A stretch of DNA of 64,000 bases from Adineta vaga (taxonomy: Eukaryota > Animalia > Rotifera): the NCBI GenBank assembly GCA_021613535.1, contig CP075492.1, positions 4,712,001 to 4,776,000 on the forward strand, given 5' to 3'. Positions within the stretch are counted from its first letter, which is position 1, and each line of letters begins with the position of its first letter. A program made the position numbers and the translations under genes. Below the pieces are notes generated by a model. The model made no database searches. It saw only the letters and a list, made by a program, of their open reading frames with translations, and was not told the origin of the DNA. Below, in pieces: positions 1 to 64,000 of this stretch.

Positions 1-84
1 GATGAACTATACGTAAAATGGGTCAATACGGACTATATATATAACTATTTTTTTTATATATTTCACTCTTTTCATCCGATAGAC

Positions 85-824
85 ATGTCTACAAACGATA
101 TTCTTCTAGCAGCTTTGTTAGATGAAACTGAATTCTCATCTTCAGAATCATTTATTGATAAATGCTGTGAACGTAATAATAATTATGCTCAAACCTATGA
201 TAAAAACATTTACGGAAATCGAGTAATACCTTCGAAACATTTAGCTGTGATAGTATGTATGGATGCACGTTTAGATCTCTATCAGATCTTAGGATTACAA
301 CCGGGTGATGCACATATTATTCGAAATGGTAAAGAAAACGAATTCATTGTCATTATGTTTTGATTCTTGTTATTTATAGGTGGTGGTCGTCTTCGAGATG
401 CTGTTCGTTCATTAGTTTGCAGTCAAACATTATTTCGAACTAGAGAAGTGATGATTATTCATCATACTGATTGTGGTTTTACTTATTTTGGAAACAATAA
501 TCAAATTTTAGCATCAGCTACAGTTAGATTATATACTTTCTTATTAAACATCGATTCATTCTTTGTTTGTAGAATACTTCTATAGATCAACATATTGAAC
601 TTTTTTTATTTTAGGTAAAGAAAGGATCAAAAGCAAGTACAGTGCCTGATTGTCGTCCATTTTATGTTGGTGATATACCTGATTTTATGCCAATCATTGA
701 TTTAGAACAATCGATTCGAGATGATCTCAATGAATATAAACAATATTCAATATTAAATCAAAATATTCTCGTTCGAGGATTTCTCTATGATACAAAAACT
801 GGCTTACTCAAAGAAATTAAATGA
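85..824 (+). CDS. Beta-class carbonic anhydrase (clade D / cab-like), 3 exons
   Basis: Zinc motifs CMDAR, IIRNGGGR and HHTDCG, plus C-terminal [17 protein letters not shown] introns 329-379 and 523-614 join the three ORFs in frame. Confidence 0.9.
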
Positions 825-1294
825 TTTATATTAATAAAATTGTTTTACACTTTATCTGACCGGTTTCTTTCTTCGTGTAAATAAATGGTTTTTTTTTACC
901 TTCTCTTGTTCTTTATTATGCACTGCGACTAAGAGGACATGTTGTTTGTGCATGAATATTGTAAAATTAAAGATATTTCATTGACTCTCATTTCAATATC
1001 ATTGTGTTCTTTTTCGTAGATACTTCCTTTCATTAATAGTCTTTTAAAACGAAAGAAAAATAAAAATCTATTGAAGTATATCACACAAAAATATCAAACA
1101 TATGCGATTTGTTTTATTCACTATAAATTATGCGAACGACTGTTCAATCATGAAAGACATAAATCTTTGAATGAATTAAATACACACACATAGTTAGAGA
1201 TCGTTAGTTATGGAATAGTAAGTCATTTTATTCACAGACAACATACCCGACATCACGAAAATAAAAAAATGTCTAAATTGTCCGTTCAATATTG

Positions 1295-1597
1295 TTAGCC
1301 CACTACCTTTTTCACACCCAGCATATTACCACAATTAGGACATCGATGTTCTTTATCCTTGCAAGCTCTGATGAAAAATGGAAGAAAGCAAAGTGGTGGT
1401 AGAAGAAGCAATACTAATGCCAATAGCCAAGTACCTAAACCAATTTTTTCTGTGACTTGCGACATAATTGTCTTTCGACATTGAGGACACGTGGTACGGA
1501 CAGGAAAATCATCAAAATTTGGTGCTGCCATAACAGCGCGATCGGGAGTTGGTGCAACAACATTACTGCCTAGATTCAATACTGTAGCCATAGCCAT
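1295..1597 (-). CDS. LITAF-domain protein
   Basis: PVRTTCPQC, then a hydrophobic stretch, then CFLPF...CKDKEHRCPNC: the LITAF zinc/membrane module. Confidence 0.92.
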   Translation of the reverse strand: MAMATVLNLGSNVVAPTPDRAVMAAPNFDDFPVRTTCPQCRKTIMSQVTEKIGLGTWLLALVLLLLPPLCFLPFFIRACKDKEHRCPNCGNMLGVKKVVG

Positions 1598-3284
1598 CGA
1601 CGATAATAGTTAATAGTATGATACGTAAATGTATAAAACACACCGTAATTATATAGTAGAAAAAAATTAACTATTTCGCCCCTTAGTTTTGATAATAATC
1701 AAGAAAAAAAAGGAAGTGATGTTTTGTGCTTCGTCAAAAATTTAATAAATATGTTAGTTGACATCGAATATTTTCAGAAAAAAAGATTGACTTTTTTACT
1801 TTCTTACTCGGAAATCAAATACTGATAGCCGTAACAAGGATTTTACCTTTTTGTTATTTTTCTATTCTATACAGTAAATCATGAAAAATTGGTTTCGAAA
1901 TTAATGGTAAAAACCCCAGTTATATTGACATACAAATGACAATTTATATTTCACGGTGATTGTGCAGTTATTTAATTAGATGTGAATATTCGATTTCTTT
2001 TTTTGATTATACAAAATCATCAAGATTAGGTTCGATATATAAGAGAAATAATTTGACGTGCGGTAAACACCTTACATTAGTATATTTCGATTTCACCTGT
2101 GGATAGACATATATTAATAAAAACATGTTTTTTATTCCGTTGCTTTCAAGATATCGATCATGTCTGTATCAACCTTGGATTAGAAAGAAAAATAGTTCAT
2201 CTGTAACTACTGTGTACACCGTATGTTATGTGCCTAATCAATTATCAAGAAAATGTGATTTTTCTTCAATAAGTGTAGTAAAGGTGTCTGAGTACCATCA
2301 GTAAGAGAGTATACATGATATTATAGTTCTAAGAAAATTGAAATGGTTAAAATGAACAGAAGAATATGATCAAGTGATTGCCGATGAACGACATATTGGT
2401 AAAGAATATATATGCAATCTTAGATTGAACATGAATTTTTAATAACTGAAAACAAAATTTTCGATGGTAACTTCAATAATACAAGAAAAGTTATCGAATC
2501 GATCAATCAGAAGTAAATCATCTCTATTTGTTTGATTTAAAATTTCATCTTATTACTGCTGATACAACATCAATTATAAAATATTTAATTCTGCTGCATA
2601 TTGTGAACAACACAACGTGCTTTCTTTTTTTTTCTTAGGGTGTGGTGAAACCTTATTTCGTGCTCACATCAACATTATTCTATTTAAAAATCATTTAAAA
2701 AAATACAACATTCCATCAACTTTGCCAGAACAGTAATGAACATTTGTGACAGTCCATATGCTATCAGTTTCAAGATGAGAAAATGTGATAGTCCGATAGT
2801 TGAAGAAGTATGTTACTATTCACATCACTTTTATGCATTATAAATTGTAATATTGTGTCTGAAATCTCTAGTTGAATATTGTGATTTCTAAAATTCACAT
2901 ATTTGAGAATGGAATGTGACGGTTTTTGATCATATGACAAACATTGTTATGCCATGGAGAAGACATAAAACAGAACACTATAAAATTACTAAAGACTTCT
3001 TCGAAATCTTGTCGACATCATAATGATTTAATGATAGAAGAAATCCTATAAGTAAATACGTGCGATTGTTCTCATGAATAGTCACCTGAAATAATCAATA
3101 GAAAAGCGACTCATCTTATTGAAATTTTCGATTTGTTCTTTAACTTAATGGATAAGTTTATTATCTTTATAACTGTAAGCAACGTGTACAGTAATAAAGA
3201 TAAAGATATTGTGTTGAAATAAAGTTTCGTATTTTCATTCTTATTCTCTCATTTTATTCAAGTGTATAGTCAGTTCATCTATAG

Positions 3285-4561
3285 ATGGGTAACAACGCAA
3301 CTACATCTAAAAGTGTGAAGACATCTTGTGCTTTTGTTTATGATGACTTAGTCTCTCAAGTAAAAATGATTCAACTTCAAATAAATGAAATCGAGCGTTT
3401 TCTCAATCACCGATGGAATAATGATAAAAAGGTACAAAATCAAGTGAAATCACGATCATTCACTATTATCGATTTTTATAACTATCCACACGTTCATAGA
3501 TGTATGGATCATGAAGTATTCAGTAAGGTCATGACAAATTTTATGAAAGAATATGTGCCTAAACATTTACAAGAATGGGTGGATATCGGAGAAATGAAGG
3601 CAAACAAAATTGTTCCATTGCCTGATTTACGACTAAAACAAAATCTACCTGTATCCAAATATTTAGATGGTTCTCAGTTTGTTATGTATTGTAAAATATT
3701 CGTATACATTAGTACTAATGATGAGATTTGGCAGCATCAAAATTGTCTTGTACTAAAAGTCGTACCTATCGATAATTTGGAAAAGATTAAATTGGAAATA
3801 AGCAAATATGTCCAATTTACTACTATCGAATTACGATTATGTTCAAGAGGTTCAAGTACGAAATTGAGTAAATTAGCCTGGGATGAAGGAACAATACTTC
3901 AGTCGGAAGATTCCTCACTGTCATGTCAATTGTATGATAAGCAACATTTCTTAATGGCAAAGATTGTTGAAGAGACGGTAATAGTGAAATTCTTTTATTC
4001 ATTCAATACTATTTATTTGTTTTGTTTGAAAAGACGGGTTCTATGGAGTTGAATATTCCCATGCAAATTATTGTGAAAGGTCTTCGTGGAAACTCTATCA
4101 CTTTAGAAGTGAGTCGTTCAATGAAGATAGACACGGTGATAGAGCTCATACAAGATCACGAAGGTATTCCTGCTGGTGAACAACGACTAATATTTGCTGG
4201 CATACAATTGGAATGCGGAAGAACAATCGAAGACTATAACATACAAGAATATTCTACGCTTCATGTAGCACTACGTTTACGAGGTGGAATGTATCATTGT
4301 ACAAGTGGTCGACAAGACTTTGATAAGATGTCATATGACGGAGAGGAAGCAGTTAAACGAGTGTTTGAATTGAAACTAAAAGATACAAAACATATTGATC
4401 AACTGTCATTAACAGAATTACAAGATTTTGTCTTAAAAAATCGATCTGTTCTTTCTAATTTATTCTATGAAATCGATAAACTGTCGAAATTTAATGATAT
4501 TTCAGAGTTAAAGACAACAATATCATCTACATTGGATGCTGATGATGATGATGATACGTAA
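3285..4561 (+). CDS. Ubiquitin-domain fusion protein (~406 aa): N-terminal extension + Ub domain + C-terminal tail
   Basis: Intron 3978-4033 (GT..AAG) joins the two ORFs in frame. A 76-aa Ub-like domain at 4061-4288 ends in LRLRGG. Confidence 0.85.
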
Positions 4562-4716
4562 ACGGGAATATGAATTGAATCGTTTTTTTCTATCGCGATT
4601 TTTTATAGCATTCATTCAACCTTTGTGCATGTATTTTTTTATTGCAAAATTATAATAAACAGGAATATTTCTTTTTAAAGATTCCCATCCTTATTTTATT
4701 TAGATGAATTATCATA

Positions 4717-5656
4717 TTAAGCACATCTGTGAATCGTAAAATTCGAAGCAGCATTTGCAATTATTTGAACATCTCTACATGCAAGTTCATAACAGCACGA
4801 AGCAGAAGGACCAAGTTGATCATCACCACATACTGCACCTCTGGAAAGACATGCTGGGTTATCTGAATCACCAGGATGATGCTATATGAAATAGATAGAA
4901 TTACTTTTCATCAAAAATTACAATTTAACATACTCCAAATTCATTCGTTTGTGTTGCTTCATCAAAAATCGACATATCTAAAGGCCATGGTTGACCGGCC
5001 CACATTGCCCATATACTATGATCTTCATATTCATATCCAGTATTAGGATGTAAAAGCATTGAAAGATTTCCTACATATATTCATTTGAATATGAAATATG
5101 TACGTCTCAAATTAAAGATGTATACCTCTGTTTTGTGTTAGCCAAGGAGTGATAAGTGAATAATAACCAAGTGGAACGAAAATTGACCATTCACCACTAA
5201 CAAATGGTCCACCAATCAATGTTGTATTTTCTTTGAAAGAAAGACATCATATGAGATAGTGTATGAAAAGAATTTTATCATACGAGCATCATGATCAGTA
5301 ATCATACACAAATATCCATAATCATATCTTCCTGTACAATCTGGACCAAGATAATTTTGAAATTGTGCACGTGTACGTTCACGAAGTGCCATTGCTTCTG
5401 CAATAATCTAAAATAATCACAGAAACAATACATAGATTTCAAAACTTCTTTTTCGTATACATACTGGTGCATGAAAAAGAGTATATGTAATATGTATATG
5501 ATAACTAATAATGCCAGGAGGAGGATTGGGTAAAGCACGTTCACCAATACCTTTTGCTCGTCTCATACGAATATGTGGGTAGAGCGTGGGATGAGCAATG
5601 AGACCATCCAATGCCAATAAGACGAATACTAGTAAAGTTTCAACCACGCCTTTCAT
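4717..5656 (-). CDS. Secreted DOPA 4,5-dioxygenase-family protein with C-terminal 6-Cys module, 5 exons
   Basis: Manual splicing gives a signal peptide, then SYHIHITY, GGPFVSGEW, WLTQNR.NLSMLLHPNTGYEYEDHSIWAMWAGQPWPLD (DOPA_dioxygen family pattern) and a Cys-rich tail ending ...HRCA*. Confidence 0.75.
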
Positions 5657-6304
5657 TCTATCAAGAAATAATATTTTAATCTAGAAAGTGAAAACAAATT
5701 CGGATCATATATATATATATAATGATGATGGCGTTTGTTTAGATGATAAGACACATTTTCAAAATACAAAAAAAACCTTTATCATTCTGATATATGCGTT
5801 GTTTTATTAAAACGTCATTTTTACTATTCTTCTGCAGATCTTTTGTAGATGTATTTCATCAATTTATGAGATCTGTTTCGCTTATATTTAAGGAACAAGA
5901 AATCAGAAATATAGATATTCGACAACTACATGTACATATAGTAATTGAATCTTATGAGGAAGTATTATACTCGATTGATAATCCTATAAGAAGATATCAG
6001 ACAGATTGTCTAGTGAGTACATTTATACCATTACAGATACTTATCTAAATTTCAATTATTCAATTTCGAACTCAATCGATTGAATTAACATTCTAACGAG
6101 CGGATACGAAATTTTCATATATAAATATGTGTGATAACAGTCTTATCATTTCTCATAACAGGTATTTTTCTTCTTCTTCTTCTTCTTTTTAATCTGAATA
6201 TATCGAAAGCAGGTGACATAAACATCGTTTGCATCTTTTTTTTATCGAACACATTCAATTACATATAAATTTTTCTATCGTCAAAATAAAATCTACTGAT
6301 AAAA

Positions 6305-7929
6305 ATGTCGTCAACTATTCAGCAAATTCGTCAGATTCGTGTGATTCCATACCTAAAGATAGTCTACTCGACAATAAATCGATGCCCGACACGTCGATTC
6401 TCGATGTCACTTACGTACCAGGTCAATGTGGTCTTTTATCAAACGAAGAACTTAATATCACTGAAAATTATACAGCAACACAACTCGTTACTTTAATAGC
6501 TCAACGTCAACTAACTGCTGAACAAGTTACTAGAGCTTATCTTAAACGTGCTGGTATTGCGCATCAATTAACAAATTGTGCAACGGAATTTCTTGGTAAC
6601 GAAGCAATTGATCGAGCTAAATATTTAGATGAAGAATTTCGACGATGTGGACAAGTTGTTGGACCACTTCATGGTTTACCTATTTCTGTAAAAGATTTAA
6701 TCGCTATGAAAGGACGACGAACAAGTGCAGGCTGGATGAAATGGCTCGATAGATTTGCCGAAGATGATGCTTTTATTTTAAAAATTCTTTACAATGCAGG
6801 TGCTATTTTTTATGTTCGTACTACTCAACCACAAAGTTTGATGCATGTAGAATGTAGTAGTCCTATTTATGGTACAACTGTTAATCCATTTAATCGAAAT
6901 TTATCGAGTGGAGGAAGCTCGGGTGGTGAAGGTGCAAATTTAGCTATGAAAGGTGCATGTTTAGGTATAGGAACTGACATTGGTGGAAGTATTCGATCAC
7001 CAGCAAATAGTAATGGAGTTTATGGTTTCAAACCAACGGCCTTTCGATTGCCCTTGCAAGGCATCATAGCAGAACAAGCAGGAAGAGAAAGTATTATTCC
7101 TGTCATAGGTCCACTTGCTCGAGCACGAGAGGACATTATTTTATTCGTCAAAACTATACTCGATACTGAACCATGGTTAAAAGATCCATCTCTAATTCCT
7201 ATCCCTTGGCAATCAATTACATTGAATTCAACAAATCTAACTGTAGCTGTAATGTGGGATGATAATGTTATACATCCTCATCCACCTGTAACACGAGCTC
7301 TACATGAAACAGTAGAACATTTGAAAAAAGCTGGAATACGAATAATTAATTGGGAACCAATTGATCATCAAAAAAGTTGGGATATAATCAGTGCCTTATA
7401 CTATTGCAATGGTGCCGAAGAAGAATTAAATGTCATGAAGGATGGAAATGAAACACCATTACCATTGACTGAATGGATTTTAAATCAACCACAAGTAAAA
7501 AAACGAGATTGGATTGAAATGAATCAATTAATATCCGAGAGAGAAGGTTATCGTACACGTTATGCACAAGTATGGAACGAACGAGAAGCATACTGTCAAT
7601 GTATGATCGATTGTCTGCTAACACCAGCTGCTCCATCAGTTGCTGCTCTACATGGCACATCAAAATGGTGGGGTTATACTTCAGTCTGGAATCTTTTGGA
7701 TTATCCAGCTGTTATTTTTCCAGTTACAACAGTTGATCTCGTGAAAGATCAAGTAGAAGTCGATTATAAACCTCGAAATGCACTTGATGAAGAAAATTAT
7801 CGATTGTATTCATCTCCAGCAACATATATTAATTCTCCTGTTGGTTTACAATTAGTTAGTCGACGTTATAATGATGAAAAATTAATGAAATGTCTTGAAA
7901 TAATCGAACAAGCTATGAATAGAAATTAG
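6305..7929 (+). CDS. Amidase-signature enzyme, fungal acetamidase/general amidase-like
   Basis: GPLHGLPISVKD, GGSSGGEG and GTDIGGSIRSPA (Lys-Ser-Ser triad), plus YTSVWNLLDYP and PVGLQLV. Intronless. The start is either ATG 6305 (requires a 2-nt frameshift) or ATG 6382. Confidence 0.93.
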
Positions 7930-8315
7930 ATAGAAAAATAATTTACAATACTTTAATTTCAATAGAATAAAATAGAATTGTCTAATTACTAAGAATATCT
8001 CATTTTGTTAATAAAACTTAATATAACATCCTAATTCATCGATTAGTTTCTTCCACTCTATAATTATAATTATGTTCTTACGAACACAAATATATGACGC
8101 ATACTTGAGAAAAAACCCAGTGTATATATAATTGAGGGTGTGTTTGGCTTTTTCCTTTCTTTTCTACCAAAACAAACCGCTCGCACAAAGAATAGTCAGT
8201 CATCATTTTCTTTTTCTTCCCAAACTGTTTCGCAACGTGGTCGGATACGAGCGTGTAGTATTTACTTTGTGCAGAACTCGTTTTTTTTCCAACAACGACA
8301 TCGTATTCTAAAACA

Positions 8316-11133
8316 ATGGCGACAGGATCTTCATAGTAAATTCAATTTTCTTAGGAAATAACTATTTCATTTGTTTCTTTTTAAGTAATGAAAAATTATC
8401 TTGCGGTTTATGTAAAACATCTATCAGCAAGGCTCTATATCGTGCTCATGTTGCTGAATGTGGAACGAAGAAAACATGCGCTTTATGCGGAAGAGAAGTA
8501 GACAGCTTGACTGAACATTATGAAAGATGTTCAGGGGGAAATAATTCCATCAATAGTATGTATCGTAGTCAACAAACATCTGCGGTTCCTCGGGTAAGAT
8601 CATATCGCAAAAAGTTTTAACCGTTTTCTAATGACGAAATAATAATTTGTTGGTTCTTAAGACTTCAATAAATCCAACAACTTATACTCCCAGACAACAA
8701 AATACAAAGGAATGCCCTTTTTGCTCAATGATGGTACAAGAAGATAATTACACTAATCATCTAGATTTGTGTAGTGCAGGCAGTTCAACAACCCCATCAA
8801 CAAAGAGAATGAGTACAAAGCATTGTGTTAATTGTGATAAAGACATTGACGAAACTATGTATCCTGACCATATAGAAAATTGTTTCAATCCAAATCCAAC
8901 AAGTCATACACCAAAACGTAAAATCACTAGAAAATGTACGATATGTTTTTCACTCGTGGAAGAAGATGATTATAATTCTCATTTGAATATATGTAACAAG
9001 AGGCAATCATCAGCAGCAGCATCAATACATCGAATGAATATGAAGATGTGTATTAACTGTTCAAGAGATTTCGATGAAATCGAATATATTAAACATATAG
9101 AAAATTGTTGTGAACCACTAACAAAAAAACGAAACAACACCAAAGATTGTATCATTTGTTCCAGACCAATTCCTGAATTGGAATTTGAAAAACATGTTCA
9201 TGAATGTCTGTCTAAATCTTCTTCTTCTTACGTAACTCAAAAACCAAAAATAACATACGCACAAAAGACCTGCTTTAAATGGTAGATATCTACTCTATTT
9301 GATATTCTTTTAAAATAATTATTCTTATAGTTCGAAACCTGTGAATTTGTCCAAAACTTCTAGTCATAATATGCCATGTCGATCACAACATATCTATTGT
9401 CTAAAATGTCTCCAAGAATCAATGAATGAACATATTCAATCAAAAACTGCTCCTGTTTGTCATACAAATGTCTGCGATTATGAACTTTCTCGACATGATG
9501 TATCTTGCTTACCACTTGATGAAAATATCATACAAGAGTTACTAGATTTTGTAAAGAATACGCAACGTCCTCAATGTCCTGTATGTCAGTTCTATGTCGA
9601 TTTTAAAACTATGGATGATCTTCAAAGACATGTGTTTTCATGTCCCTCGGAGAATATGATTCCTTGTGAATATTGTCATTGTTTATACAATATGGAACGC
9701 TTGGATGCTCATACACGTCAGTGTCGTAATCTTTCTCGAGCACAACAGCAGCAAGCATTAATAGATTTTCTCCTCCTTCGAACTAAATATCCGATAACAG
9801 AACCACAAATGCGAATGTTTATAGAATATCGAAAGAAGAATCGTCTAGCATTTGATCCACATTCAATTGTTGATGCATTAGTTGAATTCGGTAAAATTTT
9901 CACGTTTTGTTTTTCTACATGCCATTCGTATGTATATATTTCTTTGTAGGTGCTGTTTTTCCATTAGAGGTTCCTACTCGAGATTGCGAAGTATGTTTGG
10001 AAGCAAAAGTATATGATGATGTATTCGTTTTTGGTTGTGATGAAAGTCACAAACTATGCTATGGATGTTTTGAAGATGCATGTGTAGCAAAGATGAACAG
10101 TAATGAAGTTTTAACATGTGGACTCTGTACTTATCAATTATTGGATGGAGAAATAAAACAATTGAGAGTATCAGACGATCGAAAACGAGAATTTTTAGAT
10201 TATCAAGCACAGAAAACATTCAGCATTTACAGGGATGGTACGCAAGGTGTGATAAAATGCCCAAATCAAAGATGCAAGTGGATAGCTGAAGCACGGAATC
10301 CAACTGACCGTTTCTCAGTTACCTGTAAAATATGTGACTTTCAATTTTGTTCCCTTTGTAGTCAACAGTATCACTATCGAACAACATGTCAACAACTTCG
10401 AGAAATTACTCAACGCTGGGTCATTTGGTGTAATACAGGTGAGATTTTTAGAATATTTTCATTGATTTTTCATTTCCTTTTCTACCTTTTTTTTTAAAAG
10501 AGCGTGGTACTTATTTGCAAGCTCGTGCACAACAAGATGCGAATTTTAGGGCTCAATTAGAAGATTACGAAAGACAAAGAGCGGCTAATGAACAACGAAA
10601 TGCTGAACTTCGTCAACGTTATGATGAACTGATAGCGGATGAAAATTATAAAGGTCAAAATTGTCGTCTATGTCCGAATTGTCAACGTGTAGTTCAACAT
10701 CTCGGAGGATGTGATTCAATGATATGTGGTCAAAATTATCATGGTGGTGATCAACAATCGGGCTGTGGTCGACGTTTTAATTGGTCGCAAGCGAGACCTT
10801 ACATGCCTATTGCTAATAATGGTGTACAACAAGTCAGAAATGATCTACCTCGTCCTGAAGAACAGCAAGCTATTGTGCATAAAGACATTCGGTATATACA
10901 GCATTTCAATATATCATTAATCAGATTTTGTAATTTTTGTATTTAGATGTGATTCTTGTCATCAAGAAGTTCAAGGTATTCGTTTTGATTGTTGTCATTG
11001 TGCATCATTAATATTCTGTGAAAAATGTGAACAACGTGCAACTCTGGAACATGCAAATCAAATACGTGATGAGCATAAACAACAACATGTGTTTCAAATC
11101 ATTCCAAGACCTTTGCATAGAAATACTGAATAA
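8316..11133 (+). CDS. RBR (RING-IBR-RING) E3 ubiquitin ligase with multiple N-terminal C2HC zinc fingers and C-terminal ZZ finger, 7 exons
   Basis: Repeated CxxC-x~11-H-x3-C fingers, an extra RING, RING1 (CEVC...CDESHKLCYGC), IBR (CPNQRC...CKIC..FCSLC...H), RING2 CPNC...GGCDSMIC with catalytic Cys, and ZZ (CDSC..IRFDCCHC..FCEKC) in the last exon 10947-11133. Confidence 0.88.
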
Positions 11134-11451
11134 TTACAGATTTTTCTATAAAATTCATACGTAAACAAGAAATAATGATATCTCAAATTCATTCATTTTC
11201 ATCTGAATTATTTGACGAGTAGCATAAATAATGTAAGACATTATCATACGGCATCTACATTAGGATATGGAAGAAAATTAGTAATTGAAAGAAGTGATGG
11301 TCGTGGCACTCTAGATAGTGCTCAGTTGTACCCCTGAATATTAGATTTATCAATATTTTTTTTCGATTATTTAAAAGAAACGTATAAGTCAATAAGTCGG
11401 TCATCATCAAATACAATTCAATATCTTCTTGTAAAATAATAGTTATTAATT

Positions 11452-12727
11452 TCATGAACTAGCGTCCGTTGTAGGTGCTAACAGTACTGGTAGTATTTCA
11501 CCTGCAGGACCTTCGAAATGAAAACTAAAAAAAGCATTTGAAAGATAAAAGAATTCAAAAACAACTCACGTCGCAGCAGAAGTTGAAGGAGTTGATTCAA
11601 TATTGACTTCAGCCACGGGAATGCCTTTCATTGACAACATAGAAGCGTAAAGTGCCGCCGGATACACAACAGCTGATGTTCCTACCTATGAATCAATCCT
11701 CTATAGATTATTTAAATGAAAAATAGAAAAGTAAACGTACAACTAAGAAGAGATCACATTGATCCATTTCTTCATTAATCTTTTTTAAAACATCAGGCCA
11801 AAGTACTTCATTAAACCAAACAACATGTGGACGAACAAGAGATTGACATTGTCGACAACAAGGAAGATCTTTCAATGGAATTTCACTACCATTCTCAACA
11901 TCCGGTAATCTTATAAATTTGATTAAAAAAAAACAATCAATTCCAATACTGATTATCAAAAGACAACAAATATATTTACCCTCGACCTCGTAAAGCTTCA
12001 CAAATCGGATTATCATTATTTTCTTCTACCAAACTACATGATGTACACCGAATTTTGAAAAGATTACCTAATATACAACAATAAATCCATCATTTCACAA
12101 ACATCTACTTACCATGCATTTCAATCAGATTAGAAGTACCTGCTCGTCGATGAAGTCCTATTTAGAAAACACAACACACGATATTTTTCTTACTATTCTT
12201 ATCGAATTAACTAACCATCAATATTTTGCGTTAAAACAACAAATCGTTTTCCCTCTTTTTCAAAGCGTTTTTCAGCTTCTACTAACGCGTAATGAGCCTA
12301 AAATGATACCAAAGAAATCTGTTTTATACATAAACAAATTTCGAAGTTACGAAAACCTTATTGGGTTCTTTAGTTTGAACAAGTTCTCGTCGATATTGAT
12401 AGAATTCCCAAATGAGCGATGGTGATTGAGCAAAAGCGGCTGGCGTTGCTAATTCCTAATAGAAAATAATGTTCAGTATAAAAACGGACAATTTTCTTTC
12501 TGAATCCAAAAAAGAAAACAAACCGTTGCTTTAAATTGTCGCCAGAGACCACCAGATCCTCGAAATGTTGGAACACCAGATTCAGCTGAAATACCTGCAC
12601 CTGTTAATACCAAGACTGAACGAGCTTTGGCAAATAATTCGCGGAATTTTTCGAATTTCGGATCGGTCTATGAAGAAAAGTTTTATAAATTAAAAACTAC
12701 AAGATTCTATACCGTAGAAAAAGCCAT
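11452..12727 (-). CDS. SIRT5: NAD-dependent protein deacylase, class III sirtuin (SIRT5/CobB-like), multi-exon
   Basis: [26 protein letters not shown] (Tyr/Arg desuccinylase pocket), [19 protein letters not shown] and [12 protein letters not shown], spread across short introns. Confidence 0.88.
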
Positions 12728-14087
12728 GTTTCAAAAACTGTTTCGTACAAGAAACGACTCAAATCTGTTTAGATGTCAAATATCTGAAATAATTTATATA
12801 TTTCTTTCGATTTCATCATAAAATTGCAGAAATTGCATAAGTCAAAATATGTATACAGAAACTAAAAAGGTGTCTTTAATAACAGAAGAAAAGAAGAAAA
12901 AAACTACGGTTACCAACATGTGTCTCATGTACGTCGGCTAACGTGACTATGAAGTAATCTCATATCTTCTATAGGGTCAGTAGAAATATGCTATTTCAGG
13001 ACAACAGTTGTGTCTGTCTGGCCAGGATATTCTCAATTTGGATTGACTAAATTGAAACATTCAACTATTAATCATTTCGACAATCAATATCTTACTTCCT
13101 TCTTGCAACGTCTTAATTGACTATCTGTGAATTGTTCGTCTATTATTAGTAATACTCTCAGTTTATAGGACTCCTCTTACGAAAATATTTTTAAAATATG
13201 CTGAAATATTTAGATCTTCTATGATAGTGAAAATTTCATTTCTTCCGTTCTGTTTGTATTAAATTGAATTTTCAATGACTAATTTTTTCTTTCACCGTAT
13301 TTCAACAAGATATTTGTATAGCATAAAACGAAAAAGAAATCTAAAGAATCACGTGGTCTGCTTTATGACAGAACAGAGAAGAGATAAACAATATTCATAT
13401 TCCTTTTTACTTTTCTACTAGACGAAAAAACGATCATATAAATAGGATACCTTTTACTAAAATCAATAGAAATCAACATGTTAATAAACGATGATGACGT
13501 ACATTTGTCTCCTCTCGATGGTTATAATAAAGATAATCGTGTTGATATTGTAGCTGAAGAGGCATTCTCGAAACGACAAACACTCACATGTGTACGCTTC
13601 GATTTTGATACAGAATAATCCAATGATTTTTATATGTATATTGTGATCGAATCATTTTTATTATCAAATTCTGATAATACCCAATGACAACTACAAATGT
13701 GATTTGATCAAATACCTAATTTTCATCTATTATGACTTAGTTTATGATTAGAAGGTTTTCGAAGTGTGTCAGTTCGTCGACTGAGTTTTGAAAGAATAAT
13801 CAATTGTAATAAATCGAATTATTTCGAAAACCAAGTAATACGTCAAATCTTCAAGTGTTTTGTATTTATCTCCTGTGGAGTACAACTTACCAATATGTTT
13901 TTCTTTGCGTTTGTATATTCTAATGACATGTGATAAAGAAGAAAAAAACCGTGATCTTGAAATAAATACTTACCTTGAGAATGACAAAAGCATCTTTGAC
14001 GGGTTTTTTTCCAACATACGCAATGAATATAATAACCGAAGCAATACGTCTTGATTTGTATTAAATTGAAGAATTATTTAATATAAA

Positions 14088-14946
14088 ATGAATTTTGAAT
14101 CTTTACCAAATTCAATAATATTAATTCTATTTGAATATTTTTCACTTATTGAACTGTTCGATTATTTTTCTTGTCATGAATTTAAACTTCATCAATTTGT
14201 TAATTTACAATCAATAACAATATCAAATATTAAATCAAAAGAAATATTCGATGAAATAATAATTGAATGTTCTTATCTGACACATTTCACATTACTCGAA
14301 TGTGCAATTAAAATGCATGAACATGATAATGTCGGATATTTTTTTGGATAAATGAACATCAATGGTTTATTCGATGTCATTGGTATTCAATAGATAAAAA
14401 TGAGCTATTTAATTTTGTTGATGTATTTACAATACCATATGCATTTGAGAAATTTTGGGAAGATAATATTTGTCTTGTAGGAAAATCAACTGCCTTATAT
14501 GATAATGAATATTTACGATGTCCGGAAGTAAAAACATTAAATTATGGATCTTCATCTTTTACAGATCCTATTCGATCTCGTATACGTTTTAATAATCTTG
14601 AACATGTATCATCATCATTACCATTAAATGAACGATTTTATTCTATTGTTTCAAGATTTAATCGACTTCAATCACTTTTCATTTATACAGAAAAGAATAA
14701 CAATATAAATAATATTCGATTTCAATTACAACTTATACTTGATCAAGCAACTCATCTTCATTCACTTGAATTTAGTACATGGTCACGAACTGATTCTGAA
14801 GCACCATTTATAGGATTATACAGTCATTCTGTTCGTCAATTAGATTTAATCAGATTTATTTTTAATGATCAAACTTATCATTTTGATGAAAAGGAAATAA
14901 TTCAATTGAGTCGTTCATCTTTAGGTATGCAAATATGGATTCAGTG
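14088..14946 (+). pseudogene. Degenerate F-box/LRR-like gene
   Basis: The FESLPNSIILILFEYFS F-box-like start is followed by coding-like pieces (VFTIPYAFE..., LQLILDQATHLHSL) broken by stops and frame changes. Confidence 0.55.
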
Positions 14947-15422
14947 AAATTTAGACTTTCAACATTGTTTTTTAATCTTTTTAATTATTTCTATTGATTA
15001 TTAATAAACAAGATTTGTTTTAACTGAATAAAAGATGATATTACAGTCATGTTGTTCTTGAAAACACGTTGAATATATTGTCTGATTGATTTGATATTCT
15101 TACTGAGATTTCCTAAATGAAGTTTATTTCGAGGTTAATCACAATTCATTGCATTCGGTAAATCTTATTTATTAGCAAATATAAGAATAGATTTTTCTTG
15201 AAAGCTTTCATCATTTACCAATTGATGAAGCTTTTCACGTGTATCATCAATCAATTCTTGAGGGTGTGGGTGTTTTTCTCTTGTTTTTTTCCGACAAAAT
15301 GTATATATAATCAGCAGAATAAAAATGAAAATTTATTTTTAACTTCGAGGCAAAAACAAATTTCTCTTGTCTAGATTATAAAAAAAAGAAAAAACAAAGT
15401 GTTCTTTATCATGTCTCAGTCA

Positions 15423-17585
15423 TCAATTATTGGCGTTTAATCGCACTTCAATCTGTTTGACTGTAATTGGATTCATGTATTGTTTATGTTCTTCAAAGAA
15501 TGTTCGTACTCTTGGTAACATTTCTGTCCACGATGTTTTAAATTCTGAATATAATGGTTTAACAAATTTCATTCGACCAATAATTTCCAGAAATTTAAAT
15601 ATATCTTCAATAGGTTTATCATATTTCACTCGAATACATAATTGATACCAACGAAAACGAATTTCACAATTCGAATATTTCGACATTTCACAATCGATAT
15701 CCATTTGTTTAATAAAATCATAAGTTATTGTCGATTGTTTGTTTAAAAGAAGATTTAATAAATAAGCCACTTGATTAGCATTTAAAGAATTCATCTGATC
15801 ATTTGTTATTGCTATTTGTTGATCAGCTAATTGTCGACATTGTTGTTCGAGTTGAGTAGAAAAATCATGAGTTACTGGAGGCATACCAGGCGTATATAAC
15901 CATGATTGCCAATCAACAGCTGGTGCTTGAGGAAAATACGATTGAAAATATTGAATAAAATCATCAGTATTTAAGATTTTGCCACCAAATTTAATGATAT
16001 ATGCACGAAGAAATTCATCAAATTTAGATTCAGAACCGACAATATTCTGTTCTAAATGCCAGAGAAGTGCGGCACCTTTGTAATATTGAACTATAAACAA
16101 AGTAAAAACAGATATATTCTACTTTTGTTTTTTGACACTAAAGAAATCTTTTACCTGAACTATAAGCATCATCTGGATCAACATTATGTAAACGATAAAC
16201 AAGACAAGTATATGGATGATCATTTCCCCATGTTGCTACAGCTGTTTTTAATTCTTGCCATTGTTGAGCAGCATGAAATCGTCTTATTTCATTTCCATTT
16301 GTTGGACTTAAATTTCCAAGTATTTTCGCTTCGATAAACGATGTAAAACCTTCATTTAACCAGAAATGTTCCCAATTTTCATTCGTAACCAAATTTCCTA
16401 CAATAATAATTCGTCACACAATGAATCATTTTCAAAACAGAAAAAACTCACCTGTCCAAGAATGTGTCATTTCATGAGCGATTGTACTTATTAATGAACG
16501 ATCACCCGCAAGTAATGTTGGAGTCAAAAAATTCATACACGGATTTTCCATACCTCCATCTTTATCAAAAGAATAGAAAATTTAGTTTGAAAAGATTCGA
16601 TTAAGATATTTACATGGAAATGATGGTGGTAGAACAAGAAAATCGTATCTTTTCCATTGATATTTTCCAAGAAGATCTTCAGCAGCCGTAAGAAAACGTT
16701 CTGATTCTTCAAATTCATGTTGACATTGTTGGATCATACTTGGTTCAGTCCAAACACGAATACGTGAACTTAAATCATGGGAAACTAAATGTCCAACAGC
16801 AATTGCAATTAAATACGATGCAATCGGTTGTTTTTGTTCAAAATAAAATGTATTTGTTGTTTCATCATGTTTCGTTTGTAAACCACTCATTAACTAAATA
16901 AATATTCAAATGAAAAATAGTCTCGTTTTTTTGCTCTCGTTTTATACATACGACAGTCAATGGTTTTGGACAAGTCACTTTCGCTGAATATGTACTTTTA
17001 ACACCCGGCGTATCTTGACATGGATATAATGATCGTGCATGAATAGCTTGACATTGACTAAACATATATGGATATTGTTTGTCAGCTGTTTGTTCTTTTG
17101 TTAACCATTGCAGAGCCATACATTTTGTACTTGATGTTGAATATAAAATAACAATTGAGAGAAGTGAATCTTGAGGAATATCATTCATTTCAATAATTAA
17201 GGATTCACGTTCGAGATCAACTTTAAATGGAAGAATTTTTTCATTGGTTTCCGATTTTAATAGAACTTTTTTGATATCTAAATGTCGAGAATCGAGCACA
17301 AGTAGATTGCCATGATTATTAGGTATTTCATGATTTTCTGTTATTATTGTTGATGAACGATCACATGATTGATTATCCAATAATTGAACATCAAGTCGAA
17401 CAAAACCATCGAGAATATGTGAATCAAAATTGACTGTTAAATCAAAATGAGTATGAACTATTCGATATCGATTGAAACTTGAAAGAGAATTTGGATCATA
17501 AAAAAGGCGAGCACGTTCGTTCTAAAAGAAAATAAGATTGTTATTAAATAAGAAATTCAATCGAAAATTGTATTACTTCAGTCAT
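15423..17585 (-). CDS. LTA4H: Leukotriene A4 hydrolase / M1 aminopeptidase, multi-exon
   Basis: [56 protein letters not shown] (HEXXH-x18-E) and [10 protein letters not shown]. Confidence 0.93.
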
Positions 17586-17680
17586 TGAAGATTTAAATTA
17601 ATCGTTATCTGAAACATAAACAAAACATTTTAGTAGATTATAATACAAAGAGAATGAAAAGAAAACTATTTCTTTATCAT

Positions 17681-18783
17681 TCATTTTTTTCTTGAGAATA
17701 TTTTCTTCCAATTATATTCTTCATAAGAACTATCAGGACTTTTTAATAATCCAAGTTGTTCACATGCATCACATACAGCCATAAATGTAATTAAATCCGG
17801 TCGAAATGCCAATGGTCCTAATGAATTCCTATCGTTTTCTTTCATTTGTTCGAATAAATCTAAAACTTTGAATGGAATATGATTAATTAAATACGCTTTC
17901 ATTAGCGAATTATATGTGCTTGTTTCACAGAGAGTCATTTCTTGAAAAATCTTTTCTGCTGAACTAATTTCATAAATTTTTCCATAAAAATCAATTAATG
18001 CATTTTGTAAATGAACATGTTGAATATCTAATGTCGATAATAATTCTTTATGAAGAATTTTACCACGTTGTTTATCACGTAGAATCGTACAAGCTAAATG
18101 AATGATGAAATTTATAGAAGAAGATTCTAGATTATAGTTCAAACCATTGAGAAGAAAAATGTAAGTCACATTATCAGGTGAAAGTTTTGATCCGATTTTG
18201 TCAATACATGAAAAACATTGTTCAGGTTTATGATTTCGAAGATAACCTTTCTAACAGAGAAAAGTTTGTATTTATCTTGTGAAATCAAAACGGAAAGTTG
18301 TGTCTAACCAACATTGAATTGTAAACAATGATATCACATTCAGGTAGATGACGAATTCGTTCGAAAATTCTTTCCGCTAGAAAATAAAAGATTTGTAGAA
18401 TGTCGAGGATGTGATTTACCTTGATCGATCATTTGAAATTTCATGTACATATTGATTAAAGATGTTTGAAGGCGAAGATGATTTTTCCATGAATGAGATT
18501 GATCAATGAATTTTTCAATTTGACGAGCACGTTCAATCTGACCGGAGCGAGTGCATGTATCAAGAATAATTAATAGAGATTTAACTGTAACTTTATTTTG
18601 TTTGACTAGATTATCAAAAAAACGGAATGCACATTCGTGATCATCACGAGAATTTAATGTTTTTAACAATTCATTGGATGAATTTTGAGATGGCCAAGCT
18701 CGTTTGATAGAATAGTTTGATATGAAAAATGGAGAATAAATCAGTCGTAAAATTCCTGAACTAGTTTTTGTAAAACTAATCAT
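17681..18783 (-). CDS. Pentatricopeptide repeat (PPR) protein, probably mitochondrial, 3 exons
   Basis: PPR-like 35-aa motifs: LQTSLINMYMK, NALIDFYGK...AEKIFQEM, TYNSLMKAY, PDLITFMAVCDAC. Confidence 0.8.
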
Positions 18784-19154
18784 TTTCTTTTACTTCCGTT
18801 TTTAAATAAATATTTAATCTTATACGTGTAAATAATTTAAAAGAGAAATTTGAATGGTTAAGACGATCTACCATAGAGATTAGATTGTTAAAAGAGGTCA
18901 GTATTTCTCATATGTATACTATTGTTTTTGAATAATAACTTCAAATTCTTAGGTGCGAGTTTGATTAGAATCTAAGCACAAAGCGTTGATTTACGTGATA
19001 TACAAGGACGAAACTTCATCGAAATTGTTATCAGCGAAAGAATTGGTTTTTTCCATACATAGCCACAAACTTTTGATAAGAAGTTTCATTTGAATCTTTT
19101 TTTTTCTTTTTTTTGTTGACATGCATATTTTGACGATAATAACAAAGTATACTA

Positions 19155-20518
19155 ATGTGTTGTAATTGTCCACGCTTTTATAAAACTCGTACTACAATCT
19201 TAGCTTTTCTATCCTTGTGTGAAGCACTATGTCTTAGTTTTCGAATATTCACTTTCGTCTCTCCGGCGATTTCAAAAAATGAAACATTTGCTTTGGAAAA
19301 TATCGCAAATCTAACTGATCCGATTGCTATTGCATTTATGTTGGATTGGACTAGTTCAATTATGGCTACTCTAATGGGAATTATGATCGTACTTTTCATT
19401 GCGTTAATTCAATGTTTTTGTTGTTTGGCATGTATTTATGCAATCTGTAGAACAGGTTCAAGAAAAAATCGAAAAGGTTGTTGTGAATCGTTCGGTGGTT
19501 TCAAAGCACTACATCGATTTATTTCCTTTGATTGTAATTGTCCATGTTATCGTGCACGACCAAAACTTCGATTTCGTTTACGAGCTGTTTTTCTCTTTCT
19601 ATGCATGTTATTGCGAGGTGCAGCGATTTATTTGTATTGGTCAGTCTCAAGTAAGTTTCACTCGTTTTTATAACCTATAAAATTTCGTTAACTTGAATAC
19701 CCTTGATTTTTCTAGAAATTGATGCGCGCGGTAAATCAAATTTTTATACATGTTCGGTTTCATTGATATTTATTTTTACAACATTTCTACTCGATTTATA
19801 TCACTATGGAGTTTGGTGGTGTTATACTCCATCCGTAGATACTCGATGTCACTGTCGATCATCGAAACATAAACGTTATTTGCCCTATCATATAGTTGGC
19901 GACGAAAATCGTAAAGATGTGACGGGTGATCGTGAATGTATTAGTAAAGACTGTCGAAATCGACATTTAAGTCATGTGCTTGTTTTTCATGGGAAAAGTT
20001 ATAGGCCACAACCTCGTTGGTCAAAAATTAAAGCACGAGATCGTCATGCAACATACATTGGTTTTCATACGACAACTCCTGTTGCGGCTGTTTCAATTGT
20101 TCACTCTGAATTTCGTCCAAGTGAGGAAGGTATGCTTGGTGTAGGTGTTTACTTTGCTCGATCAATCGAAAGTACACATGGGAAAGCACAGGCTGGACGA
20201 GCTGGTGGTGCTTGTATCATAGCTGTAATTCAAATGGGAAGAGTATTCGAATTTAACAAAGAAACAATCTATCCGCCGACAAAAAATGCGCCCGTTGACA
20301 GATATTTGTTTAATTATGTTCGAAAAACAGAATGGACAGAGGAGTACGACACATGTTATATGAATCATCCCGATGAGAGTAAAGATGAATTTTGTATTAA
20401 AAATCCTAAAAAACAAATTCTCAAATGGATTGTATTAATTGATGAAGAGCATGATACAAAAGTGAAAAAATATGGTCTCGATACTGAATTTGATTCAACT
20501 ATATGTCAGTGCGTTTGA
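19155..20518 (+). CDS. Multipass membrane protein with C-terminal Gig2/PARP-like ADP-ribosyltransferase domain (~432 aa)
   Basis: Intron 19651-19715 joins the ORFs in frame. About 4 hydrophobic segments and Cys-rich loops precede GFHTT...FRPSEEGMLGVGVYFARS...DEFCI (H-Y-E). Confidence 0.75.
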
Positions 20519-20648
20519 ACATGACATATACTTTTATATTAGAAACAAACAGTATAGTCTATGGATAAAATTTTTCTTGTTTTTAACTGCATCTTGTATA
20601 TGTCTATAAAGATGATTACTGTAATCAGCTTATTGTTTTGAGATAAAT

Positions 20649-21724
20649 TTAGGTTAACTTAATTGTTGATACATTCTGTTGACTAGAATCATCACATGTT
20701 TGATTTTGAATAATGATTGGTTCAATTCTTCGATGTGATCGATTTGCTGATCGACAACATTTTCTTCTCACTAGATGTTTGATTTGTCGACGAAAACGTG
20801 TTGATGACAAGACGAACACGTAAAAACTGATCTAAACGACAAAATCATTCTCTTTCACAACTAAAAACATTCTCATACCACACAATTTCCATATGACAAT
20901 GCACCAGTAATCGATCCAATCATATAATTAATTGCAAATGACATGGAATGATTGGTGGGAAATGATTTATTGACTGAATAGATTCGAAAAATAGTGTAAG
21001 GTAAACTTAAACAAATAGCAACAATGACACGACTAAATGTCATTGCTGTTAATTGATGATCGATTTGTCGTCGATAAATTGGAATTTGTCGACGAACAAG
21101 ATGACGAACATTATAAAAAGCAAATAGACTGAAAGCAACTGAAATCGTTATGGGAAGAAGACCAATTAATACTGGATAATAAAAAAAGATATAATAATTT
21201 GCAATAATCGATTCGTAAATAACACAAGCTAACAATGGTAAACGAATTTCGAAGAATACTAATGAAATAATCACATGTACGATCATCAGAGAGAGACTAC
21301 CAATGATCAATTTTCGAAAAAATATTTTTGTATTTAATCGTCGAATTTGATATGAATGATGTGTCGAAAGGAATTGATCAAAAGCAGCAAAACAAATCAA
21401 GGAAATAAATATGAAATGAAATGCTTGTATGGCTGTTGTTTTGATTTTACACCAGATGATAGAATTCGTTATTGCATTGATATTAAATTCATATTGAAGA
21501 ATATAGGAAATCAATTCGATAGACATTCGACAAAGATTTATAATGGATTCAAGGAAAAATATATATCCACATGATTTCGTTCGTAATGAACGTAATGTTG
21601 AAAAAAGAATGAGATTTAAACAATGACCAAAAAGTCCACTAATTAAATATAGAATACTGATATAGAGGACAAAAGTATCTGTATTAAATAGAATTCTTTC
21701 TGCTACTGTTGATGAAGACATCAT
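20649..21724 (-). CDS. Rhodopsin-like GPCR (paralog 1)
   Basis: 7 TM segments, WCKIK, FDQF and RRQIDHQLTAM. An intron in TM7 (~20832-20878) leads to ISFYVFVLSSTRFRRQ. Confidence 0.88.
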
Positions 21725-22186
21725 ATGTCGACTGAAAATGTAATGAGAAAAATTAATCTTCATATTCTCTTTAACGTTAATGCACCAATGAGATAGAGAA
21801 ATGAAGGTATTCAAAAGATTTTAATTTAGTTCCGCGCGTTTTTCAATTTCCTTTTTTTTGATTTCAACGGATAATAAATAAAAAGGAAGTCAAAGCATGA
21901 TTATAAAAAAAATGCAAATTTTCAAGCTTTTGAGTAGAATGATTTAGCAAAAAACAGATTTGGCCTTATCATCACTTACTTTTCTATTTAAAACTAAGAT
22001 AAAATTTTATTTGCCTGGTCATTTAACAGCAATAGCATAGTTCCCGTTCTATAAATGACGTTCTTTTTCTCTTATCTGATAAAAAAAATACTGACATAAC
22101 AAAAAAACAACCTCAATTATAAAAAGCACGATTGAATTCAGTTTTTCTTCAGTAGTTCTCCTTTCAACAAGTGTACGATATCAACA

Positions 22187-23427
22187 ATGAAAGCTTTCAT
22201 TGCCCTCTGTCTTTTCTTTGTTTGCGTTTATTCAGCACCAACATTCAATAATTTATTGGATGAACCATGGGCTTTATTCAAACGTACCTATGAAAAACAA
22301 TATGCAGCTGTCGATGAAGAAATCAATCGGTATACATAACAATAATAAACTCTTATTAATGTAAATAAATTTTTGATTTGTTTTGTTTTTCGTAGTCGAT
22401 CCATCTGGGAAGCTAACCTTGCTATGATTCGTAGTCATAATCTTGAAGCCGATATTGGTGTTCATACTTATACATTAAAAATGAATCACCTTGGTGATAT
22501 GGTATATTGATATATACTTGATTTAGTGAGAAAAATATATGTGTTTTTGTTATAGACAAATGAAGAAATCAACAACAAAATGAATGGTCTTGATATGAGT
22601 TTAAAAAACAAACTCAATGTTGATCGTCATACCTTCAGAGCTCCAGCTAATGTTGTCGTTCCTGATGCTGTTGGTAAGAATGAATGATGAATGAATACAC
22701 ATAAATTGTCTTTGTATGTTTGAATAGATTGGCGAACAAAAGGATACGTTACACCAGTTAAAGATCAAGCTCAATGTGGTTCATGCTGGGCTTTTTCAGC
22801 CACTGGTTCACTCGAAGGTCAACATTTCGCTAAAACTCAACAACTTGTTTCACTTTCCGAACAAAACTTAGTCGACTGTTCCGGCACACAAGGTAACATG
22901 GGATGCCGTGGTGGTTTAATGGATTATGCTTTTCAATATATCAAAGTTAACAATGGTATTGATACTGAAAGCACCTATCCATATGAAGCTCGTGATGATA
23001 CATGCCGATTCAACGTTAAAAATGTTGGTGCTACTGATACTGTAAGTGATCATTTTATTCGTTGAATTGTAGGAAAAGTTTTTCTATCATCCTGATTCTC
23101 TAGGGTTTCGTTGATGTTACAACACGTGATGAAAATGCTTTACAAACAGCCATTGCTACAGTTGGTCCAATCTCTGTTGCTATTGATGCTTCACAAAGTT
23201 CATTCCACTTCTATCACTCCGGTGTCTATAATGAACCCGCTTGCTCATCATATCAACTTGATCACGGTGTTTTAGCTGTTGGTTATGACAGTCAAGATGG
23301 AAAAGATTATTATATTGTCAAAAATTCATGGGGCACATCATGGGGTAGCAATGGTTACATCTGGATGAGTCGAAACAAAAACAACCAATGTGGTATTGCT
23401 ACAATGGCTAGTTATCCACTTGTTTAA
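22187..23427 (+). CDS. CTSL: Cathepsin L (papain family C1A), 5 exons; missed by the ORF track
   Basis: Signal peptide [17 protein letters not shown]29 propeptide, [40 protein letters not shown] and [12 protein letters not shown]. Confidence 0.95.
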
Positions 23428-23548
23428 ATTATATATCAATTCGTATTTATTTCTTTTTATAATGAAATTTCTTTTCATTCAATTAATAAAAAAATTAACA
23501 TATTAGAATTTAATCTTCGCTCTTGTTATAATACTTAATCATTTGTCA

Positions 23549-24620
23549 TCATATTGATTCAATGGCTGAAATAAGTTCTCGTTGAAGTATAGGAGTAGGA
23601 GCGATTTGATTTTTGTTCATACAACAATACGATTTCAATGAACTCCAGCATTGTTTTATAAAGAAATGTTTTACTTGACGACGAAAACGTGTCGATATTA
23701 TCAAAAATACATAGAAAGTTATCTAAACAAGAAAACAGAACCATCTCATTAATAATCCGTCTATTTCTTACCGCAAAATTTGCATTTAGAAGAAAAGCTG
23801 CTATCCGTGTACATAGATAACTAATCGCTAATTGCATTGAATCTTGTTCGTTTAAATCTGCATTTAATTGATATAATGAAACAAATAGAAAGGGTATACC
23901 AAGAACCAACAAACAACTAACACGCGCTAAAACCATGGCTGTCAATTGTCGATCTAATCGTCGTCGAATGATGGAAATTTGTCGACGAATAATTTGATAA
24001 ACATTTCGATAAGCTAATAAACTCATTGAAACTATAATTATCAATGGAAGAATACCATTTAAAATTGGATAAAAGATGAAAGAATAATATTTTTTAAGAA
24101 TAGGTTGATATATACTGCATCCTGCTGATGTACGAACTTCATAAAAAGCAATACAAAGTATTCCATGTAACATACCAGCACACAGATTGAAAATCGTCAG
24201 ACGATGTGCTAATTTCAATGTACTTTTCTGCCGAAAACCATATCGATGATGTGTACTAAGATATTGATCAATCGTCATACAACTTATCGTAAATAATGCA
24301 CAGAGGCTACATATTTGTGCAATCGCTGATCGAATTTTACACCAAAGTATCGACTCTTTCATTGGATCATAATCTAATGCAATAGCAGGCGAATGATAAA
24401 CATGTATAATAATAAGATAACCTAGATTTGTACATGATTCAACAATCAAATAAAAGCTACATTGATTTTTTCGAAAGATTCGTACATTTGTAAGTATAAT
24501 AATAATCAAAACATTGCCAAAAACTCCAACGATTAGATTAAATAAACCGGTATGAAAAGCAATTTGATTTGCAATTAATCGAGTATAATTTGCTGCTGAC
24601 ATTGAAAACTTTATTGACAT
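23549..24620 (-). CDS. Rhodopsin-like GPCR (paralog 2)
   Basis: GN in TM1, WCKIRS, IDQYLST and RRRLDRQLTAMVL. An intron in TM7 leads to ITFYVFLIISTRFRRQVK. Confidence 0.88.
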
Positions 24621-24931
24621 AATGAAAGTATTTTCTAGTGAGAAAATGTTTACAAAAGAATACTGTCACCAGTTGATGATTTAAAGTATACTTCGTTCTT
24701 GACATCTATGATTATAGTTTTTAATTAGACCAAAAATGAGAGGAATGCAATTGATTCCGTAATCACGAGGCTATATCATATTCAACCATTTAATATTAGA
24801 ATCTTGATAGGAAACAAAAGAAGCACGTATATAATTAAATAGAAATCTTATTTTGGAAAATTGCTTTAACTATACATATGCACGTTTGATTGATGGTAGA
24901 ACATTTTTTGAATTTTCATTGAGAATTCAAT

Positions 24932-25151
24932 ATGTATCAATTATGCTATCTCGCTCTTCTATATACAGTATTGGCAAGTTTATGAGAAAGATGTCTTGAA
25001 ATCTAACTATAGTATACACTTCATTTTAGTTATAGACAATACAATCGCAATTCAATGCTATTCTTGTTATGAAACTTCGAATTGTAATGATCCATTTAAT
25101 AAGACTAAGAATGCTTTACAGACAATGAAGTCAACAAATGGTTGATGTTGG
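24932..25151 (+). pseudogene. Ly6/uPAR (quiver/sleepless-like) three-finger protein remnant
   Basis: Signal exon MYQLCYLALLYTVLA, a GT-AG intron, then exon IDNTIAIQCYSCYETSNCNDPF...STNG*CW ending at a GTAAG donor. In-frame TGA at 25143-25145. Confidence 0.6.
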
Positions 25152-25297
25152 GTAAGCGCTTTTTTCTTTATTGAACATAGAATGATCTGTGTTGCTCTTT
25201 TACGAATAATAACGTCATGGGAATGAAAGCAATTAGTTTGATCTTTTATTTCATCCTTTTTCTTGTTTTCATTTCATAGCGACTTGTTTCATTTTAT

Positions 25298-26302
25298 TCA
25301 CAAGTTTTCCTCTAGATCAGTAACAACATTTGCTTGCGGTACAATTTGATTTCTATTCGGATGTAATCCTCGACATTTTCGAGTAAGAAAAACTTTGACT
25401 TGTCGACGAAATCGTGATGATATAGTTAGAAATATATAAAAATTAATCGAATAATTCATGTAAAACAATGATAAAGTAATTGCTTCACATAATCGACTGA
25501 TTGCTAAACTGATTTGATCATTTTCATGAATAACTATATTAAGTTCACATAATGAATAGATCATATATGGTAGACCCAAGGTAATTAAACAGATCGAACG
25601 TATTAAAACCATGGCCGTTAATTGTCGATCTAATCGACGACGAAACAATGGAATTTGTCGACGAACAAGACGACGAACATTACGAAAAGCCAAGAAACTA
25701 AATGAACTAATCAGAAGAATCGGTACTCCACTTGCAAAGATCGGATAATAAAAAACTGAATAATATCTATTTAAAATCGAATTATAAACATGACATCCCA
25801 CAGATGAATCAATTCGTGTAAAAAATAATAATGGAATATTATGAAAGATGCCAAAGAGAATCGTTATAGAAACTAATTGATGTGCTAATTTCAATGTACT
25901 CATTTGTCGAAGTGAATATCGATGATTCGTTGATAAGTATTGATCAAATGCAGCGAAACAAACTGTTGCAAGTGATATTAAACAAAATACTTGAGTTAAC
26001 CACGATCGAATTCTACACCAAACATCGGACAAATGTACGGGATCAATGTGTAGAATATAAGTTAATATACGTGAACTGAATATCACTGAAAGTAAACCAA
26101 GATTAGCAATACATTCGGTAATTAAATAAAATGCACATCGATTTCTGCGAAATAGTCGAAGACCAGTAAGAATAAGTATGATACAAATATTACTAAATAA
26201 TCCACTAAACATAATAATTACACTGATGTAGAATTCATATTGTTGGGAAAATTTGAATATTTGTTCTGCAATGATTGTTGATGAAGATGAAAGGCTCTTC
26301 AT
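25298..26302 (-). CDS. Rhodopsin-like GPCR (paralog 3), intronless
   Basis: Complete 7TM ORF with WCRIRS, FDQYLST, RRRLDRQLTAMVL and NYSINFYIF...SRFRRQVK. Confidence 0.9.
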   Translation of the reverse strand: MKSLSSSSTIIAEQIFKFSQQYEFYISVIIMFSGLFSNICIILILTGLRLFRRNRCAFYLITECIANLGLLSVIFSSRILTYILHIDPVHLSDVWCRIRSWLTQVFCLISLATVCFAAFDQYLSTNHRYSLRQMSTLKLAHQLVSITILFGIFHNIPLLFFTRIDSSVGCHVYNSILNRYYSVFYYPIFASGVPILLISSFSFLAFRNVRRLVRRQIPLFRRRLDRQLTAMVLIRSICLITLGLPYMIYSLCELNIVIHENDQISLAISRLCEAITLSLFYMNYSINFYIFLTISSRFRRQVKVFLTRKCRGLHPNRNQIVPQANVVTDLEENL

Positions 26303-26885
26303 TGATGATGACAGTTTTTTTTAAATAATAATGTTCTGCAATGAATGTAACATGTGATAGAAATGTATTATTAGCTCTTTACTGCTAATTACCGAAGCTA
26401 AAGAAACAAGAGAGGCTATTCATTTTTTTGAAAATAAAATTGTCATGAAGATGTCAAATAAACATATAGTAATTATTTTATATGACATCGAATGAAAGTT
26501 CAGAGAAAAGATGCATTGATAATTATAATAATATTCTTTACATAGAGTACAGGATCGAATATTGTTCTGTTTTTTTTTAAATAATTACTGAATTCTTTCT
26601 ATTCGGATTCTAATTGACATATGGTTTATTTAAACGAAGCATTCGTGCAAAAGTAATCAACATTTTCTGAATGTTCTGTTGTGAAAATTATCATTAATGT
26701 GTAAAATATTCCTTTGTAAAAGGACTTTAATTGAAAGTGTCTTTATTTTATTCAAACTACAAAGTGCAAGTATTCATTTAGCCTTTATGATTTAATGATT
26801 AGTCGTGCGGGTGTTTGTTGGGTAGAGAGTTTCATTGTAAGATGATTGAAAAGTGAATGTAATTGTCGAGTTTTTTGCCAATTAT

Positions 26886-27788
26886 TCAATGGAAGAGTAT
26901 GAGAGAGAGAGATTCTTGAATTGCCATTGTGAAATAGAATCGATCAAGATATGGAACATGTCGATGAAGAATATCAGCGAGTGAATCAATGTTAATATCA
27001 TTGACATCGGAAAGAGAGCCGAAAAGGGAAAAATGTTTTAAATTTGGTACGAGAGAAAGAAGTACATCAATAATTTGACCGTAAGAATATGTTGTACAAT
27101 CTAAACGAAGCTCGAAATATCGAAGAGATAGATGAGAAGCGAATTCACAGAATGATTTCGGTGGTCGAGCAAAATGACGAATAAATTCTAATTGTAATCG
27201 AATCAATGATGGACAACAATGAAGTATTTGTGGATAAACACGTGGCTCACTGATTCTCACATTTATAATACGCAATGATGAAACATTTGTCCACTGTTGT
27301 TTGTCTTTAAATGGAATTAAGTTCAAACAACAAGAACGAAGTGATGGATATGCATTTGTAAAGACAAAATGAGATGATGATACTGAATAACAGAAATATT
27401 GAACCGGTGGTTTACAGGTAGAAAATGATTGGAGAAGAGGAAGAAACTGTTGAATTGATTGGCATTGATCACGATTTGGTTCAGCGTATAATGAAAGCGA
27501 ACGAAGAGCTGAAAATGAAGATAAATCTAATGAATCGACATGTTTCACATTGAGTATCACGATACGAGAGGCAAAAAAACGAAAGGCTAAAGAATGCGTT
27601 TCTTCTTTGATTGTTATATCACCATAGAGATTACTTAATGTAGCAAGAATTGATGCGAATCGTTCATTAAGGTTGTAAAAACCATCGTAAAGATCTCGAA
27701 CGGATAAATAATCAAAAATATCATAAAATAATTCATCTGGTAAAGTTTCTAATGTAGAAACAAACGATGTTGTATTTTCATTCATCAC
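26886..27788 (-). CDS. F-box/LRR-like protein (C-terminus probably frameshifted)
   Basis: LETLPDELFYDIFDYL..DLYDGFYNLNERF followed by LRR-like repeats (PSLRSCCL, PSLIRLQL, PNLKHFSL). Confidence 0.8.
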   Translation of the reverse strand: MMNENTTSFVSTLETLPDELFYDIFDYLSVRDLYDGFYNLNERFASILATLSNLYGDITIKEETHSLAFRFFASRIVILNVKHVDSLDLSSFSALRSLSLYAEPNRDQCQSIQQFLPLLQSFSTCKPPVQYFCYSVSSSHFVFTNAYPSLRSCCLNLIPFKDKQQWTNVSSLRIINVRISEPRVYPQILHCCPSLIRLQLEFIRHFARPPKSFCEFASHLSLRYFELRLDCTTYSYGQIIDVLLSLVPNLKHFSLFGSLSDVNDINIDSLADILHRHVPYLDRFYFTMAIQESLSLILFH

Positions 27789-28787
27789 ACTTTTTCGAAA
27801 AAAAATAGAAAGGTATGTTTATATGTAACGACACCAATCATCTTCCGATTCTGTAAATAGTTACTTCATTCCGATATGTTGAAGAGTGACATCTCTAACA
27901 AAAGCAAAGCAATCAATGACATGCACTTGATATAAATAGCAAGGATGTGTTATAGCTTGAGAAAATTCGTTCAATATAAGAATCTGACATGTTATCAGTA
28001 AGTATAATCAGTATTTGAGATTAGTGTACTTTCTCATGCAACATAGATGATTGAATGAATAGAACTAATATCATTATTAATATGCTAATATTGCAGGTTA
28101 TACTCTATCTGTATACATTTCATTAAATAAAGTGTCTTTGACCATATATCTAACGACACAAAACAGGCTTCAAGTATTTGCTTAGACTCTCATTGATTCA
28201 TATCATAGATAGAAAATCTACTTTTTACTGGCCAGATTGAAGAGAATTAGTCATTCAAAAGAAGCCAGCCTCAGATAATTAGTATCTGATCAGACTTATC
28301 AATATGCACATATGTCATACTCAATTCAAAGTGTTTTGGTAGTTAGTCGAATATCAGGTTTGATTATTCGTCATAAGATACGACAAGTGTGGAATTAATT
28401 TAGATGTATCATAGTTTTGTCGAATTTATTTTCAACGTTTTAAAATAAAATAAAGAACTCGTAGAATTATAGTTTTGTGCATTCACATTGGCGATAGTCT
28501 TGGAGAATAAAATTAGGGAGAAATAAATGTCATTCAAATTTGTAACTTTACGTTGATCTATGAGTGTTTGAAAGAGATATCAGTTAATTGACAAGGCATG
28601 ATTTGCAAAATAAAATGATTTTTTCTTGAATGTTGCATTAAGAATATATAAAAAGAGCACATATATGTTTTGAACAACGGAGCTTCAGATGATTCTGGTT
28701 CATGAATTTCGTTTTTAAGGTCACAAATCAACGGAAGGAACGTATGTCAGATGATGAGTGAAGATACAGTTTCTATCAGAGCTCCGC

Positions 28788-28840
28788 GTGGGGTGGGATG
28801 GGATGAGATGGAATTATCCGATTCCACACTCACATCCTGA
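28788..28840. repeat. Short GGGAT-rich imperfect inverted repeat, possible non-autonomous element remnant
   Basis: GGGGTGGGATGGGATGAGATGGAAT-tatccg-ATTCCACACTCACATCC forms a GC-rich hairpin in an AT-rich intergenic tract. Confidence 0.35.
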
Positions 28841-30813
28841 TCTCTACCCGTACTGTACACCAATTATCTATTGAGAATTTCTTCTAATTGATCGCATCAG
28901 TATTATTGATCTTTACTGTCCGTAATTAGATTGAATTACTGCAAAAGTTCGAGGGAAGTAAGATAGGATACTTTTTTTTTCAAAATGAGATCGGCAGACT
29001 TTGAGTTGCAAAGTCGACGAATGAAACATGATCGAGACTAAAACAGTACACATTGTTCGAATCTAGAAGCTAAAAAATCAAAAGAAAATTTTCGAGAAAA
29101 AGATGAAAACTTTCCTATCAACTTAATAATATAATAATATGCTACTGAGCTACTTTTAGAAATCAAAGTGGAATGCGTAAAAGTATGCCAACATAATTAG
29201 AAAAGAGATAACAGATTGAAAATGATCTCAACAATGTTAATACATAGAGCGACATTGACAAACACTTAATGATAGTAAAAAAGAATACATATATGAGTTT
29301 ATATACGATACTGACGTTTTTATTTAATTTTATTGTTCGCATAGTTTGAAGATGACGAAGCTAAATAAATAGTGATAAATGTAAGAGGACTTCATTTATG
29401 ACATCAGCAATGACAAGTACGATACTAGGTGGAACTATATCTCGAATTATGGGTAATAGTGTAGAAGGACAATTGTATACAAGACATATTGTTAATCAAC
29501 GTGATCAAGATATTGGCATGATGATTGTTGAAGGTAGTGTCGATTCAGCAGTTACTCTGATTTAAACCGGCATATGTACAAATTAAAACTAATGGAGTTC
29601 AAGTCACCAGTAATATTCAACTTCAATCAAAAAAGAATACAGGTGGTATTCATTGTATCAACGGTTTCGAAATCAAAAAAGCATACCTTTCGACAGAAAC
29701 AGCTGATGTCGGACCATTATCGAAGGTTACTGAACAACATAAGAAAAAGTATCGTTTGTTTTGCTAGGAATTACTTACAACTACTAGACTATATGCACCT
29801 TGCTTCTATTCGCCAACGCTAACACGTCTCACGTCATATCTAAATGGAATTTGAATAGCGATTACTTTCGTGATACGATATCTTTAGCAGGACATACGTA
29901 TGGCTATCGCTTATGTCAAATCAATAGAAGTCGACTGTGTAATTTATTGGATGTTTATGAAAAATATGAACATTTAGGAAATGTTGAATATTGTAAAAAT
30001 CGAATCAAATACAATCAAATTTGTATTTCAAAAGTCAGCAGAAACGCAAGAAGTCGAACGATCTTCTTTCACTTTAGTACAATCGCGGCATAGATTTGGG
30101 TTTCCAAAAATGCTCTATTACGATTGGTTACTTGACTTAATATAGGCTTGTATTTCTAAATACGGTTTTTTCCAACATAATAAATGTTTATGACAAACGT
30201 CATATAACCTGTACAAAAATATGTGCATACTGTCTTCGTTTTTCACAACATGTTTTGAGTTATTTTTCTCTTCGCATTTCTACAGTTGAATAATATAGTC
30301 AATCAAGCTATGACACTTTCAATTAAACAGAAGTTTATTTATTCAATAATTAAATCACGATTGTGAGTCTTTTCTGTTACGATATTATATATAAAAGAAG
30401 TACATTGATCTCGAGAGATTAATTAAGCGGTTACTCGAGGAATTCGTATTGTTAAACTTGCTGGTGCAACTTGTCTTGTGAATCGATGTAGATGTAAGAA
30501 ATTGGTTAATTTGTTGCGTAGATCAGATAATGAAAAAAGATAAACAAATGATTCATTCTTATTTGAAAAAGGGACTACAGAAGAATAGATGAAGGTCTTT
30601 GCATCGTGAAAGAACAAAAAGTGATTTATTTTCTTACGACTATAGAATGCAAACATTGATAAGGTTTCTATCGATGTTGACTCATCGAGAAAAAAATAGC
30701 TTCACTGTCTTCCTACCACGTGTTTATATTTTATTTTGATTTTCTCTTTTCGTGTTGGCGTTTAACCTTTTTTAGACGAAAAAAAAGCATTGTAACATTT
30801 TCATTGATTCAAA

Positions 30814-32356
30814 ATGTCTGCAACACAACTTGATAATGAGCAAACGAATGCATCTCGAACTGGTCCATTTAGCTTCATTGCAAATACTTATATGCATAGT
30901 GATTCGATTAATGAAGCCAGTGCGTCGCTTACTCCAGTTGTTAATAATAATGGAAATTCTTCAACATGGGTCGAGTCATTAACTTGTTTAGATCGGCTAC
31001 TTTGCGGTAGTTTACTTCGGTTATGTTATCTTATTATTGATATTATTCTTCTTATTCTTGGTCTTTATTATGGCAAAACAACATGCATTTCCTCCAGTAA
31101 ACTTGTATCCATATCTATAACTATACTTGTTTTTGGTAGTCTTGAATTGGCTGCTATATTAATATATTTTATACGCAACTGGACTGTACGGCAAACGATA
31201 TGGTCCGGAGAGAGAGAACCTAATGGAATTCTATTACGAAATCTTTTACATTTTCTTCGATTTATATGTATTTGTATTGGTACAGGTTTTGTATTTTCGT
31301 CGAAAGCACCTCTTACTAACGATTGTGAAATTCTTCGTTTTTATCTTGGTATTGTATGTTTTGGTACATTTGCTGTATGGTTTATTCCACCATGCAAAGC
31401 ATTACTTCCTGTTCGACGATCATTGGTTTCCGAAATTATCATTCGTTTGGTCTTAAGTATTGGGACATGTTTCTATTTAGGTTTTGTCATATATGCTATG
31501 CTCAAAGTCAATAGCTCCGAATGTGTTTATAAAAGAATCGAAGATCTCTATTTTCATGCACCACTCAAATCATTTGCTTTTATTGGTCTTCTTCTAACCG
31601 GTTGTATTTTAGGCGATAGAGTTCTTGATGGAATTATCAATCAACTATTCTATCGTCTGCCGCGTGTACAAAAACTTATCCTTTATCTATCTGCTATTCG
31701 TTACATGATCGCTTATTTGATAACAATTTTTTGTGTCTATTATTTTTCTGTCGGAGCTGTTCTTCTTTTTCAACCTCGATCAGGTAGTTCCTGCCGTCAA
31801 ATCGCTCCTGGATTGTACAAGACTCTATTCGTATGGCAAATCATTTGTGTTTTCTGGCCAATCATCATTTGGCCACTAGCATGTCTTATTTGTTGTCTTG
31901 GCGTTGCAATTGGTACCTGCATTGCTCAGTGTTTACCAGCGTCGATTACTGTTCCAATTCTCGAAATGATTGAGGTATAGATTATTTTCAATATTTACCA
32001 TCTAAATATTTTTTATTCTTCTCAGCAAAGACTTCCTGCTGCTGCTGGCACAACATACGCAAATCCTCCAGCGTCACAAAATATGATCGACGCTTTACCA
32101 GATGTCATTTTTGGTCAAACTACCGATGAATTCGATCAAAAGGAATGGTTAGTAAAAGCATGTATAAAAATTTTGTGTGAATGATTTTTTTAAAATTTTT
32201 TCTAGTGTTATTTGTAGAATGGAATATGAACCAAACGAACAAGTGAAAAAATTACCATGTGGTCATCTTTTTCACGCAAATTGTGTTACCAGATGGCTTG
32301 TAAGGACTCGAGTATGTCCTACGTGTCGTCAACGCATTACATCTGATGATTTATAG
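30814..32356 (+). CDS. Multipass transmembrane RING-H2 E3 ubiquitin ligase, 3 exons
   Basis: A long hydrophobic exon 1 is spliced to PPASQNMIDALP...ECVICRMEYEPNEQVKKLPCGHLFHANCVTRWL...CPTCR. Confidence 0.88.
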
Positions 32357-32728
32357 AATATTTTCATCACTCTTCATATTTTTTATAAACACGATTTACA
32401 ATGATCATGACGAATAGTTCATATCATAACACACAGACTTTAACTTGATTTTTAGCACACTTTCATGTACGTTTATTAATGTCTAATCCCCATCACAGAA
32501 ATTTGTTTCAATATAGAGAATTCCATATGGAATAAAAACTTGTACATTGATAAATAATCAAAAATTTGTTGCAAAATATTTTCGGAGTGATTCACAGCTT
32601 GACCTATACATATTGTGTAAGTTGAATAACTAACATTTTCAAGAACTGTAATTCTTCACATTTCTTCATATAACAGAAAGTAGAATGAATTAATGTCAAA
32701 AGAACGTTTTATTATTTAATAATTATAA

Positions 32729-34307
32729 TCAAACAGTTGTTTTTTCTACAGAACAACTAATATAAACATATCGTACAATACGGACTGGTTTCTTTTGCTT
32801 TTTACATCGATTTTGTCGACGTTTAGTATCAGCTAGATTGATATTAAAACCATATTTTAATATATCCATTAGAATCACAAATAATGTAACAAAACTCATA
32901 GACATGATTGCAATACAGGCAAATGATCGAGAAATGATCTGGAAAACAGTTGTTCGACCTGAATAACTGCTGCCAAAGCATAGGCATGTATAACTAAGTC
33001 GTAATGGTTGATAAACACCATTATTATAGCATGTGATATTCTTACAATAATTTATTTTTGTTTGACAACGATAATCTTGCCAACCAGAGGCGCATGAACA
33101 TATAAATCTTGTATTTGATATTCGATTACACATACTGAGAGAGAAGAAATAATCTCTTCTGTTAACAACTGTTTAGTTTATAGATCTATACCATTAGTAA
33201 AGCAAGTATCTGATTGACACAGTTGACTCTCATACAGACAATTTGTTTTCATAGATTCAGATAAACATTGACATGTATAGCCAAGTAATGTACTATTATC
33301 ATTGGCACAGGTATCATTGTTTTGACAAGGTTGTAGAATATCACATGGGAAGTTCGATTGATTAAAGAATAAACCAATTTGTAGTGTTTTTGGACAGCTA
33401 GATATAAAGAAGAGACTTGATCATGATGGAATACTTGTCTGGATATTATGTGTAGATTTTGATACTACAAATATAACAGTTACTTTCAACAAATGGATGA
33501 ACAGTAAACACGCTTTGATATTACTTGAAACTATCGTTGATGTTATCAAGGTTTGGGAAGTTATTTTTCATCTTTTGAAAAGATGAATACATAAATTATC
33601 ATGAATAAGAAACTTACCATAGGATTTATTGATAAATCGAAATTTTTGAATTCGATGATTGTCAGTATTAGCAACGAAAAGATTGTCATAACTGTCAAAC
33701 CTGAGACGAAGTGAGCCTGCTAGTTGATTAGACCGTTATAGATCTCACAAATATACATGTATTCATTCGTATCAAGAATAATGTCAGAGGGATCATTCAG
33801 TGTAATTCTATATGATGTTCCATTACGAGCTACAGTTATCCATTCTTTGAGCTGCTATTGAGAGATGTCTTCATTACTTTATGCTTGTATTCAAACCATA
33901 CTAGAAATCCATTGTTCTCTTGGCATGTAATATAGAAAGTGTTGTCAGTTTTGATAAACAATCGCCAAGATTTACCACCTAATACCTGATTCGTTAGAAA
34001 ATTAGTAGCATTAGAATTCTATGTTGCACATGGACTGAATTTTAGGTGATTATAAGGTAGTTCTACAAAATAAAAGAATAAACTTATAATAACCATTTCA
34101 AAGTCGATTGTTATTATTTATGTCAAAACTTCACATATCTAATATTTTATTCTACGAATAAAGACAATTCTACGTCATTAAATTAATTCAATTTGAAGTT
34201 ACAGAGATAGAAAATAAACCGAAAATTGATTTATTACCTGTAATTTGTGATGAATCGATTATCAAAAGAAGAATTACGTATGATAGTTGATTATTTTTCA
34301 AATTCAT
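32729..34307 (-). pseudogene. Decayed NHL-like/EGF-repeat single-pass membrane protein
   Basis: Signal-like exon MNLKNNQLSYVILLLII, then NHLKFSPCAT*NSNA (W to stop), broken EGF repeats (PCQNNDTC, CSCASGWQDYRC, CYNNG), a TM segment and a basic tail. Many stops and frameshifts. Confidence 0.65.
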
Positions 34308-35259
34308 TTTTCTTCCCATCTTCTCAAATCGATTGATAGCAAATCAATGATGACAATGGAAAAAGTTAACTGATTCAACTCATTCAGAAGATATAAAAGG
34401 GATACGTTCGGATAATTCAAAATGAAATTTTATTTAGTAGAAAATGGCGTTTGCAATCATGCGAACAAAATCAACATTAGACGATGAAAAAAAAAACAAG
34501 AACTATTTTACGAGGTTTTTGTTGAGAGTGTGTCAATCATTCATAACTATCGGATCAGAAAATTTGGTTGATAGACCGTCATTTAATAAAAATTTCTAAT
34601 TATCAAGGAAAGGGATAGAGTAACATATAATATTTAGTACGTCAAAGCTTGAACCTTTTTTCGTTTCAACGATGTTTGCCATTTCAACAGTTTCTATACT
34701 ATGTTTTGCTATTTAGGTAAAAAAGTGGCAATTATAAAGTAATATTACCAAAACGAACATTCAATAGTTAGATGGATAAATAAATTGAATAGCGACATAT
34801 TCTTTTTAATTATGAATATTAAACTAGTATAGTCGAAAACAAATAGACGAGAAGAATCTAGTTAAGAACGGAGAAACTGTAAATCAGTGATTACATACTT
34901 ATTAGTTCTATGCTGAATGTACGATTATTTAACGGACTATATGGCCAAAGGAATAAAAATACATGTTTGCTTTATAATTCTATCTAATGATGTTGATCGA
35001 TATTTTGGTATATACAATCATATACCGAATACGTTTATTTCGATGAATATGAAAACTAGTTTGAATATGACTTTTTCATATCATAATAATCGAGAAACTT
35101 CAATCAAGAAAAAAAGGCAGAAGAATGCAATAATAATAAGCTGTTCGGTTATTGAAAAACTGATCGCATAACAATGTATATTTGAGACCCATAAACGTAT
35201 ATTAAATGAGAAACATATCGAAGTCAAAATTGTTATAATTTGTGTTTGGAGAAGAAGGA

Positions 35260-38200
35260 TTACCGTTGAACGATGAGATTTAGTCCAATTTTGACAGATT
35301 TTGTGAATTGTTCTTTGTAAAAGTCTGATGGCATCACAAATACAATGAAGATACTTACTGATGGCATAAACGATATGAAATAACCTGCAGCATACAGTTG
35401 AGAATTATGAGACATTTTTACACATCCTGATAAGAATGCAATGATAATACGAGGTGTTGAAAGAACAGTCAGAATGACAGAGCTGATAATAAGATGTTTG
35501 TGTTCCATCAACTGTTGCCATTGATGTTGTCTATATGAAATTCGTGATTGTAATACTGCTCGTTGTCTAGCGGTATAAATAATAATGAAAACAGCCGAAC
35601 AAAGATTAGCACAAAATGGGCCAAGAAGATGAAAAAGTGAAATAAATACATTGTATGTATGAAGCGAACGAGAATAGAGAAAGAGACACCACACCTGTTC
35701 TTCATATTTATCTTCAAATAAATTTCGATGAATAGGTTCATGAATAATGGATATCATAATCACAAATGGTAGGCAGAATATTATCCATTGTGCAATGCGT
35801 TTACTCACTAATTTGTTAAAACTAACTCCTGTTTTTACAGTCATTAGACGTTCTAGGGCTACACAAGCATTCAACCAGTTATCCATATATAGACAAACTT
35901 TTAGAATAAATTCTAACGATCGACATCCTCCATAAACAATAGAATTATTGGCAATTAAATTGATTTGAGTGAAAAGAAGAAACCAAAATTTTACTGTCAA
36001 CATGCTCACGGTGAGAAGTGAAGTGACAGATGATGCAAGAAGATATAAGCCACAACCAACTTCTCGAGATTTCTTCATACGAAATGTTAAGACAGCTAAA
36101 GCACTATTGATCAAGCCTATAAGGAACATAATTATTGTCAATAATGCACAACATTTTACTAAAATTGATTGATCAAATAAGTTTACATTTGGTTGAATAT
36201 CATAACGTAAGATATCATCTAATGTTAATCCAATACCTTTTGCATGAAATTGACAACGATCACCAAAATGACAATCACTACATTTGCAAAGTGTCGATAC
36301 TGGACATAAAGTACCATCGTTCAAACATCGTCCACCATTCTCACAATAAGTATTATGTCGACATACGGGAGAAGTAGCATTGAATTTCAAACAATTAGCA
36401 TCACGATCAATAGTACATAAACACATGTATGGTTCATCAAAGAAACATTGCAACGAAAGATGAGTTTGACATATCATATAATAATACTTCATTCGTCGAA
36501 TTTGATGTAAACTTGCTAATGAAGAATTTAAAACTTCATTAATCAATGGACATCGTTGAGAAGGATTGACCGATGTGGTGACATTATATCGATCAACTTG
36601 TTGAACAACTATCAGATAAATGTTTTCGTCAATATTAATAAATGCCATTCTAAAATGCATCATCGTGTATATAAGTATAGATTTTTGAAACATTTTTAGT
36701 TGTTGTGGTAGGACAGTCTGTTCCAATTGTTCGAAACGCATAAAATTATTAGAATGCCAGAGGATATAAATTAGGACAATAGATGATGAAATTCTTATAT
36801 TATGAAGAGATATCTCAAGTCTTGGTTTAGGAATTTGACACAACAAATCCATAAATCCTTCAGTACAATTGCACAAAAAACCCCTGTCATTAGGAACATC
36901 ATCGATCAAAACACAAGAAGCATTATTGTCACACAACTGATTGGGACATGAAAGTGGAAGTAAACATCGTGGGCCTCCTCGATGAACGCGACAAAGACAT
37001 ATCGATCGATTATGGATCATACCAATGCACATCGAATCAGATGAACAATCACTACAACGAATAGGAATATCACATCGAGCACCAGTCCAACCTGTATGAC
37101 ATCGACAAAATATCTTGACATCATTAATATATTTCATACATTCACCATTGTGACATGTTAAACTACAATGTTTAGGACGAAATGGTTGATCATTCGATAT
37201 AGCTAAGTTTATAGGCATTCGATTATTAGGTAAAAATGTAAAGGGAACTGGAAAATACCAACTAGTAAGATATTTTAAATTAGTTTTGTCATAAACATCA
37301 ACATGAATACTGTAGTTCATTGAGTTATTTTTTGGGCGTGATAAATAAGTGAGATATGCATTTTGAACACGTTTGCATCCTCGATTACTGATTGATATTA
37401 ATTCATGATAGGAATGGACTTCTTCATGATCACCATCTTCACCGATTAATGAGACAATAAGAGAATAGATACCTTTGCTATCAAAAACAGTTATTTTTGC
37501 TGTAAGACTAACGCGTTGATTTTGATATTGACAATGATCACCATAGTAAGGCGATGGACACAAACATCGATAGTTCGAAGAATTATTTCCAGGCCAGAGG
37601 CTAACATAAATACCATTATTACAACGCCATGGCCATGTACGATCATAAGGTTCAGTTGTGATCAATTTTTCAATACTATGCAAGTTTTGTGATTGTTGAG
37701 AAATATACTCAATTCTTCTTTGTCCAGAAGATGAAGGATATACTGGTAACGTTGCAAGTGAGAATTCTACCCCACCTAAATTACCTATAGGACAAAGAGT
37801 TTCAGTCACATCGGTACAATTGATATATTTGCATTTTGCACACGATTCTTGATAATCTCCACAAAATATCTCATCATCGTTGAACATACAATCTTTTCGT
37901 TTATCACAAAGATCTATAGATGTTATACATTGAGTATCATTCCAACACCGAAAACCATAATACTTGTTTTCATATCTAATATTTCGACGACAATAATGAA
38001 GTTCATCCGCTGATCCAAGACAATCGGGATTTCCATCATTAACCCGATGGGCTGACAAACATATCATTGTATAGTTCCATGGTGATACACAAGCAAGCGA
38101 TTTTAATGGACAAATCTGTCGTTTTGTTGTACAATTTGCTTCATCTTCTCCATTTGGACAACTCCAAAAACCATCACATCGTGTATACATATTATTACAT

Positions 38201-39882
38201 TTCCAATGTTCACATTCAGTTTCATCAGTATGATTTTGTCCATGAATAAGTACAGGTAACATTTGAACATCTCGATCACATATGTGATGAATATTTATTT
38301 CATCCAAATTAAGTTGATATCTGATAGGACAAATTTCTCTCGACACTATTGGTGAATAACACTTCTTTTCATCGTCACATTTGAATCGTTGTGTATTGTT
38401 TGGTAAGCAACTACTTTCATATTCTTCTTCATCATCATTTAGATAACAATCAGAGATATGATCATTAAGACGATGTTTCGAAATACATTTTGATGAATTT
38501 CGACAGCAATACAAGACTGAATGTTGAAATTGAGAAGTAGTATCATTTTTGTATCGTATCGAACATTTACGAAAATAACGGTCAATTATAGTAATAATAG
38601 AGGACCATGTTCGAAATGTCATAGTTGAATTTAGAATAATATCATCACTCTTTCGACAACTATAAATTCCATAACGAAATGTTGGCTGAAGAAAATCACA
38701 TAGTTCATTATCGTAACAGATATAATCAGGTGCAAGTGCTAGATTATGATCTATATCGGAAATATTATTCACAGCATATAAAAAACGTACATGACCAAAA
38801 AGTACAGGAACAATTGGAAACTGAATAATATCAACATCACAACTTTGTAAACAGATGGAAATATTCGATGGTTCCAAGATTTTTTGACATGATATGCCAT
38901 TAATATGATTGTTAATTTTAGTTAGACAAATCATTATTGACCAACACTTATATGATAAATTTCCTTGTCGACTTATCGAATCATACAAGAATGAATGTCG
39001 TTTAGTAAGACACTCATCAAAGTCTCCTACACATCGTCCATCTCCACATTGAAATTGTTTGTAACCTGGAAAACATGAATGTTCTTCATACTCAAATATA
39101 CTTACATATCCATTTCTAGTATCTGATTTATCATGACATTCTGATTTATCATGACATTCTGGATAATCATCATGAAAAAAATCTTTTGGAATACATAATC
39201 CATTATGACAACGATATTCATCTTCATTACATTCGTTCATTTCCAACGCCAAGCATCCTTCTTCATCTGCACCTCCATCGATACAATCAATTCGTCCATC
39301 ACAGATCTCACGCCAGTCAAGACACATCATAGAACTTCCACGATCACATTGTAAATGAGTATAACAGGTCAGATTAGTCACCCGATAAGGTGGACTATTG
39401 AAGAATTTTTTTGAAAATGTTTTGCGTACAATAGTTTCAAAATTATAAGTTGATCCTAGACCAAACGAATATTGACATCGAGATCCAAACCATGGTTTTG
39501 TACAATTGAAAAAAATTTCATTCGATGTCGATGAATTTTCTTGTTGTTCAATGTAGAATTGATATCGTTCAGCTAAATCAATCGATGCAGACCATGAAAT
39601 AAGATCTTGTGTGCTCACATTTAGTTCACGTAGTTGATCGAATGTAAAATTCCCATTGGTTGTATTGGGAAATGGATCAGTCACTACATTATTGTTATTC
39701 ATTGAATCGACACAATATTCAACTATTTCTGCAAACTCCCACTCTCTATAACTATAATGGCGAAGACAATCAGTGTAAAAACTACCCACATTATAATTCT
39801 GATCAGTGTGGTACAAATTGAATTGAGTTCTTGTTATTGGACACATGAAGTGAATTATCAGTAGAATGTATATTTTATTCAT
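35260..39882 (-). CDS. GPCR with large LDLa + EGF ectodomain (1540 aa, intronless)
   Basis: Signal peptide, LDLa repeats (CLDWREICDGRIDC..DE, CDGFWSCPNGEDE), EGF repeats (CLCPSPYYGDHC, CHTGWTGARC) and a C-terminal 7TM domain with ALERL. Confidence 0.92.
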   Translation of the reverse strand: MNKIYILLIIHFMCPITRTQFNLYHTDQNYNVGSFYTDCLRHYSYREWEFAEIVEYCVDSMNNNNVVTDPFPNTTNGNFTFDQLRELNVSTQDLISWSASIDLAERYQFYIEQQENSSTSNEIFFNCTKPWFGSRCQYSFGLGSTYNFETIVRKTFSKKFFNSPPYRVTNLTCYTHLQCDRGSSMMCLDWREICDGRIDCIDGGADEEGCLALEMNECNEDEYRCHNGLCIPKDFFHDDYPECHDKSECHDKSDTRNGYVSIFEYEEHSCFPGYKQFQCGDGRCVGDFDECLTKRHSFLYDSISRQGNLSYKCWSIMICLTKINNHINGISCQKILEPSNISICLQSCDVDIIQFPIVPVLFGHVRFLYAVNNISDIDHNLALAPDYICYDNELCDFLQPTFRYGIYSCRKSDDIILNSTMTFRTWSSIITIIDRYFRKCSIRYKNDTTSQFQHSVLYCCRNSSKCISKHRLNDHISDCYLNDDEEEYESSCLPNNTQRFKCDDEKKCYSPIVSREICPIRYQLNLDEINIHHICDRDVQMLPVLIHGQNHTDETECEHWKCNNMYTRCDGFWSCPNGEDEANCTTKRQICPLKSLACVSPWNYTMICLSAHRVNDGNPDCLGSADELHYCRRNIRYENKYYGFRCWNDTQCITSIDLCDKRKDCMFNDDEIFCGDYQESCAKCKYINCTDVTETLCPIGNLGGVEFSLATLPVYPSSSGQRRIEYISQQSQNLHSIEKLITTEPYDRTWPWRCNNGIYVSLWPGNNSSNYRCLCPSPYYGDHCQYQNQRVSLTAKITVFDSKGIYSLIVSLIGEDGDHEEVHSYHELISISNRGCKRVQNAYLTYLSRPKNNSMNYSIHVDVYDKTNLKYLTSWYFPVPFTFLPNNRMPINLAISNDQPFRPKHCSLTCHNGECMKYINDVKIFCRCHTGWTGARCDIPIRCSDCSSDSMCIGMIHNRSICLCRVHRGGPRCLLPLSCPNQLCDNNASCVLIDDVPNDRGFLCNCTEGFMDLLCQIPKPRLEISLHNIRISSSIVLIYILWHSNNFMRFEQLEQTVLPQQLKMFQKSILIYTMMHFRMAFINIDENIYLIVVQQVDRYNVTTSVNPSQRCPLINEVLNSSLASLHQIRRMKYYYMICQTHLSLQCFFDEPYMCLCTIDRDANCLKFNATSPVCRHNTYCENGGRCLNDGTLCPVSTLCKCSDCHFGDRCQFHAKGIGLTLDDILRYDIQPNVNLFDQSILVKCCALLTIIMFLIGLINSALAVLTFRMKKSREVGCGLYLLASSVTSLLTVSMLTVKFWFLLFTQINLIANNSIVYGGCRSLEFILKVCLYMDNWLNACVALERLMTVKTGVSFNKLVSKRIAQWIIFCLPFVIMISIIHEPIHRNLFEDKYEEQVWCLFLYSRSLHTYNVFISLFHLLGPFCANLCSAVFIIIYTARQRAVLQSRISYRQHQWQQLMEHKHLIISSVILTVLSTPRIIIAFLSGCVKMSHNSQLYAAGYFISFMPSVSIFIVFVMPSDFYKEQFTKSVKIGLNLIVQR

Positions 39883-40632
39883 CTTGAAAACATGCAGAAA
39901 TTCTATCCTATATGCGAAAAAGAACGGTTAGGTGACGATGCAAGTTATTTCTTTGTTACATCGTTACATTTATTTCTGTGTAAGGTAACTTTGTGGGCAT
40001 GAGTGAGACTGAGGTTTTAGAGAGTACTAGTAAATAAGGACGTAAATGAACATAAGAGTATACATATATAAGAGACGCGTATTCACACTTCAAAGATTTA
40101 AATATTCCGAATACTGCTCGGTACCTCCACTAATAATCTATTAATTTAAAAACATAATCAACAAAACTCGAATGAATCTCATAGGGCTCGACCTAATAGC
40201 ATACTGATATACTTGAGAACACATTCTATGCCTCTAAAGGAACACAATTAAAATTACTCGAAATCATTGCAAAATTTATTCTTCTTTTCGTATATCTATG
40301 ATCTCATCAAATATATGTGCGTTGAGAGAGAAATCCTACACGATATATGGAAAAAAACTATTACCTTCAAAATGTCGACCCTAATGTAGCGCCTTTGTAA
40401 AAATATAAAACATTTTTATCACTCCTTAATTATGAAGTCAGGTGGCATTTATTTGAAAACGATTATATAACTATGGATATGTATTCATAGAGACAACATT
40501 TCTCGTAACACTAAAATACGAATTATCTTGTTCGTCAACCAATGTCATTCAAAATAAACGAGTTAATTCATATATTTGCCTTCTAAATCAAGAGAGAATA
40601 TGTTACTGTCTAAAGAATTGATTTATTTCAAA

Positions 40633-42308
40633 TTAAAGATATTCAACACGATATGAATCATACATTTGAATACGTGGATGAAATTGTTTTTTCTTATTAA
40701 TATTCTTCTTTGTTTTATATGAAGATCCAACGAAAATTGAATCTGAAAAAATCAAATCCATTTCTTCTAAACTTCGACCTTTCGTTTCTGGATAGAAAAT
40801 AAAAACTATCACAGACATTATGAAACAAAAGCTTCCGAAAATTAAATAAGTTCCATAGGTAATACGTTCAAGAAGAGCAGGTACAAGAAAGGAAACAAAA
40901 CAATTCGTTACCCATATTGCTGCTGTTGTTAACGATGTTCCTTTTGCACGCATACTTAATGGAAAAATTTCTGTACAATAAAGCCATGTTGTTGGTCCCC
41001 AACTTGCCGCAAATGCTGCAACGAATATATAAACTAGTACAATAATTGTATACGATGCTGTTTGATTCGGAATAAATACTTCTGTTATTTCACTTGTAGA
41101 ATTAAAAACAGTATATCCATGTATACCCATGATACTACCGATTGTAAGCATGGCGAAACTCATAATGATACCACCAACGATCAAAACAGGTCGTCGACCC
41201 CATTCGTCAAGATAGAGAATAGCGGGAATCGTAGCGAGAACGTTAATACATCCATTGATTCCTGTTGCTAATAAAGCAGCTCGTTGACCAGATAAACCTG
41301 CTTGTTTGAAGATTGCCGGTGCGTAATACATGATGGAATTAATTCCAGTAAGCTGTTGAAAGATTTGAATTGTAAGACCGAGAATCAAACGACGACGAAG
41401 TGGAAACTGAACTAATTGACTGTACGAACGAATTGATTGTTCATTTTCTGCAATAATCTCTTGTTTAATTTCATTAAATTCAATGAAAATATCTTGTTGG
41501 GATGATGATGAACGTAAATTTCGAAGAACAGCAAATGCTTCACTCTCACGACCTTGAGCCATTAACCAACGAGGTGAATATGGAAAAAATGGAATACCAA
41601 TTGCTAAGATCAAAGCTGGAAGAACTTGTAGACCAAGTGGAATTCGCCATGATGCACTACTAGATGTGAAATACAAATTCGTACCTTAAATATAGATAAA
41701 CTCTTTCTTTCGTCTGGTACTTAATTTTTCTTTAAATAAAAATTATACCATAATTAGTCCAGAAACTAACGGCGATTCCGATTGTTATTGCCCATTGTTG
41801 AAAAGATACAAGTCTTCCACGAATTTCTTTTGTCGAAATTTCTGATTGATAAACAGGAACAATCATTGATAATGCACCGACACTAATACCTATCAAAACA
41901 TTCGAATACAGATGGTATATATATCAAAACACGATAGATAATATTACCAGCAATTAAACGTGATATAAGTAAAATAGTTAAATTACTTGAACCTCCTTGT
42001 AATGCTCCACTTAGAACAAAAATAACCGAGAAGAGAACGATCGAATATTTGCGCGAAAATCGATCACTCGCTTGACCAGCTAAGAGTGCACCGACGAAAC
42101 AACCAACTGACATTACACCGACAATTGAACCTGCTATACCACTTGTTAATGATCCACGTGATATACTTGTTTGATCACCAAAAACAGAAAGAAAATTGGA
42201 CATCGTTATTACACCAGAAATAACACCAAGGTCATAACCGAATAGAAAACCACCGATAGCAGCAAATATTGCTGTACCATAGACTTGATAATTCGCGTGA
42301 GATAACAT
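40633..42308 (-). CDS. MFS sugar porter (fungal high-affinity hexose transporter-like), 3 exons
   Basis: GGFLFGYDLG, SDRFSRK, VPVYQSEIS..EIRGRL, WRIPLGLQ, PYSPRWL, QQLTGINSIMYYAP, SWGP..W...EIFP..MRAKG and PETKGRSLEEMD. Confidence 0.93.
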
Positions 42309-42759
42309 CCAAATAAAAATATGTTCGTTGAACACTAGGTTTTAATATACTTTATTCTAATCAATCGATAGAAAAGGAATTCAACTGACTATGATTTTTT
42401 TTTATTCTTTGTATTAGATAGAATCGATTCAAATACAAATGTAAGTAATATGAGATTCTCTATCAATAATCGGTTAGTTTAACCTTGTTGAATGAGAAAA
42501 GATAGGATGTAATAGTGATTACATTATAACAACAGTGGTATTTTTATTTCAAAGTACATGTAGAATCGTCATTATTACTCGTTCTAAATTGAGCATAAAG
42601 AAGAAATTAATAAAATAAATATACAATAAATCGAAAACATGTTTATTTTCAGTAGATTTGTTTGGATTGATCATATCACTCACGTCAGTGCAATGATTTG
42701 ATTTGTTGTCTAAGTTGAACATCGATACGAAGAAATAGCCGTACACGTTGTTTGTTTAT

Positions 42760-43490
42760 GTGCCGTCACTAGTATAAATACAAATAAAACTAGCTCCAGT
42801 TGTCATAGCAAGTGTATTAAAAAAATGTAATTATTCGTTGATGATCGATGGTTAATATATTCTTATTAACTATAGTAAGAATAGTATAAGTTGAATATGG
42901 TATATCAGATATAAAAAACACAAGCAATATTGAACATAGATGTTTAATTACCGTAAGTTTACATCTAGTATTATGCGTGTGAGTATCTCTTAACATTCGA
43001 TGTTGACTCTCTTTGATTGATAGAACTAATCGAGTATAGGTAAACGGAATGATCATATACGATGGAAGATAAATAAAACTATTCATTATCCAGATCATGG
43101 CGTATTGTGATACTGACACATTTTACTATGAATGTCAAACGTAAGTCGATTCATTAATGGTAACCAAATAAAGGAATCGTGAATATCAATCCATTGAACG
43201 ATCATTATCGTATAAAGTGTTATAAATGAATGATAAATGAAGCGATGTTATTCGTTGAATTAATAAATTGTAGGTGATGTTTGTCTTGAAGGTAGTGACT
43301 CACATGTGTAACAAGAAACTGTATGAAATTGTCGTCTGAAAAAAAAGTATTAGACTGATAAGATATCCGGTAAGATCGAAACTAATGTATATTATTGTAA
43401 AAGGCAAAGAAATTTCTCTTTCTATGAAAATGAGGTATCTCATCCATAAACTTGATATTAATGAAGACATGAGACCAATTAATACGGAAC
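42760..43490 (-). pseudogene. Fragmentary GPCR pseudogene
   Basis: TM5-TM6-like fragment (IYLPSYMIIPFTYTRL...LVFFISDIPYS) flanked by interrupted hydrophobic coding remnants. Confidence 0.5.
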
Positions 43491-44109
43491 AATCGGTATT
43501 GTATGATCGAATCTAAAATAATGTACTAGTATCTTTTAATCAAATAATTCTTTTCGAGACGCAACGAAAAAATACTGTTTGTTCAAAAGACACCAATTCC
43601 TCTTTAGATAAGAAATAATTCAAAAAACAAACTGTTGCTCATCGAATTACATTGTAACACATCTAATAGAAAAGAATTGATTATTGTATATGAACTTCGT
43701 GATATTTTTTCCATGCGTTTATTCAATGCTGATGATACATACTTGTCAACGATGATTCTAGACAAACGAGATATCGTTCAAATACATAAGAATAGGCATT
43801 TTCTTCACCGACATTAGTTACCGTCTCGAAAACTCTATTTTTTAAACTTTTTCTATGGAAAAGGATCTTAATAAGTTAATCCAGGGTGCGTAAATGAAAA
43901 AAATAGCTGTCACAGTAAAATTCTAACTGCTCCATTTTTCGTATGATAAACAATATTTATGCATCATACCAAGAATATGTTCAAGTACTTTAGAATGTAT
44001 TCAAAGGACAACGAGGATGTTTATGTTTTTGTGTATGCAAATTTACATAATTAAAATCTTTGATTTTTGTTTTGTTTAAAGTTAAATAAAAAAAGCAGAA
44101 CTAATCGAG

Positions 44110-45282
44110 TTAAGTATGTGAATCTCGACATATATGTGTACATCGATGTTTTCGAACACGAATAAGAAGACCATATGGTACAACAGATGATCTTCGTTTT
44201 GTTTTCCATTCAATTTCCTGATCTGATATAATTTGACAAACGTTTTTTACATATCCTCGTTGTTTAACGATTCCATCAGGATTTTGTTTACACTCTAGAA
44301 TAACATTTACATCATACCACTCATTATTCATATTCACAGTATCAATTCTACATATATGTTTAAGAGAAGCATAATGAATCGATGGTGACGTATAGATATG
44401 CTCTTTATCCGATAGATGTGTAGTAAACGTGTCGCCAGATAAAAGATGATCACCCGGTTTAGGTATAAATCGATTGCCAACAATTGATTCAATTTTATTT
44501 TTACTTGTTCCATAGAATGATGTATACCATTGTTTAAAAATAGTATTATCGTCTGCAAATGTTTGATCAATTCTAAGACCGAAACGTGTCCATCCTCTCG
44601 GAACGGTATAGTCCGATTTTGCGACTGTGAAACGATCCGTTTTTGTACTCGGATAACAATGAGAACAAAAACATCTGTCATGTGTAAAATCAAAATACGC
44701 TTTATTGAGACGAAGAATCCTCTTAGAATAATGGATGCATAGATTTCGTGGACATAGATCCGATAATCTTACAGGCTTCGGTTGAGGAACAATATCATCC
44801 GACTTTGCTTTTGGTATCATAGGTGTGAATACTGGTAATTCTTTCGCGACGACAACGTGTGTTCTGGCCGGTGGCGGAGAAACGACTGGAGGTGTAATTA
44901 CAGTGGCTATAAAAGCATAATTATATATTGGACTATATTCCTTTCATTGGTGAATCATAGTAAGAATATTTTATTTAACGAACAAATTATAGCAATTTAA
45001 CAACGTGATGAAGGATTTTCTTTTTTCTTTTTCATCCATGCTGAAATTTTTGAACAACACTTGTGTTTTCTACGAAGACCATAACAAATGATCAAGAGAA
45101 CAGCAACAAACATGGAACATCCAACGCTCACTCCAATGATCACTGACGTGTCAAAATATTGAACTCTACCTGAAAAAAAAAACAACAAAATGTACATGGA
45201 TAATAATGCACAATATCTATAATCTACCCTGTTGGATTTGTGTTGTAGTTCGAAGAAGAGATGAATTCGTGGTTCTCGACAT
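44110..45282 (-). CDS. Single-pass membrane protein with NEURL4-C-terminal-like ART domain, catalytic His replaced by Tyr; 3 exons
   Basis: Exon MSRTTNSS... (ATG 45282), then a TM exon VIIGVSVGCSMFVAVLLIICYGLRRK, a Pro-rich linker, and HDRCFCSHC...VPRGWTRFGL...SFYGT...IYTSPS...EIEW...VPYGLL. Both introns are phase 1 and compatible. Confidence 0.72.
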
Positions 45283-45499
45283 TTTTCAAAATGATTAAAC
45301 TTTTTTTTGTTTGTTATAGAGGAAGAAAAAGGCAAATGAAGTGATGCAATATATACTTCTACAATACATGACTGAAAAGAAAAAACAGCCATTGACTATA
45401 AATAAAGTGCAGTCGAATAGAAACAAAGAAAATGCATGTTGGAAGTTTTACTTCATTGTCAATAGAACATTGTTGGTTTTTCTCATCAGATTTTAACTC

Positions 45500-46408
45500 A
45501 TGTCACGTCGTTGTAACAGTTGTCACGGAATTACGCCTTCTACTAAGGTGAATTTTTGTCCACATTGTGGAAAACAGTTTAGCACATGGTCATCGCATCG
45601 AACAACATTAGCAACTCCATCCTTCACACGTTCTTCCTCGACTGTAAAACATGAACGACGTCCAACGGCTTTTTCCGATTCTGTTCATACGCGAGTAGCG
45701 TCATCTTCATCATCATTCAGCAGAAGATCTGGTGAAAGTGGCAAATATCCGTCTATATCGTCACGTTCTTGTCTATATGAAAGCATCTGTGCAGAATATT
45801 TATTATCATTACACTGGCAGGAACATTTTTTTGATCGTACACATGATCGTTGTTATTGCAACCATTGTTATTCTGAGTCACAGAGAGATACTATTGAAAC
45901 AGGTGGTTCAATATATGTTCTTCCACGTGGTTGGTGTCGATTTGGTCTTCGTGTTGATGACGTTCTTGCTAAAGTAAATCGAATTTGGAATGAATGGATC
46001 GTCACTTATCATGGAACAAGTCCTGATGCTGCTCAATCAGTTGTAATTCATCGTCAATTTTTAGTACCAGGTGATCGACGTATTGATGGTTTACAGATTG
46101 AAATCCATGAAGGACATATCCCAGGTAAATGTCATATTTATACATCACCAACAATTGCGTATTCAAGTCATCCAGTTTATTGTCCTAAACAACGATTTCG
46201 ATCGAAATTAACGAATAAATTGTATGATGCACGTATTGTTCTACAATGTCGACAAAAACCTGAATCTTTTCTAGTTCAAGGTGAAACAATCAACGCCGGT
46301 CAAAAAAGACTATGTCCATTTATACCAAATGAGAAAATTGAAATATTTACGACAGTAAGAGCGTCTATCGTTGTCTATGGAATACTGATTCATTTGAGCG
46401 AAGTGTGA
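45500..46408 (+). CDS. Zinc-ribbon + NEURL4-C-terminal-like ADP-ribosyltransferase domain protein, intronless
   Basis: N-terminal CxxC-x11-FCPHCG, a Ser-rich linker, then HDRCYCNHC, YVLPRGWCRFGL, TYHGT, IYTSPTIAYS, VLQCRQKP, EKIEIF and VVYGIL. Confidence 0.8.
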   Translation: MSRRCNSCHGITPSTKVNFCPHCGKQFSTWSSHRTTLATPSFTRSSSTVKHERRPTAFSDSVHTRVASSSSSFSRRSGESGKYPSISSRSCLYESICAEYLLSLHWQEHFFDRTHDRCYCNHCYSESQRDTIETGGSIYVLPRGWCRFGLRVDDVLAKVNRIWNEWIVTYHGTSPDAAQSVVIHRQFLVPGDRRIDGLQIEIHEGHIPGKCHIYTSPTIAYSSHPVYCPKQRFRSKLTNKLYDARIVLQCRQKPESFLVQGETINAGQKRLCPFIPNEKIEIFTTVRASIVVYGILIHLSEV

Positions 46409-46462
46409 CTTATTATTATTATTATTCAATAAAAATACATATTTTAAAGAAATTTAAAGAGC

Positions 46463-48442
46463 TCAGTTTTCTAATTCACAATCACATATAATTCGTTTGC
46501 TTTTGTTTCCATAAGTTGCAATGTCTTCTAACATCATAATTATTTTAGTCAACTTGCTCGGTTTGACAAAGCTCAAACAAGAAAGAATGACTACCATAAA
46601 AGGTAAAGCCAATGAATAATAATCTTCACGAATAGAACATAAATCATAATGTGAAACGCCATATTTAACTAACATTTGATAGTATAAATCCAGTGCGCGT
46701 GATTCAATTAAACGACCTTGATCATCATTAAGTAAACGTAGAAGAAAGACAATATCGATTAATCCATTTGCTCGACAACAAGTTTGCCAATCAAATAATA
46801 CTAATCGATGTGACTGATTACGTCCAATGAAGATATTATTTGTCCAGAAATCGCCATGCGCTAATGTATAATGTTCATTAGAAAGAGTTTGTAAAAGATG
46901 TGGAATATGTGTTATTAATGCTTTAGCATATGTAAATGCTTTCGATGATAATTTCGATTGTAAGAGTTGTATGTGTTCTTGATCAGCCATCTTTCGTGTA
47001 TATTCAGTATGATAGTGTGTAATGGTTGAAGTCAAACAAGGTAACCATGAAAACATATCTTGCTGTAGAAGTGGATGTTGAAAGAATTCAGCATGTAGAG
47101 ATGCGACTGAAGCGATTAAGAAGAATATTGTAGATTCTTGGAGTGATCCTTTCGGAGGTAATGGTTTATAATCAATGGAAAGATCTTCGAGAAGAAGTAA
47201 ACCTTCGTTTAATAAATGAGAATGACGAGCAATATAGTAACATTTAGGAATTTCGATATTAGAAATACGTGGAGCTAATTTCCAATAAAATTCAGGTTCG
47301 ATCGAAGCAATACGGCTAAGCCACATACCAGAAGAGATTTTCAAAACCATACTTGATGGAAAATGATCTGAATTATGGTGAGAATATTGAATATCATGAA
47401 GACGATAGACAGATCCATTCCAACCCGCACCAACACCAATGCGGTCAGATCTGTACGAATTAACAATAATCGATGAGCCTGAATAAGTAGAAAGCATATT
47501 TGATAATAGTTCAGGCGTTAATTCGGTGATATCATTAGGAAAAGTGTTGAGAACTGGTATCGATGTAAGAAGTAAATTTGAACGTGTATTCCATAATTGA
47601 TGTTGAATAATATAATCGGTGACAGAATCAAGTTGTATACATGACTGAAGTTGTTCACGTGTCATTGAAATACTTTGTGCACAAGCTCGAATACTACTAG
47701 ATGAAAGGTTCATATGTATTGATTGAACTAAATGAAACCTAAAGGATACGAAAAGAAACGACGAATCACTAGAGTACTATGCAAAGATTTTTCAATGATA
47801 CTTTTCTGGAAACGATGAAGCATTTCGTTTATCTTGCCAGCATTTTTCATGATGATCTTGAATTGATATTAAAGTATCTTTAATATTTTCAGAAGATCGA
47901 CGATTGAGAACATATATTGAATGAAAACCTAACTGAATTAAATTATCCGGTGACTTCGTATAAAAAAGTGCATCTTCTCCTTTTAACCAAAATATATCAA
48001 TATTCTTTCCATATGGAAGTTGTGTATGAAGACGTAAAACAAAAGCTTTCATTGTTTCTCTTAGTGAAATTCTAGACGGCTGAAATATTTCATTCAAATC
48101 GACCATAACCCAATCAAGATTCTCAATAGCTAGAGAAATCATTGATAATCGATGTCCAGCACCAATCAATTCTGCAGGTTTTAATTTCTTTGCAACATAA
48201 CCGGAATGCGAAGGCGAGATATATGCGCCTAAACATTCATGTGTTCCTAATTTATCTATGTAATTCTTTGCATCTTCGAGAACACAAAGATGACCTGCAT
48301 GAATTGGAACAAAACTACCATTATAAAAGCAAATAGCTGGAATAAGATTTGTTTTAGGAGTTTTTAAACGACGTTGATCAAGAATCTTAATATCAGTTGG
48401 TTCAAGTAATGTTCGATTGGCTTGAAATTCCATTCGTTGCAT
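46463..48442 (-). CDS. Fusion of HxGH nucleotidylyltransferase (NMNAT/cytidylyltransferase-like) and APH/choline/ecdysteroid-kinase-like domain (~638 aa)
   Basis: NGSFVPIHAGH, YISPSHSGYVAKK and HRLSMISLA. Intron 47739-47801 joins in frame to NLSSSSIR (NMNAT SST-IR motif). The kinase part has VLK, EPEFY, LLLEDL, HGDFWTNN and FDWQ. Confidence 0.85.
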
Positions 48443-48800
48443 TCGGTAACTTCTACAAAAGAAGAGTAAAATTTAAACATATAATGTATCCTCCATGGAT
48501 AGAAGAAAAAAACATATAAAGTCGAAATAATAATTGCACAACTGAATTATTTTTCGTCGACTGATAAAAAATAACGTTTTTGTTATTACTCATGAAACGT
48601 GATGAGGAAAAAAAGAATAAGAATAAACAGACTTTACTGCATTCTTTATTTCTGTCGTAAAGATAAAGAATTCAAAATATAAATCATAAAATGAATGAAA
48701 TGTGAATAACAATACCTAAAATTCATCAAATAATTTTCCTATAATTAAGATTCGATGGACAACGACACTCGTCTAATTAAGTCAATTAACATCAATTCGT

Positions 48801-49915
48801 ATGACTTTCAAATGTTTACCCGATGAATTATTCTTAATTATTTTCCGTTATCTTCAAAAATTTCATATATTTTATACATTCCAGTCTTAACCAACATTTT
48901 CAGCAGAAAATCATACCGTATGCGATTTACAATCACTGACACTAATGAAGAAAGTGAAAGAAATAGATTCTTTTGATTTTCTGATTAGCCTTTTATCTTT
49001 AACAAACACTCAATTTGTTAAATTTGAGTGAATACATGAAACACGACATCAGTTTTACATCAAACCTATTTCAACATTAAATCATATCATTAAAACAGTG
49101 ATCAATCTCGAAGAATCGAAGTTGTCTATATCGGCTTTTAATTATATTAAAGATACATCTTCGATTGAAATCCCTCACTGATTAAAGAAATAACAATTAG
49201 ATGTTGTACATGCGTATTGACTAGTTTTCAAGGTAAGGGAGCAACTTCTTAATATCTTTAAAGTTCAAAGACAAAATTTTATTTTAATTGTTAAGTCTGA
49301 AGATTATCAGTTTTCCAATTTCGATCAGTTTCGCTCATCTACAATCATTCGAATACTTAATAATAACTTTTTATCAACCTGATCCAAGATTTTATCCAAC
49401 TGTGGAACGTTTATCCAACGGTATGTTCTATATTTTCATTCTGGCAAAACCCTGATTGATTGACAATTCTGATCCTTGGTCATCGCAAGAAATCCTTTCC
49501 TTCTTAGACAAGAAACTTTCACTGGAACAACTGTCCAATTCTCATCAATACCAGCGAATGATATTTCGAAGACGAATTACGTTAATGCCAGTTGAGAATT
49601 TACTTGAGTGTTGAACTTGAAACATCTAAACTTTCGTTTGAAACCAACTGCCACTGCTCAGTCAATACAGACTTTTATAAAAAAATTATACATTTATCGA
49701 CAAATTTGAGTACTGTGAGTGTTCGTCATGATGATGCTGCAAACCGAATTTATCAAATGAAAGGATTATTACATTACACAACAGAAATGAAACTTGATAG
49801 ACATGTTTATCAAAAACTTTTTATATTCGAATATGTCGCTTTGAGAAACAAAATGAACTTAACTGTTTTCGATATATTTGCATTATATAGAATGCAAGTC
49901 TTTTCTATTCAGTAA
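48801..49915 (+). pseudogene. F-box/LRR-like pseudogene
   Basis: MTFKCLPDELFLIIFRYLQKFHIFYTF is immediately frameshifted and followed by fragmented coding remnants. Confidence 0.55.
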
Positions 49916-50153
49916 TATTAATTTGAATGAATACTGATTTTTCGTGCCCTACAACTAAGTTACCGATGTTTTTCTGTTTTGCTTTTTAAATTAACACGTG
50001 TGTAGTTTAGACGAAAATCGAGAAGCAGCGACAGAATGAAAAAGTCAACAACAAATGTGTGTTAGAGATGAAGTACTATTTTTCCTCTTCATATTGCGAC
50101 TGAGATACGCTTTCGTCGAAAATATTTGGTTTCATTGCGCATTAAGTATAGTT

Positions 50154-50763
50154 ATGGGAAAAAATAAATGGTTCTATCCGATTGAATCAATGTTTTATGA
50201 AGCTTTAGAGTTTCATAAAATTGCGAACTGGAAGATTCAAATAATGCCGCCCGATGTGAAAACAAATTTGAATGCTTTGAAAAAAGACGAGGAAAAGGAA
50301 TGGCCGTTTCGAACACATAATGCAAAAGCTGTGTAAGTTTGGATTTAATTGTCGTCATGATTTTTTTGTTATCCTATGCAAATATAGATTTGTGTGTTAT
50401 TACTGCAAAAGAACTTGGAAATCTTCTTTCACCACAATTGTTTGGAGAGCTCAACGAAGTACAAGTATTGTTCAACTTCGAATTGAAAAACAAGGTTGTC
50501 AAAGATGTAATAGGAAGTGTCAAGGGTTTCTGTATGACGGCGAACAGGCTGCATTCACTTTATACTGGATGTGTACCTGGATATTAGATGTTTTTTATGG
50601 CATCCGTAGTGAACATACCAAAAAAGATGACGATGATAAAAGTGATGAAATTGATGAGTCAGCAGCACCACACGACTATCAACGTTGCGAAGCTGGAAAG
50701 AAAAATACATGTAGAAAATGCAATCTACACAAACAACGACGTCACAGTCTACATCGTAATTGA
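50154..50763 (+). CDS. 3CxxC zinc-finger protein (RTP/ZAR1-like), 2 exons
   Basis: Intron 50333-50387. AVFVCYYCKRTWKS...LRIEKQGCQRC...PHDYQRCEA...C matches the zf-3CxxC pattern. Confidence 0.78.
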
Positions 50764-50967
50764 ATTATTCATTGCTTCTACTACAAACTCTAAATCGATA
50801 CCTGTGTCCCAGTTCTATACCGTAAGTTTCGAAAATAAAATAAATTGAATAAAGCAATTGTATTAGTAAAATATTGTGAAACAGGTTTAAGATATTATTA
50901 GAAGTAGACTCGTCATTGGAAAACGAAAAAACATAAAAATCAAGAGATTTTTCGTCAAAAAGTTATT

Positions 50968-53900
50968 CTATTCCCAATATACTTGATATTCATATTGACC
51001 TGAACCAATACGAGCGAACATTAGACCCGTGTCAGACTCCATTTCAATATTTCTTTGTTGTACAGTTGAATCTGATTTTGTTGACCAAACTAATTCGTTT
51101 CCTTCGATTATTCGAACACATTTCGCACCAGGAAAGAGAGGTTCAAATATCACTCGAGCTTGAGTATTGACTGGAATGCGTACACGAATTCGAATTGAAT
51201 TTGCTACTATATCACGATCATCACGCGTATATGCTACATGAACCAAGCCATATAAAGTATTCAACTGGCAATCAATTTTGGGTAACAGATACTTTTGATC
51301 TTCGGATGCCATACGTGGATGAATGATGATTGAATTGGTATCAAAATCAATTCCTGCTAAATGAGAATAGAACCAAGCACCTACACTTCCAAACATGATA
51401 TGATCTCGTGAGTTCATTCCTGGCCCTTCGAATGGTGTATTCCAAAGTTCCCAAAGAGTTGTCGCATTTTCATATGGATTGTTAAACATATAACCAAAGG
51501 AAGGATAGGTAATCGATGTAATTAATTGAAGTGCAAGATTATGATGTCCATTATCTGATAGTAATGGATACAAAAAAGCGGTACCGATAATTCCTGTCGA
51601 AACATGAATATTTTTTTGAGAAATATCCGACACGAGATGTTCTATGACGAGACTACGAACATTAGCTGGTACAACATTAGGTAGAGCTAGTGCAAGAATT
51701 TGTGCAGTTTGTGAACCATCACCGTAGGAATTCGTAGTACGATTGAAAAAAACTTGATGAAATTCTTCTGCTAATCGTTGATATAATGCAGAATAAACAG
51801 ATGTATCATTGGTGTAACGAATAACTTGAGACATATTGATTAATAATGATACATCATGTAGAAAAGCAAATGATGAAGCAAGAGATCCATTTACTCGTGG
51901 TTGCGGTGGTGGTGGTACCCAATCACTATATGAATAGAAAAGATTAGCTAATCCAGTTGATTTATATGCCGTATGAACACTTTCTACATAAGTACGAATA
52001 TTTAAATAGAAATCAGAAAGAACTTGTGGATCATTATAATGACGATAGAGTTGCCAAGCAATTGTTGGAAACGCACTACCCCAATTTGGATCCGCTGGAT
52101 AATCACCATCACCAAATGGTACCGTGTCAGGTACAGAACCATCAGGACCTTGACTATCAACGATAGAGTACAGAAAATTGATATAGAATTTGATCAAATC
52201 AAAATTATATAAAGCTTCATTAACAGTCAAGGCTGCATCACCTAACCATCCTTTGCGTTCTTGACGTTGTGGGCTAAACAGAAAAACACAGTCAAAGCGT
52301 TAAGAGAACAAACAATCCTCGAACAATACCAATCAGTTGGTATTGACATCAGATTATTCAATTGACTCCATTGAATATTATGTTGAATTTGATTGATAAT
52401 TGGATTACTGGTAGTAAAATGTCCTTTCATTGTTGTTTCACTATGAACAACTGGACATTCAACGTCGTTAAGAGTCATTTGATTCTGTACATTAAGAATC
52501 GAAACATAACGAAAACCATGATAGGTGAAACTAAAAGAAGAGAAAGAAAAGAAAAGAAGATAAATAATAAATGATTAAATTACGTTGGTTCATAGATTTC
52601 ACCAGTTGGATCTCCACGTAATACATAGGTATCTGATTGTGTAGCACCAAGAAGATTATCCGTATAGATTTCACCATATGATTGACTATATAAAAAATAT
52701 AACAACAAGTGATAATCACATACTTTGACCCTATACTTACTTCGTTGTTACAATTGGTAAACTCAAAATTTCTCCATGGCGAATATAAATACCGACACCC
52801 CGTGAACCACGAAATTTGATACGACACCAACCAGCCATATTTTGACCCATATCAAACACTTGTACTCCTAACAGATAATCAATCTATACAAATACATTTT
52901 TTCTACTAAATGTTAGAAACCTATAGTTGGTGACCATGTAGCAATGGGTTTCAACACTCCACCATCACTTAACTTAGCACCATGACTTCGTTCAACTTCT
53001 TTCGATGATAAGTATCCACCTACAGGTTCAGTGGTCACTTCAAAATGTAATGCATCCGCACCTGCACGAATTGGAGGCATATCTTGCATTACAAATCGGC
53101 CATGCAATGTCTCATTGAGTGGAGATGACATCTCCTCTGCCGGTAACCATAACGAAAGTGTATCATTAAATCCAACTTGCGTCCAATTAAAACGATCATA
53201 ACGACTATCAATAAATTCTCCATTATAAATACTATCATGTAGAATGGCATTTTGACGACCTATCCAAGTTGTATCGCTTCCTAATTCAAACTCATCTCCA
53301 TTTTGAAAGAAAATTTTTAAATAAAAAATAAAACGAGGTGGACCTAAATAGAATGCACTAGATATCACATACATCGAATCGTTTTTGGATTATTACCATA
53401 GCTCGGTTCAAGTGGTACTGGAAAAGTATTTTGTTCTTGACCATACCAACCATTTCCCAGTCGAACACCAACTGCATTCATTCCAGACTATATAATTAAT
53501 AAACAACAAAAATCAAATCATACAATAACAAACTATTTGGTCTAACTTTAATAATCATCGATAGATCAAATGAAACTAGTAATGTACGTTTTTCATATAC
53601 AGTCCAGCCAGGATCTAATTTACGACTGAAATCAGTTTTATTTCCATTGACAAATAATTCATAATAACCCAAACCACATATAAAAACGATTGCTGATTGA
53701 ATAGGACTACTATTAGACACATGAAATTCTTTACGAAATTCATTTCTAGGAATTTGTTTTGAACCAATCCACATTAAATTAGTCGTTTTGTTGGTAATCT
53801 TAGCATGAATATCGAACATAAACGTTCGAAAAGATATCCATTCTGTCCAAACACTTGATTCATTTGATTGCGTAGACCATATTCGTAAACGAAATTGATA

Positions 53901-54212
53901 AAAAGTAGTCGATTGTAATTCGTTGTCATCTGTATAAGAGACATGAATGGATTGTTTTGACATTATTTGTCCACTATCCCATTGATTTATATGAGATTTA
54001 ATTTGAAGTTGATACGCTGTTTGATAGATATTTCGTTCTCCATTCGATAATGATATCTTCCATGAAAATCGAGGACGTGTAGTATTAATTACTAAATCTT
54101 TTGTTGTATCAACTTTATAATGATCTACTCGAATATCATAGGGAGTAGTAGGTAATTGAGAAATAGTGCTTGTTATAATACAGGTGATAACAAACACATA
54201 GATACAGAACAT
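50968..54212 (-). CDS. Secreted alpha-L-rhamnosidase (GH78), 7 exons
   Basis: Signal peptide, PRFSWK..QTAYQ..WDSG, GLGYYEL.VNG, DSIYNGE..DSR, VFDMGQNMAG, SIPTDCPQRQERKGWLGDA, ATTLWELW and NSRDHIMFGSVGAWFY. Six GT-AG introns. Confidence 0.93.
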
Positions 54213-55367
54213 GTTGGATCGAAAAACACAGTTGGATATGGAGTCGTCCACATTTTTCTACTTGAATATATATATACACGTATGAGATCTTATCATCTTC
54301 TATTTCATTTAATGTAACAGATAAAAGGAATTTTATGTAGATGCCTTTATTAATACAACTTAGAAAAGTTTTATAGTAAATTATTTTGAAGAATTCCATT
54401 GCGTTAGAATACCAAGAGTAGATTATTCATTTTTTGATTCTGTCTATAACACGATAAGTAAAATATTGATAGAGATTTGAATTTTTTTACTGTTGACAGG
54501 TAAACGACATTATGGCTGAATCAAAATATTTCTGTGAAAATATTTTATTTGTCATTTGATATGATCTCATGTGGTTGTATTATAAACTGATTTCAATTCT
54601 TAGAATATATATGTATACAGCATTTTATTAGTCACTATAACGAACATTTTCTGTGAATGCAAATAACAGTTAAATCATATCGAATAAGAACTTTATGTTT
54701 GAGTAAGACATCCAAAATGTTCTGTCGATTTACCTGTCGTTTAACAGTTGAGAAGTGGTAGACTTTTTTTGCATCAGACACGTGCGTTTTATTTTATCAA
54801 TATGTAGTGAATCCTTGTAAGAATTTTTCTTAGCAGATGCGTAGATGTCGACTTCCTAACTAAGATTTACTTGTAGACCAATCGGGAATTTCCTATTGGT
54901 CGCCAATCAATACATAAATTTAATTTTTTTTACTTTTCTATTTTACTTCCGATAAATAAGTTACGTCTTTTCTTCCACTACCTCATTGAATCTATAGAAT
55001 TTTCTGGTTGTTAAGACAATGTCTTTGGACACGAAAAAACTAAGCATTTTAGTACATAATAAAATTTAAAAAAAACCATTGTAGTTGTTTTTTTCCAACC
55101 TACCATTCTGTTTTGAAAAAAAACATCATTAAACAACGGTTTGTTATTATATTGCCATCACTGTTTACGGTAACGTGTCCTGATTTTTAACAAAAATGTC
55201 TAACTGAAACAGACGCATTGTAAGTTTTACCAATATGGAAAAGGGCAGGAATCTAAAACAAAACAGTTTTGTATTTTATCTCACGTGTTTATGTAATTTT
55301 TTCGTTACGTAGGTTTTAATGAGAATTTATTTGTTATTTTAGATACAATATCAATTTGAGAAATTAA

Positions 55368-56723
55368 ATGGAGACTCTTGGTAGATACGATTATATAAAT
55401 GAGGAAGAAATAGATGAGCTGTTAAAATGTATCATTTGTATGAAACCTCACATGGATCCTGTGTGGACCAATTGCACAGATGAAAACCATATATTTTGTC
55501 GTCTCTGTATTGAAAAATATATTGAAAAACAAAAGGCCTGCCCTAAATGTCAGCAACACTTATCAAAGGAAGACTTAACACCCAATAGTGATCGATCTCT
55601 CACCATGCTGCTAAACAAATTACGGGTCAAATGTTCACATTGTAATAAAGAAGGACTGAAACGAATTGATTTTGATAATCATTGTCGTAATATGTGTTTA
55701 GAAGCTATTGTTGCTTGTCTAGCAGCAGACATGAATTGTTCATGGAACGGACCACGTCGTAAACTTGAGAAGCATTTGAAAAAATGTCGTGTTTACCATT
55801 TAAAAGATGTGATAACTGAGTTACGCCACGAAAATAAACATTTAAAAGATCAAGTAAATCAACAGTCTAATGAAATAGATCAAATCAAAGATAAATTACG
55901 TGAAGGTCAGGATCAATTACAAGGACTTATGGATAGTTTTAAACAAGTGAAAGAGCAAGCACATCAGCAATCTATTGAAATGAAACAGTTCACAGATACA
56001 TTAAGTGAACAAAAGACTCAGTTTCAAGAGTGTATGAATATTTTGAAAACTCAAACACAAGTTATAGAATTACTTAGCGAACGTAAAGAAAATAGTCAAT
56101 CTGGACTTGCAGTGAATGCTCATGAGCAAATGATCCTTGGCAGAAATCTCTCGAATATTGAAGTTCGAAATCCTTTCCTCTTCCATTCACAATTCCAACA
56201 CAAAGCAGACGATACGAAGGTGGAATATGAATTGCAACAACCGAATAGTAAGACTATATAAATATCATCTACTGTTAATTTATAATCAGCATTCAACAGA
56301 GAGTATTCACGAAAATGTACGATGAAACTTTATTCTGTGTTTATCGTGCTATCACAAGCTATAAACTCATGTTCTCAAACTCGTTTGAAGAGTGAAATTA
56401 TGAGCACCATTAATTTAGTTCTGTTTTGAATAGATCGTTTAGTTGATATATGAACGGTATGGCAAAGAAATTGTAGAAGAAATATCATTAGAGATAGATT
56501 GCCAAAAGTTCGAATGCATTTTTCAATAATATAAATTACTTTTTTATTTTATTTAGACGAAACTAATATATATGCAAACAAAGATGAACAGCAGTTGAGT
56601 GTTCATGGTCAAAAGCAATTTTTCAATGGCATCTCCACTGTATATGATGCATTCAATTCTTCTGGCGAAACGTATCCTTCTGTTCCCATTATTGAACTAC
56701 CAACTAGAACCTTCTACTCATGA
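55368..56723 (+). CDS. RING + TRAF-type zinc finger + coiled-coil protein (no MATH domain seen)
   Basis: LKCIICMKP..DPV..C...H.FCRLCI...CPKC, LRVKCSHC...HC...C and CSWNGPR..LEKHLKKC, then heptad repeats. A probable second exon 56557-56723 follows the phase-1 intron 56248-56556. Confidence 0.8.
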
Positions 56724-57581
56724 TAACAGTCGTTCCAATCCTTCTTCCAACACTAATACTACGCGTCCTGTAGTTCCTGACAATTTTCCACACGCTAATA
56801 ATCGTCTGGCACCTCCATATTCTACTCCTCTTCCTTCTTCTAACTTTACGCTTGGCCCTATTATCATTGTTGGCAATGCTAATCTTAATATTGGTGAAAA
56901 TGCAAATGTTGGTGGTAATGTCGGTTGTCATGCTAATATTGGACATAGATATGCTGATACAAATACCGATCGACAGAGCAATAGAAATACTCACAAGAAT
57001 ACTGTTCTCAATACAATGCCAAACGTCAGCACTGGTTGTGGAGAAAATCATGCTGAACTTGATAATGTATCTGATGTTGGTTCAAATGAAAATACTGGTT
57101 CTGTTCGTTCTGCCAATGATCAATTTGATAGATCGTCGATACACGGCCATATTTTAGATAATTAAACGTAAAATAATAAACTCATAACAAAGCATAGTAG
57201 TGCTTGAAAAGATATTTATGCTGTTTAATTTTATAATTGACTATAAATTATATGTAATTCATCTTTAAAAAACTTGTTTCACTAACTATAATCTGTTTAG
57301 ATTTTTTCTTGTTGAATCATCTCTCAATAGAGAACTTCATACAATACTTCTGAACAACAAATAGAAAATGCTATGTAATAATTTGTACATCATTTTCGAA
57401 AATAATAACTATTTATATCTTCGTCTGACTTTATAATTTCCATATAAGGACATATATCACATGCAAAACGAATACTTCGATATGACTCATACTAACGTCG
57501 ATGACTATATATGGTAATATTCTATTTATATATAAAGAATATAGAAAAAAATAAGACATATTTTATTCAAAAAGAAAAGCA

Positions 57582-58316
57582 ATGGACGAAGACGAACAAA
57601 TGATCGATCCATTTACGACAGCTGATGATATATCTGATGTCACTCTAATTGTCGAAGAGAAACAAATCTTTGCTCATAAATCTATTCTTGGTAAAAGAAA
57701 AAAAATTTCTTGCAAATTTGCTTTTTAATATAGAAAATTTTTTTTTTCGTTTTCAGCCAAAGTTTCACCTGTCTTTGCTCGAATGATGTTTTCAACGGGC
57801 TTTCGTGAATCAAAAACAAATGAAATAACTCTTCCGGGTAAACAATATCTTCATATTATAGAATTATTAAAATGTGTCTATCCAAATATCTTAAAACCAA
57901 TTGATAATATCAATGCGATGTATCTTCTACCATTATCGGATGAATATTCGATACTAATATTACGAAAAAATATCGAGCGTTTTTTAATTTCATCGACTAA
58001 TGTCGCATCCTATAAATATGGAGATAATCTAACACGTTTATTTGATTTATTAGCATTAGCTCAATTGTATCGTTTGAATAAACTTGAAGAACATATTTGT
58101 GAACAATTAACAGATCATTTCAATGTTGAACAATGGAATAAACCTGAACTTCCAATTGAATTACGTTGTCGTTTATTGGAATTATTTGTAAAAAAACAAC
58201 AGATGAAGTTAAAAGATAAGCAAAATAAATTAAAACAATCGGAAGATACATGTTTAAAACAAAAATTTGAAATTCAACGGCTAAAAAGTGAATTAGAAAC
58301 AAATACACAATCATAA
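57582..58316 (+). CDS. BTB/POZ-domain protein with C-terminal coiled coil, 2 exons
   Basis: SDVTLIVEEKQIFAHKSILAKVSPVFARMMFSTGFRES..NEITLP across intron ~57690-57756. Confidence 0.9.
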
Positions 58317-59350
58317 CATCATTCGTTTTTTTTTCTATGGATATTATTTTGTACCGTATTGATTTAATCTTTCAATAGAGTGATCTAGAATTGAAATTGT
58401 ACGACTATTTTATTAGTTTAACTTGACTTCAGTAAGTACATGATTGAATCATCGTTCGAGATGAATGAAGCTTCTAATATAACTATTTGGATATTCATAC
58501 GAGAACTGGTGGATGAAACAGAAATATTGATGATCTCAATGTTCTTTGAGAAGAAGATAGTGAACAATAGAAATTCGCAAAGTGTAAATCTAATACGAGA
58601 GTTTTCGGTCTCAAATGGTGCGTCCCGTCTATAGTTCGTTTCCTTTCGCCTTTCAATTCTGTTATGAATTTCATAGAAACCGATCAGAATGCTCGAAAAC
58701 TAACAAATTTTCTTGTAGTTTACGTACGAGTTTCAATGACGAAATCATAGACATATATATCTCACATTATTGATGAGGTACATGAGTTGTATCTGTTTGT
58801 AAGTGTTATTTCAAGTATATGAATGGTTTTTAGCATTGCCAATGACGTTTGAAAGCATAGATGAATCATGTTTCTTGTTGGTATTTTCTTTGTTCTTTCC
58901 ATCTTATTCTCCTCTCAAACTAACAGCACATATGTCAGAACTTCCAAATAATAATCGAAGTAATTTCATTTAGAATTTGTTGTTCGTATCTACTACGCAA
59001 TGACTAATATCGCTTAAATTAATTTCGACAATTTTAGAAAGGCTTATCCCGCTGATTGCAACATGGTTGATAAGTTTACGGTGCCAGGTGGAGATCAATT
59101 AAGATTTCATTAGTTCGAAAAAGGTATTGGCATTATTTGAGGGCTGCTATGATTTGAACATATTTCGAAATCTTGAAAGCAAAGAAAAAACACGTGGTTA
59201 TCATTGATAAAACTCTTTCTTTTTCTTTTGTTTGCTCACTATTCTTGTATTTGAATGTGTCGTTTTTACATGCAGAATAGAATATATAGAATTCTGTTGC
59301 ATCGAGTGATGCAATCACGTTGAGATTTATTAGTAGGAAAAGTTTGTAAA

Positions 59351-60364
59351 ATGTCATTCATTTTGGAGATGAATGAGAAACTTAAATCATGTATAGAAAT
59401 CTTTCCTGATGAACTCTGGTTCGAAGTATTCACTTACACACCATTTTTTGATCGGTATAGTTGTTGGTGGAATTTGAATACTCATATTAATGCTATTCTA
59501 CGATCTATGCCAATTTATATTCATATTAAATCCAATAATAATGGCAGTAATACTGATTTTACAAACGTATTGAAAACGTTTTCTTTACAAATAACAAGTG
59601 TTAAAGACGAACTTTGGCGTATTAATTCAAATACGAAACCTACGCCAGTCGACCTCGTTTCACTTGTCAATCTTCGTTCACTTTACTTGGCCCAATACAA
59701 TCCTGATCAATTGCAAAAGATTCAAAATCTACACTTTCTCACTCGTCTTTCTCTTCCTTGTAATGATTTTACAAAAAAATTTCTTCTAGAATCTGTTTTG
59801 AGTGAAGAAGGAACAAAGAACTTTCCAAATCTTCGTTCAATTGGTCGTATTTTATGTGGTTACAATGAGTGTAATAACTCTTATTTGCCTGTGGTCGTAA
59901 ATTCAATAATTCAACATATAGACCTTGTTGTTACAACATGCAGTTCGACGATCGATTTTATTTCAAAACTACCGGCATTAAATACAATCAATGTGAGTTA
60001 TATAGCTAATGGGAGCGGTTTTTCTTCTTCTTGTTACATTTTGGCGAAATTTTACCGTTTCAATACTGATCATTTAGTTGGCAGTCCATCGAAGATGAGT
60101 TCAAATTTCACACTGATGAGCTTCGCTCCGTATATATCTTGTCTTCGCCTTGATTTTTATGGTCATTGTGGTTTTGATGAACTCGCGCGTCTACTTCAAC
60201 GATGTTCTACTCTCCAACGATTTCGAATTAAAATCAAATACTATTCCGAAATTTTTGATATCTCTGCTATTCGTCAACTGAGTCCTTTCTTTGTTCATCT
60301 TAGTTTCGGAAAAATTGACGAAGTAACAAAAAAACCAATTATTATTGGTCAGTGGTCATCATAA
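59351..60364 (+). CDS. F-box/LRR-like protein
   Basis: IEIFPDELWFEVFTY...WWNLNTHINAIL followed by LRR-like NLRSLYL, PNLRSI and PALNTINV. Confidence 0.78.
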   Translation: MSFILEMNEKLKSCIEIFPDELWFEVFTYTPFFDRYSCWWNLNTHINAILRSMPIYIHIKSNNNGSNTDFTNVLKTFSLQITSVKDELWRINSNTKPTPVDLVSLVNLRSLYLAQYNPDQLQKIQNLHFLTRLSLPCNDFTKKFLLESVLSEEGTKNFPNLRSIGRILCGYNECNNSYLPVVVNSIIQHIDLVVTTCSSTIDFISKLPALNTINVSYIANGSGFSSSCYILAKFYRFNTDHLVGSPSKMSSNFTLMSFAPYISCLRLDFYGHCGFDELARLLQRCSTLQRFRIKIKYYSEIFDISAIRQLSPFFVHLSFGKIDEVTKKPIIIGQWSS

Positions 60365-60514
60365 AGTCATCGCCAGATTTATATATATATTCAAGATCAA
60401 ATTCTAGTACTTAAATTATTTTTATTGTTATCTTGAAAGAATTACAGAAAAAGGTTCACGATTAAATAAATGTTTGAATTGTCATTAATAAAAAAATAAT
60501 TCAATATATAATAA

Positions 60515-63500
60515 TTAAACTGTGTAGACAATTTTCAAATAGGGTAAAGCTTGACCATAACGATAGATGATATATTCTGTTTGTGTAGTGTGTTTTCCAA
60601 TAACAGAATGAGAACCTTTTGGAGCAGAAACTAATGTATTATTAGTAGTAGTTAATATCGATGGTACACCTAATATAACTTTGTTGTAAAACATAACATG
60701 TGTATTATTACTTGAATCAACACTAGTATAACCATGTGATTTTTGAGGATCATCAGCAAAATATGCACCATGACCTAAACATAGATTGTAGAAAAATGAT
60801 CTTTGTTTCGACAAATCGAAAAGCGAGTATTTACCGTATAAACCACTCGTATTAAAAAATCGATCGTCATAACCATCTTCAGTAATTCCTTCGATACCAG
60901 TTGATTTTGTTCCATGAAATAGTTCTTGTTCATTTGGATTTGCTGCTGGACATTGTTTTTTAATTAACTTTTTCATTCCTTCATATGTTTCTTCCAATGA
61001 TGGATTGCGTATTTCTTCAATTGACACAATTTTTGCACCCGGAATTCTTGCCATTTTAGTACAAATTTCCGTATATAAAACAGCTGATCTAGGTAATGGT
61101 ACAAGAATTGCATGATATTTAAAATGTGGTTGTGGAATAACAGATAAAGCTGAATCCATCAGTGTCCATTTTCGTACGTTGACCATTTTGTCAATTCGAA
61201 TTCTGAGATTGTTATCGACAGGTCGAAGAATTTGAAAACGTTTATGTTTGATATTATCCACAATGGTTTCTAATTCGATTGAATAAGGTTTTTGTGCAAT
61301 ATCAATACGCATGCCAAGTTCATGAGTATAATCTTTTTCTAATGATAAATTATTTACATCAAAATCAATACGATCCTGTGTTAATGCTACATGAGGTTCA
61401 ATTAAATCCATTGTAAATGGACCAGTAGGTGCATCTTCATCAAGTAATAGGACATATCTCCAATTATCATAACAGACCTTACATGAAATATCATATTTAT
61501 ATAATTCATCTTGAAATTTATCAATATCGAAATAAGCATGTGATGGTAGATGACAATCTAAATCGCATGGAACAACCTCCTTATCTAAAGCTGGAAGTGT
61601 ATTTGCATATTGAATCCATCCTTTCGGACTGGCATGCGCTGCTGTTGGCCGACCAACATCACGATTAATAACCCAATCTCGAACAAAGCCACCTTCTAAT
61701 GTGCAATCAAATTTGCAAACGGCAATCCATCCCACTACTTCCATTCTCGTTTCTCGTGTTGCTTTCACACCTTTGGTACCGTTATACAAGTCGATTGTTG
61801 TTCGTTTACTATCGGTTATACGACCAATTCGATCTTCAATATCTTGACAATTTTTACGCATTTGTGGACGAAGAACTCGTGGAGAAAGACCTAATACACA
61901 CGAATAAAAGTACGCATAGTATATAATAATGACTATTATTTACCTGCATTTGGATGTCGAATAACAGCACACACTTGCAACCAACCTATAAAAGCAGAAA
62001 ATTCTTGTCGTACTTTCTTATTTTCTGAATCTCTTCCTTTGACAGTAATTTCACATGTTTTCGTTGCTGTATTACTATTAATAGTAATTTCAACTTGTTT
62101 CTGTGCTTGCCAACGCCATTTCATTGGATTAAAAATTCGTACCATTTTCATCACACTTTCAAGATTACGTTCAAAATTTTGATGCGCAGCAGCGGTTGCT
62201 AAATCTCTCAAATTAAATTTCAATTCAGAAATCATCTGTTGTCGAAGATGTAATTCGGCATTAAGAACAGTACCCGATGGGCCTTTCAGTAATAGTGTTC
62301 CACTACCCATTTGCATATTAATTCTACTGGAGAATTTTGATAATGCTGTTGTATATCGACTATCAGAATTTAAATACGTTTCTTCTTCATTACTCAATTG
62401 AACTCGACGTTCAAGTTGATGTTCAAGCCATTCAGGTTTAATTTCACCAACAAAAGAAAGAATTGCTGTTGCACGAACAGCAGTTGAATGACGAATATCT
62501 CGTGCTAGAATAAGTGAGACAGGTGCTGAATTCATTGGTCGCGTTAATGTCGATTGTAGATCGAGAATAGCTGCATCACCTTCACCATTATATCGTTCAA
62601 AATGCAAATGTTTATCATGTAATTCTCTTTTCGAAACAAAAACATTATCATAATAACCATCTAATAATGATTTGGCAACTAATTCCCAATCACCAGATAT
62701 AACTTGTGCAGCTTCACGAAAATCATCGGATAGATTAAATAATTTTTCTAATGTTGTATATCGTCGAAATGCTTGTCGAATAATATGTTGTATATCACGA
62801 AGACCTTTCGCCGTACAAACACGATCAAAATCAAATTGTTTCGGTGGTACGGATTGTTTAACAAGAAGAACTTCATTCATTACATTTAATAATGTCATAA
62901 AATCACCATCAGGACTTTTTAAATTTTGTGGAATACTTTTAAATATGACTGTTGTATTCAATACACCCAACATACTTGAAAGATAGATAAGATCACGTCC
63001 ACAATTGTAATGCATAAGTGCAGCTAATACCGCTTTTGACATAGCAAGCGAACCAAAATCTGGTAATTTCGAAAGGAGCTTACCATCCTTAGTTAATTGA
63101 TCGCTAGATGCACTACTTAAGATACCTAACGAACAAAAAACAGCAAACTAACAAAGTTGTCAATAGATAAGTTGTCTACTTACCTAATCCTTGCAATTGT
63201 CTGAGAGTTGCATTGATTGCTGGTTGCGAAGGTCTATCTGGTAAGAATTGTTTTACATATTCGAGTCCTTTTTTCAATGGTGATTTTCTTAATGAAAATT
63301 CTAAATTCATTAAATCTGATTGACATATTTGTGGTATTGGATATTTCAAAGCTTCAGGTTTAAAACTATATAAAGCATAATATTCTCCTGTTTGAGTTCG
63401 ACCTAAACGTCCACGTCTTTGTTTAATCGTCGATTCTGCTGCACGTAATTCTTTTAATACAGTTCGTTTTGATTCCACATCATACACAGGCGTATTAATC

Positions 63501-64000
63501 ATTCCTGTATCGACTACATATTTTAATGAAGGAAACGTTAATGATGTTTCAGCAACAGTTGTAGAAAAGAAGACTGTTCCATGTTCGATATTTTCTTGTT
63601 GAACATTTGGATGTTGAGATTGAACAAGTGGATAGGCAACAATTGTTCCTCGACTAATATCATTTATTAAACGAGTGCATTGATTAACTTCAGAAACGGA
63701 ACTAACGAAGCAAAGAATTTGATCATGTCGTTTACGTTTTTTACATAATTCTTGGACAATATCGAGAACATTTTCATTTGGACGTGAAATTGTATCAACA
63801 CGATGTAAAGTACCCATTTGTGGCATTTGAAATTCAGCTAAACCAGCTTGAGGAATTTTTCGAAAGAGATCCGGTACGGATGCATTCAAAGTTGCGGATG
63901 AAATAATTACTTTCATTTTGGATTTCAATTCCGGTTTATTTGTTAATAAACGAGCTAATAATGCTAAACAAAGATCAATATTTACTGATCGTTCATGAAC
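60515..64000 (-). CDS. DEAH-box RNA helicase - HA2 - KH-like - class II nucleotidyltransferase - PARP catalytic fusion (5' end outside the window)
   Basis: Helicase motifs VHERS, SSATL, STTVAETSLT and QRRGRLGR; HA2 (LTKDGKLLSKLP); GGFVRD...DLD...RIDFDVNNL; PARP LFHGT/GAYFA/TEYIIY. Introns 63126-63183, 61891-61943 and 60775-60834 all restore the frame. Confidence 0.88.

Follow-up and report, generated by a model that had tools for sequence, protein, structure and literature searches.

The Adineta vaga locus described here is one expressed gene, read as one transcript and encoding one giant protein. It lies on the minus strand at the end of the window, by which we mean the whole stretch of 64,000 nucleotides that was analysed, and extends past it. 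The full gene model comprises five exons and about 2,244 codons. Along it lie ankyrin repeats, a WWE-like segment, a coiled coil, a DEAH/RHA helicase, HA2, a linker, a nucleotidyltransferase (NTase) domain and a PARP domain. Taken singly, the three enzymes are of well-known types; it is their fusion in one chain, together with the NTase family itself, that appears to be undescribed.

A preliminary description of this DNA had proposed that three open reading frames splice into one frame through short introns. The reading frames and splice sites are found at the proposed places, with GT..AG borders on the minus strand of the window (Table 1). The spliced product was read exon by exon, by way of the intron-free ORF of a paralog (L026) and by way of a public protein record (P0346). 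Contigs from RNA runs X1, X2, X9 and X13, which come from three studies, join all three junctions and splice out exactly the introns listed. One 6,369 nt contig (X9 record 24) spans three of the four junctions of the gene and reaches from the helicase through the middle domain into the start of the PARP domain. P0346 (1,570 aa) is listed as the product of this window. It includes exon A from its residue 102 onward and the whole of exons B, C and D, with one split-codon residue between each exon and the next, and its junctions are identical to those proposed. Intron 3 is in frame and free of stops, and for this reason it reads through in the list of open reading frames; its site coincides with a gap in the paralogs, and the PARP12 alignment omits the 20 residues it would encode. 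The N-terminus, which the preliminary description had sought upstream, is supplied by open reading frames in L009, which give the rest of exon A and a 5' exon with an ATG.

Table 1. Features of the gene, from its 5' end. Positions are those of the window unless L009 is named.
Feature	Position	Strand	Content
Further 5' exon	L009 7749-9467		ankyrin repeats, WWE-like segment, ATG
Fourth intron	L009 7703-7748		46 nt, outside the window; likewise spliced out in RNA contigs
Exon A beyond the window	to L009 7702		P-loop GSGKST, DEVH, long coiled-coil stretch
Exon A, window part	63184..64000	-	end of motif II (VHERS), SAT, RecA2 (Helicase_C), motif VI (QRRGRLGR); Pfam Helicase_C 6.6e-9
Intron 1	63126..63183	-	58 nt, GT..AG, phase 1; spliced in 4 runs; junction as in P0346
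Exon B, first ~160 residues	62644..63125	-	HA2 (winged helix + ratchet) region of DEAH/RHA helicases
Exon B, remainder	61944..62643	-	presumed OB-like part, then ~170-residue conserved linker with both 'KH-like' segments
Intron 2	61891..61943	-	53 nt, GT..AG, phase 1; boundary of helicase half and NTase-PARP half; junction as in P0346
Exon C, first 260 residues	61109..61890	-	predicted pol-beta-fold NTase, class II (CCA/PAP-head)-like core
NTase GG	61693-61688	-	
NTase RD	61681-61676	-	
NTase DxD	61564-61556	-	
NTase third acidic residue	61408-61406	-	
NTase DFDVN	61366-61352	-	
Exon C, last 91 residues	60835..61108	-	N-terminal half of PARP catalytic domain; Pfam PARP
PARP triad His	60916-60914	-	
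Intron 3	60775..60834	-	60 nt, in frame, without stop; spliced in 4 runs; junction as in P0346
Exon D	60515..60774	-	C-terminal half of PARP domain; Pfam PARP 2.8e-9
PARP triad Tyr	60763-60761	-	
PARP triad Glu	60577-60575	-	
Stop	60517-60515	-	

The paralog L026 is a single uninterrupted ORF of 2,111 codons with ankyrin repeats, the helicase, the NTase as middle domain and the beginning of the PARP. It has no intron 2, and its frame is continuous across the site. The order DEAH helicase, HA2, NTase and PARP in a single chain, as first proposed, is thus borne out by the contigs, by P0346 and by L026. The prokaryote-style gene calls of metagenome databases cut the exons into separate 'proteins' of 340-460 aa, which could suggest that a helicase gene and a neighbouring NTase-PARP gene have been misread as one; the chance of this is practically nil, as contigs of 1-6 kb from the four runs bridge intron 2 instead of breaking between 61890 and 61945, P0346 joins both halves, L026 reads through, and proteins of about 2,000 aa from other bdelloids and from unrelated eukaryotes keep the same order.

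As read from its motifs, the gene carries a complete DEAH/RHA RNA-helicase cassette with HA2. Motifs I (GSGKST), II (DEVH), III (SAT) and VI (QRRGRLGR) of the RecA1 and RecA2 domains are all present in the L009 ORF, and the L009 ORFs match the Pfam families DEAD, Helicase_C and Ank. A phmmer search of the PDB with the helicase core finds Prp22, DHX8, Prp2, Prp16 and HrpA at E-values of 7e-33 to 1e-28. The HA2 region is seen with a profile of exon B (alignment A3), residues 4-158 of which match the HA2 of Schizosaccharomyces pombe Prp43-like protein, DHX8, DHX15 and DHX35 in the PDB (E 2e-5 to 1e-3). Pfam HA2 and OB_NTP_bind do not match the window sequence, and HA2_N matches two of 12 relatives.

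The WWE-like segment near the N-terminus scores 14.4 bits, below the Pfam WWE (PF02825) cut-off of 21.1. A W..W..F pattern is conserved in this region (alignment A5) and a precomputed WWE annotation is listed for the relative P0008; the profile of the region finds no WWE match in the PDB. The evidence for a WWE domain here is weak.

The remainder of exon B has no match in Pfam, the PDB or the Atlas, and a feature search of the Atlas with the tail of the exon gave nothing usable. Its linker is conserved over 15 relatives (alignment A4). The preliminary description had noted two KH-like segments in this part of the protein: their identity as KH domains is unproven and faintly supported, by a match of paralog L026 to KH_DTX3L (E 0.015, 15.5 bits, cut-off 27.4) and of the A4 profile to the vigilin KH domain 2ctf (E 0.23). 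Pfam KH does not match the window sequence.

The middle domain had been described as an NTase of the class II type found in CCA-adding enzymes and poly(A) polymerases (PAP). An AF2 model built from a 36-sequence alignment (pLDDT 91.9, pTM 0.90) folds as a pol-beta NTase, with strands at 63-65, 109-113 and 158-163 and a helix at 67-74. It replaced an earlier model built from only nine paralogs, which had a pLDDT of 56.9 and gave weak Foldseek matches, though all to NTases. With the later model Foldseek reaches probability 1.00 (E 5e-4) to the class II enzymes 3h3a/3wf*, and nearly all structural matches are pol-beta NTases, the core having the hG[GS] loop, the DxD strand and the third acidic residue. 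The best seven VIA matches (Z 10.3-6.7) are class II CCA-adding, A-adding and PAP enzymes together with TENT5. Leading them are the Aquifex A-adding enzyme (3wfo, 10.3), the Thermotoga CCA enzyme (3h37, 9.0), a bacterial PAP (3aql, 8.9) and 4wby (8.6), with 9kma (7.4) and 1miv (6.7) behind; the three named enzymes belong to a best group with Z of 10.3-8.6 over 156-168 residues.

Like the class II heads, the rotifer domain has a strand-helix junction of the GGxVRD type and a DxD strand, next to which another strand carries a third acidic residue. A D-F-x-[VI]-N element is seen where motif B (RRDFTIN) lies in those heads; the rotifer D-F-D-V-N stands at the place expected for RRDhTxN, the RR not being conserved. 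Across the 36 sequences, which diverge to 25% identity, G66, R70, D71 and D111 are invariant, and conservation remains high at D175 (35/36), at G67, D109 and D/E161 (34/36 each) and at N179 (30/36). Pairwise dN/dS of the NTase among paralogs is 0.15-0.6, which indicates purifying selection and gives no sign of positive selection.

The domain differs from the class II heads in its spacing and in its surroundings. GGFVRD and DLD are nearly invariant and lie 42 residues apart, against about 13 in class II heads and 13 in the rotifer's own CCA-type enzyme. The insertion first noted between them is therefore real, at about 29 residues rather than about 35, and it is modelled as a beta-hairpin. No EDxxR (motif D) is visible in the NTase consensus. 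Neither PolyA_pol_RNAbd nor a neck, body or tail is matched in Pfam; the NTase is only about 250 residues long and is followed at once by the PARP domain. It is set between helicase and PARP and lacks the tRNA-binding body and tail of class II CCA enzymes.

On the NTase domain every Pfam model stays below its cut-off. PolyA_pol (PF01743) has no match at E<=1 to the NTase of the window and matches one of 36 relatives at E 0.081; Mab-21 and OAS do not match. A genome-wide search with PF01743 finds four other loci, none of them in this family. Sequence and profile searches of PDB sequences find nothing at E<=10, and hhalign of the NTase alignment (A2) with the rotifer's own CCA-type heads aligns only the GGxVRD stretch. 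The class II assignment is thus supported, on the predicted structure, for a pol-beta fold with a core closest in fold and motifs to CCA/PAP heads, and fails for membership of the PF01743 family. Since the domain falls outside this HMM, it belongs to a family of its own that no curated model covers, and is not a CCA enzyme.

The nearest NTase neighbours outside rotifers are giant-virus proteins and phage Gad2-type NTases, the latter as compared by protein-language features and shape. By these features Gad2 phage NTases make up 28 of the 30 nearest ESM clusters (score 0.95). By shape, the TM score is 0.61 to a Nucleocytoviricota (giant-virus) cluster and 0.53/0.69 to a Gad2 cluster. BFVD has 54 matches at E<=1e-3, mostly to Nucleocytoviricota, with E 2.5e-7 to proteins of Fadolivirus, Klosneuvirus and megavirus. 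The nucleotidyltransferase family phrog_1614 matches 18 of the 36 relatives, and DUF5769 (PF19073) weakly matches 26; a PF19073 search of the A. vaga genome and control genomes found nothing, and a scan of viral contigs with the A2 profile found no close relative. The anti-Gabija Gad2 proteins (PF26128) and the giant-virus proteins, in part DUF5769, differ from the rotifer protein in being stand-alone or fused to RING, F-box or Ank, with lengths of 170-470 aa.

The PARP domain was proposed to be intact, with an H-Y-E triad, and this holds. Pfam PARP (PF00644) matches across exons C and D in the unspliced reading (9.3e-17, 61.6 bits, cut-off 26.7), and exon D alone scores 37.2 bits. The His, Tyr and Glu are kept in the intact paralogs (FHGT/YHGT, GAYFA and E-[YF]-I-[IV]-Y), and the domain is apparently active.

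There are 16 matches to the family in the A. vaga genome, several with stops; we count no fewer than ten intact copies and about three that have decayed. Many further copies are present in other bdelloids. Euglena and other protists have divergent helicase-NTase relatives; outside bdelloids the range is drawn from four named protist transcriptomes, many other relatives being unnamed metagenome records. The helicase accompanies the NTase domain in every long relative. A PARP domain is present in P0036, from MMETSP, and in P0099, and absent from the Euglena protein P0059 and from P0058 and P0273. The helicase-NTase pair is the constant core, to which PARP is usually attached. The view that no protein of this architecture had been characterised stands in that a literature search on the architecture, on DUF5769 and on rotifer helicase-PARP proteins found no description or relevant paper. 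The sequences themselves are not new: dozens of full-length bdelloid models are already in NCBI/UniRef, automatically named, for example, "Poly [ADP-ribose] polymerase".

From its domains we propose, with about an even chance of being right, that the protein is an RNA-tailing or conflict enzyme, in which a helicase-fed NTase would tail RNA and the PARP domain would provide the output. The helicase cassette would bind and thread single-stranded RNA. The attached NTase would then put untemplated nucleotides on the RNA 3' end, as Trf4 does beside Mtr4 in TRAMP or as terminal uridylyltransferases do, and the added tail would mark the RNA or serve as a loading tail. The PARP domain may ADP-ribosylate its own protein, neighbouring proteins or nucleic-acid ends, and the Ank, WWE-like and coiled-coil part may recruit partners. 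Copy numbers turn over, and the NTase is akin to giant-virus and phage anti-defence NTases; both point away from housekeeping and towards a role in conflict, which could be RNA surveillance against viruses or transposons. The divergent protist members, which show that the module is not a rotifer invention, weaken any purely lineage-specific immune story.

The failure of the PolyA_pol HMM to find the NTase, the lack of an evident EDxxR and the absence of the tRNA-binding body and tail count against this proposal, as does the lack of a positive-selection signal in pairwise dN/dS. In CCA enzymes EDxxR is the neck motif that serves as nucleotide template and makes the choice of CTP or ATP.

DEAH/RHA helicases have other targets as well, among them DNA, G-quadruplexes and R-loops. 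Some of them work on DNA structures, and the helicase could instead resolve DNA/RNA hybrids or structured DNA, the NTase extend DNA ends in the manner of terminal transferases and the PARP domain signal damage. This would place the family within the radiation-induced, expanded PARP repertoire of bdelloids as an enzyme of the response to DNA damage or desiccation. The affinities of both other domains make this unlikely: the PARP domain aligns most closely with PARP12, tankyrase, PARP14 and PARP10 and not with the DNA-dependent PARP1-3, whose WGR and regulatory domains are absent, and the NTase is nearest to the RNA-acting CCA, PAP and TENT5 enzymes, pol X and TdT reaching a VIA Z of about 5. 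Expression data touch the question from both sides. Seventeen 'PARP' genes of A. vaga are over-expressed 2.5 h after irradiation and nine after rehydration (PMC10809525); members of this family may or may not be among them. The tables of that paper list at least one gene annotated Helicase_C+PARP+WWE+HA2; its row, which may stand for another locus, has small or negative fold changes (PMC10809525).

The NTase belongs with OAS, cGAS and CD-NTases to the pol-beta superfamily, it is fused to a helicase of the nucleic-acid sensor type, and no mechanism is known for Gad2, its nearest phage family. These points would allow helicase-bound RNA to activate the NTase to make an oligonucleotide or cyclic second messenger, with PARP as a parallel effector. 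We regard this as decidedly improbable, since the cGAS-like receptor 8gjw, OAS2 (9h1z), CdnD (7to3) and CdnE (6e0m) reach a VIA Z of only 4.8-5.2 against 8.6-10.3 for CCA/PAP heads, or about 5 against 9-10. The GGxVRD and DFxxN motifs are typical of enzymes that add to 3' ends, and no candidate receptor is linked to the family. The preliminary description had offered such a messenger as the alternative to tailing of foreign RNA; of the two, the messenger is the less likely.

It is very unlikely that the domain is no transferase, but a regulatory module that binds nucleotides or RNA ends, or a scaffold, by which the helicase or the PARP is gated. The unusual 29-aa insert, the miss by the curated PolyA_pol model and the presence of pseudo-NTases such as NF45/NF90 among the weaker structural matches would fit such a role. 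Against it, 34-36 of the 36 sequences, which diverge to 25% identity, retain the GG loop and all three acidic positions for metal binding, a pattern that a decayed active site would not be expected to show.

The tailing reading has its closest analogy in the TRAMP complex, which consists of the poly(A) polymerase Trf4/5, the helicase Mtr4 and Air1/2, and in which a pol-beta NTase tails RNA 3' ends beside a 3'-to-5' helicase. TRAMP and the terminal uridylyltransferase pathways share the same logic of RNA surveillance and are used as an analogy only. In TRAMP the activities are on separate polypeptides, the helicase is Ski2-like and not DEAH/RHA, the NTase belongs to the Cid1/Trf4 type and not to a class II-like one, and there is no PARP domain.

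A second comparison is with the antiviral PARPs (ZAP/PARP13, PARP12 and PARP14/PARP9-DTX3L), which the rotifer protein resembles in a PARP domain near those of PARP12 and PARP14, in its WWE-like segment and possibly in the hint of a DTX3L-type KH-like part. Its triad is H-Y-E, as in tankyrase and PARP1, whereas mono-ADP-ribosyltransferases have H-Y-I/L/Y. It differs from the antiviral PARPs in having the helicase and NTase in the chain, without CCCH fingers or macrodomains. ZAP partners the DEAH helicase DHX30 (PMC4987287), an in-trans pairing of parts that are fused in the rotifer protein.

In a broader form of the tailing reading, which is possible though we would not expect it, the family would be an unrecognised eukaryotic class of single-chain RNA-conflict enzymes. 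Here a DEAH helicase would feed 3' ends to a non-tRNA class II-like NTase, an H-Y-E PARP would mark proteins or RNA, and the NTase module would have been traded between hosts and viruses in the Gad2/giant-virus lineage. Were this true, a CCA/PAP-type transferase would for the first time be seen as the basis of an animal immune effector.

Bdelloid rotifers are known for unusual genome defence and stress tolerance. The family may have been wrongly placed in DNA base-excision repair, as expression studies count its members simply as 'PARPs'. Owing to the structural kinship, biochemistry on this protein could also inform the Gad2 and giant-virus orphan families. If the NTase tails RNA delivered by the helicase, the protein would correspond to TRAMP-like surveillance made compact by fusion in cis, its output being ADP-ribosylation, and this would give a function to a family of proteins of about 2,200 aa that is abundant in bdelloid rotifers.

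The gene (contig C3, 4,772,515-4,779,466), encoded on the minus strand, extends past the right edge of the window, in a genome of 100.8 Mb (six contigs, ~31% GC) with introns of ~55 nt. The three open reading frames of the preliminary description and their GT..AG borders are located exactly as it had placed them. Contigs of four public RNA runs (X1, X2, X9 and X13) from three studies were aligned to positions 2450-8400 of L009, the DNA overlapping the right end of the window (window position = L009 position + 57,999). They splice out all three introns that had been claimed and also skip a fourth beyond the window; all four introns read CT..AC on the plus strand. A single X9 contig of 6,369 nt spans three of the four junctions. 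The contigs are ~99.6% identical to the locus, whereas the best paralog has only 78% DNA identity, so their source is this gene or its allele and not a processed copy.

P0346, the public protein of 1,570 aa found for the window, includes exon A from residue 102 onward and all of exons B, C and D, with one split-codon residue between each. An alignment with PARP12 leaves out the 20 residues that the third intron, which is in frame, would encode, and the paralogs have a gap at the same position. In the paralog L026, one uninterrupted reading frame of 2,111 codons covers ankyrin repeats, helicase and middle domain together with the first half of the PARP domain, so the fusion is independent of any splice prediction. 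With contigs bridging the junctions, exons A to D in P0346 and an uninterrupted paralog, the claim of a single gene in one frame holds, and the reading of the locus as two separate genes is refuted. P0346 starts inside exon A and lacks the 5' exon, which the RNA contigs attach through the 46-nt intron (together L009 7703-9467, window-equivalent 65702-67466). The exons total 6,735 nt, or 2,244 codons and a stop. The WWE-like segment of the 5' exon scores 14.4 bits, below the Pfam cut-off of 21.1. Searches used single exons, the intron-free paralog or P0346.

Features of the gene, its neighbours and its relatives (G000, the A. vaga genome, with its contigs C3 to C6; L018 and L026, family loci; L033, an environmental contig)
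Feature	Location	Strand	Content
5' exon	L009 7749-9467, ATG at 9467	-	Ankyrin repeats (Ank_2, 1.9e-18) and WWE-like segment
Fourth intron	L009 7703-7748	-	46 nt
Exon A beyond window	to L009 7702	-	Long coiled-coil-like stretch, P-loop GSGKST, DEVH
Intron	window 63126-63183	-	Spliced out
Intron	window 61891-61943	-	Spliced out
Intron	window 60775-60834	-	Spliced out
Insertion	window 61027 (L009 3028)		15 nt, in frame, in X2 and X9 contigs; tandem copy of PGAKI codons just before PARP core
Downstream neighbour	window 59351-60364	+	337-aa reading frame
Downstream neighbour	window 57783-58316	+	BTB/POZ fragment (1e-5)
Uninterrupted paralog	L026:1998-8330 (G000:C5)		2,111 codons
Paralog L014	G000:C5:2166250-2167038		NTase domain
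Paralog L015	G000:C3:19421066-19421854		NTase domain
Decayed copy	G000:C6:34504-37332		In-frame stops
Decayed copy	G000:C3:209728-210324		In-frame stops
Decayed copy	G000:C3:18819394-18820122		In-frame stops
Inverted pair	G000:C4:9884420-9887344 and 9905907-9908830		Two members ~20 kb apart, opposite orientation
Neighbour of another paralog	L018:2678-3637 (G000:C4 near 0.33 Mb)	-	ADPrib_exo_Tox (3e-5) and TPR repeats, one reading frame
Neighbour of relative P0042	L033 16446-18473		WWE and Exo_endo_phos, one gene

The 15-nt insertion is probably an allelic indel. The 337-aa reading frame downstream has no Pfam match, and no link to the helicase-NTase-PARP gene was seen in either downstream neighbour.

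The middle domain, residues 1-260 of exon C, is a nucleotidyltransferase (NTase) that had been described as of the CCA/poly(A)-polymerase type. Pfam finds nothing in it but a sub-threshold DUF5769; PolyA_pol (PF01743) does not match it, and its hits across the genome are four other loci alone. Against 1.84 billion proteins, a nine-paralog profile matches 284 representative clusters (E<=1e-3). An AlphaFold2 model built from an alignment of 36 of these (pLDDT 91.9, pTM 0.90) was compared with all representative structures. The nearest were the Aquifex A-adding enzyme (3wfo, Z 10.3), the Thermotoga CCA-adding enzyme (3h37, 9.0), bacterial poly(A) polymerase (3aql, 8.9), 4wby (8.6), TENT5B (8.5), and the Arabidopsis (7.4) and Bacillus (6.7) CCA enzymes. 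Many pol-beta NTases follow at Z ~5-6, including cGAS-like proteins, OAS2, CD-NTases, MenT toxins and pol X. Foldseek agrees (probability 1.00, E 5e-4).

In the 36 sequences, whose identity falls as low as 25%, the active site is conserved: G66, R70, D71 and D111 are present in all 36, G67, D109 and D/E161 in 34, D175 in 35 and N179 in 30. dN/dS among paralogs is 0.15-0.6. The insertion noted between GG and DxD is present, but at about 29 residues rather than 35: the two motifs are 42 residues apart, against 13 in the rotifer's own CCA-type enzyme. Unlike class II CCA/poly(A) polymerase enzymes, the domain has no evident EDxxR template motif and no tRNA-binding body. On the predicted model it is CCA/poly(A)-polymerase-like in fold and core motifs, yet the failure of PF01743, the long GG-DxD spacing and these two differences make it a separate family.

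The relatives of this domain extend to phages and giant viruses. Phage Gad2-type NTases make up 28 of the 30 Atlas clusters that are nearest by language-model features (score 0.95); Gad2 has been described only as an NTase-domain enzyme that blocks Gabija. By shape, the nearest are two rotifer 'PARP' clusters (TM 0.90-0.94), followed by a giant-virus cluster (0.61), a Gad2 cluster (0.53/0.69) and PolyA_pol (0.48). BFVD contributes 54 matching viral models at E<=1e-3. Most are uncharacterised mimivirus, klosneuvirus, pithovirus or pandoravirus proteins, and a few carry a poly(A) polymerase head or tRNA nucleotidyltransferase annotation. The nucleotidyltransferase family phrog_1614 weakly matches 18 of the 36 members and DUF5769 weakly matches 26.

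The helicase core matches Prp22/DHX8, Prp2, Prp16, HrpA, DHX36 and Prp43 (7e-33 to 1e-20). For exon B, a profile built on 12 sequences hits HA2 in DHX8, DHX15 and DHX35 (2e-5 to 1e-3). The final ~170 residues of exon B, where two KH-like segments had been proposed, are conserved family-wide. No significant match to this linker was found; the hints are weak (KH_DTX3L, E 0.015, in one paralog; a vigilin KH domain, E 0.23), and a KH identity is a lead rather than a result.

Read without splicing, the PARP domain reaches 61.6 bits; it is closest to PARP12, tankyrase 1/2, PARP14 and PARP10. As first described, it is intact: the H-Y-E residues, with Glu at window 60577-60575, are present here and conserved in the intact paralogs. 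It otherwise resembles the H-Y-I/L mono-transferases, but because H-Y-E is kept it could, unlike them, in principle be capable of chain elongation.

The NTase domain is found at 16 places in the A. vaga genome, with ~10 intact copies and ~3 carrying stop codons. Two of the three decayed copies are within ~0.2 Mb of contig starts and may be subtelomeric. L014 and L015 have nearly identical NTase domains on different chromosomes (dN 0.003, dS 0.017), which points to a recent duplication or to gene conversion. A. vaga, A. ricciae, A. steineri, five Rotaria species and Didymodactylos have full-length models (1,900-2,370 aa) that combine Ank, Helicase_C and PARP. Divergent members (25-33% identity) include a Euglena gracilis transcript (helicase-HA2-NTase, lacking PARP), an MMETSP transcript (helicase-NTase-PARP), shorter forms in Pharyngomonas and Bolivina, and many environmental contigs; L033 (36 kb) carries P0042, a 1,965-aa helicase-NTase-PARP relative. 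Wherever a long relative examined has a Pfam assignment, a DEAH helicase precedes the NTase, and PARP is usually there as well but is missing from some members; what is conserved as a unit is therefore the helicase-NTase pair.

We favour, at roughly even odds for the reading as a whole, a protein that acts on RNA. The DEAH/RHA cassette would bind single-stranded RNA, and the class II-like NTase would act on the RNA 3' end, since its nearest characterised enzymes all add nucleotides there without a template. The PARP domain would place an ADP-ribose mark on the enzyme, its partners or nucleic-acid ends, and the Ank/WWE-like/coiled-coil part would dock partners. A role in DNA damage or desiccation is unlikely: A. 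vaga 'PARPs' are strongly radiation-induced (PMC10809525), but this catalytic domain does not belong to the PARP1-3 type. Slightly less probable still is a messenger synthase, which would fit the superfamily but not the closest fold. That the NTase-like module is non-catalytic is improbable given its conserved active site.

Literature searches found no paper on this architecture or NTase family, as had been supposed. The proteins are already in public databases under automatic names (the bdelloid models as 'unnamed protein product', 'Poly [ADP-ribose] polymerase' or 'RNA helicase', never nucleotidyltransferase), and every domain belongs to a known superfamily; the gene is a fusion that appears undescribed, centred on an uncurated NTase family. 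It gives one transcript and one chain with three enzyme domains whose catalytic signatures are intact; it is under purifying selection, and its family shows birth-and-death dynamics. For the RNA-directed reading, the closest functional analogy is TRAMP (Trf4 with Mtr4), and the closest PARP analogy is the ZAP-DHX30 partnership (PMC4987287).
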